Positions 1 to 63,563 of a stretch of DNA of 63,563 nt are shown here, piece after piece. This DNA comes from Craspedostauros australis (taxonomy: Eukaryota): the NCBI GenBank assembly GCA_030167865.1, contig JALAGF010001691.1, positions 1-63,563 on the forward strand, read 5' to 3'. Below the pieces are notes generated by a model that ran no database searches, was not told the DNA's origin, and saw only the letters and a program-made list of their open reading frames with translations. Each line of letters opens with the position of its first letter. Positions within the stretch are counted from its first letter, which is position 1. A program made the position numbers and the translations under genes.

Positions 1-2
1 AC

Positions 3-603
3 AGCGCGAGCCCAGTCACCCATTGCGCCACCAACTTGGCGCGTTACAGGCGAACAGAGAGGCATAGCAAACTTAAGCTGAACTCTGGTGCTCACCTGAG
101 AGAGGATGACTACAGTTCGTCCGATGACGAGTGCACATTTTCCCGTCCTGCTCCTGTTCGCATGACGATTGCTCGTGGTCGCAAAGCTACCGGATCAGGG
201 CATTCTGCAAAGGTAAGTGTTGTCAATACCGGTTTCGTCTTCTGTTCTTCACAACTCCCACTTGTTCACTCACACATCCTTGCGTTGTTGCTTTTTCACT
301 GCGCAGTACGCTCGTCAACCATCTCGTGTGACTGTTGGTTCGATGGACATGCCTGCTCGTGCTTCCCGCCGCGCGGCTGCTCGCAGACGTGCTCGTCACG
401 CTGATATTCCTGACCCCGTCGTGGTGCCTTCCACTGTTCTCTCCAGCGCCAGCAACCAGCGTTGCACCAAAGTCAGGCGCAGGAAGCGTGTGCCCGAGTT
501 GATTAAGATTGACTGCGAGTCAGACAGCGACGGCCAGGAGGAGGTCAACCTGCCATCGGCGAGCCTCAAGAGTGAGGGGGACGAGACCACACAGACTGAG
601 TAA
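3..603 (+). CDS. 3' end of a spliced gene for a low-complexity (Arg/Ser/acidic) hypothetical protein; exons <3..212 and 307..603
   Basis: Frame open from position 3 to AAG|GTAAGT at 212/213. A pyrimidine-rich acceptor TTTTTCACTGCGCAG ends at 306 and joins in phase 0 to the 217..603 ORF (YARQPSRV...TQTE*). No family recognised. Confidence 0.5.
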
Positions 604-1996
604 GAGTGGAGCAAGTCCCATGCAGCACGAACAACCAACATAACATAACTAGTGACCAACCGTAATACCATGTTCACACTACGTCGATGAACTGTCTATG
701 GGAGTACCTTCTAGATTGTGAACATGTTATACGATGACTACTTGGACTACCAATGGAGTCCCATCGGAAAACGACGCCGAAAACGTATTTACCGCGCTTC
801 CCAAGGCGCGCAATCTTCCGTCCATCCATTCCTTTGCTCCTCTGCTCGTTCTTCTTGCTTCCGGCTCACCACCACGAGGGTGTTCGCGGCACAAATACGC
901 GATCTTTCGATTTTGTTCTGTTCTTCTTCCTCCAACTGTTCTCGCGTCCATCCGCTGCCTCCTGCTCTTTGTCTGAGGGAGAAACCGAGCCAGAACATCC
1001 ATGTCAACGAAACTGCGCGCACTTTGGTATCCAAAGCAGCTGACACCAATCCCGCAACGTCTTCAATCACTTGCAACAAATTGACAGGTGGCCAGACGGA
1101 CGCTGCACATCAAATCGCATCAACCGACAACAGAACAAACAGGAGGAGGTAGAGCGCGAAGTACGATCTAGAGAAGTCTACTGCTACCATCCAAGCACCG
1201 TCTCATGCGAGCAGGTTGTACCCTCACCGACGTTCTTGCGCCAAGACGAGCAATCTCATGCGTTGGGACCTCGTGCGTATGAGCAGCGAGTGATGTGTCT
1301 GTTCCGATACCACCACCATCGCTGTTGTAGGATCGTTGTGTTGCCCGAATCCACTCTCCTCTATTCTAATAAAATATCATCGCTGTCACCAGCATCGCCG
1401 AACGATACCATTCTTCGGAACATGTACTTACTACGTGTATACGAGCCACGGTCCAAGGACACATCCATGCAATCATCATGTCACCACGGGATAGAGACAG
1501 AGATTGAAAGGACAAGTCCGGATAGAGAGCACGGTGCAATTGCGAGAATTCTGATGGATCCAATCTTGTGACACTTTTCTTGAAACTCTGTTCTTTGTGG
1601 CAACGCACGAAGGGAGCGTTCGCACGCAAAGTATCGAAGGGCTCCCCTCTTGACACACGATCTTTGGGATACCGCTTGCTGTTGGTGTCGACAGAGCAAC
1701 TCGCAGGTTGTTACGCCCCCCATACAACGTCAAAACATGAAGCCAGAGCATCGCGGACAGAATTTTTGGTGCAACTGCAACAGCATCTTTCAATTCTCAG
1801 ACGAGTTCGCAGAAGTGCTGATGGAAGCTTCACTACTCGACACCATTTGAGTGTTTGCCCATGTGTATGCCATGGTATGGATGGCGCGGTATGTTATTAT
1901 ACCCTGGAACCAGCGCGAGCATGAGCACAAAGTACCATACGGATGGAGTGAAGCGTTGTGCTCTGTGCCATTCTATCATCTCGCTTTTGCCCTCTC

Positions 1997-2851
1997 TCAT
2001 GCCTCGATGGCCGACGGATCTCTCGTGAGCAGGAACAGGGTGCCTGCATTACCACGTCCGACCCGAAAGTCGTCGTCAATGTACGACGTCTCCAACCAAC
2101 CGCTGTCGGTGGTTCCGCGGACCTTCGCAAGAATCGCAAACAACCAGCCCAGGTTGATCACGAATCCGTTGTTCAGCGTGATCTCGCAAGTGTCGAACGT
2201 GACGACCGCCCGGTTGTCCACGTTATCCGACACGCGGTACCTCCCGCCAACAACCACCTTGCCAAAGTCCAGATCGACCTTGTTGGTCACGCGGCTCTGC
2301 ACCACGTCAAATATCTGCTTCGTCTCCTTGTTGGACGTGTCCACCTTGAGGCCAGCGGCGCTCACAGCTCCCTTGTTGCTGTATGCTTTGCTCGGCACGG
2401 AGCCACCATCCGTGAAGTCTTCCACCTTGTACACGTCTTCTCCTTGCGCGATGGAGTACGGCGCCGTGTACTTGAGGTACCACGTGCCATCAAGGAATTG
2501 CATCGCCGTGGCTTCGTCGGTCAGCAGCTTGGGTGGGATGGGTGTTTTCGTCGCCTTCGTTTCCAGCTGTCGCACCAAGCTCAGCACCTTCTGTTGCGTT
2601 TCCATCGATGCATCCTTGCCGTTGTTGGTGAACGATGCTGCATCCCAGAGTTCTTGCTTCGTCTGCGAAAGGATCTTACTCTTGCCACCACCGACGACAC
2701 TTCGCCCAGCCATTGCATTCTGGAACGGATTGGGAATGTCGAATGCGGTCACAGGGCGGGACGCAAGAATCAATGCCAATGCCAACGGCAACAGTCGCAG
2801 TATCGTTACTTGTCGTCTCGTTGTCTTTGTCATTGTCGGTGTCGTGGTCAT
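1997..2851 (-). CDS. Plastid lipid-associated protein (PAP)/fibrillin family protein, bipartite plastid targeting
   Basis: Hydrophobic signal LLPLALALILAS then VTA-FDIP ('AF' cleavage motif). Fibrillin hallmarks: VLSLVRQLE, LDGTWYLKYT, Q-I-F-D, GWLETSYIDDDFRVGRGNAGTLFLL. Start is ATG 2851 or 2833. Confidence 0.9.
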   Translation of the reverse strand: MTTTPTMTKTTRRQVTILRLLPLALALILASRPVTAFDIPNPFQNAMAGRSVVGGGKSKILSQTKQELWDAASFTNNGKDASMETQQKVLSLVRQLETKATKTPIPPKLLTDEATAMQFLDGTWYLKYTAPYSIAQGEDVYKVEDFTDGGSVPSKAYSNKGAVSAAGLKVDTSNKETKQIFDVVQSRVTNKVDLDFGKVVVGGRYRVSDNVDNRAVVTFDTCEITLNNGFVINLGWLFAILAKVRGTTDSGWLETSYIDDDFRVGRGNAGTLFLLTRDPSAIEA

Positions 2852-3813
2852 CGTCAGTACTTCCTCTTGCACTGTGTGGTCTCGTTGGATATTCTACAAT
2901 ACAAGCTATGGGGATTGCAGGAACGTATTACTATGAGCTAGTGCTGTGCGCACGAGCAAGCGTGTGCTGTTGCTGTTGCTGTTGTTGTTGCCATGACGAT
3001 CGGCATGTTGTTGTGCTGTGCTGTGCTGTGTTCTGTCGTTTTGGGTCCTTCTGTTACTGCTCGCTTCGTTGGCGCTTTGCGCGACGCAAATGATGCGTTG
3101 TTGTGATGGCGTGTCGCGACAAAGGAGGTCTGAAGAAGTCCTGTTGATTGTCTCAAACCATCTTTCCAATTCGATGTTGATGACGTCATAGCAAAGAAAC
3201 TCCAAACAAATGGCCTTCATAAAACCGTGAAACAACGTCAAATAACGTCCGCGCAACAACAACTGTTCGACTGAATCGATCTTTGATTAGTTCTTCAAAA
3301 GAACAGATAACTATTATATTACCGCAATGTGTGAAATACGTCGCATCATGGTTTTGGGCTTCTGTTGATGTCGTTGTGTGGCTTCAGTCGGATTCCCACC
3401 AGTCACCAATCCGTGGACTCGTGGTTCCAAAGGTTAAGTGTGACGGATGAGCGTTGTTCACCCAGAATCAGTCACAGTGCGGACAATTTCGCTGTGCTGT
3501 TTTCGCCACACCCGTTTTTGCGCAGCAACCGGCACGCACAAGTGTGGGTGTGTGACGGTGTGTGTTTGTCGGAGGCGAAAGTGAAAGTGCGTTGCGCGTG
3601 ATGGGGAGGAAGTCATTGATCCCTCATAAAATCAAGAAACAAACAAATCGACGACAACCACACCACAACAAGAACACTGCACAGCAGCACACGATCTCTC
3701 CAAACCAGTACCAGTCAATCCATCAACAAGCAAGCAACAAGCAAGCAACTCACCAGTACAAACCAACCAACCAACTGACTCTCCAGCGAACAGACAACAA
3801 AAATACAAACAGA

Positions 3814-5109
3814 ATGGCCATCGGAATGAAGAATCAGACATCCAACAACGATTCACCAGCAACCATGTCCAAGAGCCCCGCACAGAAGATTATCGCCAAG
3901 CTGGAGAACAGCACTGCCGGAATCGACGCGGATGCCGCGGCATCCACCCCGGCGCTGTTTGCTCCGTTCGTTGCGGATGCATCGGCGAAGCCGGTCACCT
4001 TCCAATCCATCCAGCGAAGACGTTCCCGTCGCAAGCGTCCCAGCCGCAAGAGCAGCAACCGCCAAGGCAAGGCCGAGTGCCAAAAGCGCAGCCTGTCGGA
4101 GCAGCTCCAGCTCATCATCAACCGACTCAATCCAACAGAAACAAACGCAAACAGCGGCGAAGGAGCGACGGACGAATACAACGAACTCATCAACTCCACC
4201 AAATCGCACTTGAAGACCTCGCATGTTCCAGCCGCGGCGCATGGAGCTGACGCCGATGACGACAATGTTACTGACGCTGCCGCCGCTGCATCGCCGGAAG
4301 AGGCAGAACCGGCCATCGATGCCCGCGCAGAGGAGATGCGCAACGCGGCAACCAAAATACAGAGTCTGGCCCGCCGATGCAAGGCCCAGCATCAGTACCA
4401 AACGCGCAAGCGCATCCAGCAAATTCAGGTGCAGCTCGATGATATGCCAAACAAAATTCAACAGGACCGCGACGAGCTGCGCCAATTCTTTAAAAGCAAA
4501 AAGGAGGAGCTCCTCAAGAGGATGCAGGCATCCGTCGCCGACATGCGCTGCAAACCAGCCGACAATTCCGCCACCATCATCGCGTATCTGAGGCGCAACA
4601 ACGCACAACTTCGAAATCTGCAGAGCGAACTAAAGAAGGGCATCGTGGCCCTCCGGGCGGAGCATGCGGCACTGAAACGTGAGAACGACGTTATCCGCAA
4701 CTGCTTCACCGAGGTCGAGGAGGTCGCCAAGAACCTGATGAAGGAGAACAAGTCTCTCAAGGCGACCGAAAAGAAGTTTCGCACTCAGCTGAGAAGGAAA
4801 TACAAGCAGCAGCTGTGGCGTCAGGAACTCCACCTGCGATCGGAAGAAACGCAGAACGCACTGTACAAGAAATGCCTGGGACGCATCGTGCACCACGTGA
4901 CCAGGCACGAGGCCATCGCCAACCGCAAGCCACGCAGAGCCAGCGATCAGCCTATCGTCTTTGAACTCAGCGATCTTGTCTCCGCCCAACCCAATCGCAC
5001 CACCCCTATCGCACCTCGTGACGACGATAGCAGAAGAATGAGCGACCGCAGCAGCTCCAGCAGCATATACGAATACGACTCGTGCACTGACGAATCGGAT
5101 GACGAGTAA
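3814..5109 (+). CDS. IQ-motif (calmodulin-binding) coiled-coil protein
   Basis: Single ORF of about 430 aa from ATG 3814. IQ motif AATKIQSLARRCKAQHQY, then a long heptad coiled coil and an acidic C-terminus. Confidence 0.75.
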   Translation: MAIGMKNQTSNNDSPATMSKSPAQKIIAKLENSTAGIDADAAASTPALFAPFVADASAKPVTFQSIQRRRSRRKRPSRKSSNRQGKAECQKRSLSEQLQLIINRLNPTETNANSGEGATDEYNELINSTKSHLKTSHVPAAAHGADADDDNVTDAAAAASPEEAEPAIDARAEEMRNAATKIQSLARRCKAQHQYQTRKRIQQIQVQLDDMPNKIQQDRDELRQFFKSKKEELLKRMQASVADMRCKPADNSATIIAYLRRNNAQLRNLQSELKKGIVALRAEHAALKRENDVIRNCFTEVEEVAKNLMKENKSLKATEKKFRTQLRRKYKQQLWRQELHLRSEETQNALYKKCLGRIVHHVTRHEAIANRKPRRASDQPIVFELSDLVSAQPNRTTPIAPRDDDSRRMSDRSSSSSIYEYDSCTDESDDE

Positions 5110-5489
5110 TTGCAGAATGAAATGAACTCGAATGGCGTGCAGGATGAGACGGCAACGAATGCCTCCGATCACTTGCAATGTATTCTATATTATTAGTAAT
5201 AGCACATATAGTACTGGAGTGCATCAACAAACTTGCATTGTGTACAATAAATGAAATCAATAGCCAACGCCAATGCAAAGTTGCACCCGTGCGCGGAGTC
5301 AAACTAGAATCAGTCGATGCTGGATCCACGAGCATGGACCATACATGTGCTGTAACATGCAAGCAAACTCATCCTTCACTCGTGCATCACCGTCGCCATC
5401 TCCATCCAACCGTCGAATGGATCAAACAATACAGTTTCATTGCATAGTGTTGTCGTGAATGCAGATACTATTACAATACTCTGTACGAG

Positions 5490-8400
5490 TTAGAAGTTCA
5501 AACGATTCTTTGAGGATGCCAGACGCCTGCGGCGACGTTGCGCGGGTGTTGAAGCTTCGCTGCGAGCGCTGTCCGGAGTACGGCCATTGCGCATTCGTCC
5601 TGCTGCGGCATGAGATTCTGACGGCGAAGAGAGCTGGAGTTGCCGTGGGGTTATCGGGGCTCTCCAAGCCCTCGTACGATCGGTGTGGCCGTCTCTGCTG
5701 CCGCTGCCGCTTCTGCTGCTGCGCGAGCTCGAGGGTGAAGCGAGCAGTGCCCTCATCTCAGAGCTGGTTCCTCGTGATGTCCTGGATATTGCTTTCTTCC
5801 TCTTCATGGGTGCGAAACCGTACTTCGTCGTGCGCCGAATGAGGTTGGACACAGACAGAACAGACTCCGGCGAAGAGTACTCCGAAGTTTTGAACAGCCC
5901 GTCGTCAGCAGCGTTACCGGCGTCGTCGTTGTCGTCATCTTCGTATTCGTCACCATCGTTGCCCTGTATACGCCGTTGGTCATAGACTGATGAATTGCGT
6001 GTTGCTGATGCGTACGGTGATTCCGCAGCTTGGAGGAGGACCACGCCGTCGCCATCCTCGTCGCCATCATCTGCTTCGGCGTAATGCTTGTGGCCATCAT
6101 CATAGGGTTGACCGCGGCCATCTTCCTCATCGTCATCGTCATCTTCATCTACGCCATCATCATTCTGACTATCGTAGCCGCCATAGTCGTTTTGTCCATC
6201 GCGACGAAGCTTTTTGAACAAGCTGGGCAGGCTGCGGATCGTCGTAGCGGTGCGCTTGGCGAAGGATGATGTCTCGGAGACAAATGATGAAAGCAGAGAC
6301 ACTTGATCGTTGCTGTTGTCCGAGGCCGAAGAATTGTCGGAGGATGAAGAGTAGTAGGAGGATGAATCGTCCGAGCTGGATGCATCGGACTGGACCATAT
6401 CATCGCAGTCGTCGCGGTCATCGTCCTTGTCAGAGTTGTCAAGACCGTCGCCGCCACTCGGTGCTTTCTCCTTGCCATGATGATTAAAGCCCGCCAGCCG
6501 GACTTCAACTCCGCTGGCGGCCGCATCGTCACTAGCAGCTTTGGCATCATACGCTTCGGCCATTTTATCAAACAAGGTCGATGGCGCCCCTTCTTTGCCT
6601 GATCCACTTGACGACGTTTCTCCGGATGACTCCGTCTCGAAGGTGTTTGGCGATTTCAAATGTGGTCCAAAGTCGATGGACACCTTGCCGTGCTCCTTCT
6701 TCTTGGCTTGGAGGGACCATTCGTCTGTGTCATCGTAGAACTCGGACATGTACTTCTTGTACTCCTCAAACTCCTTTGCCGTGTTTGCTGCCTTCGACTT
6801 CTTCTTCGTCACCAATCCGTTGTACAAGGCAGCTCGTGTGGACCACATGACGAATACACAGATGGTCATCGCCAGAAGGCAGACCCAGATGCATGTCAAA
6901 GCTGCCCCATTGCCGCCAGTGCAGAGGTCACCCAGTGACACCCTTCTCAGGAAAGGGCTTACCTCGTGGCATGCTGTCCAGTCGTTCATCTGCATCACCG
7001 CGCGATCGATATCTCGAAGCTGCTGCGCGGTGTCCTGAATGGAGGTTGGCAACGTCGCAAGGTCGGACTGGCAGAGAGCACCGAGAAGATTCAGCGTTGG
7101 ATTGTTTTCTCCTGCAAATCCATCTGACAGCGTGTCGGCAAGGACCAGAGTGTTCGAGATCTGTGCCCTCAATGGCCCATAGAGATGTTCTGTGGGATTT
7201 TCCGTGAGGCATGCCTGTATTATCGAAGGCCATGAAAATCGTTCGATCGTTTGATCGATCGATCGATCGAGAGAGAGAGAGAGAGAGAGAGACGAATAGG
7301 GCAGCAACGCAACGTTGAGTGCTTGGATCGTCGTTTCAACACAGTTCAACAATTGGTCCGACGCTGCAGAGTGCTATGCCTTCGAAGCGATTGTGTGATT
7401 CACATCCAATGGCAATCCGCACACGAGCACACGAGCACACAGATATATACATATACAGGCATACACGCACATGCACGTGACACTCACACTTGAAAAGTAC
7501 TGGAAGTACTCGAGCACTGCATCGCCATGGGCATCGACTTTGGACCTGTCGAGACTTCCGTAACGATTGAGGAGGATCGCATCCTCGATGGTACCGGCTG
7601 GGCTTCCGATCCCATCACCACCGGCGCAAAAGTCGGCATTGAGCGTGCTGCTGACACCGAAGAAGGTTGTTGCGCCGATCAGCATGACAGTGGTTCCCAT
7701 GAAGAGCGGGAGCAGCACGTACGATGTATACGCTCTGGTTGCGGCGTGCATGATGTTGTTCTTCGTGAAGACATAGCACACCCCCAGCAGAAGGAACGTG
7801 ATCACGTTCAAGACCATGAGGAAGAACTTGAGCTTCCAGTCATTGTCACGGCTCCAATCGATGGCATCGTTGACATGACCTGTAGCAGTGAGGATCATAT
7901 CCACCGGGGTGCGGGAGAATTGGTGGAGGGCCAGCAGTTCCTTGACCTCCTGCGTCTCGTGGACGAGGATGTCCAATTGGTGAAGGAGGGTGCGAAAGTT
8001 GGCAACACCATCGGTTCCATCGTCAGTATCGACTGCGGCAGCTGCCGTACACCACGCATCCGCATCGTTGAATTTCACATCGAATGTGTTCCTCGTCAGG
8101 AAAGTGTTGCTCTTCGAGGAAAGGCGCTTCAGTATGCTGACGCCTCTGAATGCCCAGGCCTCGATGTCATAGCTCAGGACTTCGATTTCGTCCCACGTGG
8201 ATGCCAGGCGGAATAGACCAAACCGCACAAGCAGCGTGGATGCCACGGGAACCATGAATGCTGCCACGAGGAACGCTGATTGAGTTCGCCAACTTCGCAG
8301 GATTCGCTTTTTTCGTTCGTTTCGCTTGATACCCGCCTTCGACAGCCGCATGATGTCTATGCGTCCTCCACCGGCGGCGCAGCCAGCTCGTTTGACTCCG

Positions 8401-9101
8401 CACGATTTGAATAAGATCAGGATGAGACCCCAGATCACAAACAACGTGAGCACGAAGGTGTGGAAGTCCTTGATCCCATTCGTGTATTCAAGTTGCACTG
8501 ACTTGTGCGAGGATGAGAGCTTCGCGATGCGATCGGAATGTCCGAAGCGTGGTACGTTGTGAATCTTCTTCATGTGCCATGCCTTTCATTTTCCGTTTGC
8601 ATTGATTGGTTTATTTTTGATTTCGTGCATCGCGTTGTATCGTAATTCATTGCAGTGCATTTCCATGATTGCGCATGTGCACGTGCGCGAGAGTACGGGA
8701 CGTCGGAACCAATTCCCCAACGCAACGAGATTGTGGTGAGGGGCACAAGCGAGCGAGCGTGGAAGTGATGACGGACGTAACAGTGATGAAAAATGCGTGA
8801 GTATCTGTGTATTCACCTCACCGCCTGAGCACATCGGTATCACACTTCATGTTTGTTTTCACGGATGAACTTGACAAGAATGGCGCCCACGCGATTGCGG
8901 CTGCTATTACGATTGCTCTCTCACAAAACTCACCAGCTCAAAATCCGCAGTCTCGTACGAGTCTGGCCCATTCCCGATGGCATGGCCATGTGCGGCGGAG
9001 ATATAGGTGATGGATGTATCCACAGGCATCGCTTCAATGACGTCATCGAAGCTGTTGCTGGTGAAACCATCATGCGTGCTCGTGGCTTCGTGGAGTGCCA
9101 T
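5490..9101 (-). CDS. Tweety-like multi-pass membrane protein with long acidic/Ser-rich C-terminal tail (about 995 aa); exons 9101..8934, 8582..7488, 7214..5490
   Basis: Donors CTG|GTGAGT (8933) and AGT|GTGAGT (7487); acceptors AAAG (8583) and ACAG (7215); all phase 0 and in frame. Five hydrophobic segments, NADFCAGG motif (cf. the Tweety DFC motif) and extracellular cysteines. Clear paralogue at 10428..12574. Family name is inferred from motifs. Confidence 0.75.
7244..7292. repeat. (GATC)n + (GA)n microsatellite in an intron of the Tweety-like gene
   Basis: Directly visible tandem repeats. Confidence 0.9.
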
Positions 9102-10322
9102 CTTTTCTGTACGAGTATGGTAGAGGTGTCACTTCGGACAGAATTGCTCCCGAGATGCCGTCTCTTCCGTACGTCGTTACTCGGCGCAGGATACGGTGTG
9201 GCTTGTGCTCTCTATCGTGTGCTCATCCGAATTGATGGGGAGATGAGTGACGATTTTGTCGATGGTTGCAAATCTGATAGTTTCGAGGTTGCGACGATGC
9301 CGCTCGTATGATTTCGCTGCGATGTTGTCACTCCGTTACCACCGTCGTTGTCGTCGTCGTTGTCGTCGTCGTCGATGCCGTTTGCAGTTGTCTTTCTCTT
9401 GATTCTGCTTGTTGGGAATACGTTTGCGTCAGCCTTGATGTATGATATGTGGTGTTTGGTGTTTGAAGGCGTTTGGGATCATTTCGATGGTGCACAACAG
9501 GTCGCTGCTGTTGTGATGCGATCGCCTCCTCGTTCCTTCGTTCGAACATGTTTGTGCTTGCTCCTCCCTGTGAACCACCGGCAACAGCACGAACCACATC
9601 GAGAACGACCAATCAACGAACTTGATGATGGTGGTGATGGGAATGGGTGTGGTCTGCATGTTTTGTTTTCATCCAAAAGGTGGCTGCAGTTTTGCCAATT
9701 CAAAATTCAAATCTTTTCGTGTCGAGTCCATCGAGTCAAATACATGTGTCGTTCTGCGATTATTACAGTTACTCCAGCTCTGAATACGGCATAATGATAG
9801 ATACGACGCACGGAATAACGGTCACAAATTGGGATCGCCATCTCGCCTCGTCTCACACAATAGTCGCCAAAATCTTCAACAACAACGAAACAACAAAACA
9901 ACAAAACAACAAGAAAGCAACAACCTCCAGCCACATGATGTCGCGGTGTTCATTGGAGATGTGCCTGTCCACGCAGTTCGGACGCAATCATCAACTTTAT
10001 CAACAAGGAACAACAGTCCGCAACGCACACAGCACGGCTAACACACGCATGAATTGCATGAAGGAAAGTCAATCAGAACACTCTGGAAGGGAGCCTGATC
10101 TTTGCTGATGCAATAATCGAGACTGCAAAGGAGAGATGGAGGACAGTCGAAGCGAGTCACAAAGCATCTCAATTGTAACGTAACAAGAGACATACAACAA
10201 CCACAGGGCACCACTTTCAAAGATACTCCGACACACCAACAAGAGACGCTGAACTTGAATGAATAGAAGAGGCAAGCATACAAACAAGCACAGACCGGAA
10301 GACAGAGGATAGAGGATATCGC

Positions 10323-10327
<5 letters not shown>

Positions 10328-10352
<25 letters not shown>
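10328..10352. repeat. (GA)n microsatellite just upstream of the + strand Tweety-like gene
   Basis: Directly visible. Confidence 0.9.
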
Positions 10353-10359
<7 letters not shown>

Positions 10360-10427
10360 ACCGCGATCGGAGCGTGCTGCATATCAAGGAATCAATTGGT
10401 CCATCGTCAACCAATCAAGCAAGCAAG

Positions 10428-12574
10428 ATGGGGAGCTCAGCCAACGCAACTGCGTTTTACCAGAGCATCATCGGGAGCAACCCTGAGGAGTACCAGACGG
10501 AGTACCAGCCGGTACGTTGGAGCAGCATTTGCCTCGGTCTGCACAGCAACGTGAAGAGACGAGATCGTGACGACCACATCGTCGGTGCACCACGAACTGA
10601 TAGTTTGTGTCGATAATGCCACGATGCAGGAGTGAAAAGGACCGTGCGCCGTGCTTCATGCTCGCCCCCTGTCGCAAATTCTCACACCACGTGATCCCCT
10701 CAAACCGCTGACATTGCTGGCATCAACACTTTCCACACTCCCCCACAACCTCACACACCCCGCAGGCCGACCTCATCGCGTCACTTCACGTCCTGCCGAG
10801 ATTCAGCCACACCGATGACTTCTCCCAGCTTTTCTCTAGCATGAGAACGGAGCAGAAGCATTACGGCCTGAGCCTCCTCTTCGTCGGTGTCTTGATTGTC
10901 AGCTTCTTCTTCGTATGGGGCTTCCTCATCTCGCTGTTCAAATGCCTGGGGAGAAAACGTGTGGGCGTCTTCAGCGGTCACCCATACGCGCGCGAAGGCT
11001 GCTTCTCCACAACGGGCCGAGCGATCTACCTGTTCAGCGCTCTCTGCGTTTTCGTCTTCTCCATCCTCATCACGACGCAGGGAGTTGCCGATCTCGATTT
11101 TGCGACGGACACCATCGACGCCACCAATCAGGACGTTGCCACAATCAGACTGAACCTGCTGGAGATCTCCACCAACCTCCAATCGGTGTCGCGCGACGCG
11201 TACCCGGTGCGAGATGAACTCGTCGACTTCTTGGAGATGGATGTCTGCCCGCTGCAACCCAACAGCCAGCTCGAGAGCGACATCCGTCAGATCAGCGCCT
11301 CCACATTGGCCGCCATGATCGATCTGGATAACTTCATCAACAATGAGCTCCTCGAGCTGGACAGCACGATGGAGGTGGTTGAAAGGGCCAACGAGGACAT
11401 CCAGAAGGGACTCGATCACACAAAGTTCACCGGCGGTGCCAGCGCTGCCATCCTCATCCCATACACCGTGATTCCATGCTTCTTCCTCGTCGCTCTCGCC
11501 TTGGGATGGTGCGGCTACTACTCCATCGGATTCTACGTCTTCCTGCAATGGGTGATTCTGCCGCTGTTCGTACTGATGGTGATATTCGCAGTTGGCGCGA
11601 CAGGCTTCTCTGCCGCCGCCGCCGAGGCCAACGCCGACTTTTGTTCTGGAGGACAGCATAATACGCCTGAGGGCAGCATCCAGAGAATCTTGTCCCAACA
11701 TGGCATCTCCACCAGTTCGTTCTACCACAAGATCGTCACGTTCTACTCCAACCAATGCCAAACGGATGAGGACCCATGGAACTTCCTCCAGGTGTACTAC
11801 GAACAATTGGTAAGTTCCCAAGCGCTTTGATACGATGGTGCCGATGACGATGGTGGGTTGCCACGCCTGGATGAGTGATTGTGTCACTACTGTTTCTCAC
11901 ATTTTGCTTCCATTCCCTTCTTCTCTGCTTCACCAATGATTCGTGACATATTCATGACATCAAATCCACAAACGACAAACACACACCACACACAATCCTT
12001 TGCATACCATCCTTGTGCACCATAGAACACCGCCAAGGCCAGGCTCGACTCTTTCACAGCGACCATCAACGACGCCACCGTCGAGCAGGTCTCGCAGGAA
12101 TGTGGACTGGACTACGACACCACGGTGCAGCTGATGAACCAGATGCAAGCCTACACAGAGATCCTGCTGGATTCATCCGGCCGCAGCCTTAGCTTGATGA
12201 GCTGCCAAAACATCGTCCCTCTGTACACGTCAACGGTGCATGACGGCGTGTGCGATCATGCTGTGCGCGGCGCCACGTGGGTCTTCTCCGGATTCTTCGT
12301 CATGGCATTCTTCGGCACAGTTATCTTGATGCTGCGAGGTGCCTACTACCCCATTTATTATTATGACTTTGATGAGAAGAGCCTCGGATACACGTCGTCC
12401 GAAGACGAGCAGATGAGGATGAGAGAAAGCCGCGATGATGTCGATGTCGATGACGATGGCATGTACGCTGGCAACGGCCAATCCGCGGGAGACGGACGTG
12501 GGTTCGTCGTGGAGGATGCCAGCGAGGAATACTTGGTCGAGGAGGAATCCATGACAACTGGCAATGAGAAGTAG
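10428..12574 (+). CDS. Tweety-like multi-pass membrane protein (about 558 aa); exons 10428..10511, 10766..11809, 12026..12574
   Basis: Donors CCG|GTACGT (10512) and TTG|GTAAGT (11810); acceptors CGCAG (10765) and CATAG (12025), in frame. Five TM segments, NADFCSGG, SCQNIVPLY...GVC followed by the last TM and an acidic tail. Confidence 0.8.
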
Positions 12575-13039
12575 GCCCGTTGCGTTGAGTTGCGTTGCGT
12601 CGAGTGGAGTCGTCACAGCAGTGACGACGACAACCACGACAGTCAGTGAACTGGATACATCGCGCAAGAAGAACAATACATTACATGTACTATTAGTTAT
12701 CATCAGTATTTTGTGATCAAGCACCTTCTTCAATTGCACTATCTCGATGACTCTGTTGATGTTTGTTGTTGCTTCACTTTGTCTCCATTCAATGCCTGTT
12801 GATTCGCCGATGGTCTACATTCAATGTCGATGGGCAATCGCGAACACATTTTAGTCCAACGAATCGTAAGTCGGTCTTCGCGCCATTTTTCCACCATTGC
12901 CAAAACAACACAACACAAAACCAAATAGAGCCACACAAAAATGCAACAACACAAAAACCAAATAGAGCGACACACAACACAACGCAACAAGCACCGGCTT
13001 GCATTCATCCCAGGAAACAACCGACACGACAGACGCATC

Positions 13040-13780
13040 ATGGCGACGTTCGTGGGGTCGACGGGCAGAGACCTGCTGCTGGAGCTGCAGCGCGGTGATC
13101 GCAGCAGTGGCAACAACAACAACAACGGTTCTCGTGGTGGCCAAGCCGTGGACCTGCCAACGTACAACAACAAGCTTGTGCGTGCAGCATTCGAGGAGCT
13201 GCAGGATGCCGTGCGCGGATTGTCGGCCGAAGTGCAAGCAGCCGAGCAGATCGCGGCCTTTCGAGAGCAGCAGGACGGCAATGATGACGCATCCAGTGGC
13301 AAGCAACCACCGAAACTGGAGATGCACGTGCGACCCTCGTTGCTTCTGCACAATGCGACGATCCAACGACAAAAGCGATGTCTGCTGACGTATCACAAGG
13401 TCCGCATGGACCGCATCCGACATCAGATCGTGATGGGCGACGGAATGCCAAGCAACCCAACCAATTCCAAATCTACCGATGCTTCCACCGCCGTCTCCGA
13501 ACAACCGCTTTCGGAGGCCGAGCTGCAGTTCGCCCAGAATTACCAGCAGCTGCGCATGCAGTACGCGGCCGCCATGGACGTGGAGCTCGACATGCTGCCA
13601 CCCACGTCGCACATGATCCAGGTGCGCGTGATCATCGATCAGGGCGACATCGTTCTGGAGAGCGGACGCACGGTGCGTCTGTCGCGCGGCAGCATCCACT
13701 TCGTGCCGCGGTCCGATGTGCTGCCATTCCTGCGGGCGGGGACGTTGGAGTTGGTGGATGGGGAAGAGGTGGATATGTAA
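13040..13780 (+). CDS. PSF1: DNA replication complex GINS subunit Psf1
   Basis: GRDLLLEL, LPTYNNKLVR, IQRQKRCLLTYHKVRMDRIR, LSEAELQFAQNYQQL, PPTSHMIQVRVIIDQGDI...SIHFVPRSDVLPFLRAGTL match GINS1/Psf1. Confidence 0.92.
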   Translation: MATFVGSTGRDLLLELQRGDRSSGNNNNNGSRGGQAVDLPTYNNKLVRAAFEELQDAVRGLSAEVQAAEQIAAFREQQDGNDDASSGKQPPKLEMHVRPSLLLHNATIQRQKRCLLTYHKVRMDRIRHQIVMGDGMPSNPTNSKSTDASTAVSEQPLSEAELQFAQNYQQLRMQYAAAMDVELDMLPPTSHMIQVRVIIDQGDIVLESGRTVRLSRGSIHFVPRSDVLPFLRAGTLELVDGEEVDM

Positions 13781-14283
13781 AGGACGCTATTGCTCCAATC
13801 AATGCTTTGGTGCTTCGTTGGTGTTGAGGGTTTGGAATTCTGCGTTCCATGAATACAAGTAATGGAAGGTGGCGAAACCACTCCAGAGAGGCTTCGGAAA
13901 CCGTGAATTCTTCGGCGCAACAAATGGCGAATCCGCTCTACTTGGTGGACTGCGCGGGGATGTTGTACAGTGCGACGAACGGAAACAATCATGTATGTGA
14001 GTACATGCGCCATGCAATTTGGCTACTTCCAACTCCGTTCACTCTCACTGCATAATCTACCACGCAGATAATCTCCAGAGTTGAGTATAGCACGATATGG
14101 ACCAGCATGTATGGTACGCCAACACAAGTGAGGAGTTGGTATCATCCCACACTCTAGAGAATCCAATAAAAGTCTCCATGACAAACACCATTCCTCTCTC
14201 CAGAGAGAGAGAGAGAGAGAGAATACGATATTGTGTCAATGCTACAGTGCCCTCTCCATGTCAATATAGTGAACAAACACCCT

Positions 14284-15135
14284 TCATCCTCTAGCAACGA
14301 GTCTGTCCTTCTTCTCCTTGTCCGACAATTTTCGATCGTTGGTTGTGAACAGACTGTCCAGCACGGAATTCGACTTGGCGGCAGCGCCAACCTTCGACCT
14401 GGCCGCATTGGCAGCGGTGATGCTGTTCGGCTTGTGCTTGCTGCTGTTGGTACTGCTCTGTTTCTGCTGCTGTTTCTGCTGCCGCTTGCTGTCCTTGTCA
14501 CCCTTCCCATCCTTTTGGTCACCCCGTTTCCTCTTCTTGTCCTTCTTCTTATCCTTCTTGGCCTTGCGTCTGGCGGCCTCCTCCGCGTGCTCCTTCTCCA
14601 CGCGGGCCTCCACCTCCTTGAGAATCTGCGGCGGCGGTGCCAGCCTGACCTTGCGCTGGATGGGACCGTACTCGGCCTCCATCTCGTCACCCGGCAGCTG
14701 CGCAAACGCGCTCTCGCTCAGCACGTTGTTGGCGTCGGCGTTGCCCGGCACGATGAGCACGGCCGGCACCGACCCCTTGAGTGCCTTGCCCGTGACGGGA
14801 CACACGGCATGGCCTGCCTCCAGCTGAAAGCGCACGCTGTACAGATCCGACATGCCGCGAATGTGCGCGCCCAGCTCATCGGTTCCGTGCGTCTTGCGGC
14901 GCAGCAATGCCTGCACGGCCGCCTCCTTGACGTAGAGACGGCCGTAGGGACATGCCACGATGGGGACGTCCTGCGCATGCAGCTGCACCTTCGTGAGGCA
15001 GCACGTGGACATGACCTCCTCTGCATTCTCCGCCGCCTTCTTCTTGCGATTGCCGTAATCTGCCGTCTGGTCCGCGGATCCCGCGCCGCGCATGTATTTG
15101 CGGTTCGATGCGATCACTCCACCATCGCCACCCAT
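14284..15135 (-). CDS. RTF2: Replication termination factor 2 (Rtf2) family RING-like protein
   Basis: N-terminal MGGDGGVIA, C-x-L-T, PIVACPYGRLYVKEAAVQALL, HIRGMSDL, CPVTGKAL, a Lys-rich tail and a C-terminal SLFT: the Rtf2 pattern. Confidence 0.88.
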   Translation of the reverse strand: MGGDGGVIASNRKYMRGAGSADQTADYGNRKKKAAENAEEVMSTCCLTKVQLHAQDVPIVACPYGRLYVKEAAVQALLRRKTHGTDELGAHIRGMSDLYSVRFQLEAGHAVCPVTGKALKGSVPAVLIVPGNADANNVLSESAFAQLPGDEMEAEYGPIQRKVRLAPPPQILKEVEARVEKEHAEEAARRKAKKDKKKDKKRKRGDQKDGKGDKDSKRQQKQQQKQSSTNSSKHKPNSITAANAARSKVGAAAKSNSVLDSLFTTNDRKLSDKEKKDRLVARG

Positions 15136-15537
15136 GGTTGCTGTTGCTGTTGTTGTGACTGGATGCTCACAGGGTTGATGCCTTCTCTCTTTCTCCTTTG
15201 AGAGTTGTGTAGGGTATCTGTCTCCTCGTCATCAACTGTTGCCACCAACGTCGTGTGTTCACGATGTTCTTGTTCACGTGTGTGTTGTGGTGAGCAGTTT
15301 TCTTCGTTTTCTTTCGTGTTGTTTTGGGTGGATGGAATAGCGTGATTTACTTTAGTCATATGAGTCGAATGTTGTGTTTCAATGTTGACTCAAATGAGTC
15401 GAGGGTCCATTTCGCGCGCAAAAACACGGAATCGTGATGTCTCTCGCTGTGCTGTGGTGATTGTGTTCATCCTGGCACAGCAAACAGGTGACAGACATCG
15501 TGGCACCAACCTCCCTCCTCTTGGTGATGGTCTGCTC

Positions 15538-17205
15538 ATGAACGATGGCAGATCAACGATGCCGAATAGCAAGTTCCCGTTCATCGGAGCGATCTCAAGA
15601 CCTCGGAATGCAGGTGCAAACACTTCCTCGTCACAGCAACGGCAATTGGTCAGCACGGATGCGGCATCGTCACGTGCCAAACTGGGTGCTGCCAACTCAG
15701 CAGTTGCACACGATCGGCGCAGGACTCTGATCTTCCTGTCCTTCTTCTTGGCTTGCCTCCTCACATGGACTTCGTTCATCGTTTCCAAACGAGTGTTCGA
15801 AAATGCGATCAGTCCCGACCAATTCAACGATGGTGTGCGACCGTCCATCGTGGAAGTTCCGTCGCAGCACGAGTATGGCATCAATGGCAACGACAGAAGC
15901 AATCCCATTGACACTGCCAAACAGCAACCCATTGATCATGGAGACTCTGCCATCGCGGTTGCTGAAGATCAGAAAGGAGGGAATGAGGCAACCGCGCATC
16001 GCAGACTGTACGTCTGTGGGTGGCCGCTGCCAAAGACGATGGAAGCATTGTTCGGCGTGGCGTCCAACGCAACGGTGTCGGAAGCACTGTCAGCATCGTC
16101 AGCTTCAGCATCGATATCATCACCATCCAATCCGCCCGCAACTTCGTCAGTGAAGAACTTCATCTACGCCGGGGAGTACCATCGCGGTGCTCCGTCCTCA
16201 GCGCGGGATGTCCTGCTGTTTGGAATGCACGGCTCATGCAACGGTACAACCAAAGAGGATAAGATCAAGCCGGATTACGTGGAGTCCAATTTTGCCGGCA
16301 ACGCCCTCTTCGTCAACGGCGAACCGTACGGCAATCTCTTCCCCCTCTCCAACTACCCCTGCGGTCCTCGATTCGGCTGCCCGCGATCGACGCAACACCT
16401 TTACCAGATTGGCAGCGTCATGGACTCGCAGGATCCGCACGCGATGCGCGTCTTCTATGCTGCCGTGGTGCTCCTCGAACGGTTTTCCATCGACCAGCAC
16501 CGCTGGATATTTGAGCACGACCGCAAGCGTCACGCGCAGCAACCAGCGGCACCGTTGCCACAGAAAGATGTTGTCGGACGCAACCTCGCAACCACACCAC
16601 ATGGCGTCTACAACGCCGTCATTTACATGTCGCGGCGTTGCGTGGAGCATCGGCAGACGGCGGCGTTGAAGATCTCTGCGATCGTTCCGCTGCATTTTGG
16701 ATCGCATTGCAAGCCAGATGTGCAGAAGGCTACCGTCAAGGCAGCCAAGACGGCGCAACCACGTCGCGACCGACCAAGGATAATGAAGGCGCCGGATCGG
16801 TCATTCACGGGCATCAACGGACGCGAGAATTACTGGGACAACTACAAGCTCTATTCCACCTACAAGTACTGTCTCTGCATGGAAAACACCAATCGGAAAG
16901 GATACATCTCGGAAAAGATACTGTTGGCTTTTCTGGGCGGTTGCCTTCCGATCTATTGGGGCACGCAAGAAGTGTTCGAAGTCTTCAACAGGCATTCCTT
17001 CATCTACTACGACGTCGATGACCCGATGGCTGCGCTGGATCAGATCCGGTACTTGGAATCCAACTACACGGCCTACCAGGAGATGATGGTGTCGCAACCG
17101 ATCCTGAAAGATGGACTCAAGACGATCGAGAACTTCTTTTCATTAACGGATTCCATTGGGGAAGGCACCTTGAAGCGGCGCGTCCGCGACATGCTCGGAG
17201 TGTGA
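15538..17205 (+). CDS. Glycosyltransferase family 10 (alpha-1,3/4-fucosyltransferase-like), type II membrane protein
   Basis: Single N-proximal TM (TLIFLSFFLACLLTWTSFIV), a stem region, and the GT10 motif YKYCLCMENTNRKGYISEKILLAFLGGCLPIYWG. Start codon uncertain (15538 or 15559). Confidence 0.88.
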   Translation: MNDGRSTMPNSKFPFIGAISRPRNAGANTSSSQQRQLVSTDAASSRAKLGAANSAVAHDRRRTLIFLSFFLACLLTWTSFIVSKRVFENAISPDQFNDGVRPSIVEVPSQHEYGINGNDRSNPIDTAKQQPIDHGDSAIAVAEDQKGGNEATAHRRLYVCGWPLPKTMEALFGVASNATVSEALSASSASASISSPSNPPATSSVKNFIYAGEYHRGAPSSARDVLLFGMHGSCNGTTKEDKIKPDYVESNFAGNALFVNGEPYGNLFPLSNYPCGPRFGCPRSTQHLYQIGSVMDSQDPHAMRVFYAAVVLLERFSIDQHRWIFEHDRKRHAQQPAAPLPQKDVVGRNLATTPHGVYNAVIYMSRRCVEHRQTAALKISAIVPLHFGSHCKPDVQKATVKAAKTAQPRRDRPRIMKAPDRSFTGINGRENYWDNYKLYSTYKYCLCMENTNRKGYISEKILLAFLGGCLPIYWGTQEVFEVFNRHSFIYYDVDDPMAALDQIRYLESNYTAYQEMMVSQPILKDGLKTIENFFSLTDSIGEGTLKRRVRDMLGV

Positions 17206-18998
17206 ATGGATGTGAACGCGGCAGTCGAAGGTGGCGTTGGGTGAGACAAATTCTGCAGCGCGCGCTACCTCTGCCTCAGCTGTCGTGTATTGTACTACGT
17301 ATTGTATCCACACGCACGATGACGCCTCCAGTCACGACCGCAGCGTTTGTGGTGGTGGCAGTGGGAATGATAACGAAACTGTTCCGCAGCAGCAGCAGCA
17401 GACAATTAACATGCAAGGACGCGTCCCGATACGATCGACTTGTCCCAACACTCCTGCGAACGCTTGGTCCATGTCCGTCCGCACATGACGAGGTAAAAGA
17501 CACAGAGCAGCTGATCAAAGCCAGACATGTCGACAGGTCTGGAGTGAACAGAGGCACGAAGCGAACGGCAAGACCATTACAACACGCGGCATGTCTTCGA
17601 GCGCCTCCAACGCCTCCCAGTGATCGTGTCACGAAATCCCACCAGGCGCCGCCACAATAGGAAACGCTACTTCCTCGTTTGAATAGCCACGGCAACTCCG
17701 CTCTTCCTCTTCTGCGAATCTTGGGACGACAAAAGCAAACATCTATCGTGCGTGGCCACATCGCAATGACCCTTGCAGTGTTGTGCCAATGGAATGCTCT
17801 TGCGTGACGGTATCAGGTTGATAGTCGTAGCTTGTGGGAGCAATCACAACATGAAAGTGCCGGACTGGTCCAAAAGTACGGTTCGCCCTTCTCCCAAAGG
17901 TGCGCCACTTGCGTCATCGTGTAGTGAGGTACAGGCACTCCCCATCAGGATGATTGTGGACGGCGCTTCGCGATCACGGCCGAGAACCATTTGATGGCTG
18001 GTCGGAATGCTCACACGGTTCGTACGAGTGCTCACAGATCAGATCACATCAAACCCAGTGTTGCAATTGCTTTAGGCGGAGTTTCCTCCCTGTGATTTCT
18101 TGGTTCGTGAATGCCGATTCTGTGAGATGTGCAAGCTGTAGCAGTTCGAAATCAACAGGCAAGAACGAACAATCGGAACAGCCCCGGGAGTGAGAATGAG
18201 AAACAACAGAAGGGAGAACGATTGGCCTGTATGTGTTGGTGATGTATTACACGAGCTCTGCGTGCGTCGCGTTGATTTCTGTTGTATGGCATGTTCTTTA
18301 TTGAGTGCTGCTGCGCCACACGATTGTATGCATACGCACGCACAATGAACTACCACACACATCCAAACTCTTGCAAGCCAATACTTCAACCAGCCAGCAT
18401 CAAACCCTCCCAAACAAAGTATCAACCCAGACCGTTCGTTAGTCGTGTTGAAGTCTCTGCTGCGCAAGACAACAAGCCTGTTCATCCCAGCAGATAACTG
18501 GTGTGGATGGACATCCTTCGAATTCTGATCACCTCTGCGTTCCGGTTCCTGGAGTCTCATCACCGTCGCTGTCGTGGCAGACAACAATTCATACCTCGCA
18601 TGAGAGGTGGCACGAAGAAACACTACTGGGAGATGGTGGTACCGCCCGTGATGTTGTTTGTGCGGTTGTTGCAGCGACTGTCGAGGAACGAGGACCGGAG
18701 CGAGACGGCATCACAAGGAGTCTGAGAATCACTGCGAAACCTTCGCAAGAGCTCATGCATGCCATGTTGCGATCGCCCAAAGAGCGAATCAGGATGGAAG
18801 TCAGAGAGACGAGATTGGTGTTGCTGTCTATGCCATGCGCACTCTATTGGTACTCCCATGCATGATCGCACTGCAACCTCCCCCCCCTCCTCGTTCCGTT
18901 TCTACCTGATCCTAATAGAATAATTTCGATCTAATCTGAAAATCTATTGTATACTGTTCTACGTACTGCTTCCAAAATGAACAGAGCCACAAGCCTGC

Positions 18999-20075
18999 TT
19001 ATGCTGCTGGAGCAACCTTTGGTGTTTTCAAAAACAGCGCATTCATCAGAATGCCCTGCAGCTGTGGCTCATGCATGATCTCGACGGATGTTGTGACGTC
19101 GAGGCGATGCCTCTGCTGCGCGAACGACTCTTCGTCAGCCATCGTGGCTGCAGGGTCGTCTTCTTCCATGCACGCAGACGTCTGCTGCGAAGGTTCATAC
19201 TGGCGCTGTTCGCCCATGCATGATTGCTCGTACTCAGCAGCCTCCAGAGCACACGCTCTGACCAAGTGGGAGAGATCGGCCAGGATGTGCCTCGCGGCTT
19301 CGAATCTGCCCTGGGTGTAGTAGAGCTGTGCGAGGTTGTTGTGCGCTGCCAGGTTGACGAGGAGCGACACCTGCGACAGCGCCATGCTCGATGTGAAGGC
19401 AGCAGCGTGATCAGCCAGGAGCTTGAGCACCATGCCGTACAGCTTCTCCGCCTTGATGTAGCACACGCGCTGGTTTTGCCGCGATGGTTGTTGTTCCGGG
19501 CAGTGCGGATCTTGGTGCTTCTTGGGGCAGGCCTGCTGCAACAGCGAGGACTCGGCGCAGATTGCGCCGCGATGGTGCTCCAACGCCAAGTTGAAGATCA
19601 CAGCAGCCGAGCAAGCTTGGACGTCGCCGTCTTCTGGGCAGTGTTGGTCCGCAAAGGCCGGCGACGATTCTGCCTCCTGGTTCAAAGCTGACAGCGGGAT
19701 CGTGACAGCATGATTGAAGATGTACTCATGCTGCACACCAGAGTCGTTCATTCCGGAGATTTCCGTCAACGTGGCTGCGCAAATGGCAGATGCCGCGGTC
19801 GGGGACCATGAGCATGCGCCTGCGTCGGCTTGTCGTGCGTCTTGCTGCTGATGGCCGCATCCATCAAGATTCTTCTGGTGCGATCCTGCGGCGGTGCTTG
19901 TCAGATTGGTGGACATGCTTACTTGCTGCTGTCTCATTGCATCGATCCTGCCATTCTCCATCTTCAGCATCTTGATGGATGAAGTGAGGGATTGGAGGCC
20001 GGCGGCGCTCGAACCATCAGCGAGCTGCTTCACTCCCTGGTTGTTGAGGTTGATTGCATCGATGAAGGATGTCAT
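18999..20075 (-). CDS. Diatom-type TPR-like helical protein of unknown function
   Basis: 358-aa ATG-started ORF with AINLNNQGV, SAAVIFNLALEHH, KAEKLYGMVL, LAAHNNLAQLY and a C-terminal APAA, a motif pattern I recognise from an expanded diatom family. Confidence 0.75.
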   Translation of the reverse strand: MTSFIDAINLNNQGVKQLADGSSAAGLQSLTSSIKMLKMENGRIDAMRQQQVSMSTNLTSTAAGSHQKNLDGCGHQQQDARQADAGACSWSPTAASAICAATLTEISGMNDSGVQHEYIFNHAVTIPLSALNQEAESSPAFADQHCPEDGDVQACSAAVIFNLALEHHRGAICAESSLLQQACPKKHQDPHCPEQQPSRQNQRVCYIKAEKLYGMVLKLLADHAAAFTSSMALSQVSLLVNLAAHNNLAQLYYTQGRFEAARHILADLSHLVRACALEAAEYEQSCMGEQRQYEPSQQTSACMEEDDPAATMADEESFAQQRHRLDVTTSVEIMHEPQLQGILMNALFLKTPKVAPAA

Positions 20076-23000
20076 ATTTGCAGTGGGTTCAATTTGTGAT
20101 TGTGATTGTGGTTGCGATTATGATTTCGTTTGCGCCTTTGGCGAGATTGTGGATGCCTGATTGTGGTTGTGTCTTTGATCTGTGTTGTGGCAGGTACATG
20201 TACGAGTACGTTGGGGAAATCACTTGCGGTGGGTTGCGGTGGTTGTTTCGTTCTGGTGTTGGTGCTGGATCAGGATTTATGAGATGAACCAGAACCTGTT
20301 CGGCGAGTACGGGCGAATGTGCGAGGGCGAGCGTGCGGATCGACGAGCGACTTCGACGATGGCACAAAAAGGAGAAATCAGAAGAGTCATGGTTGACTGG
20401 GGTGTCTTGTGAAATGCGTCGTGCAAGGCAACAGCGGGACAGTCCCCAGTTCGTCGCCAGCACAACAACGCTCTGCCCACCTCATCGTGGTACCTGCCTC
20501 GTGTATGTTAAAGGGTACGAGAATGGTGCCGGTCTCTTCCATCAGCGCGTTTTGAAGTCTCTCGTGTGGAACCCAAAGTTGGGCCATGATTGAAACGCGC
20601 TCCCCAGAGTTGCCAAAAGACTGTCACCTGCGAAGGCAGAGGTAGAATACACTTCGTTGGTGTCAATCTGTCGATGTCATCGATGACCCTTGCGTTCGGC
20701 GCATTCCCTGCCCAGTTCCATCATTCTTCGATTGTTTGTTCGGTGCTCATCATGTCCAGCAAAGAGGATTGTCAAGACCATGGACATCAAACTATGAAGA
20801 GTATCCTTCTTGTGCGCTTTCTCGCATCTTGTTGGGCACGAACAGGTTAGTTGTGAGACAACAAGTTGGTGAACAAGCGTTCGTCGCGCTTCAAGTAGGG
20901 AATGTATCTGGACGCTTTGCTACGTACGGACAACTTGAAGTCTCAAACGTGACATACGCCTCTATGAACCGCAAGTTTGGTCCCTCTCCCGGCGACGTTG
21001 CCGTGGTGAACATAACCTCGAACTTCGAGACGTTCTTGTGAGCTGCGGCACCACAAGATGACCACCAAGAAAACGCATTTCCTCACGCAGACTAACAACA
21101 GTCGTTTTGGGACAGTCACAATAGGATGCTCGTCGCGAGCAAGAGACAACGCAGAGACATTGATTCTTCCAAATCCACAAGCAAGTCACGAGAACGTCCA
21201 GCACAGACCACACAAAGCATCAATCCAACAAGCACATGAAAGCAAGGTGAAAGTGAGGCTGCGGGATGACACGTCATGACAAGAATGCATGGTTGAGTTC
21301 GAAGCACGTTCCTGCACAACCGACATGTGGAACCGGACCAGAGGTGGCCTACAAATGTCGCTGGCCGTTCTCTTGCCGTACGATGCATTGTATAGGTAGT
21401 ACGATTCAACATGGTCTTGCTGCAAGACAGTGCAAGATCAAGAACCAACGCAGTTGATACAGCAGAAACGAAGGAACGGATGACGGAAGCCCAACATCCT
21501 TGGGCCAACACCGAGCGCTGTCTTTGCAATGATCGAGAAGGTTTGTCGCTTTACTGCGGTTCTCCTGCCTCAACTCCCTGCCGACGATCGACCTACCTGC
21601 TTGAATGGTGCAGGCAATAATACAGAGGAATCTAGAGAGAGAGAGAGCATCTCTGCAACCAACGGGCGTGCTGACTCAAACCAACTGCGAGACTGGACAG
21701 CTTGAGCGGCGGTTGTCGAAGATGCGGCGCATAAATACTCGCAGTCTACGATCTTCTACAATCGTTGGTAACTGGTATTGATGTGCAGATGGATCATGGT
21801 GGACCATGGACATGGACAAACGCAGGCCTTCGTGGAGTGCTCGTACCTGGGCCATTGCATCACGTACCCGGACGAATTGTGCCTGGCCGAGCGTGAACTG
21901 CGTGAGGACTGCGTTTGCCTTCACTGCACCACAACACTCGCGAAACAGCGTGGATGGAGAGGGGCATATCGTGCGCGTCCTTCCACGCTCCTTCCACCAC
22001 GATCGTCGGCCACCATCGCGCGTAAACGCACAAGTACCTATCTTGTCCCCCATCCTCCCGAGCAGAAAACGCAAACTCCATCTGGAGGTTCTCTCTCCCA
22101 AAGAGCACATTGCATTAGTCTGCAGTATGCTGCGAGTAGTAGTCATGATGTGCTGTCCACAACTCCCTGAACAAGAGGAGCAGCGGTTTCGCAAGACGTG
22201 CACCCTCCACTTATTCTTATGATTGGGCCCACACGCCCCCTGCGGCATGTCGCTGCCGATGTTTTGGCCCCACCAATGTTTCCACCAGAAATTCCTCCTC
22301 CTCCATACGTCTGGTGTTTGGTCGTCACAGCAGGCAGCGAGCAACAGGCAACAGGCAGCAAGACGAACCAACTGACCCAACATTCGGTTTCACCTTGCCA
22401 CGTTCGGCTTTGCCCTGTGACCATCTTCCTATCAAGGCGAGCCTTGCAACGATTGTGCCATGTCAAGAGCATGAGGATGATTGCTGCGATTGCTGATTCG
22501 GGTAGCGACGATACGTCCAAGACCGACAGAGTCCATGTCATCCACGGACGATCCCGGAGTGCCGACTTGATCGGTGCGTGGCGGGGCGGTTGCTCCTGAG
22601 GATGCTTGCAGGGCTCTCCACTTGCATGTGATCGCGAACATGGAACATTCTGTGAGAATTTCTTGCGCTCCGCACACCTCCAGCAACAAGCGACACTTGG
22701 AGGTGGGCCAAATCGTCGCAGCAGGTCTGGCTTCATGGGGAGGGGCCTCAAGTCTCCAGTCTCCGTTCTCTGCCATGTGGCGAGGGACAAGACGTCTCCA
22801 GCGTCACCAACCGCTACCTTCGACTTATCCTTTCGATCCATGCCACAAGGTGTACGTGGCATTCACGATCACACGGATGAGAGCAACCAGCATGATTCTA
22901 GAGTAGTACGAGCACCCTCGTTGTTTTACTCCGAACGAAATGAGATTTCCGAGAACTTTGTTGCCTTCATTCCTGTTCGTGATCCTTGAACCGAGTTGCT

Positions 23001-24735
23001 GTGATCAGGGAGGTTGAAAGGTGGTTGCCGCAGAACCGATGCCCTCTTTCTGTGTTGGGATGGGCCGTGTTGGTGATGTCCGTGGGCAGAAAACAGAACA
23101 AGAAAGGAACCAAAAACGTGGAGGCTTCCTGGTGGATAGCAGTGTCGACCAAGACGAACGAATCACGCGCTTCGATCGTGGAAATACGCGACTCAGGTGA
23201 ACGCAATCAGACAAGAGCAAAAATGGCGCGTGAGATCACCAAATCCGCGGTTTCCCTTCCTGCCTCGCAGAATGAGAAAGGCGAGATCAGACAAGACAAC
23301 AGCTACGGCGAAGGAATGAAGTGGAGGGAAGATGGTGCTGCAATGTGGCATGGGATGGAGGTGGGCAGATGAAGGTGGAATCAACAATCAATACAATTGA
23401 CGAGCGTTGATGAAGTGCGGAGTTCACAATGATGACTATTGGTATGGCATCAGTGATGGCTGGCAGAGATCCATCCGTGTGGCGAAGAGAAGAGACGAGG
23501 CGAAACGTATCAGCACACGACATGATCGAAAGCAACGGCCCGTGATCAAGAGAAGAAGATGATGGAAGATGCGAGATGGAAAGATGTAGAGAGACGAAAA
23601 ACAGCATTGCTCCTCGAAGTATGCCATCAAGATCGGCGGCATCGCCAATGCCAGCTCCTACAACATGCGGATCGATGGTTGGGGTACCATCGCGGGAGAT
23701 GACCTGCAGCCGACATCGCAATACTGGGGAGGGCCACGCCTGCACAATACCCACATACCAGACATGTTGGTCGTCGACGAAACTCCGACAAGCGCAGTTG
23801 CTCGAAGTTCTCCAAAGTAAGATACCCAGCATGCACGCGACACGACAAACCACTACAAACATGCATGCTTGCACGCCAAGCATCCGGGAAGAGAGCATGC
23901 TCTCGCGTTGCGCACGCAATCTGCCCATCCCTCTTGGTGAGCGCCTGCGCAGCGTCCAAGCGATTGTGCCAAGGTGCTCCCATGTATAATAGCCAATCGG
24001 ACAGACACTACGTTCGCCTGTGTTACTTGCGTGAAGTGCCGTCAATCACTGCCAAATGGGACACCACAGATCATGACGATTCTATCATCTTCCTCACGAC
24101 CAATCAAGCATGATCAAGTCTCCACACTACACAACGCCATATATAATAGGTCGCACGAGTACCATGTTCGATCAGGCTCCCCCAGACGCAAAGAAAGGAT
24201 ACACGTTGGCAAAAGGATCCTACCAACAAGGGCCAGGTGACAGACCTGCCAGCTGTTGCGATTGACTACGAGGAGTTGACAGGAACAGCCATTCTGCTAT
24301 GTGGAAGTTTAGCATGGATGCATGGATATACACATCACTCGTTTTATTTTTATATAGTTTGATATTATATGAGGTTATCGTTTTTCTTCAGATTCGAAGT
24401 CTACGACCTATTCTGGAAAAGAATATGATGGTTGGACTCATATGATCGGATAAAGCGGGACTAAATGGTTGTTTTCGTCACGCACGATTCCGAGCTGTGT
24501 GATCAATCGGATGGACGGAACTTCAACAACCAACGCCATTTCGTTGGGTGGCTGTTCTGCCTTCTGTCGTTCCTCCTTCGCCAGATACCAACCAGATTGG
24601 CGCAGCGCCAAACAACCTCAACAACCTCGACAACCTCCACAACCTCAACAACAGCGCCTTCCACTCACATACTCGCGTCGAATTGCACATCCTACCACAC
24701 CATCGCACACTCGCACTACGATAGGACGGAGCACG

Positions 24736-27700
24736 ATGAAGGTCCAACAATCCGCTCTATTGCTATTTCTGTGCCTTTCTCTGCAGCAGCGCCAATGCTT
24801 CGCCTTCCAACCAGCGCTACGGCGATCGGTGGTTCCATCGGTGGTCCCATCGGTGGTGCCATCGCGAGCATCCCTGACGCTGTCGTCGAACATCGTCACA
24901 TCTTCGGAGGTGGGTGCCGCGACGTTGAACGTGGCCGATGAGACGGGCGACTTTCCGTATGACGACGCAAGCCTGGGCGGAGATGAGATCATGGAAGCCG
25001 ACATCGAAGTCGAAGTGGATGTTGTTGACAAGGACGATGAAGAGGATGAAGAGGATGAAGAAGATCGGGAGCACATCACTCATGTCATGAACAAGGCGCT
25101 GCACCACTTGGACGACTACACGCACAGTGTGATGGAAGCCGAACCAGGAACGCTGTCACGTGAGCTCGTGGACATGGCGTTCCCTCTCATCTTCACGTGG
25201 GCCAAGAAGAAGACTGTGAAGAGCGCGATGATGGCAGAACGCCTCGTCGAACGCATGGAAGCAGAACAAGCAGCCGGCAACCAAAAGGTCTATCTCAAGA
25301 ACAAGTACTTCGGCGTCCTTGTCAACGCTTGGGGGAAGGCCGGGCGTCCGGAAGAGGCCGAACGCATAATTCAGAGGATGAAGGACCTTTCCGAGGAAGA
25401 CATCACGTTCGGGCCAACCCGCGTCTCCTACAACTCCCTCATGAATGCCTACGCCTCCCAAGACGACTTGGACCGCGTCGTGGAGATACTGACTTTCTTG
25501 GAGGACAACGCCAACGATCCCTTCCTACGACCCAACACCAAGGATTACAACGTCCTGCTCAGTGCCCACGCCCGAAAAGGCGATGCGCGCGGCGCAGAAA
25601 GTATCCTCAAGCGCATGGTGGACCAATGCCACATGGAGGAGGCTCAGGCGCAAGCAAACGAAGATACGGCCAGCAGCAGCACTGGTGCCAACGAGCCTGT
25701 GGTGTGCTCGTGTCAGCCAGACTTGATATCGTACAACACGCTCATGTCAGCGTGGGCCCGTTCGACAGAGACCGGGAAGGAGCAGCGGTCGATGGAGATT
25801 TTGAGCGCCCTCATCGAGCAGGCAGACAGCGGCGATCCGAGCATGGAACCGTCAGCGCGCACGTACTCCGAGGCCATCCGAACGATATCAAGCGGCGACA
25901 TCGACGACAAGACGCAGAAAGCCCAGGAGATATGGAAGGTATGCCGGGAACGCAACTGCGCGGTCGACAGCTACATGTTCGGCACCTTCCTCAATGTCTT
26001 CGCCTCGCACGACAACGACCGTGGCGCCGCTGAGGCGGCCGAAGACATTCTGGATCAGATGGAGTCGGAAGGTTTCGCCAACAACGTGTCCTACAACGTC
26101 GTCCTGAAGGCATGGAAGTCGTGCAAAGGCGACGATGCCGCCGCCAGGGCGGAACGGATCCTGGAACGCATGGAGGCTCGCAAATGCGCCGACACCGTCA
26201 GCTACGGCACCGTCATCGCATCGTACGCCGCCCAGCACACCAAGCTCGCAGCCGCCAAGGTCGATGCCTTGTTGGAGCGCATGGACGCGAACGGGCATCC
26301 CAGGAACACCCTCATCATGAACAGCGTCCTCAACGCTTGGGCCAAAGCCGGCCAGATCGATCGCGCGGAAGCCATCCTGACGGAGATGGAACAATCGTAC
26401 TACGACAGAAAGGCCAACGGCGACGATGACGACTACGACCACAGCGACGGCGAAACCACCGCCAGAATCAGCCCCAGCGCGATCTCGTACTCCACGATTA
26501 TCAATGGTTACACCCGCATGCGAACACCGGAGCATGCTCGCAAGGCCGAGGAACTCTTCGAACGCATGCGGCGCATGTACAAGGCCGGAAATGTGCGTGC
26601 GCGGCCCAATTTCGTCGCTTACGTCTCGCTCGTCGACGGCATCGTCAAGTCGGGCGCGGAGGATGCCGCAGCCAAGGCCGAAGCCATTCTGTACGAGATG
26701 CACAACGAATACAAGCAGCGTGGGTCCGAGGAAATGCTGCCAAACGTGCAAATCGTCACCAGCGTCGTTTCCTGCTGGCAAGTCACGAACAGCCTTGAAG
26801 GCGCAGAACGAGCCGAAGGCTTGCTGAACTGGCTGCTGAAAATTTGCGAGGAGGAGCAGAAGCCGGAATTGTGCCCGAACGAGTTCACCTTCTCTGCTGG
26901 TACGTGCATATGACACCTACATGCGGATGTGTGTGTGTGTGTGCGTATGCGTCTGCGTGTACAATCATGTATGATGATATGCACGAATGTAGCGACACGG
27001 TGGTGGATACAGAGACAGATACTATCCCACGATGCCCATGTGATGACGTGGTCATGCCATCGAATGTGCGATTTCATCGAACCTGTTGGCGGCTTTGGGG
27101 TCGAGTACTATGGCGTATGCTTTGTTCTAACACTCCAGTGCAACTTCTTCCGGTCATTGCCCTATCCTCGTTCCTTGAGCATTCCTCACTGATCTCTGCT
27201 CTCTGCTTGTCCTCAGCAATCCGCGCATGGGGCAGATCGCGTTCATTCGGCAATGCCGAGCGTGCCTATGCTCTCTTGTCGCAAATGAAGCGATTGCGTG
27301 CGGAAGGCAAGATCGAGGCACGCCCAAACATATTCTGTTACAATGCCGCTCTGAATGCCTGTGCTTTCTCTCACTTCGACGAGAACAAGAAGACTGCCAA
27401 CCTGAACCTCGCCATCACGGTGTTCAAGGAGATGCAAGCTTCGTCGGATTGCGCACCTGATGAAATGTCATACGTCAACTTGATCGCTGCGCTGAGAAAC
27501 CTGATGCCGCCATCTCCAGAGAGAGTGGCTGCTGTGTCGAACGTGTTCCACCTGTGTGCGAAGAATAGGCAGCTAGACAAAACGGTGATCCAGCGTGTCC
27601 AAACAGCATTGACCATCGAACAACGCAAGGAGTTGGTCGGCTCAGACAAAGTCAATGAGAAGGGGTGGATCATGGCGAACAGGCTCCCGAAGGAATGGTT

Positions 27701-27761
27701 CTCCGAAGCAGAACCAACTGACGAGGCTGACCGCCGCAAGAGGAGGAATAACGGAAGATGA
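24736..27761 (+). CDS. Plastid-targeted pentatricopeptide-repeat (PPR) protein (about 902 aa); exons 24736..26899, 27217..27761
   Basis: Signal peptide MKVQQSALLLFLCLSL...CFA-FQP. Many PPR units (VSYNSLMNAYA, ISYNTLMSAWARS, VSYNVVLKAW, ISYSTIINGY, FCYNAALNACA). Phase-1 intron GCTG|GTACGT...CCTCAG restores FSAAIRAWGRS. Confidence 0.92.
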
Positions 27762-28167
27762 TCCTGCGCATCACGCCCAAGAACGTTGGTGCATGGATGC
27801 GCATTACCGGAGATCTCTCCTCTAATCGCACGCATGCCACACATCACGTGTCCCCCATGACACGGAGTGCAATGTGAACAAAACATGGCAGAAGCAGAGT
27901 AGCCACTAATAATGCCCTGCACGGAAGGAAAATGAAGATAATCATCGTTCTATTCAATTGCAATCCTTCGTGGTTCGGCCCATGTCGTTGTGCGCGGCGT
28001 GGTACGAGAATGGTGTTGCTTGTTCTCCTCGGTCTTGCCTTGCCGTATTGCTTCTTGGATTGCGATCCCTGAAGATCACTGCGCTGATATCGTGCGCATC
28101 GTCCTTGTTCGCAAAGGCGCGAATGGAAACTGCACGCTAGCATTGACAGGGGACCATTTAGAGCCGC

Positions 28168-31100
28168 TTATGCAAGGTACTGTTCGATCATGACGGAGAT
28201 TGAGGGGAAGCCAACGGTAGATAGGGTGGATGTGCATGCACGAGAGAGTGAAAGCCAATTCGAATAACATTTCAACGTAGGCATACCGCAGGAGTAGGAA
28301 ATATTCGTGAGAAATTGATTTGAGCATGGTCGATATGATCCGTGCGCAAGTGAACGTCCTGTGTATCAAAGGGCATGCAATCCGTGCCACATGACAAACA
28401 ATAAGCAAAGAGCAATTGCCGACACGCATCGTCACGACCATCACATTGCCGATGTGGTATACTTACATTGTAGACATGGGCGTTGTCCTTGCTACGCTCC
28501 AGGTATTCACGCTCGATCAAGGCTTCGATGCGCTTTTTGACAACACGGGGGTTGGGATTGAAGAAGGCCAGCTGCGCCAGCACTTCCGACAGTAACTGCT
28601 GGTGCTGCAAAGTCTTTCGCGCCTTCATGATACGCACGATCGCAGCTTCGATGGCGATGGAACGGTCTTCCTCGACCTTCTTCGTGTTGATGGAGGAATC
28701 GAGGGAGGCCATTGGGATGCGGACCTTGCGCATGTTGCTGGAGAACTTGGCATTGGCCTTGAATTTGTCGGCGGTGTTGATCTTGTTGCCAGCCGGTGAC
28801 TTGGTCAGCACCTTGTGTTTGCCACAGGACAAGGAATGCATCAGCGGCTTCAGGATGCTATCCTCCAGGTTGAGCTGCTGGCCGAGCTCGGCGAAGGTTC
28901 TCGTCACACCGTCGTTCATGACGCCCATGGCGATCGCCTGGAGAGTGGTGACCTGGAAATCGTATGACTTCTTGCCGAACACACCACGGACAGATGCGTT
29001 TCCTTGCGAGAAGATCCACTTCAGCTTTCTCTTTTGGTGCTTCTGGTCGTGCCACTCCTTGAACACCTCCAAACAGCTCGACATGTCTGGCGTGAGGGTG
29101 ACTTCTGGGCTCTTGTAGGTTGGCCAGAAGCCGGTTGTGAGAACCTGGACGGAAAAGTCCAGCTTGGTATCCATCTGCTCCCGTCGCTGTTCGAACTCCG
29201 ATCGCTGTTCGCTGCCAACGGCGAGATCCGCCAGCATACCCTCCATCTTGGAAGTGAATTGGGTTCCGCACTGCATCTTGAGCTTGGCGATCATGAGCTT
29301 CTCCGAATCATCGCTTGTCGATCGCTGACTCAGCAGTCGCTTGGCGAGCTGGTTGCGATAGATCTCCGCGAACATGTCCTTGTCGGTGAGGTAGGAAAAG
29401 AGCTGGACGATCTTATCCAGCGAATCCTCCACCTCGGCCTCGCTCAGCTTCTCGCCGCCGCTCTTCAGGATGCGGTCACAGAATGTCGACATCAGCTCGG
29501 CGTTCGTGTACTGCCCCACGTTCTTGTTCACGATTTCCACGAAGGCGTCCTTCAGAGCGCGCTGGAAGAGAGAGTGTCCCGCGAAGTCGTTGCGGACGAC
29601 GCCCAGGTACTTGTCATGCAGCTCGATCAAGGTTCGGACGAATTTGGGATCGTCGTTCTTGTCCTTCTCGCCACCGTCCAGACGCGCCTGACGACGGTTG
29701 ACAATGTCCGCGCCCATGGATGCGATGAAACCCTGCACGATGTGCGCCATGGGGTTGAGCCCATTCTCCAAGCGCCCGAAGAGGCGGAACATACGCTGAA
29801 GGTCCTCCGACTTGTCATTCTGCAACAAGGCGCGGCATCCCGACGATTCCTTCTCCAGCAGCACCAGCTCCACCTTCTCCAGAACTTCCTCGTCAAGGAC
29901 CTTGAGGATCTTGCTCTCCGATGACGGGTTGAGGTAGTCAGCGACACGAGTTCTTTCCGAAGTGAGTGCCTTCTCAGCCTTGATGAGATAGTCCGGTGTG
30001 GAGTCGTTGATCCATTCCTCGCGCTTCTTCGCGTAGAAGTCGCGGGTGGAAACCAGCAAGGGCTCCTCCAGATGCGCATCGTACGTCTCCAGGGTTCCCA
30101 TCCCCATGCCTTCGTACAGCTCGACGACACTCTTGATGAGGGACTTGTCGACGATGCGACCCTCGCGCTCTTCGTTGATGAGATCGAGGATTGCCGAAGT
30201 CGTCTCTGCCTTCATCTCCTCGTACACGTAAGTTCGGAAGCAGCGCAGTCCGGCCTCGCTGAGGGTTGGGAGCGAATGATGCTTGACGTAGTACCGATCG
30301 AGGTATGTGAAGAATTTCTTGAGCCATTTGTTCATGATCTGGTGATTCGCCCAGCGGTGCTGCAGCTCGGTGAGGAGGATGGTCCCGCCTTGTCCATTCT
30401 TGTTCCGCAAGGCTGGGACTACGTGGTTGGTCAGGTACTGCTCGATCGTCTCTCCATGTCGCTGGTACAGCTCGCGAGACCAGTTGTACGGTGTTCTCTG
30501 CGTGCACATGTCGTAGCAAACACTGCACGAATAGTGTATGTGCGCGCGTTGTGCGTGTGAGAGTGATTGAAGCATGTGGAATGCAGTATGTGGTATTGCG
30601 TGAGTGCGGATCATCATCGAGCACCACGGACGGTGATACGATGCGGATTTGTTCGCAGCACACAGATGATTCCATGGTTGACGACATCCATGTCGATGTT
30701 GAGTCGGTACAGATGCAAGCGAAGAAGCATGCGAGCAAAGAGATGATAATTGTGAGAATACTCGTGGAGAGTTTAAGAGTTTTGGATGTTCGGCTGGTTG
30801 CGGTTTGACCGTTGCTTTGCCCCATCTTGCCTGGCAGCGTCATCCATCACCCTGCCTTCGCAGGATGCTGCAGGCCTCGAGAATCGCTGTTCATGAACTC
30901 ACGTGTAAATGGCAACATATTCGCGTGGGCCGAACATGCTGGCCTGGCCGGTCTTCATGCCACCGTTCAGCATGTCCTCCAACTTGTCGATGGCCTGCAG
31001 TTGGTGAGGTTTTGCATGTTTGTGAGGAAAGGGCATCAACATCGCAAATGAACAAATGAACATGGCAGATTTGGTTGCGTTGTCGTTGAGCCGAGTTGAT

Positions 31101-31678
31101 ATGAGTTGTATTGTAATGTGTTGAATCGGTTTGGATGGAAGGAAAGCAGCAGAGCAAAGATATCCGAGGTAGATGTGTGAGATGCCAGACCAGCACGACT
31201 GAAGTATTGGATGCAGAAAGCAAGGCTGCCGCGAACATGGCAGTGTCCTCGTGTGATGGCTGGACGCACATAACAGCTGATGCCTTTCTCGCTGACATGT
31301 TCTCCTCATGCTGGTTAAATCGAGGGTGGCTGGACCCTCTTGGACTTGGCGGTCTTGGAGTCGGCGCTGTTGCCCCAGCAGCATTGTCATTGTTGCCATT
31401 GTTGCGATTGTTGCCACCACATGGTGTCTCTCGCGCAGCACGAAAAAGATCACGAAAGAAGAAACTCTGCGTTCTTTCCCACAGACGGGGAGATCCACCA
31501 AGGAAATCACGTGCGATCAAGAGAGACAGACAACCAACATGACCGCAGGTTTGCTCGTAACCATGTGCCGTTCGGCTCATAACCATCTCTCATCTTGCAT
31601 CTTCCATACCTTGGCCTTGATCTCGTTCGTCCACCCATCATCGAGAGAGATGAGCTGTGGTGGGTTGTTGCCTGCCAT
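28168..31678 (-). CDS. CUL1: Cullin (CUL1-like E3 ligase scaffold, about 742 aa); exons 31678..31610, 30994..30903, 30522..28467, 28179..28168
   Basis: YDMCTQ, FTYLDRYYV, DKDMFAEIYRNQLAKRLL, LTTGFWPTY, and the neddylation domain IEAAIVRIMKARK...KKRIEALIEREYLER. All four exons join in frame with GT-AG ends, and the last exon supplies the canonical YLA*. The cullin subtype is inferred. Confidence 0.95.
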
Positions 31679-32242
31679 GGTTGCTCTCTGTTCTCCTTGT
31701 GTTTCTCTTATTATGTGTTCCTGAAGTTCTGCGTCGTTGTTTTCGTTGTGGCTGTTGTTGTTGTCGTTGCCCTTGTCGTTGCTGTGTCTGTTTCGCCTCG
31801 TGCGAGCAACTCGCCTCCTGTTCTTGCAGCGCAAATCGTCTTCTTTGTCTCCTTCGATTTGATTCAGTGTCCACGATGTTCGCTGTTCCATCCACGTTCT
31901 CGTGGTTGTGCCCGCATCCACTGCGTGGATCGCGCAGAGTGCGATCTTCCACGCCTGGCAAAAACTCGAGTAAACACGGCGTCTTGTTCGTTGTGCCGAA
32001 GTTCACCGCACAAGTCTTGGCAAAACACGACACGATTATTCGATGGTTGGATTCATTCGACTCGTACACAGATGCCTATGTCGTGCACGTTTGGATCGAT
32101 AGATCGGCCACCACACATCATTGTGTGAATTTCACAGACAAAGCAACAACCGGAATGACATTGTGTCAATTATTATGGATCTATATGTAACATGCCGCGC
32201 CTCCCAACTATCGCCTTCAAATTGCATCATGATTTGACTTGC

Positions 32243-32268
32243 TGTTGTTGTTGTTGTTGTTGTTGTTG
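32243..32268. repeat. (TTG)n microsatellite at the left edge of the CpG-poor island
   Basis: Directly visible. Confidence 0.9.
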
Positions 32269-32412
32269 TACTGGTCAGTGTTGTGCTTAGGATAGCGTTG
32301 TCTATTGCCATGGCCTGCTGTGTCTCTATCTCTCCTGGAAGATGAACACATTGCTCTTATTTTCTGGGGCATGAGAGTTGGTTAAGGTTTGCTTGTCTAA
32401 GTTTCCATTCAG

Positions 32413-33471
32413 CTACGCATCCTTTGGTCTCAAACATCCTCGCAGCGAAGAATTGGTTTTCAATGTTCGTCCAGTGCCATGGTACAAGAATTGCACTTTT
32501 GGCATTTCTGTTTTGTTGACGCAACCATCCGGAGCAGAACAGAGGACAGTAGAGCATGGAGTAGCGCTCTTGCAACGTTCCTGAAGACGATTCAACGATG
32601 CTGTCGTATTCATGGATTGAACGATCGCATTCAAATGGGCTCTGTTCATTTTGGTAATGCTATGCCATGAGAGTGCATAACAATATCAGTGTTGATTTTG
32701 GTTGTTCATACCATGCTTCAATTCTCTTGGCACTTGTAGGTTACACTACCTGTCGAAGCCGTTCAGGTTGACGTCAAGGTTTGAGTGGACATCCAGGTTT
32801 GAGGGAATGCCAAGTGATCTTGCAAAGGTCACCAAATCAAGTGAAAGCCAATACAATAGCTTGGCTGTACTAAGCGTGGTTGTGTACTGTTTCTTGAATG
32901 TGATTTGTGCCAATCTGCAGTATTGCTATCTCTGTTCAGTACAATCTCCATAGAGTAGCTTGCTCTGAGGCCATGAGCCTATCTCTTCATTTTGAAGGTT
33001 GAGATGAGGATCATTGTTGCAATTTGTATGCATGCTCATATGCATGGATGCAAGAATGCATTGCTGGCTTGTTTGAGTTGGCTTGTGATATGGGATGTGC
33101 TCACCCGTTGGCAGCCGACATCGAATAAAGGAGGTTGAGGATCATGTGGGCCAGACTTCACTGAGCTGATGCGCCATTGCCATGATTTCATGAAGATGTT
33201 GGCAAGGTTGGATTGGATCTTGTTGTTGTTGGCAGTGTTGTTGTTCTTTTTCTTGAGTGCTTTGTTTGTTCTTCTCTTGATGGTCTTGTTCTTTGGTTGG
33301 GAGGTTGCTGACCAATGACCTTTGCCACCAGCAGTGGCAGTACGAGCAACAGTCTGTGTGTGGTGGTGGATGCAGTTCAGTGATGGATTCTGTCTTGATG
33401 TCGCCAAACTCCTGTGCCAGGGAAAGGCATGGAATTGAAAGGAAACATTGGATTATGAGCTCACAGCACAA
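32413..33471 (-). pseudogene. Decayed reading frame inside a CpG-depleted island (gene or transposon relic)
   Basis: One frame of about 350 codons with only four internal stops (TGA, TAG, TAG, TGA). The sequence is low in CpG and rich in TG/CA. No family recognised. Confidence 0.35.
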
Positions 33472-34156
33472 GCCATTTACTTCTGATGTGGTCTCTGCTC
33501 TGCTGCGTACGATTCAGCTGCAAGTGTCCTATCTAACGCTCAAATAACTGTTAATAACGTCTGCATCTCCTTGTCACCATCGCACGAGCCGTTCGTTTGT
33601 GGGAGTGACTTCCGAAGAGTCAAATCCAAACACCGCGTGAAGAAACAGAACCCGAAGTGTTCTGATTCGCATCATCTGCTGAGTGGAGGTCTGCCCTTTT
33701 GTGATTGGATGTTTGGCAGATTGATTTCTCTGAGCTGGACCGTACGTGGAAACCCTACCAAGATCTTAGTTGCCCTGACGTCACGGCGCGGAGGATCTTC
33801 CACCTTTCTCTTCTTTTGACTTCGACGCGCGACGGTGCGCAGCAACAGACAGAGAGACAGAAGGCAGAGAGAGAAAGAGACATCACATCAACAGCGAATG
33901 ACAGCCACCAACAACACCACGTAACTCGCCGCCAACATCATCAACAACGCCAACACAGATCCCCCGCATCTCCTCCCGTCGAGTCTCGTTTCCGCAACAC
34001 TTTTCGCCTTTGGATCTCGCCCGCACACATCCACAAAGTGACATCAACAGCATCAGGCCGACAAGAACTTTTATTGTTATACAACCTTCCCTGTCTGCCC
34101 ATTCCCCACAACACCGCAACACCGCAACACCACCACAGCAAAGAAGTAAGAACACA

Positions 34157-36124
34157 ATGAAGTACTGCGCTGCGATCATCCCAGCGGCCGTCGCGGCTGC
34201 CACCATCACCACTGCCGCCGCCTTCGCACCAGCCACCTTCGTGAGAAGCGCAGGCAGCGCCCAGAGCGCCTCCGAGACGTCCTCCTCCGCTCTCTTCATC
34301 TCCTCGTGGGGCAAGAAGGGACCACCAACCCGCGGGGCCGATTCCGGCCTCGGCAAGCAGAGCCCCGCGGACAACATCCAGGCCTACCTGCCCCAGCCAG
34401 ACTCCGTGGAGGCCCGCAACACCCTCGACGGCAAGGTCCTCGTGAGCGGCCTGGTGCAGACCAAGGAACGCACGGACCAGCTCCTCTTCGACTTCTGCAA
34501 CGACGCGGAATCCGCCTTCGAATTCGACAAGATCGTCGCCTTCGTTCCTGACGTCAAGTTCGCCAAGAAGCGCCTTCTCAGCCGATCGGCGCGCTACGGA
34601 GGACTGCTCAACAAGCTCGAGTTCGAAGAGCAGACCCGCGACGAGGAGGGCACCGTCACCACCACCGTCCCCACCCTGGACCAGATGAAGGGCGTCAAGA
34701 GCTGGATCGTCTACCTCGATGATCCTGCCACCATGGTCGATCAGCTGGCGCAGACAGTCGCCGTGGCCAGGGACTCCAGCGAGCTCGAGAACCTCGCCAT
34801 CCTCCTCGCCAACTCCCAAGGCCTCGACCTCGCCTCCAGCCAGACCATCCTGGAATCCCTCAAGGCGGACAACGGCACTTCCTACACCCTCTGCGCCGTC
34901 GGCAAATTGACGGACACCGAGGAAGGCAAGGCACCGTACAAGTACGCAGAATTCGCCACCGAGGAGGGCGTGTTGCCACAGAACGCCAAATACTCACGCA
35001 ACGAGGCCTACCGTCTCATCACCGAATGTCTGCAGCTCGAGTGCGGCGTCAACAAGGCGCTCACCTTCTCCGAGGTCACCGATGAGGACGAGCCCGAGTA
35101 CAAGCTCGTCAAGGGACTCCGCGAGGGAGGTTACGTGCGCATGCAAGAAATTGATCACATGATCCGCAACGGTCCAGAGGTGAGCCACCCATCATGGACA
35201 ATCCCGTACTGCCTCGTATTGCCGTTTGCTCTATTCCACGGCCTTGCCTTGTCTGATGGTTGCTGCACACACATTTGGCCGCAGCAGCTCTGCACCAATT
35301 GCGGTTTCACGTTGAGTTCATGTCATATTTGCGCAATTGTTGTTGATGGTATCTTCGCAATACTCCATCCTGCTCTACTCGAACTGCTATTTATTGTCAC
35401 ATTCGCCTCACCATTTCCACATCGCGTCTTGTCTCTCGAATTCTCCAACATCGCTCGCCAAATACTGTTGCTCTATCAACAAACGACGCCGACAACGATG
35501 ACAATTACAATACAATTACAACCCCGATACATTGCAATTGACGAAATGAAAAAACAAAACAAACACTGCTCAACTCCATTTTGAACACGAATGCAGGCCT
35601 ACAAGAAGGCCATCGAGGAATTCGATGAGAAGAACCCAGACTACAAGAGCGGCGTCTACACAACGGAAGCCTGGTGGGAGGAGCCAAGATTCAAGGAACA
35701 GCTGGCGCAGCTCCGCGCCGAGCAGGGACAGACCGACAAGGACAATGGCGTCGAGGAAGAGGTTGTCAAGGACGAGAGGACGTTGAAGATCGAAGAGATC
35801 GCCACTGACTGGGCAAAGCGTGAGTACTTCAAGCAAAACATGGACGGAACCATCGATGAGAGCATGACCGAGGAGGAGTACACCAAGTCCGTCTGGGACC
35901 GCGCCCTCTTCGAGGGTGACCTCAAGTACAGACAGATGAATGGCGAGACCCCGGACGCTGAGGCCGAGCTGGCAGACTTCAAGGTGCGCCAGGAACGCAA
36001 AGAGCAGACCATGCTGGAACGTGCCAAGGCCGAGCTCACCGAGATACTGGAGGAGGAGAACTTGGGTGGAAAGGACTTGGAGGAAACGTTGTCGAAGATC
36101 GAGCCAAGGAGCAGCAGCGACTAA
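34157..36124 (+). CDS. Plastid-targeted protein of unknown function (about 516 aa), possibly with a degenerate NAD(P)-binding-like fold; exons 34157..35179, 35597..36124
   Basis: Classic diatom presequence MKYCAAIIPAAVAAATITTAAA-FAP. Strong C/G-ending codon bias. Phase-0 intron GAG|GTGAGC...ATGCAG joins NGPE to AYKKAIEE. The fold is a weak inference. Confidence 0.85.
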
Positions 36125-36849
36125 ACCATCGGGGAGTGAGGGACCGCAATCGATGTTCCACCTGCAAAGCTTGCCTGTGCATCGCGGCTGTGCGTCGCGG
36201 CTCCCATGCCCCATCTCCACCTTCCTTCACACTCATGATGCATTGCATGATGTTTCGCAAAACATGATATTTGTATCACCAAATACCTATACCAAACCTG
36301 CATACCATACTTCTGCAATGCTCCTGCAAATACACGATACTCGCAACGCAGCGGAATGAGCCAATTGGGCAATAGGCATCTCCCTCGTGCCATTCTGATT
36401 CGTTCGGGTTGATGGCAATCATATCGAGTTCTGTCAGCACTTGTGGCTGAGAGATTGCGTGGCACTCACTCCTTGATCCGTTGTCACACAAACGCAACGA
36501 TCGAGATCAAAATGCAGGAGGCCTGCGAATACTCCTCGGCGCAATACGATACCACACTCTCTAGAGATCAGCATACTTTTCAACAGCGCCGCGAGTCCCA
36601 TCGTATGTAGCATGGTATGCATATTCTAAAACGAGCTTCGCATGTGTGCGGAATAGTCGTTGGACAGTAGTGATTCCACTCGTAGCCAATCAAGTTCCAT
36701 GTTGCGACACTGCGTACTTGTGGGTGTGGTCTGACTATGGCATGAAGCAAGCATGATAAACTTCACAGTATCGGATGATCTAATCAATGATGCCCATGTT
36801 GTCCTCTCGAAACACGCATTCGAATTGGTGCTGCGTTGACTTCGACACT

Positions 36850-36933
36850 GCCTTGTGCTGCGTCAGATTGGGGAACGCTGCTTGGTCGTTCATTGCGGAC
36901 CAAGCGCGCACTCATCGTCATTCCAGCACTGGC
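36850..36933 (-). promoter_or_regulatory. Candidate SECIS element in the 3' UTR of Sec-MsrA
   Basis: Minus-strand RNA: GCCA-GUGCUG-GA-AUGAC-GAUGAGUGCGC-GCUUGGUC-CGCAAUGAAC-GACCAAGC-A-GCGUUCCCCAAUC-UGAC-G-CAGCAC-AAGGC. Helix I GUGCUG/CAGCAC encloses an AUGA/GA core, and there is a perfect 8-bp apical stem. It lies about 75 nt after the stop codon. Confidence 0.6.
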
Positions 36934-37008
36934 GGCGTATTAATACTTGTAGGTGTATCCGGAGCATCAACCGGCAACCAACCAATGCCATCTGATAGCG
37001 TCCATGTC

Positions 37009-37836
37009 TTAGCGCCGCCCCTTGCTATTGCGACTCAAAAAGTCTTGATGCCGTGCTTCTGCCATGTAAAAACGCGCCGCCAACTCCACGTCCACAAAGT
37101 CCGGACTCCAATTGCGCACCGCAGCTTTCGCAATCGTTTCCTGCTGCGCGTTCAGTACAAACGCGGCCGTCCGGTACTGCGTCTTGGTTTGGTACGGCGT
37201 GCCAACGAGCTGCATCCACTTGTCCAAGATGCGTTCGTACGACATGGATTTGGCATCGTACTCGATGAGAAGAGATTCCGTGTGATCCTTCATGTCAAAG
37301 TACGTGGGGTTGGCTTCGTTGCCACCAGAGTACCCGACGATGCAGCGCTGATGTTCATGTACATTGATGGAAGTATAAAATAATAATTGATGCCAGACGT
37401 ACGAAATTGAAGATGCGTACGAATACGTGTATGGATGGAGATGATGGGCGGTGGGTGATGATTTGCACATATGTCAGTGGTCCGAACGCTGATAAATCAC
37501 TGACATACGACCTCGTCGTAGGGCACAGCCGCATCAACAGGATGCGGTTCTGTGGACTTGCAATGGCAGCTGCCTGTCACTCGGTCTCACCTTCACACCT
37601 GACATCGCCTTGAATTCTGGCTGCGGCGTCCAGAATCACCCGCATGCAACGATGGCGATTTCATTGCCAGGTCTCGGTCGAAGAGGCACCTCAGGGCATG
37701 ATGCCGACGCTAATGCCGATGCCGAATTGCGTTGTGGTACGACTATTGATCTCGGCGTCAACGCCGTTCTTGGTGGCGAAGGCGAAAAGGCGCAGATCGA
37801 AGCAATGCCCACCAGCAGGAGGGAACACCGGACCAT
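37009..37836 (-). CDS. MSRA: Selenocysteine-containing peptide methionine sulfoxide reductase A, predicted plastid-targeted (194 aa, Sec67); exons 37836..37591, 37347..37009
   Basis: GTT GCA TGC GGG TGA TTC TGG = VACG-U-FW at the MsrA GCFW catalytic motif (TGA 37638..37636). Phase-0 intron AAG|GTGAGA...CATCAG joins to RCIVGYSGG..NPTY..DHTE..QYRTA..FYMAEARHQDF. N-terminus MVRCSLLLVGIASICA-FSP. Confidence 0.92.
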
Positions 37837-38526
37837 CCTCAGGCAGAGAGTTTCGGATTCGGATTTGATCATTGTCATCATCATTGATGTTGCAGTCACC
37901 TCCACCCTCCCATTGTACTACTACTCTCGCCAGGAGGTCCGAATAGTGACAAAGATACCATCCTGTTTGGAGATGACGATTGTATTTCATTTTGTTAGCA
38001 ACTCCTCCAAATATCACTATTGAAAAATGACGCAAAATCAGGATGCCCTGATGACGTCCAGACTTACTGTGTGTTGCATCATATTTGGTCAGAAATAGAA
38101 AATCAATATTTGGGCAATATGTACACGATGACGGGACCATCGGAAAAATGATACAGGTATTCGCCTTGCAATCTTCTTTGATTCGTTCGGCATTTGGTGA
38201 AACCTGACCCAAACCTGTGTGAAGGTGTTTGCGGACGACGAATTGGCGGATGCGATTTGTTGTGGAGTCAACAGGTCCGAAGGGATGCGACAAATCGGTA
38301 CAGTGGAGACAAGATCTGGCGCTTTCGCACCTCCGCTCTCTTTCGGCAACGATCAAGAACACGAATAGCCCTTGACCAGCGTGCCCTCAGCATGTGCAAG
38401 GCCACGACAACCGTTTGGAAGACGTTCCCGGCGATGACGACGACAGGGAAAAGAACACAACCGACGCCACGGAAAGTGCGTCTTTCCAGTCCAACCCAGC
38501 CTCCGACGTGTTTCGAGTCATCGTCC

Positions 38527-39600
38527 ATGCTGGCGCAAACAATCGTAGTCGCCGTCACCCTCGCTGTGATCGCGCATGCCTTCGACGCTGCACCATCGAC
38601 AGGCTTCTGGGTGCACGTGCCCTGCAACATCCCAGGTGCGCAGGCTCTGTCCGACAATGCGACACCCCGAAGGACACCATCATCTTTGTCATCGCCCGTG
38701 ACCGACTTTGCCGAGTTCTTTCAGCCTCGGCACCAGCAGGGAAGAGCGCTGGAAAGAATAGGATGGCCCAACATCATCGAGCTGATGCCAACAGGATCAG
38801 ACGAAGCACCAGGATCCCCCAGCGCTCTCAAATCAGATGCAACAAGTCCAACAGGAAAGAGTCGGGATGACGGCAATGGCAACGGGAAGACAAGATCATA
38901 CGAGAACAGAAAGCCGCTGCGGCAGCAGCTGTTCACGTCACCGCTGATCTCAGTTCTGTACGAACGCATCTTGCCACCTCTTTGGGAAGCAGGTCTGCGC
39001 ATCGGCGGCCCGGATGCCGAATATGATGCGGCGACATCGCACCTCACTGGTGACGGCACGGGCATTCTTCTGGACTTATCCTGCGGCACCGGCTTCGTGG
39101 CGAGGCGATTTGCCAAGGCGGGCAGATACCAGCATGTGTTTGCTCTGGACTACTCCTTGCAAATGCTGGGCGAATGCAAGGCAACGATCCAACGCGATGT
39201 CGCCGAAACATCACAACGATCATCCATCGGAAGCAACACCGATGGCGCATACTGGAACGACCTCTCCCTCATTCGCGGCGATGCGTGCAAGCTCCCTTTC
39301 CGCGATGCCACTTTGGATGCGGTGCATTGGGGTGCTGCAATGCATTGCGTTCCCGATGCGGAGATGGCCATGTGCGAGATCTATCGCGTGCTGAAGCCCG
39401 GTGGTAAGCTCTACGCGACGACCTTCCTGCGTCCATTTCCGGACGTCGTCTTCCGCTTCTTCGAACTGCACGAGATCGAGCAGCTGGCTCGCGACGCTGG
39501 TTTCGGTGAACGGAGCGGCAGAAACAATGCCGGAGAGGCGCTGTCTGTGTCAAGAGTTGGTGTGTACGGTGTTCTGAAAGCGAAGAAAGGTATGGAGTAA
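38527..39600 (+). CDS. SAM-dependent methyltransferase (type 11/UbiE-like), predicted plastid-targeted
   Basis: Signal MLAQTIVVAVTLAVIAHA-FD. Motifs LLDLSCGTGFV, ALDYSLQML, IRGDACKLPF, LDAVHWGAAMHC, EIYRVLKPGG. LFTSPLISVLYER resembles plant plastid methyltransferases of the At2g41040/At1g78140 type (from memory, not searched). Confidence 0.88.
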   Translation: MLAQTIVVAVTLAVIAHAFDAAPSTGFWVHVPCNIPGAQALSDNATPRRTPSSLSSPVTDFAEFFQPRHQQGRALERIGWPNIIELMPTGSDEAPGSPSALKSDATSPTGKSRDDGNGNGKTRSYENRKPLRQQLFTSPLISVLYERILPPLWEAGLRIGGPDAEYDAATSHLTGDGTGILLDLSCGTGFVARRFAKAGRYQHVFALDYSLQMLGECKATIQRDVAETSQRSSIGSNTDGAYWNDLSLIRGDACKLPFRDATLDAVHWGAAMHCVPDAEMAMCEIYRVLKPGGKLYATTFLRPFPDVVFRFFELHEIEQLARDAGFGERSGRNNAGEALSVSRVGVYGVLKAKKGME

Positions 39601-40084
39601 CCGTATCGCAGAGTACAACAATTCTTCCTCCTCGCAGCCGACACTGCGGCGGCATCCTCCTGTTCGTCGATAACTGTACTAGTACGAGCTATCAGATTGG
39701 AAGATGCAATATCCAGCACAGGCCGCGTCTTGAGATGCACGAGTAGAGACGCTGGCAACCGAGAGATCGTACACGTTGTACGGGGAAAATGAGGCAATAG
39801 ACCCAAGCGGAATGGTAACGACAAGCCATTTCGAAGCATGGTGTGGAATGACATGGCATGGTGTGATACGACACTCTATGACAACTGTTAACACTGCACA
39901 GACGGTTCCAGAGTTAGGCATATTCTTCCTTGTGTCAAAATTGATGTGTTGTCGAAGCACAGCCCACAGCCCATAGTATCGGTGGTTCCGTATGGTACTC
40001 TCTCGCATACCCCGTGTGGCCATGGCCAAATCGATCGCCTGTGACCTACCACACCTCCCGTACTCGTACCATATTTGTATTTCA

Positions 40085-43000
40085 CTACATGCGTCCGCTT
40101 TGATCATTGAAGTCGTTTCCGAGATGTCCGTTGGGGTGAATATAGGATGAGGCATTGGCGTTGTTGCCAACCCCCATAGTTAATTGGCTGTTGCTGGTGT
40201 TTGCGTTTGTAACATTTGTTGATGCATTTGGATCCAGTTGAGCCGATAGCGGGCCTCGATGAACTTGCGTACCTGCGAACGAGGCTAATTGATTCAACGA
40301 GGCTTGATTCAGAAGTTGAGGTTGTTGCTCCTGCTGCTGCTGTTGCTGCTGAGATTGTTGCTGTGGCTGGAATAGCTGAGGTTGAAGATGCTGTAGTGTG
40401 TGTTGCATTGCTTGCTGCATGTCTCGAATCGGATGGTTGTCCCGGAGCGGTGTGGGTTGCAAGTGCGACTGACCAAGACCCTGCATTGAGTGTTGAGCTT
40501 GGACCCGTGCCTGCTGCTGCATCGATTGTGCGTTGGAATCTAAATGCATCGATGTGATCAGGATACAATTTCATGTGACGAAGTGAATTTGATTTGAGTA
40601 TAGAATGGCACCATGGTCCAGAAAGTATCGACGATCAATCCGAGATGAGATACGCACGTGGATAATGATAACGGAACGAAGTCATGGGTAGCAAAGAGCA
40701 GCGGTAGACACAGCGACGACAATTGACAAGTGAGCTCATCGAAGACCGACATGAGGAACCAGCAGTGTAAGGGCAGAACATGTTTGCTTCGTCCCGGCTG
40801 TTGATTTCTCGCACAAGGCATTGCGCTTGCTGCGCAATGGAGACAAAGAGCTGCAGGTACACTCGGATCACTTACTCATCCCGTACATGTTCATGTTCAG
40901 CCCGGTGAGCTGAGTGTTCCTCGGAAGCTGGTGCCCGAAACTCTGTGGTGCCGTCATGGCAGCTGCTGAAGTTTGTGGCGTTGCTGCGGCTGACGCCGCT
41001 GTGGAGACGACAGCCATAGGCTGGGTTTGCATCTGAAATCCCTGGTAGGGGAAACCGAGTGCTCCAATCGCTTCAAGCATCTGTGCGTTTTGTTGCATTC
41101 CAATCGGGAGCTGCGCACCACTGGCATTGCCATGCCCGGCCGGCTGCTGCTGCGATTGCTGTTGTTGTGACTGCGGCTGCTGTTGTCGTTGCTGTCGTTG
41201 TTGTTGCTGCTGCTGCTGCGGTACTCCGGCTGCATCCTGCTGAAGCTGACTGGCTATTGCATTGCCCTGCACATTTTGGAGGAAGGGAGACATGTCAATG
41301 AGATTCCCGCCACCGGCCACTGCTGCGGCTGCTCCCAACAGTCCTTGGTGAAGGTGCATCTGGAAATCGGATGCCGTGGGTAGACTACCTCCAGTTGCTG
41401 CGCTTGCTGTTGGTACCGCCCCTGCTGTTCTTGCTCCCGTTGACGTTGACGTTGACGGTGCTGGTGTTGCTGAGCCTGAGCCTGTGGATGGAGCTGTTCC
41501 TGCTGGTGGTGCGGATGCGACACCAAATGGGTAAGTTGATGGTGCGCCCCGGACCCCGCTAAGCGCCGATGCTGCCATCATTTCGTCTGTGTTTGGCCCG
41601 CCGTATCCATGTGCTATGAGCTCGTTGGCCGCGGTCAAAGTTGTCATCTGTCGATGCGCCTGTTGCTGTGCCTGTTGTTGCGTTTGTGCGGCGAGCGCGG
41701 TAGCTGCAGCCATCGTGAATCCCGATTGAAGTGCCGATTGCATCGGGTCGATGATCCCAGCGGATACTGCTGGGGTGTTCCCCATACCCCGCAGCGCCTT
41801 GTTCGCTTGAGAATTGCGTTTCTTCCTACCGTCATTCTCTTTCTTCCACTTCACCATCTTCGCCTTGTATTCAGCCCACATGGATGCCTCTTCTGCGCGA
41901 AACCTCTGCTTATCAGCTGCATCCGCCTCCTTCCACATGTTGCTGAGGATCTTGCTGATCTCTCCGTTGGTGCAATCCGGATTCTTCGCCTTCACAGCCC
42001 CCCTCCTGCTGTTGGCGTATGACAGATATGCTGACATGGGTCGTTTCGGAGCATTCGGGTTTCGCATTTTACGCGATCCGGGGCCACCGATCGAACCAGG
42101 GTACGCTGCCTTTTCCCGCTCGTACCGTTGCTTGTCCACACGGGCCATCTCTTCGTACACCGCCCGATCTTCAGGTTTCATGCCCCTCCATGCCTGTGCA
42201 ACCATCTTCGTGATGTTCGAGTGCTGCTTCGTTTGTGTTCATTCGATTCCATTCGAGTTCATTCGATCCCCACGGCATGACATGGTACGCCATGTTTCAT
42301 TTTGTGTTGGTGGGATGCAACGTGGTTGGTGCATTGGTAGTTTGCGTGTGATTGGTGAGTATGATCCATATATTGTGTTGCGTGCATTGTATAACATAAT
42401 AGTAATAGTACGAGCACGTGCGTGTTGTTTGGTGATGTTGGTTTGTGTACGTATTGCCCATCCACACGAAATGGCGTGTTTGAGAGGATTCAATGAAATT
42501 TGTTGTTTGTTGCGTTTCCAATCGCGCCCAGGGGGAAGTATTCGCAGCAGACAACAGGAATGACAAGGAGGGCGTGTGGTGAGGTCGTCGGTATCAGCGG
42601 GGCTTGGTTGGTCTTGGACTTTTCTGTGGCAAATAACAATCCCAACGCGCACGGGCTGATGACACATTTCTGCTGCCACTGCCACTGCTACATCATGATT
42701 CGCACGTTATGCACCATCACTCGCACAGATGCTTACCTGAACTCCATCCGCTTGTTTCGCAATTTCTTCTCTAACTTCTTTGTGCTTTTGCATGGAGAAG
42801 AAGATGAAAGAACTGCTCACAAAGTATGCGAACCAAGGGATGTTGAGGTTGTTGTTGCGGTTGGTGTAGTTGCCATATTCACAGAGTTGTGTTATTCATT
42901 TCCAGACAACGAACAGATGGAGTGGATGAGAATGACAATATGCATTCGAGACTCTAGAACACGAGTGCAAGTAGAAGTCCTCCACATTCGAATCTACCGG

Positions 43001-44489
43001 GGCAACTCCTGGTAGAGCCTTTCTGAGATTGGTTGGTGGCACGGCATAGCGCGGCATGCCGGAATTGAAACCAGCAACTGAGACATGGTCACAGCATGAA
43101 ACAAGGGAGATGTGCAGCCCCCACCATGAGGTAGATGATGTCACGTGCTTCCGTCCTCGATATCCATGTTCCGGCTTACCTTTTGAAACGCTTTGGGACG
43201 CTGGGTAGCTTGCCATCTACTGTGGGCGGCCCCTTGGCAGGACTACGTGGCTTCGAACCTTGTGGTGTCCAGGAAGGTGGAGATGACGCGTAAGCAGTAG
43301 CCGGCGGGTTAGATAACGATCGGCCACAAGTAATCTGGAATAGAGTACTCTACTCTCATGCCATCCCTATGCAAATACCAAATAGGCACTTACCTGGGTG
43401 TAGCGTGTTGTTGCGTGCGACGTTGCCCATTCTGCTGCTGCCAGCTCTGCTGGGTTTGTTGGCACGAGCACCTGGTTGCGACGTAAGTGTGCAGTGTTGG
43501 GATAGAGAAATGGAAACGCGGTGGAGGAGGAAAAGGCACAAGTGGTTTGGATGATGCAATGTGTTCGTGAGCGTGTGGATGTGCGGGTATGTCAGTGTAT
43601 CAGCGTATCAAATTATGATGCACGGATTCAAACGAGTATGTGAGTACGATGTCAGAAGGCGTGTGGGCAGATTTGCAGTTGGCCAGATGCAGCAATTGAT
43701 CGTTGCGTCGGCAGATGAGTCTGGAATAACGAAGGGTGTTGGACAAGGCAGAACACAAGACATGGAGACGAATTGGACCATGTGCGATGTATCTCTCGTC
43801 AAGACTGCAAGAAACGCCAAAAGGTACCACGAAATTCGTCAGCTGGCTACGACCGACGTCAATGGTGCATCATGGTCTGCCCTCGCGCTGATCATGGATT
43901 TGATACCATGACATGCCATGGCATGAGTCAGGGCCAGCATCATCAACGGCCAGATTGGGAACAGAAAGTCAGACTGGAAGCAAGAGAGCTTCACTGCTCC
44001 GCTGCTGACCCTCCGACTCCAATTCCTCAGTCGATCGTCACTTTGCGGATAAGGACGATGCCGGTGGTGGCGGTGAAGACCGTGCCTGCAATGTGGCTGC
44101 GCCGTCTCCATGTTGCTCCAGTTTGCCTGGGGCAACCAATGAGAAAGACAATTGAATGCATGTGGGTTGATATGACTCCGACAGTGCCACACTGCATGCC
44201 GTGTGAAACTGCAGAGCTCAACGGCGAAGATTCGAAGGAGCACCAACGTGCCCTCCCTCCATGTCCATCACCTGACCACCTAGTGAACTTGACAAAATGG
44301 CCAACATGATCCCCGCACTTTGTTTGATTGCTTACCAATTGTGCCTCCGACTCTTCCTGTGCCTCTACTTGCAACGCCGTTGCCGTTGCCGTTGCCAGTG
44401 GAATGGCCTTCGTTGGCGGGACCCCGAGCTCTATCGTCTATGTCATCGTCATTTGTGGTGGATCTTGGACCGTTAGCTGAACTGTCCAT
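40085..44489 (-). CDS. Tandem HMG-box protein with Gln/Ala-rich C-terminus (about 715 aa); exons 44489..44336, 43471..43394, 43216..43180, 42812..42737, 42223..40876, 40539..40085
   Basis: Spliced box 1: VPKRFKS|SFIFFSMQKHKEVR...Q|HSNITKMVAQAWRGM..YEEMARVDKQRYERE. Box 2: PNAPKRPMSAYLSYANSRR..ISKILSNMWK. All donors are GTAAGC/GTAAGT and the phases match. Exons 1, 2 and 6 are less certain. Confidence 0.8.
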
Positions 44490-47400
44490 CGCCTCTCCTT
44501 TGACAGTCCAGCCACCGAGTCTCGCTCAGCTAGAGCCTGGAGTGACAGTGTCGTAGTCGTCAAGTGCGGATCGCACGACGCCAGGAGGCAGCGGTGCTGT
44601 GCCGTTGTTGGTATGGATGCTGCTGGTACAGATACGGTCCTCTGTTTGTGTTCTTACAGGTATGCGGGTTTGCGCGTGTGCTTTTGCCTCGACGGTTGCG
44701 GAAGTGACAACCAAAGGTGGCCACTGTTGTTGCGTGATGTGGATTCGTGACCAACTGGTGGATGGAGAGAGTGGATGGCTTCCCCCCGTTTTTGCCTCGA
44801 ATGAATGTACGCGTGATACTCTGTGTCCTCGTCTGTTTGTTGTGATTGTCTGCTTGTTTGCTCGTTTGCTTTGCTCGTTTGCTCTGCTCGTTTGCTCGTT
44901 GCTCTGCTCGTTTGATGCCAATAGGCCAAAGTGGCGGGCGAATGCAATCACGCCAACAAATGCTGAAAGAGTTGTTGCTGTGATCAGGCTGTCCTTGATT
45001 GTGGGTTCACTCTTTTGAATGATTCACTTCCTGGTTCAATTCCTGGTGCAATTCCTGGTGCAATGCTTGGTGTGTACGAGCTAACCGTCTGTATTGATGG
45101 TATGGTATTGTCGGTGACGCTGGCGCTGGCGCCAATGGCGGACGTGATGTTGCTCTTCCGGTTTGTTCAGATTCGGTTGCCGATTTGTCGAGGACTGTGG
45201 CAAGAGTGACTGAAACGGATGACGCTGACGAAAATGACCTTGCTTGTTGCCGCGTGTGCGAGCTATGGTGAGGGAGCACCGCTGATCTTCGAGATTGTGT
45301 AGTGGATCCCCTGCGCGGTGAGCAAGGGACGTCTATTCGACCGAGAGTGATTGAGAGAGAAACACGCAGAGCGGAATTGCGACGATGCTCGCACCGATAG
45401 TCGACTGTAGTTGATCAGCTGTTCCTCAGTGGCCAGCCAACGCAACGAGCCGGCTGTTTGTGCTGTCTTTTTGTGTTGGCCTTTCTGGTTGTCTCTTTCA
45501 TCACAAACTCTCCGCTGCTCAGAGAGCAAGAAAACAACACAGTGTTTGTACTCCACCTTTGGGTGGATTGCGCGAATGATGGGTTCGACTATTTCTGCTC
45601 CAGCACAAAGTGGCTCTCTCGTGGATCCGATTGTGATTGGGGACGTGAAACGCATTCGGAGAATATCCTGACGCAGGCATCCAATTAAGAGTTTCGTGTT
45701 TCCAAATATGTCTGGTCCTGCCTGCTGGCGACACCCAACACTAACGTCACTATTTTTCACATTGGTCGCCATCGACGCCTGCCATCTGACAATTGGCACG
45801 TCGTCATGTTTCGCCACCAACCAACTGGAACAAACCACCTGCGACAACACATCATCGTCATGGACATCATCAACATCATGATATCTTCGGAATCTGTTGG
45901 GCACATCCAGAGCATAAGTGGAGTGTACACAAGTTCGGTATTCCGCAGAGCAGTTCGCATTTGTGTTGCAATTGTGTTTGCTTGCTGACGAGTGTGAGGA
46001 TCTCTTCCTCTCCTTGACGCTGACATGACACGCACTGGATGGCATCCATCTGTCTACAACAGTTGCCTCTTGGGTACCGGTCTGACTCATCATCTTCGAG
46101 AAATGATCGACAACAACAGTGCCGGTTGCACCTGCAGAAGCTGCCAGGCTGACGAATCACGCGCGTGCGGTCAAAGTGAAGTCGGGCGTCTCAACCTTTG
46201 GCCCAGGCGATGATTGTGAAGCTGGCGACAAACGTACACACACTGTGCCATCAGGATGAATGAGATTCCTTCGAGTCTGCTCACACACACACACACACAT
46301 GTTGCGCAGGCCTTCGATGTGTGGTGGTTGAAGTATTCTACTATATTCCCACCGTACCGCAATTGCGTGTGGCGAGGCAATCGCAAAATGCAAAGAGAGA
46401 GAGAGAGAGAGTGCTCCAAATACTCCTACACCAAGTATCGGTACTGGTACGCAACAGTGATCAAAGGAATGGACAAAGCCGAGAATCGGTGTGAGAGTTT
46501 GGTGGTTGAGTGATTGTATGGATGAAATAGGCTTCAGGAAGTGTGGTTTCTCCCTTGCCTCGTGCGTCACGGTCAAAAGCGCCACGTCCACTACGCATCT
46601 TGCAATTCCAATTGCAAAAGGAAGGGGGTAGGCATCCGTGGATGTAGGAATAAAGCCAGGCAACATGAGAAGAGAGGCAGGGCAACAGAGCAACACGAAG
46701 CCGTTCGGCTTCCGATGCCCAGGTTCGGACCCGAGTGGGAACGCGTGTCCTGGGCTGAGCAGTCCGTATGATACGAGCTGCAACAAGGACATCAGAAGAT
46801 CGGGTTGGGAGGAATACTCTGCATTGGTTGTACTCTCCCCGTATAGAGAATACCCTCTTCATACTACTCTGAACTATTATATTCTCTGCTCTTGTGCGAC
46901 TTCCTTGGGCATCTATCTTGTGGATACTAACCATTTCTTGCAACATAGGTGATCCAAAAAATCCCACAAAAACACTCTCCAAAGAGGTGGTCTCAATTTT
47001 AAATCAGCGCCCCACACCACACGCATCTTCTTCCGGTATTGGAAGGTGGCTGGCATAGAACATGTCGCAGAGTAAGAGAGCAGGGCGCCGCACCCTCGCA
47101 GAGTTACGGTTTCGCATGCGCTTCCACAGTTTGTTTACGAAAGCGCATCGAGCTCCCCCACACCGAAGGTAGCAACAGCGATGTTGGCAATGCATGTACT
47201 AGCTCGTATTGGGGAGGGGAAACGTGAGGATGGCGCGAATGTATCCTCCCTTGAGATCCTTTGTGCTCTTCTATTCTTCTGATCCAATCAGTGTAGCAAA
47301 GGAGGAGAAGCACGCGCAGAGCGGAGTAGTTGCATGTGTGATGAAGCAGAGCACAACAGCATGCTACTGGTATTGATGCGTACAAGGGTGAGCTACCAGC

Positions 47401-48313
47401 GCAGACACTGCTGTAGAGCAGAGCGGAGTTGGTCGTAAAGAAGAGTGCGCGGAGAACTGGACACACTCTCCCCACCCACAAGAAGACAGTCACAAACAGA
47501 CATCCGACACCGCTTCCCAAACAAGTGGCGGAATTCGCTCAATTGGGAGGGCACAAGAGATGCGGACCAAAAGCCTTCTCCCTGCGCGTTCTCCCTCTTT
47601 TTCTTTTCGCCACGTCGCGGGTTCGGACTTTTTTGACCACACCAGAGTAGTTCCATTGAAAAGGCTTTATGCGTCAGTGGACGCCACCGTTTTCGGCCAG
47701 CCGGGTTCTGCACAAGTGACGTCGATGTGGACGTCAGTGATAATTCCGGTCAGAAGGCGCCATTGAAGCGGTTTACGATCGACTCGCTTGACTTTATCAC
47801 GAAAACACGTTCTTCACAAGACTCATTGCGAAGTGACTGACGAGGTCGTATGACATGTTTCATGGAGCTCTTGGTCGTGTAGATCGGACTCGATTCGAGA
47901 TGCTTCCGATTGTGTCGAATCAACGGACTGCGAATTTGAAGGAAGCACGAACGAAACGACCATGGCGGAAAAAAGAGCAGCAACGGGCGTTGCAGAGCGC
48001 GTACATGGTACTGTGACACTGCAATGGTTGTGACCGGTAACAACAAGACCAAAAACGCGCCAACGAGCACTGTGCGAAGCATGGCAGCACGATGGTAACA
48101 ACAGGAGCACGATCGAATTGAATCCCAATTTCGCCTCTGCCGCCATGCCTCAAAGAAGAAGAGCAAGAAGACGAACGAGAAGAGTCCTGCGCAGCCAAAG
48201 CAAACTAAACCAGATCAAACGGAGCAGAGGAGCAAGAAGGGAAGGACACGTTTGCCAGATACAGACCGACACAAGCAAAAGCAGTTAATATCTGAAGCAG
48301 CAAAGACAGCAAG

Positions 48314-49659
48314 ATGGTGAGTGCAGGCATTGCCCGCCAAAAAAGGGTTGGCGTTGAGAATTCAAATTGGCGCGCAGAGGGAACAAAGACCGACGATGAG
48401 TGCTGATCAGTGGGTAGCGCAACTCATGCAGCCCATGCAGCGTACGATGCTTCTATTGTAGTGCTCTGAGTTCAGTCGTCGCCTTTGGTGCGATGAAGCT
48501 TTGGCTTCAACATTGGGCATTGCGCATGGAGCATGGAACATGGAACATGGAGCATCAACTTTGATCTTCGCTCTTGCAACACCATGGCCCACGGACACGT
48601 ATTATACCAAATAGAGTTAGAGTACTCACAGTCACCATTACGCGCCTCCATCTTTTGTTCTCAATCGCGTTGCGACTGTTGTCACGAACATACGATGACC
48701 GGCCATGCTACCAAACCTAAACCATGATACTGTACCATGATACTGTACCATGATGCTACGCCGTGATACTACACCATACTCGTACTGACGTGCAACGACC
48801 TGTGCTGGACTTCACTTCTTTGGATGCGACTGGATCAATTCGTATGGTGTGACATATACCACTCCAAACACCATGACGACAAACTGATGCGGTGTACAAC
48901 GTGACTGCTCGACTGCTCGACTGCTCAACTACTCGACTACTCATGCAACAGAACGACATTGAATACTGGGATGACATGCTCACGGAGCAAATTGCTGAAA
49001 TTCAGCAAGGTCTGGATAGAATCCCGTCCATCTCCGATCCAGTGGAAGTGGCGGCGGCGCTGGATGAGGTGGAGGACAGCATTAAGTCAGCGCAGGGCAC
49101 CAAGCGGTCGTTCAAGATGGAAACACGTCTCGTGCAGGATGTGCAACAGCGGAGACAGCTTGAGGGGCGGCTGCAGAACTTGGATCAGCAGCTGCGCACG
49201 CTGAAGGCTGATTTGGTGGCCCTGAAGGCTGACCAGGAACGCGGCCAGCTGTTTGTAAGCGCCGGTGGAAATGGTGACGTTGAGGAAGGTCAGGACGCGA
49301 CACGGGCCGGCAACAACATGCTCGGCGAAGCGTCAAGACTGCAGGACAAGACGCAGGATTCGTTGGCCAACACCAGGAACATGATCGCGGCGTCCAAGGA
49401 GGTCGGAGTCTCGACGTTGGAAGAGCTGCAACGACAGCGCGAGGTCATTGAGAACATCGACAGGGAGGCAGACAGAATGGATGACAACCTCGCGAGAGCG
49501 GAGGCGCTGATCAAGACATTCGGAAAGCGCATGGCGACGGACTCCTTCATCCAGTGCATGGCTTTGCTCAATTGTCTGCTGCTGCTGGGTGTTGCTTTGT
49601 ACGCTATCCTTCGCAACGGGTCTCTCCAAACCAATGACTCGACTCCTCCAGAACCATAA
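48314..49659 (+). CDS. Qb-type SNARE (VTI1/NPSN-like); probable exons 48314..48316 (ATG only) and 48952..49659
   Basis: N-terminal helical bundle, SNARE motif SLANTRNMIAASKEVGVSTLEELQRQRE...FGKRMATD, and a C-terminal TM (IQCMALLNCLLLLGVALYAIL). An unspliced start at ATG 48943 is an alternative. Confidence 0.85.
48721..48942. repeat. Short tandem repeats (CCATGATACTGTA about 2.5x; GACTGCTC/GACTACTC about 5x) in the putative SNARE intron
   Basis: Visible at about 48722-48755 and about 48903-48942. Confidence 0.75.
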
Positions 49660-50406
49660 TGCATGTGCACATCCAGTCGCATTACGTTTTACTGCGGAGA
49701 CAATCGGGCACACAAACAATCAAAGAAGCAAACAGAGGCAGGGCGAGAAGGCTGCCCATTCTACACAATAATGCAAGCGAGCAACGGAAGCTCTTGGCAC
49801 TCCATCGCGCTGGATGATGGCCAGTTCTACTATCAATCTCAACAGACAGCAAGAACACACAGACGCGTCTATGGCCTCCCAAATTCGACTGTGAGTCCTA
49901 ATACCGTACTCTTACATACATCAATGTACTCCACTCTGCTCCTACCATCATGATACTTGTGCCATGCACTTGGATGCGACGCCTCTGCCTGCGCGAATGG
50001 CGTTCGCCTCGTTGTCCCTGCGTCTCGACACCTTCTCGTGCCTTTTAATTGCAAGTGTGAGCTCTTCGGTCATGAATCTATCCTGATGAAGCAGAGGCAA
50101 ATAGAAATGCATCAGGCATCACATCCATTGAATGAATGGTTGATTGATTGAGATGCGGAGACCAAGACGACAACTCCGCTCTCTATCAGACGCATCTTGC
50201 ACCGGTCAGCAGGCATCACATACATTCCCCATGCAACACTCTACTCCACTCCACCACAACTTGTGAGCATCGTGTTCCTAAATGTTTGTGTCATCACGCG
50301 AAAATAGTATTATTTTATTGAATATAATAGTATATGGTGCGCCATGGTATGCTGGTTGAAGTATGTACTGGTTTGATGGGTGCCTCATTGTTTGTTGCTT
50401 CCTTGC

Positions 50407-52662
50407 CTAGGCAACCTTCTTGACCTCATCATCGTCTTCGTATGCCTCGAGAGGTGGGCACGTGCAGACGAGGTTGCGGTCGCCGTACACGTTGTCGACA
50501 CGGCCGCAAGTTGGCCAGAACTTGTTCGCTCTGATCCATGGCGCCGGGTAGCACGCGACCTCCTTCGAGTACCCTCTGTCCCAGGTCTCCGACACCAGGT
50601 CTTCCATCGTGTGGGGGGCATGGTGCAGTGGCGAGTCCTCGTATTCGACACGGCCGCTGCCGACATCGTCGATCTCCTTGCGGATGGCAAGCATGGCGTC
50701 GCAGAAACGGTTCAGCTCCTCCAGATCCTCAGATTCGGTTGGCTCCACCATCAGCGTTCCGGCCACTGGCCACGACATGGTGGGTGAGTGGAATCCAAAG
50801 TCCTGCAGGCGCTTGGCCACGTCCTCCTCCGTCACGCCGGTGGATGCCTTGAGCGGCCGCAGATCGAGGATGAACTCGTGTGCGCACTGCCCGTTGGTGC
50901 CGACGAACAAGACATCGTAGGCACCGTTCAGTCTGGCTGCCATGTAGTTGGCGTTCAAAATTGCCTGACCGGTGGCCCACTTCAAACCTGGCTCGCCAAG
51001 CATCTTGATGTACATCCACGAGATTGGAAGGATTGCAGCGGATCCGAATGGAGCACCGGCGACGGCGCCGCTTGTCTTTGGCATGCAGACATCGTTTCCG
51101 CACAGCTTGCCGGATGCTTCCGGATCGGCAACGTGGCCAGGCAGATGTGGAGCAAGGTGCTCGGCAACACCAATGGATCCAACACCTGGACCACCACCTC
51201 CGTGTGGGATGCTGCACAAAGATAAAGACAAAGCAACGGTGTCGCCGTGTGTGTGCGTGGTTTGTTAAAGGTGTAGATTTGCAGTGTGAGAGATGGATGA
51301 AAAGGCGACGGGAGTGTTGGAGTGTGAGCATGCGTGCATGTGGTGCAGGGGAATACACGAGTAGCACGGCAAGTGTATGGCGCAGTATCGATTGATAGCA
51401 CCGTGCACACCAGTATTCATCGAAATCACACAATCACAGATCGCGTAACCGCAACATAGGTGACACAGAGTGCGTAGTGATGCAATATCATGCAATCGCA
51501 AGCACAACTTTGAACGTACCAGAATGTCTTGTGCAGATTCAAGTGACAGACATCGGCACCGATGAGGCCTGGGCTGGTGAGGCCAACCTGAGCGTTCATG
51601 TTAGCTCCGTCCATGTACACCTGTCCGCCGGCGTTGTGCACAGCGTCCATGATCTCGACGATGCCTTCCTCGAACACGCCGAATGTAGATGGGTAGGTGA
51701 CCATGAATGCAGCGAGGTTGGATTCGTGCTTGGCAATCTTGGCATTGAGGTCATCGATGTCGATGTTTCCCTTGTCGTCGTTGTCGACAACGACCACCTT
51801 CATGCCTGCCATAACGGCGCTGGCTGGATTGGTGCCGTGGGCGCTCTTTGGGATGAGGCAGATATTACGGTGCCCCTCGCCCTTTGAGGTGAGGTAGCCC
51901 TTGATGGCCATGAGTCCAGCGTATTCGCCTGTGGCACCGGAGTTGGGTTGCGCGCTGACCGCGGCAAAGCCGGTGATCTCTGCAAGGTCCTTGTTCAGAT
52001 CTTCGATGAGCTCGTGGTATCCCGTGACCTGATCATGTGGTGCGAAAGGGTGAATGTCGCAAAGCTCAGGCCACGTGACTGGAATCATCTCGCTGGTGGC
52101 ATTGAGCTTCATTGTGCACGATCCAAGCGAGATCATGGAGTGGTTCAAAGACAGATCCTTGTTCTCCAACGTTTTCAGGTACCGCAGCATCTGGGTCTCT
52201 GAATGGTGCTGGCGGAAGATGGGGTGGGTGAGGATCTCGCCTTCGCGGGCGAACTTGGACTCGATCTCAGTCAACGAAATATCGGCGGACACATCTGGCG
52301 ACTCGATCTTGAATGCTCCCGAAAGCAGCGCGGAAATATCATCGCGGGTGATGCCCTCTCCCATGGAGATACCGACGGTGTTCTCGCCGAGGATGCGGAC
52401 GTTGGCGCCGACGGAGACGGCACCGGCCTGCACTTGGGCGGCTGTCATTCCCTTGGAGGAAACATCAACGGTGAAGGTATCGAAGTACTCGGTCTCGTTG
52501 ATCTTGAAACCAGCCTTGGTGATCTCGCGATTGGCGACACGGGCCAGGGCGTGGATGCGTCCGGCGATGTCCTTGAGGCCTTCCGGTCCGTGGTAGATGG
52601 CGTACGATGCCGCCATGTTGGCCAGCAAAGCCTGCGCAGTGCAGATGTTGGAGGTGGCCTTG

Positions 52663-52693
<31 letters not shown>

Positions 52694-54470
52694 TGGCCAT
52701 GCGGAGGCATGGCTTACCCGCCGAATCGACCGTGACACCGATGATGCGTCCTGGCATCTTGCGCGAATAGCGATCGGAGGTGGCGAGGAATCCAGCATGC
52801 GGTCCACCGAAGCCCATGGGCACGCCGAATCGCTGGGCGGATCCGACGGCGATATCCGCGCCCCAGGTGGAGGGAGCAGCGAGCTTGGTCAGGGCCATGA
52901 GGTCGGTGGCGGCGATGACCATGGCGTCGGCCTCGTGCGCGCGGGCCGTGAAGGACTCGTAGGTCTCTCCGGAGGATTCCAAGGCGCCGTAGGTGTTGGG
53001 GTACTGCAGGATGGCTCCGCAGAAGTCCTTGGCGGAGAAGTCCGCCTTGGAGTGATCACCGATGAGCACCTCGATGCCGATGGCGGCGGCACGTGTTTGG
53101 ATGAGACCGATGGTCTGCGGATGGACGTCCTGGGAGACGAAGAACTTGTTCTTCTTACCCTTCTTGCCCTTGAGCGCGAATGCCATCTGCATGGCCTCGG
53201 CGGCTGCGGAGGATTCGTCCAGCAGGGATGCCACGGCCATGGGGAGGCCGGTGAGGTCCACAACGAGGGTTTGGAAGTTGAGGAGCATCTCAAGACGTCC
53301 CTGGGAGATCTCGGCCTGGTACGGGGTGTAGGCGGTGTACCATCCTGGATTCTCCAGCACATTGCGCAGGATGACGCCTGGCACAGTGGTGTCGTAGTAG
53401 CCCTGTCCGATGTAGGACTTCATGACCTGATTCTTGTTGGCCATGCCCTTGATGCGTGTGAGAGCCTCAGTTTCTGACATGGCTGGCTCAAGGTTCAGCG
53501 GCTTCTCAGCAAGGATGCTGGCTGGCACTGTGGACTCCACGAGCTCATCGAACGTGTTGAAACCGATGGTCTTCAGCATCTGCGTGGTTTCTTCCATTCG
53601 CGGTCCCACTGTGGTCGTTTGTTTTTGTTTTTGTTTTTGCAGAGCACAGCACAGCATGGTAGTGCAGTGCAATGGGCCATCCATTTGTGATGTTTCAACG
53701 AATTGGTTGAAATGAGTTGAGTTGAGTTGGATTGATTTGCGTTGCGTTGCAATGTGTAGAGAATCATCAGTACAGCGCGGAACGACGCATGTCGGTTCCA
53801 CCATCGTGACGATGAACACAAATGTTTCGATTTATGTGATGGAATTGCGTTCCATTTGTTTTGATTTGATACGTTTCCATTTCACAGTTGCAATGGTGTG
53901 GTAGTATCGTATCGCATTGCAGCGGTGAATACGACAACAAAGAGGTGCGGCATGAGAAGAACGAACGTGAATAGAGTGCGAGGACATAAATTCTGTGTGA
54001 GATGACTGCAATCGTTGGGTGGTGCGAAGAGCATGTACCGACAAGACAGGACCAGCCGAAACGGCGACTTCGAAGTGCACATTGGTGGATGAAGCAAGGT
54101 GCATGTTCCGTCGGAGGAGGAACAGTAAGTGCCTTCGCCTCTCGTGCATGCATGCCATGCATCCATGAGTGCCATGCAGGGTCAACTTGACGCACCGACT
54201 TTCCACAATATGACGTCATGATTCAGCCTCAAATCCGATCATCTGCCTCTCTCTCTTTTGCACGAGATGCCATGAAGATCACGGCAATCCTTCACCAATT
54301 GATGATGATCATCGACGAAGATGGAACTCACTGTGGCGACGGTCGAAAGTGTCGACCAGATCCAAGGCATCGCTGCCGAGCTTGGCGCTGGCATGGTAGC
54401 TGCGTGCATTCTTGAGGGTCTGGATCTTGGAGCGCAAGATCCTTTGGAGGACGGGGTTTCGTCGCATCAT
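50407..54470 (-). CDS. GDCP: Glycine decarboxylase P protein, mitochondrial (about 1010 aa); exons 54470..54332, 53608..51520, 51211..50407
   Basis: Exon 1 is absent from the ORF track: [15 protein letters not shown]...DTFDRRH, an Arg-rich transit peptide, spliced to MGP. Motifs [39 protein letters not shown]-lysine [18 protein letters not shown], and C-terminal [18 protein letters not shown]. Confidence 0.97.
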
Positions 54471-55287
54471 GGTTCTACAAGTATTGGATGCGATTGCTCT
54501 GTTTATGATACCCTAAGTATGAAGCCGCTGCCGCTGCGTCGTCCTGTTGTTGATGATGTTGTGCAATGTGTCTTCCTTTCTGTTTGCTATTGCAATTGTG
54601 GTTGTGATGAAAGATCTTGTCTTCTTGTTCGTTGTGTTGCGTTGCGTTCCGTCGTCGGAGTTGTGGGAACGACGCTGACGCTGCATTCTTCGCGCAGATC
54701 TGGGATCGTCACGAAACTCACGCGGCTCGTACCGTGTTGGGCCGTGTTTGACGTGTACTTCAACCATCGTGACGTACCAGGTGTCGTCATCGTGACGTCA
54801 TTTATGGCAACAAAGAAGGCAGAGTCATTTCGATCTTCAACACGTCATCACAACTTGGAACGTTCACGCATGTCCTTTCAGACATTCGGGAGACATGAAT
54901 CATCCAATCATCAACCTTTCTGATCGGCACGTTTCCCGCCAAAATTGACAAAAACACGAACAACAATGAAGAAGAAAAGTGAAACTTCGCGTCAGAACAC
55001 AGTCGAACGTCCACGCTGTGGTAGTCGTAGTACCACAACCAATGATGACGTTGACCTCTTCATGGTCGTGTTGATGGTTTGTGGTGTCGATGTTCCGGTT
55101 GGTGTTGGAGATGGCATCGATGTGAACGCAAGGAAGCACAACTATGGCGTTGTGAATCGATCATCAAGAGACACGAGACGAGCAAAGACCTGAAACCACC
55201 ACAGCATCATCTCATTCCGTAGAGACAGCAAGAGAGAAGAAGATAGAACAGGGAACATTCCAAGAATAGCAGAGTACTTGTACAGAG

Positions 55288-55728
55288 ATGTCGCCCAACA
55301 ACAACAACAACAACAATAGCATCAACGGCAGAGCGCAGGAATTCCGACCAGATTCCACTGCGGACATTGACAACCGGGACAGCGAGGCTTGGATGTACAG
55401 CTTCGGAGCCGCCATGATCCCTTTCACGGCCTTCTGCTACGGCCATTCGTTGGGCATGACAGCGCGCGTCGTCGAAGGCGTGGCGCGATCGCCCGTGGGT
55501 GTCTACGGACTTTTGGCGCTTCCCTTCTGCACGTTGGCCATGGAGAAGTCCATCTACGATACCGTGCAGGCGTGGCAAGGCATCAATCCCAACGTGCGAC
55601 CGAAGGACCGAGGCGGCTTTCCCAGCGGCGGTGCCAACCTCCCGTCCTTCAGTCTCATTCCCATTCAGAACAGACATCGCGAGTTGGTCAAGCGCTTCAC
55701 ATCGCAGACTGGTTCGACGACGAGTTGA
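55288..55728 (+). CDS. Small hypothetical membrane protein (146 aa)
   Basis: ATG-started ORF with coding-like codon usage and two hydrophobic segments (FGAAMIPFTAFCYG; VGVYGLLALPFCTLAM). Divergent from GDCP. Confidence 0.7.
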   Translation: MSPNNNNNNNSINGRAQEFRPDSTADIDNRDSEAWMYSFGAAMIPFTAFCYGHSLGMTARVVEGVARSPVGVYGLLALPFCTLAMEKSIYDTVQAWQGINPNVRPKDRGGFPSGGANLPSFSLIPIQNRHRELVKRFTSQTGSTTS

Positions 55729-56181
55729 GTTGGGCTGAGCTGAGTTGGTGGATGATTGATCGAGGAGTACACGACAGCACACATCGAATGATGTCTGGTT
55801 ACCTACACACGAGGCCTTGATATGGCACTGGCATTGGCTCTTGCGCATTCAATGGATGCAGCGCAAGTAACAAGCAGAGGCAGAAGAAAATCAAAGGAGT
55901 TGGGAGCGATGGCGACGACGACGCAGATGCGGAAAGGTGCATGACGTTGCTCCCCCCAATTTGTGGCTGAGAACGGCAAAGAGCATCAGTAGAGTTGAGT
56001 ATTCTATGAGTTTGCAACGAAGGTTTCCTCCATACCGACAGCAGCAATGATGACAGAAACAACGGATACTCGTGAACATACTTGCACGGCAGCAACAATG
56101 ATTGGGACGATCCTTTATCAGACACGTACATACGATAGAGTCAATACTACTACTTCTCTCTCTCTCTCCATGGAGAGTAGT

Positions 56182-58380
56182 TTAGTCGTCGTCTATTGTG
56201 ATAGAGAATGATGGCTGCCTCGCCAGAATGTCATCCAATGTCTCAAACATCGCATTTCTAGAACTACTGTTCGCTTGCATAGAACCCACGACCTCCAACA
56301 CATCTTTGGCTCGGTTCTTACCATTCGGAAGCTCGCAGATTCTCAATGTTATGGAAGCTGCATGCAGGATCATGTTGTGCAACGCTTTTCCCTCGTTCGT
56401 CGTCGTCATCTGCGATCGCGACTGTGTGCGCTTTATCTCCGCGCCTGTCGTTAGCAACGTCAGCATGAGTTTTCTGCCGTGATAGGGCATGGCGGGATAG
56501 GCGCCCACGAAGAGATTGATCAGCGCGATGGTTGCGGCGAGCCGGGTGGAGACATCCATGCAGTTGCCTTTCACCAACGGCAGCAGCGTCGTCAGACCGA
56601 CTCCACCCAGTTCCATGGCGTCCGCGGTGGATGAGAGTTGTCCATGTTGATGCAGCAACGGAATGATGCCGCCAATGAGCAGCTCCTTCAGCTTCGTTTT
56701 GGATGACGTATACTCCAGCGATAGGAACCATGCATGTGTCATTTGGCGCCGTCGTTGTTTCCACTTCTGTTGCTGCCGCGCATCGCAATGTCGCATTACA
56801 AGGAAGAGTTCGCAGAGGGTGCGCCCCAGCAACGCTTTGACTGAGGCATCGTCTGCAACTTTAGCCGCCCTGTCGAGCACGCTGAAACATGTATCTGCAA
56901 ATTCGAGCCAACCATTGAGCGCGGAAGGCCGCATGCACTGCAATATCCGCAGGATGCCGCAGGTTCCCAACGCGATATGAGTTGCTGCTGTGGAGTCGAC
57001 CAGCTGGTAGAACACCGGCAGCAACGATTCCAAGATGCGCTTTAGCGAATCGTTGTCGTTGGGAGTGTCATACGCGTAGAGAGACATGGACATGCATCGG
57101 ATGTACGTTGCGACGACATGCACACGCGATGGGATGGTTTTGCAGGGCTTGTCATCGATGATGCTGCGTTGCGGTCTCGTGACTGTGCGGCCCAAGATCA
57201 TGCGCGTTTCCTGTGTAGCTGCTGCTTCCTGGATCATGGACATGTCGCGTCCAAAGAAATGGGCCCGAATTGCTTGCGCCAGCTGGACGGCATCGAACTT
57301 GGATATGATCTGCTGCATTGCTTCTTGATTTTTGTTGGGCTGCTCCAGAGGCGAGTTTTGCTGGGACTTGCCAATATCATGTTGTTGGTCGTCTGCTTCA
57401 AGTTGCATCATGACGTCGATTTGGGATAGCAGGTCTCGCATGATCAGTTGGGAGCTTCCGGTCTCCGCATCATTGCAACTTTGGCTTGAATCGAGCTTCA
57501 GATGATCCCAACTTAACGAGCTCAACTTCGAACATGATCCGATGACATCATTGAGCATGGCCGTATCAGCTGCATCAGCTTCTGGGCGCACGCCATCGTC
57601 CATGTGTGGTGGGCACAGACACATGGATGCCATTGATTTCTTCCGGCCGACATGAAAATCGAGATGTTCGTCGGTGAGGATGGATGCTGGAGTTGGACTG
57701 TCATTCACACCGAAAGCCATCAACGAAATGAAGCATCGCTGGATGGCTTGTTTTGGCAACTGATCCGGGCCATCGCCGGACGCGAATCGAAGCGCGCGTT
57801 GGAGGAGCCGCAACAAAGCAGGGATGACCACGTCCGATGCCATGTTGACGTTGTTGTACACCATGGATCTGCGTCGTCCAGAAGCAGTCGTGATGTCTGT
57901 CGCCAAGACGTTGAGAAGTGTTGACATTGCTGTTTGTGTTGCTGCTGATGCCGACATTGATGACTCGTTGGAAAGCACCCAATGACGCAGAAGCAGTTCG
58001 AAATGCACGAGCACGGCAACACCGCAGAGTCCTGTTTGGACGAGATCCACGGTTTCGCCATCATCGGCAGAGCTGTGATCGCTGGAGGGTAGTGTCGTTG
58101 GTTGATCGAACGTCAGCACGGGACGCACGTGAGTGATGTATCCCTGCATCCAATCCGCCATGCGCTGTGCGTGTCCTTGCTGCTTCTCGTTGAGGTTGGA
58201 AAGCCAGTGATGCAGCATTGATGGCAATGCCCCATCATCATGTGCAGTGGCACGGGGCGTGGCACGGGACGTGGAAGCATCATTGAGATGGATGGGCTGA
58301 TTGTAATGATCCACCAGCTGCTGGAGGATGGAGCTGGTGTCCATCGATCCTGCGCCATCATCTTCGACGATCTCGATCAT
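56182..58380 (-). CDS. Helical-repeat (ARM/HEAT-like) protein, possibly Tti2-like
   Basis: ORF of about 730 aa from ATG 58380. The Leu-rich helical C-terminal half (LLPVFYQLVDS..IALGTCGILRIL; AYPAMPYHGRKLMLTLL) is reminiscent of Tti2. The CDS is solid; the family call is weak. Confidence 0.6.
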   Translation of the reverse strand: MIEIVEDDGAGSMDTSSILQQLVDHYNQPIHLNDASTSRATPRATAHDDGALPSMLHHWLSNLNEKQQGHAQRMADWMQGYITHVRPVLTFDQPTTLPSSDHSSADDGETVDLVQTGLCGVAVLVHFELLLRHWVLSNESSMSASAATQTAMSTLLNVLATDITTASGRRRSMVYNNVNMASDVVIPALLRLLQRALRFASGDGPDQLPKQAIQRCFISLMAFGVNDSPTPASILTDEHLDFHVGRKKSMASMCLCPPHMDDGVRPEADAADTAMLNDVIGSCSKLSSLSWDHLKLDSSQSCNDAETGSSQLIMRDLLSQIDVMMQLEADDQQHDIGKSQQNSPLEQPNKNQEAMQQIISKFDAVQLAQAIRAHFFGRDMSMIQEAAATQETRMILGRTVTRPQRSIIDDKPCKTIPSRVHVVATYIRCMSMSLYAYDTPNDNDSLKRILESLLPVFYQLVDSTAATHIALGTCGILRILQCMRPSALNGWLEFADTCFSVLDRAAKVADDASVKALLGRTLCELFLVMRHCDARQQQKWKQRRRQMTHAWFLSLEYTSSKTKLKELLIGGIIPLLHQHGQLSSTADAMELGGVGLTTLLPLVKGNCMDVSTRLAATIALINLFVGAYPAMPYHGRKLMLTLLTTGAEIKRTQSRSQMTTTNEGKALHNMILHAASITLRICELPNGKNRAKDVLEVVGSMQANSSSRNAMFETLDDILARQPSFSITIDDD

Positions 58381-58472
58381 CTCCAAGCGGTCTTGTGCGC
58401 ACGATGGACGTAGAATGTAATGTAATGGCTCCGAATAGGGAATAGCGATGACGATAGCGAAGGTGGCATCGC

Positions 58473-58499
58473 TGTTGTTGTTGTTGTTGTTGTTGTTGT
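58473..58499. repeat. (TTG)n microsatellite
   Basis: Directly visible; reads as poly-Asn in the ORF track upstream of the likely ATG. Confidence 0.9.
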
Positions 58500-58783
58500 G
58501 GGAGTAGCAGTGGTTCACACAAGTCTGGGTGTTGTTTGTGATCTGTGTGGACGAAAGATTTCGGTTCCGAATCTGTCCACAAACATCCTCCACCAGCAGC
58601 AGTCTACATGTGTGAATGTAGACCAACATCAAAGCGCAACAACATGTGGAATAGTACATCTCATCTCATCGATTCAACGTGAATCCTATTCTATTACTCG
58701 TAGAGTATTTGTTGCCTCACTCCCTGCAGCCTCCATGTATGTATCTGTGACAATACACCACCACAGCGTATCGCCACAGTGCA

Positions 58784-60406
58784 TCACCACTCCGCAACGA
58801 TGTTGGCATCGGCATCGCCCCAGATCTTGGCAATCATACGACCCACGCTGCTGTAGGTGCGCGCCTTCTCTGCCAGCATCTCCCACCGATCGTCGACGCA
58901 GTTGGATTGATCGCCGACGTAGGACTGCACGAGCAGGACGGATTGTATGTGGCGCGCCTTGTAGCGCTTGACGCTGTCGAGGACGAGGCTCTCGACGCCG
59001 CGGATCTTGTGATCGCAGAGACGCTGCGCTATGCCCGATAGAAAGAGGGGGTCGTCGATGTGCTCGTCGCCTGTGCCGCGCAGGCAGGTGTCGTACAAGA
59101 TGCGCAGGTCGTCCATGTAGGCGCCGTCGTGGCAGTGGTCATCCGCGTCGCGCAGGACGTTGGCGTAGATGCGATCGAACTCGCTTGACGTCCACCACAG
59201 ATCGCGCTTTTGGTGTTCCAGGAGCTGGTAGGGAGATTCGTTGTCGCATTCCTCCACCAGGATGAAGCCGTCGTCATCGGAGGCGAAGCGGAGCTGTTTG
59301 CGCGGTTTTGCGTCCTGCCCCGCGCGGGTGTCCAGCGGTTTGTTGGACTTGTCCATCTCGTCGCTGCTTTGCGTGAGATCCACCGTCATGTCATCGTCGG
59401 TGCAGGTCCATCGGAAGTCGTCGTACGATGACACAGATTTGTGATCATCGTTGTGATCATCGTCGCGGCCATCCTGTTCGCGAAGTTGCTGGTATTCCAC
59501 TTGCTCTTCCAGTTGCAGTTCTAGTTCTAGCTCCAGTTCGTGTTCCTCCTGCTCATGCTGCTGAGTCTTGCGCTTGACCTTCTTCCGACGCTTCCTGTCC
59601 TTCTTTGCCTTCTTCGTTTTGCGAGGCTTGGTGCTGCCGCTGGTGCTGCCGGTTGATGTAGTAGCAGCACAAGCCGACTTCGAGGACTTTGGAACTTTGC
59701 GCGTCTTTCGCTTGGTTGCTTTCGTCGACCTGTTGCGTTTCTTAGCGGAGTCTGGTGATGAAACAGAGGATGATGAAGGTGGGATGGTTTGCGTTGTGCT
59801 GGCCGTCATTGCCGACATCTCCGAGGTCTCCGTCGTTGCCGTGGATGATGACTTGGCCGACAGCAAGGATGAGTTGGACTTTGGCTTTATTTCTGGCGTC
59901 TTGCTTTGTGCCTTGCTTTGTGCCTTGCTTTGTGCCTTGCATGTTGCGTTCGAGTCTGCCTTGGATTCTGGCTTCCGAGAAGTCTTGCGGTGCCTCTTCT
60001 TTGATTCCTTTCCGGTCTTGTCGGTCTTACTAGTCTTTCTGGCCACGCTGTGCTTCGATGCGTCCATGTCGGTGCTGGCCTTTCCACTGGATTTACCACT
60101 AGATTTGCTGCTAGATTTGACGCCCTTGACCGTCCTCCTGACCTTCTTCGACTTCTTGGCCTTCGCCAGACGGATGCTGCACTTCATGTTGTTCATCGAA
60201 TCGGGGATCCCACCATCTTCGGCAACACCGTCAACGTTGTCAGCGATCTCGATCATCTCGCTGACCCTATCGTTGTCGTGCGTGCTGCTGTTCAGATGCT
60301 GTGTCTCCTTCGAAGAAGCACGTGCACGTGCTGGCGTCGTCGTCGCCGAAGATGAAGCATGCTTGCCCCGCATGCCCTTCATCATGCGCTTCATCATGTT
60401 CACCAT
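58784..60406 (-). CDS. Diatom-type family protein with a Lys/Ser-rich low-complexity N-terminus
   Basis: 540-aa ORF. C-terminal domain KQLRFAS..DLWWTSSEF..IRGVES..HIQSVLLVQ..MIAKIWGDADA is shared with 62189..63136. Confidence 0.8.
   Translation of the reverse strand: MVNMMKRMMKGMRGKHASSSATTTPARARASSKETQHLNSSTHDNDRVSEMIEIADNVDGVAEDGGIPDSMNNMKCSIRLAKAKKSKKVRRTVKGVKSSSKSSGKSSGKASTDMDASKHSVARKTSKTDKTGKESKKRHRKTSRKPESKADSNATCKAQSKAQSKAQSKTPEIKPKSNSSLLSAKSSSTATTETSEMSAMTASTTQTIPPSSSSVSSPDSAKKRNRSTKATKRKTRKVPKSSKSACAATTSTGSTSGSTKPRKTKKAKKDRKRRKKVKRKTQQHEQEEHELELELELQLEEQVEYQQLREQDGRDDDHNDDHKSVSSYDDFRWTCTDDDMTVDLTQSSDEMDKSNKPLDTRAGQDAKPRKQLRFASDDDGFILVEECDNESPYQLLEHQKRDLWWTSSEFDRIYANVLRDADDHCHDGAYMDDLRILYDTCLRGTGDEHIDDPLFLSGIAQRLCDHKIRGVESLVLDSVKRYKARHIQSVLLVQSYVGDQSNCVDDRWEMLAEKARTYSSVGRMIAKIWGDADANIVAEW
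59901..59940. repeat. 12-bp coding tandem repeat (TTGCTTTGTGCC x3; encodes AQSK)
   Basis: Directly visible inside the 58784..60406 CDS. Confidence 0.85.
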
Positions 60407-62188
60407 TGTGTTGCCAACAGTATCCTTGAGTCTGCTGCTGCTTTGGCGCGCTTCTTGATGAATGTTAATGTGAGAGGATGACAGAGGAGCAAGACAGAGC
60501 TGCGGTACGATGCGGTCTGCCGATTGACCTGTTCCAATTCGTGCTGCTCTGCTGACTTCACGGATACTGGCTGGCTATGATCACGCCTCCCCCGATGGTG
60601 GCGTCTATTTGGTTAGTCTTGTCTTGCTTCATGAGCAATGGGCCTTGTGGACGTTGCATCTCTTGCAGCTGATCGTCGTTAATGTTGGCGAGCAACCACC
60701 ACGCAGTGGTTTTGGCTTCTTCAGTGGTGACAGGAAAAATAGTCGTTGCTGGTCGTCTGCAACGAAAGATTAGCGCCCTGCCGTACTGCGCGATGCGACG
60801 CGCCAAAATGTGGACCGCGTGACTCTCCCACTCTTCGAACATGTCGTATGCGACATTACAAAGACCCGATTGCAATAGCCATTCGGGTCTCGCTTCCGAT
60901 CCGCCAATAAAATGTAGCATTCGCTTGTCCGTGACAGGCGAAATCCTCGTCAGCAAAGCACGAATACCAACTGAAGAGATCGTGGAAACCTCCGAATCAT
61001 GGATGTTCGCCTCGACAAATCGTCTCCGGTCTTCTTCGTTGTTGTCATTTTCGCCACGCCGTGATGGCCACAATCATGCGCATCCCGCTTCCAATCGCAA
61101 GCTGATCCTCCATCCTCGTGTACGCCATGGTACACCAACAATGAAGTTGGGATGCGAGGAGGGAGGCCAAGAGATCGAAAGGGGAAGGAGAACAACAAAC
61201 GGCGTGTGTCAATTGCATGAAATCACCACTGTGCTAGTACGCATCCGCACAGTAGCACAGTGGTATTTTCATGCTATTGACAGTGTCCAAGCAAGAATCC
61301 CTCCGATGCATTCGTTCACATCCGTACAGTGTTGTTCGGCGGAGTGTACAATCGTTCAATCAATGGCGCGGACCGTTCGTGCATTCAGTGTGTGGAACAA
61401 AGGTGATGGCAACCGTTTCGCATTCCTTTCTGCGGAAGCCGTTGTGTGTACGAGCTGCTCAACCCAACTTTGCCAAAGATGGCATTGGCGAACTCCGGAT
61501 GAAGCAACGATCGCTACGAGTGTGTATGATGGAAGCGTGAGACAGTGCACTGTCAATCTACTCCGCACATGCGTCTGCTGTTCATGCTATCCCACGCGAA
61601 TCTCGGAATGTGCAATTGTCTCATGACGACGAGTATGTGCATGGGATGAGGCATCACACATGGTGGGAACAGAGCTCGATCCGCTCAGTACGAAGCATCG
61701 TTGATCAGATTGTCATGTATTTGGTGCATATCAGTCGCATGCAGTACTTCCTGAAGTACCCGGTGTTTGGAACGCACTGCTGCCATTACTGCATGCGAAA
61801 GGGCTGCTCTATTTGGTGTCAAACCTACTCGTCCTTGATTCCATGAACAACGGTCGTCTTCTGATTGCGTAAGATCTATGTATTTACGAGTATGTATCCT
61901 CCTCTTTATGTAATAGCACTGAATTGAATGCTCAAGTCTGCTCGGCGCTTTTTGGTGCTGACTTCGTCGCAACCATGGCATCGAATAGCAGAGTGTGAAG
62001 TGGCATTCCTGCATTGTGTGGCATGAGAGAGACAACCGAAGCGGTGTCGTTGTACCATGCTGTCTACTCTGAGTCCGTGCTGCGTCCCGTTGTCGTTCCT
62101 TGTCTTGTCTGTCTCTTTGTCATTGATGCTCCTCGTGTCTCGTTCTGAGGTCTTCTTGAGAGACACGACACTGTCTTGTTTGCTTGCA

Positions 62189-63136
62189 TCACCTCGACGA
62201 CGAGGACACGCTGCTTATCTGTTGCAGGTCCTCGCGGTATATCTGCTCGGCCACTGCCGCATCGCCTTCCCCGAATAACCTGGCGAACTTGCGGGCATGC
62301 TGTGACATGTACACAGACTTCGCGCTGAGCATCCGTTGCTTCACGGCAGGGTCCACGTTCGGAGGGAAGTGAGACTGTGTTTCCAGCAGGTGCTTCACGA
62401 ACCCTCCCCTGCTTTGGTACGTGGTGGGGAATATGAACGGCTCCAGTCCCCTCACCGACGCCTTCGCAAGGATCGAAGCGATTGATGTCAGCTCGCGGTC
62501 GAGATTCGTTCCGTTGCTCATGTCGTGGACCTTGTCGTACAGTGTGAGGTAGCTTGTGATGTAAGGCCTCCTTCTTTCGCAGTAGAACTTGGCAGCCTTC
62601 ATGGCGATGATGCATGTGCGTTCGATGTCCTTGTCCGACCACCATCTGGCAGACTTCTCAGACAACGACAAGCCCACCAGCATGGTGGTGATGTCCGGTG
62701 CTGTGCAGCTGGTTGCCTCCTTGGCATCCACCATGGCGTTGGTCGAATAGCATCCCATCATTGCCTGGTTCTGATAGTGATAGCGATAATGTTGCTCCAG
62801 CTTGTACTTCTGCACTGTCTTCGAGTCTGAAGACGACGACGATGACAGCGATGGGCCGACCTCATCTGCAAAACGCACCCTTCGTATCCCACCGTACATG
62901 ATACTGTGAGAGGGTTCGATGGCGTTCGGCTTTTGCGGCAAGCAAAGGCGCGGCGCAACCACGCACTGTGGGTACCTCGGGCTGAGGCAACTGATGGTTT
63001 CGATCATCGTCAACTTGATGGGCGCGAGCGCAGGCATCTGTTGTAATGAATGTATGAATGGTGCCGTACGGGATGGATCGATGCCAACGTCGGCGGTCTT
63101 CTGTTCTTGCTGCCCAACAATGTTTGTCGATGTCAA
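62189..63136 (-). CDS. Diatom-type family protein (paralogue of 58784..60406)
   Basis: 315-aa ORF with RRVRFAD..RWWSDKDIE..VRGLEPF..FVKHLLETQ..FARLFGEGDA. Confidence 0.8.
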   Translation of the reverse strand: MTSTNIVGQQEQKTADVGIDPSRTAPFIHSLQQMPALAPIKLTMIETISCLSPRYPQCVVAPRLCLPQKPNAIEPSHSIMYGGIRRVRFADEVGPSLSSSSSSDSKTVQKYKLEQHYRYHYQNQAMMGCYSTNAMVDAKEATSCTAPDITTMLVGLSLSEKSARWWSDKDIERTCIIAMKAAKFYCERRRPYITSYLTLYDKVHDMSNGTNLDRELTSIASILAKASVRGLEPFIFPTTYQSRGGFVKHLLETQSHFPPNVDPAVKQRMLSAKSVYMSQHARKFARLFGEGDAAVAEQIYREDLQQISSVSSSSR

Positions 63137-63563
63137 CAGCGTTGTGGATGTGAGGAAACGTTGTTGATTGCAGAAAGCGTCAATTTGAAAAGTGATGTTT
63201 TACACGATGGCGCACTCGTCTTTCCTCCTGTTGATGTGGATGTGGATGTTGACGTTAATGGCGATGGTGGCAATGGTGTTGGTGTTGGTGTTGTTGACGG
63301 TGTGATGTTGTTGATGTTGCTGATGTTGCTGCTGATGATGTCTCTTGAGTTGTGTTGGAGGCAATTGAGGTTGGGCGGAGGGAAGAGGTGGCATGGCACG
63401 TGTGTTTGTGTGTGTGACACGTAGAGCCGGTAGGATGGTGTGCGTGTGACAGAAAGTGGGCGTGTGCGTTGCTGTGGTCTTCCTTTTCCGCGATCAGTCT
63501 TGCGGAAAGATGATCGCCAACAGGTTCGTCCGGCGCGCTGCTGTTCGGGTTGCAATTGATAGA

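Follow-up and report, generated by a model that had tools for sequence, protein, structure and literature searches.

A mis-annotated MsrA gene with an in-frame UGA that very probably encodes its catalytic selenocysteine

The window, that is, the whole stretch of DNA that was analysed (63,563 nt; contig JALAGF010001691.1 of Craspedostauros australis), carries on its minus strand a real and expressed gene for MsrA (methionine-S-sulfoxide reductase A), a protein-repair enzyme. Very probably the gene is nuclear, belongs to a diatom-like alga and encodes, in two exons, a 194-residue MsrA with a UGA-encoded catalytic selenocysteine (Sec) at residue 67; the active-site residue of the protein is almost certainly selenocysteine. 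The gene was divided into the following features:

37009..37836, minus strand: MsrA coding sequence, from the ATG of MVRCSLLL to TAA, two exons, 194 residues
37591..37836, minus strand: coding part of exon 1 (residues 1–82), with the signal-peptide-like N-terminus MVRCSLLLVGIASICA/F (slash, end of the signal-like part), Cys47 (CPE), Cys65, the proposed Sec67 (TGA) and the active-site F-W; assigned from the sequence, Pfam and the RNA-type contig
37638..37636, minus strand: in-frame TGA at residue 67 (A-C-G-U-F-W), the proposed codon for selenocysteine; assigned from the sequence and the RNA-type contig
37590..37348, minus strand: intron of 243 nt, GTGAGA...CAG, phase 0, GT..AG; assigned from the contig joint 37347/37591
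37347..37009, minus strand: coding part of exon 2 (residues 83–194 and TAA), with Cys84, GYSGG (Tyr88), DHTES (Glu106), QYR (Tyr140) and FYMAEARHQ; assigned from the Pfam PMSR match
37837..37931, minus strand: 5′ untranslated sequence, 95 nt or more, within the piece 37591–37931 of the RNA-type contig

Around the TGA the minus strand reads GCA TGC GGG TGA TTC TGG ACG CCG CAG. The TGA is followed by 15 sense codons (F W T P Q P E F K A M S G V K, ending with AAG at 37593..37591), the donor GTGAGA starts at 37590 and the acceptor CAG ends at 37348; exon 2 opens at 37347 with CGC TGC ATC GTC (R C I V), in phase with exon 1, and runs through GYSGG, PTY, DHTE, QYRTA and FYMAEARHQ to the stop codon TAA (37011..37009). 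Apart from the TGA, the window copy contains no stop and no frameshift. An earlier, sequence-only reading of this DNA had proposed the same course, with 15 codons to a GTGAGA donor, an in-phase splice and the rest of MsrA downstream (the last motif given as FY.AE..HQ); the donor was read at 37590, all of the motifs lie in exon 2, and the junction was recovered in the transcript-derived sequences described below. The ATG at 37836 is regarded as a provisional start, since four more in-frame ATGs lie upstream of it (at 37884, 37881, 37878 and 37872). The 5′ untranslated stretch also holds an ATG near 37912, not in frame with the coding sequence, from which an upstream ORF that overlaps it (37691..38386) opens.

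A contig of 2375 nt from run X1 joins 37591 to 37347 and skips 243 nt (CT..AC on the plus strand, corresponding to GT..AG on the minus strand), so that the splice proposed from the letters was found at the exact junction; over 37591–37931, including the TGA, the contig and the window have 0 differing letters. The contig, in which the MsrA mRNA is merged with the convergent plus-strand gene, also lacks a 417 nt GT..AG intron of that gene. Because two introns (243 nt and 417 nt) are missing, it was taken to be derived from spliced RNA; run X1 was labelled RNA by an index guess only, and its cDNA origin rests on these two missing introns. Two other runs, X2 and X3, contributed no contig. The spliced MsrA transcript had a word depth of 68 in X1, and the UGA is present in this spliced, cDNA-derived contig, as the mature mRNA of a eukaryotic selenoprotein requires. 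P0003, a tagged transcriptome ORF that consists of MSGVK and exon 2 and is identical to the window, reads MSGVK/RCIVGY across the junction (slash, exon boundary); the X1 contig and P0003 may share one data set, possibly from the genome's own strain.

The protein was identified by profile, motif and fold. Pfam PMSR (PF01625, cut-off 23.7 bits) matched exon 2 with 64.7 bits (E 1.5e-17; profile positions 25–150 of 153) and exon 1 residues 88–108 with 13.5 bits (E 0.089; profile positions 2–22), which is sub-threshold alone; the two matches abut in the profile, positions 2–22 being followed by 25–150. NCBIfam TIGR00401 (msrA) gave 57.3 bits, under its equivalog cut-off of 108.1. The catalytic G-C-F-W motif is represented in the window by G-U(TGA)-F-W (residues 66–69) at the start of the domain. 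The claim that the TGA occupies the catalytic-Cys codon of MsrA is thus borne out by the minus-strand reading, the MsrA domain match and GCFW in the homologues. In the active-site column of 100 aligned homologues, Cys was found in 66 and Trp in 23, the latter being read as mis-translated TGA. The three residues that bind the sulfoxide in E. coli and bovine MsrA are present in the window protein as Tyr88 (GYSGG), Glu106 (DHTES) and Tyr140 (QYR); in alignment A2 (columns Y85, E103 and Y136), Tyr, Glu and Tyr were found in 97, 96 and 92 of 100 sequences, respectively.

The evidence for the fold comes from a model not of the window protein but of L002, an orthologue that has no intron and shares 56 % identity with the window over the query; the model has a mean pLDDT of 89.0 and a pTM of 0.76. 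A search of the PDB with this model gave 45 chains at E ≤ 0.001, and all of the matches listed were MsrA; on the U16C MsrA of C. oremlandii (4lwj) the model superimposed with an rmsd of 1.1 Å at 37 % identity. By sequence, the best PDB match was 4w8c (E 1e-17). The window MsrA has no C-terminal Cys tail. Candidate recycling cysteines are Cys47 (CPE), Cys65 and Cys84, which are kept in the window and in L001–L003; L004 lacks Cys84.

Among 80 metagenomic loci, TGA was found in the five closest (L001–L005; 39–58 % identity) and GCFW in 74, one locus being cut by the contig end. With the window included, the TGA stands in frame at the same codon in 6/6 sequences. Codons around it vary synonymously (GGG/GGA, TTC/TTT, GCA/GCT/GCC), and its retention in all six while the adjoining codons differ in this way is more than chance. 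In comparisons of the window with L001–L004, pN was 0.00–0.27 upstream (9–20 codons) and 0.13–0.30 downstream (22 codons) of the TGA, with pS of 0.47–1.24. Judged from these values, both sides of the TGA are under purifying selection in one frame and synonymous sites are saturated. The TGA in L001–L005, the GCFW in 74 of the 80 loci and the low pN agree with the expectation that TGA aligns with Cys/Sec and that downstream codons are conserved. TGA is not a general sense codon in this DNA, since the window holds 26 stop-to-stop ORFs of 300–855 codons under the standard code, 18 of which end in TGA.

SECIS elements are described as NUGA, 10–13 nt, an unpaired AA or CC and then GA, in a stable stem-loop (excerpt of PMC2375036). 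No SECIS was found by Rfam (E ≤ 10) in 35500–38500, in L001–L005 or in the candidate elements alone; the SECIS_1 model (RF00031) may not reach these elements, the relatives being unmatched too. Neither a SECISearch-type pattern/fold scan of ∼1.1 kb downstream (AA/CC spacing 8–14) nor an MFE-closure scan recovered a canonical SECIS from the window or from L001–L004. The accessible text of the literature found on SECIS and Phaeodactylum or Thalassiosira contained no description of diatom SECIS architecture. The number of tRNA genes in the window was 0. The candidate elements were:

36929..36855, minus strand: best SECIS candidate, a K-turn-like, non-canonical hairpin in the 3′ UTR, 88 nt after the stop
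36698..36650, minus strand: weak second candidate with a SECIS pattern, 316 nt past the stop (constrained fold −9.8 kcal/mol)

The hairpin is built of helix I (GUGCUG/CAGCAC) and an internal loop in which GA-AUGA-C (AUGA 36921..36918) faces U-GA-C (GA 36864..36863). Above this core come 3 bp (GAU/AUC), a 4×6 loop and then a stem of 12 bp, which has one bulge and ends in the loop CGCAAUGAAC; the helix directly above the K-turn core has only 3–4 pairs and is followed by the 12-bp stem. The hairpin folds with an MFE of −28.6 kcal/mol (z −2.54) and has no unpaired AA or CC 10–13 nt after the AUGA; AA follows the AUGA after 14 nt in L001, and CC after 10 nt in L004. A GAAUGAC...YGAY hairpin lies 45–100 nt past the stop in 4/5 loci (window, L001, L002 and L004), and no such element was found in L003. 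Its helices differ in sequence among the four loci yet keep pairing (covariation judged by eye), its upper part is not conserved, and, for the L002 element, shuffled sequences fold equally well (z +0.26). The upper parts of the four hairpins differ in length, and RNAalifold on a MAFFT alignment of them therefore yielded 0 consensus pairs. The pattern GAATGAC N25–55 YGAY is not enriched in the whole window (6 matches, 8.6 expected), so that the hairpin draws its weight from position and recurrence only. In the second candidate, UUGAU, 13 nt, AA, 15 nt and GA follow one another, helix II is 11 bp long and the loop measures 5 nt; the UGA is preceded by U in place of A or G, and no such candidate was seen in the relatives. 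A further GAATGAC site at 39846 (plus strand), downstream of a neighbouring methyltransferase gene, was considered as a hairpin and discarded. The sole Rfam match on the candidate element, a weak one to the archaeal C/D-box sRNA sR35 (8.1 bits, E 7.3), was likewise set aside, as it reflects only the UGA...CUGA K-turn-like boxes.

It is extremely unlikely that TGC or TGT was turned into TGA by faulty assembly or sequencing: the prior that single-base errors occur is all that favours it, and the TGA recurs in a separately sequenced, RNA-derived contig with 0 differences and in five independent metagenomic orthologues. A pseudogene or decaying copy, in which the Cys codon had mutated to a stop, would explain an in-frame stop inside a conserved domain, and L003 does show some odd replacements (VRYSGG); against this, the TGA is invariant in all six sequences despite synonymous saturation, the window copy has intact active-site residues and is free of further stops or frameshifts, and the gene yields the spliced transcript found at a word depth of 68 in X1. 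Decay is very unlikely on these conservation data. The sequence-only reading had itself named TGC or TGT in the reads, or orthologues all with Cys alongside relaxed selection and no expression, as evidence against a selenoprotein; what was found instead was TGA in the RNA-derived contig and in the five metagenomic orthologues, purifying selection and a spliced transcript.

It is improbable that the UGA is read without Sec, be it as near-cognate Cys or Trp through leaky termination or in such a way that two products arise, an N-terminal peptide of 66 residues and, from Met78, a protein of 117. Such a reading would agree with the outcome of the Rfam and SECISearch-type scans, in which no canonical SECIS was found, and with the transcriptome pipeline, which called an ORF from Met78. 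Yet the product from Met78 would be devoid of the catalytic residue and of the first strand of the fold (pLDDT 94–98 in the L002 model), Met78 is not conserved (L in L002, V in L003), and purifying selection acts in the same frame on the codons before the TGA (pN 0.00–0.27). Exact conservation of TGA at a redox-active Cys position is a Sec signature, and diatoms are documented Sec users (excerpt of PMC2375036).

For the selenoprotein reading, which we prefer, a mechanism can be outlined. The UGA would be recoded as Sec by the eukaryotic machinery (tRNA-Sec, eEFSec and SBP2), and recoding would be directed from the 3′ UTR by a stem-loop, for which the conserved K-turn-like hairpin (36929..36855) is the likeliest candidate. 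The selenolate would attack the Met-S-O sulfoxide in a pocket of Phe68/Trp69 and Tyr88/Glu106/Tyr140, Met would be released and a selenenic acid left on the enzyme; Cys65 (at −2), Cys47 (CPE) or Cys84 may then resolve the selenenic acid to a selenenylsulfide, which thioredoxin or glutaredoxin would reduce. By eye, the N-terminus reads MVRCSLLLVGIASICA/FSPSPP in the window, ANA/F in L001, TSA/F in L002 and TLA/F in L003, and the signal peptides of L001–L003 are of similar length and end in xxAF. Bipartite plastid presequences of diatoms carry an ASAFAP-type motif (excerpt of PMC4329603). In such presequences, Phe comes directly after the signal-peptide cleavage site, with a stretch like a transit peptide behind it. 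Since the N-terminus ICA/F, with Phe at +1, resembles such signals, the plastid or the secretory path is the probable site of action of the enzyme.

It is a tentative and rather doubtful proposition that the gene combines a divergent eukaryotic SECIS, with a GA-AUGA-C/YGAY core and helix I and without the AAR/CC spacing, with an undescribed recycling route of an MsrA subfamily. The upper stem of such an element may vary freely, and the subfamily may be defined by a signal peptide, an N-terminal CPE cysteine, the C-G-U site and no C-terminal recycling tail. Should the hairpin be functional, SECIS finders that rely on patterns or on Rfam would overlook elements of this kind, and stramenopile selenoproteins would be under-counted.

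Standard gene callers had been predicted to truncate genes of this kind, and deposited proteins conform to the prediction. P0003 (117 aa) begins with the Met that follows the TGA, and a deposited protein of Cylindrotheca closterium (P0009, 111 aa) is N-terminally truncated at the UGA; 11/13 word-search matches (72–122 aa) start after the active site. In 164 stored proteins the site was GCFW in 75 (among them P0001, which is the window's own and in which U is written as C), GWFW in 25 and missing in 52, so that ca. 1/6 of the representative homologues (25/164) carry a spurious catalytic-site Trp. The MsrA gene is a concrete case of selenoprotein genes lost in annotation, and corrected models bear on estimates of the selenium demand of marine phytoplankton and on the defence against photo-oxidative damage.

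Sec-MsrA is listed among the 16 selenoproteins of Thalassiosira pseudonana, the tRNA-Sec of which was sequenced (Lobanov et al. 2007, excerpt of PMC2375036), and MSRA belongs to the algal selenoproteins with the widest distribution (Jiang et al. 2020, excerpt of PMC7539508). Like the window protein, these are eukaryotic algal MsrAs with a UGA-encoded Sec, and for the diatom lineage of T. pseudonana a Sec system is documented; the likeness is one of description, and the CPE...CGUFW signal-peptide subfamily was read in the window and its relatives only. Their SECIS elements were found with SECISearch, whereas the window element fails such a pattern. In T. pseudonana, MsrA protein was 2.2-fold up in high light, the Sec form not being specified in the available excerpt (PMC5139114). 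A selenoprotein MsrA of Chlamydomonas reinhardtii is named as a query (excerpt of PMC2375036). Again by description, it shares with the window protein a catalytic Sec and an origin in a photosynthetic eukaryote, but it is from a green alga. The Chlamydomonas Sec-MsrA was reportedly found by Kim et al. in 2006 to be more active than its Cys mutant.

The best solved-structure match is the selenoprotein MsrA of Clostridium (Alkaliphilus) oremlandii (4LWJ, 4LWK, 4LWL, 4LWM, 4U66 and 4W8C), a natural Sec enzyme with PDB entries titled U16C/U16S. It and the window protein are both of the short form and have D-H-S/T-E-S in place of G-H-A-E. The C. oremlandii enzyme is bacterial, its UGA is recoded by a SECIS hairpin within the coding sequence and SelB, not by a 3′-UTR element, and it has no signal peptide, intron, N-terminal CPE segment or Cys at −2. 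Cys-type MsrA proteins (E. coli 1FF3, poplar 2J89, bovine 1FVG) have the same fold and the G-C-F-W motif; they carry Cys where the window has the proposed Sec and GHAE where it reads DHTE, and their recycling cysteines lie in a C-terminal tail that the window protein lacks. Sec-MsrA in diatoms is already published, and the non-canonical 3′-UTR element could be the sole new part; the gene is, very probably, a mis-annotated Sec-MsrA of an already known enzyme type.

Selenocysteine is very probably inserted at the UGA of the MsrA gene, as the sequence-only reading had proposed; this interpretation is supported by a conserved TGA, constraint on both of its sides, spliced RNA and relatives carrying GCFW. 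Residual doubt concerns the SECIS, of which no canonical form was found, and the selenocysteine machinery. Features of the region are as follows.

Features of the MsrA region
37836..37009, minus strand: two-exon MsrA coding sequence
37638..37636, minus strand: in-frame TGA, proposed Sec67
36929..36855, minus strand: K-turn-like hairpin in the MsrA 3' UTR, candidate SECIS
about 36698..36650: second candidate SECIS, weak, UUGA-type
37884-37872, minus strand: four extra in-frame ATGs (MMM.M) upstream of the presumed MsrA start, within the transcribed 5' region (37872-37931)
near 37912, minus strand: out-of-frame ATG in the transcribed 5' region, where an upstream ORF (about 73 codons) begins that extends over the MsrA start
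33902-35177 and 35595-36124, plus strand: convergent two-exon gene with a 417-nt GT..AG intron
38560-39600, plus strand: divergent neighbour, SAM-dependent methyltransferase (E 4e-20 for Methyltransf_11); possible signal MLAQTIVVAVTLAVIAHA/F

The minus strand (36700-38200 read) contains ATC GTT GCA TGC GGG TGA TTC TGG ACG CCG CAG, so that the TGA stands within A-C-G-(TGA)-F-W-T-P-Q, as described from sequence. With TGA read as U, exon 1 is open from 37917 and runs through ...MVRCSLLLVGIASICAFSPSPP...SCPEVPLRPRPGNEIAIVACGUFWTPQPEFKAMSGVK to 37591, directly followed by the GTGAGA donor at 37590; the count of 15 codons from TGA to donor holds. The intron ends in CAG (37350..37348), and exon 2 opens with CGC TGC ATC GTC GGG TAC TCT GGT GGC and continues RCIVGYSGGNEANPTYFDMKDHTES...QYRTAAF...FYMAEARHQDFLSRNSKGRR to the stop TAA (37011..37009); on reading exon 2, the in-phase splice and the MsrA motifs named earlier were borne out. 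The Pfam family PMSR (PF01625) matched exon 2 with E 1.5e-17 (profile positions 25-150 of 153) and the 21 residues at the end of exon 1 with E 0.089 (positions 2-22); the exons therefore abut in the profile. The spliced product has 194 residues, with Sec at 67.

The public sequencing run X1 contains 69% of the words sampled from 36500-38100. One 2375-nt X1 contig, compared with 34500-39500, covers 34897-35177, 35595-37347 and 37591-37931 without a differing letter or a gap. It lacks 37348-37590 (CT..AC on the plus strand, GT..AG on the minus strand) and 35178-35594 (GT..AG on the plus strand), the latter confirming the intron of the convergent gene. Since introns of two convergent genes are missing, the contig derives from spliced RNA; the index label of the run ('RNA?') is only a guess. 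A transcriptome ORF of 117 residues (P0003), found by word-index protein search with exon 2, reads MSGVKRCIVGYSGG... and joins the final five residues of exon 1 to exon 2. The junction 37591/37347 is thus present in both, which were counted as one line of evidence because they may come from the same data set; a wrong splice prediction and an assembly error at the TGA are both ruled out by them. The contig is merged from both convergent genes and defines the 3' end of neither mRNA; as their transcripts assemble into one contig, the 3' end of the convergent gene overlaps or abuts the MsrA 3' UTR. The convergent gene gave no Pfam match, and its N-terminus MKYCAAIIPAAVAAATITTAAAFAPATF is a near-perfect ASAFAP-type plastid presequence. 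The methyltransferase has no in-frame TGA and is therefore not the algal methyltransferase of Sec type that has been reported.

A metagenome scan matched 600 stretches; 569 proved to be relatives, and the 80 best were kept. The five closest of these (L001-L005, 58-39% identity) all have TGA in frame at this very codon, and none has an intron; among the other 75, GCFW was found in 74 and one was cut by its contig end.

Site of the TGA in the five closest metagenomic loci
L001: TEISVIACG(TGA)FWGPQPEYQAMPGVTRCIVGYSGG
L002: MEMAVVACG(TGA)FWGPQPEYTRLNGVSRCIVGYSGG
L003: SEIAIVACG(TGA)FWGPQPEYQAVNGVNKCLVRYSGG
L004: NEIAIVACG(TGA)FWEPQPRLQKMKGVARVVVGYSGG
L005: ETATFALG(TGA)FWGPDSRFGSIDGVVRTRVGYSGG

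The TGA is kept in 6/6 sequences, window included, while adjacent Gly, Phe and Ala codons differ synonymously. By the Nei-Gojobori method (window vs L001-L004), pN was 0.00-0.27 on the upstream side of the TGA and 0.13-0.30 on its downstream side, and pS 0.47-1.24, saturated. The invariant TGA and this constraint on both sides rule out a true stop and a pseudogene, and the upstream constraint rules out a start downstream of the TGA; alignment with relatives thus came out in favour of the proposal. That TGA is an ordinary sense codon is ruled out by 26 stop-to-stop ORFs of 300-855 codons under the standard code in the window (18 ending in TGA), since such long TGA-free frames would then not exist. 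L003 (2501-2830) keeps the TGA yet shows odd replacements (VRYSGG for VGYSGG, PCPSK); this copy may be decaying, or the recoding element of L003 may lie elsewhere. L005 (130-880) encodes a more classical MsrA (GDHTEA, 239 aa, Cys-rich C-terminal extension), likewise with TGA at the catalytic codon.

The expectation that gene callers truncate such genes was confirmed: 11 of 13 word-search matches to exon 2 are 72-122 aa long and start just after the TGA position or further downstream (P0008 with MQPEFKA; P0015, 72 aa, is shortened C-terminally too). One match alone carries a name, a 'peptide-methionine (S)-S-oxide reductase' (111 aa) from the diatom Cylindrotheca closterium, and the only full-length one, P0010 (181 aa), reads ASGWFWGPQ, with W at the position of the window's TGA. 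An exhaustive HMMER search with P0010 gave 4328 representatives at E <= 0.001. The site was counted over a set of 164 proteins: GCFW in 75 (including the window's own P0001, C for U), GWFW in 25 (P0010, P0019, P0027, P0031 and 21 others), other residues in 12, and no site in 52, mostly N-terminally truncated. We infer that the GWFW forms most likely arose when metagenome gene callers rendered TGA (Sec) as Trp; if so, Sec-MsrA would widely escape notice in protein databases because a wrong residue stands at its catalytic site. Seven longer relatives of the same CPE...ACG subfamily (P0016, P0018, P0025, P0060, P0063, P0081 and P0130; 228-386 aa) have Asp, Glu or Ser for Sec/Cys (ACGDFS, ACGEFW, ACGSFW) and keep Cys at -2; they may be inactive, or the catalytic residue may have moved.

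The fold was modelled for the L002 orthologue (P0165; TGA as U, stored as C) with an alignment of 100 MsrA homologues (mean pLDDT 89.0, 94-99 from residue 41 on; pTM 0.76). Foldseek against the PDB returned 45 chains at E <= 0.001, and all among the matches listed were MsrA. Tyr85, Glu103 and Tyr136 (L002 numbering) stand in near-invariant columns of the alignment; the window protein has Tyr88, Glu106 and Tyr140 as well as Phe68 and Trp69, which we take, from work on E. coli and bovine MsrA, to bind substrate. It lacks a C-terminal cysteine tail, and three cysteines, each a candidate for recycling the enzyme, are kept in the closest relatives: Cys47 (C-P-E), Cys65 (at -2 from Sec) and Cys84. 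By eye, the N-terminus has a hydrophobic core ending ICA/F (TSA/F in L002, ANA/F in L001, TLA/F in L003) and appears to resemble the ASAFAP-type plastid presequence of diatoms (PMC4329603).

Rfam gave no SECIS match in the region, in L001-L005 or in the candidate elements alone, and pattern scans of about 1.1 kb past the stop for NUGA, 10-13 nt, unpaired AA or CC, 15-39 nt, GA (PMC2375036) gave no canonical SECIS. A hairpin recurs past the stop in the window and three relatives.

Recurring hairpin (start past stop; helix I; internal loop, 5' side; 3' side; helix directly above; fold z-score)
Window: 88 nt; GUGCUG/CAGCAC; GAAUGAC; UGAC; GAU/AUC; -2.54
L001: 100 nt; CUUUU/AAAAG; GAAUGAC; UGAU; GAUCGA/UCGAUC; -1.51
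L002: 64 nt; GUGA(A)C/GUCAC; GAAUGAC; CGAC; AAAGGU/AUCUUU; +0.26
L004: 45 nt; GUUUACC/GGCAAAC; GAAUGAC; UGAC; GGGUCG/CGAUCC; -2.01

A SECIS K-turn requires just such an AUGA/GA arrangement, and by eye the helices covary among the four; the upper stem-loop is variable. GAATGAC occurs at only 4 places in the 63.5-kb window (both strands); L001, L002 and L004 each have a single copy on the gene strand, every one at the hairpin. By rough estimate, for a motif chosen after seeing the data, the chance that three further UTRs share any one 7-mer from the first ~110 bases of the window's UTR is of the order of 1e-5. The site at 39846, 246 nt past the methyltransferase stop, forms no hairpin. Of the four, L001 alone has an unpaired AA near the expected place, under a long upper stem and 14 nt past AUGA; in L004, CC follows AUGA after 10 nt, and the window hairpin has neither. 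In alignment with L001, the lower helix of the window is shorter by about 9 nt on its 5' strand and 7 nt on its 3' strand, and the window reads GAGU in place of the GAAU of L001. The AUGA/GA core and covarying helices, set against the AA/CC gap, the modest z-scores and L003, which has no GAAUGAC hairpin past its stop, suggest that the element is probably a non-canonical SECIS.

The gene is genuine and expressed, has been mis-annotated, and very probably encodes a selenoprotein MsrA of a kind already known; possibly new are only its unusual element in the 3' UTR and the way cysteines are laid out in this subfamily, whose members bear a signal peptide. In Lobanov et al. 2007 (PMC2375036), the 16 selenoproteins listed for the diatom T. 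pseudonana include MsrA; the tRNA-Sec of this species was sequenced there, and Sec-MsrA of Chlamydomonas served as a query. Jiang et al. 2020 (PMC7539508), covering 137 algal species, counted MSRA with the Sec proteins of widest distribution and gave 20-44 selenoprotein genes per diatom. The closest solved relative is itself a natural selenoprotein, C. oremlandii MsrA, with which the L002 model aligns (U16C form, 4lwj) at an rmsd of 1.1 A and 37% identity, and which is the best solved match by sequence too (4w8c, E 1e-17).
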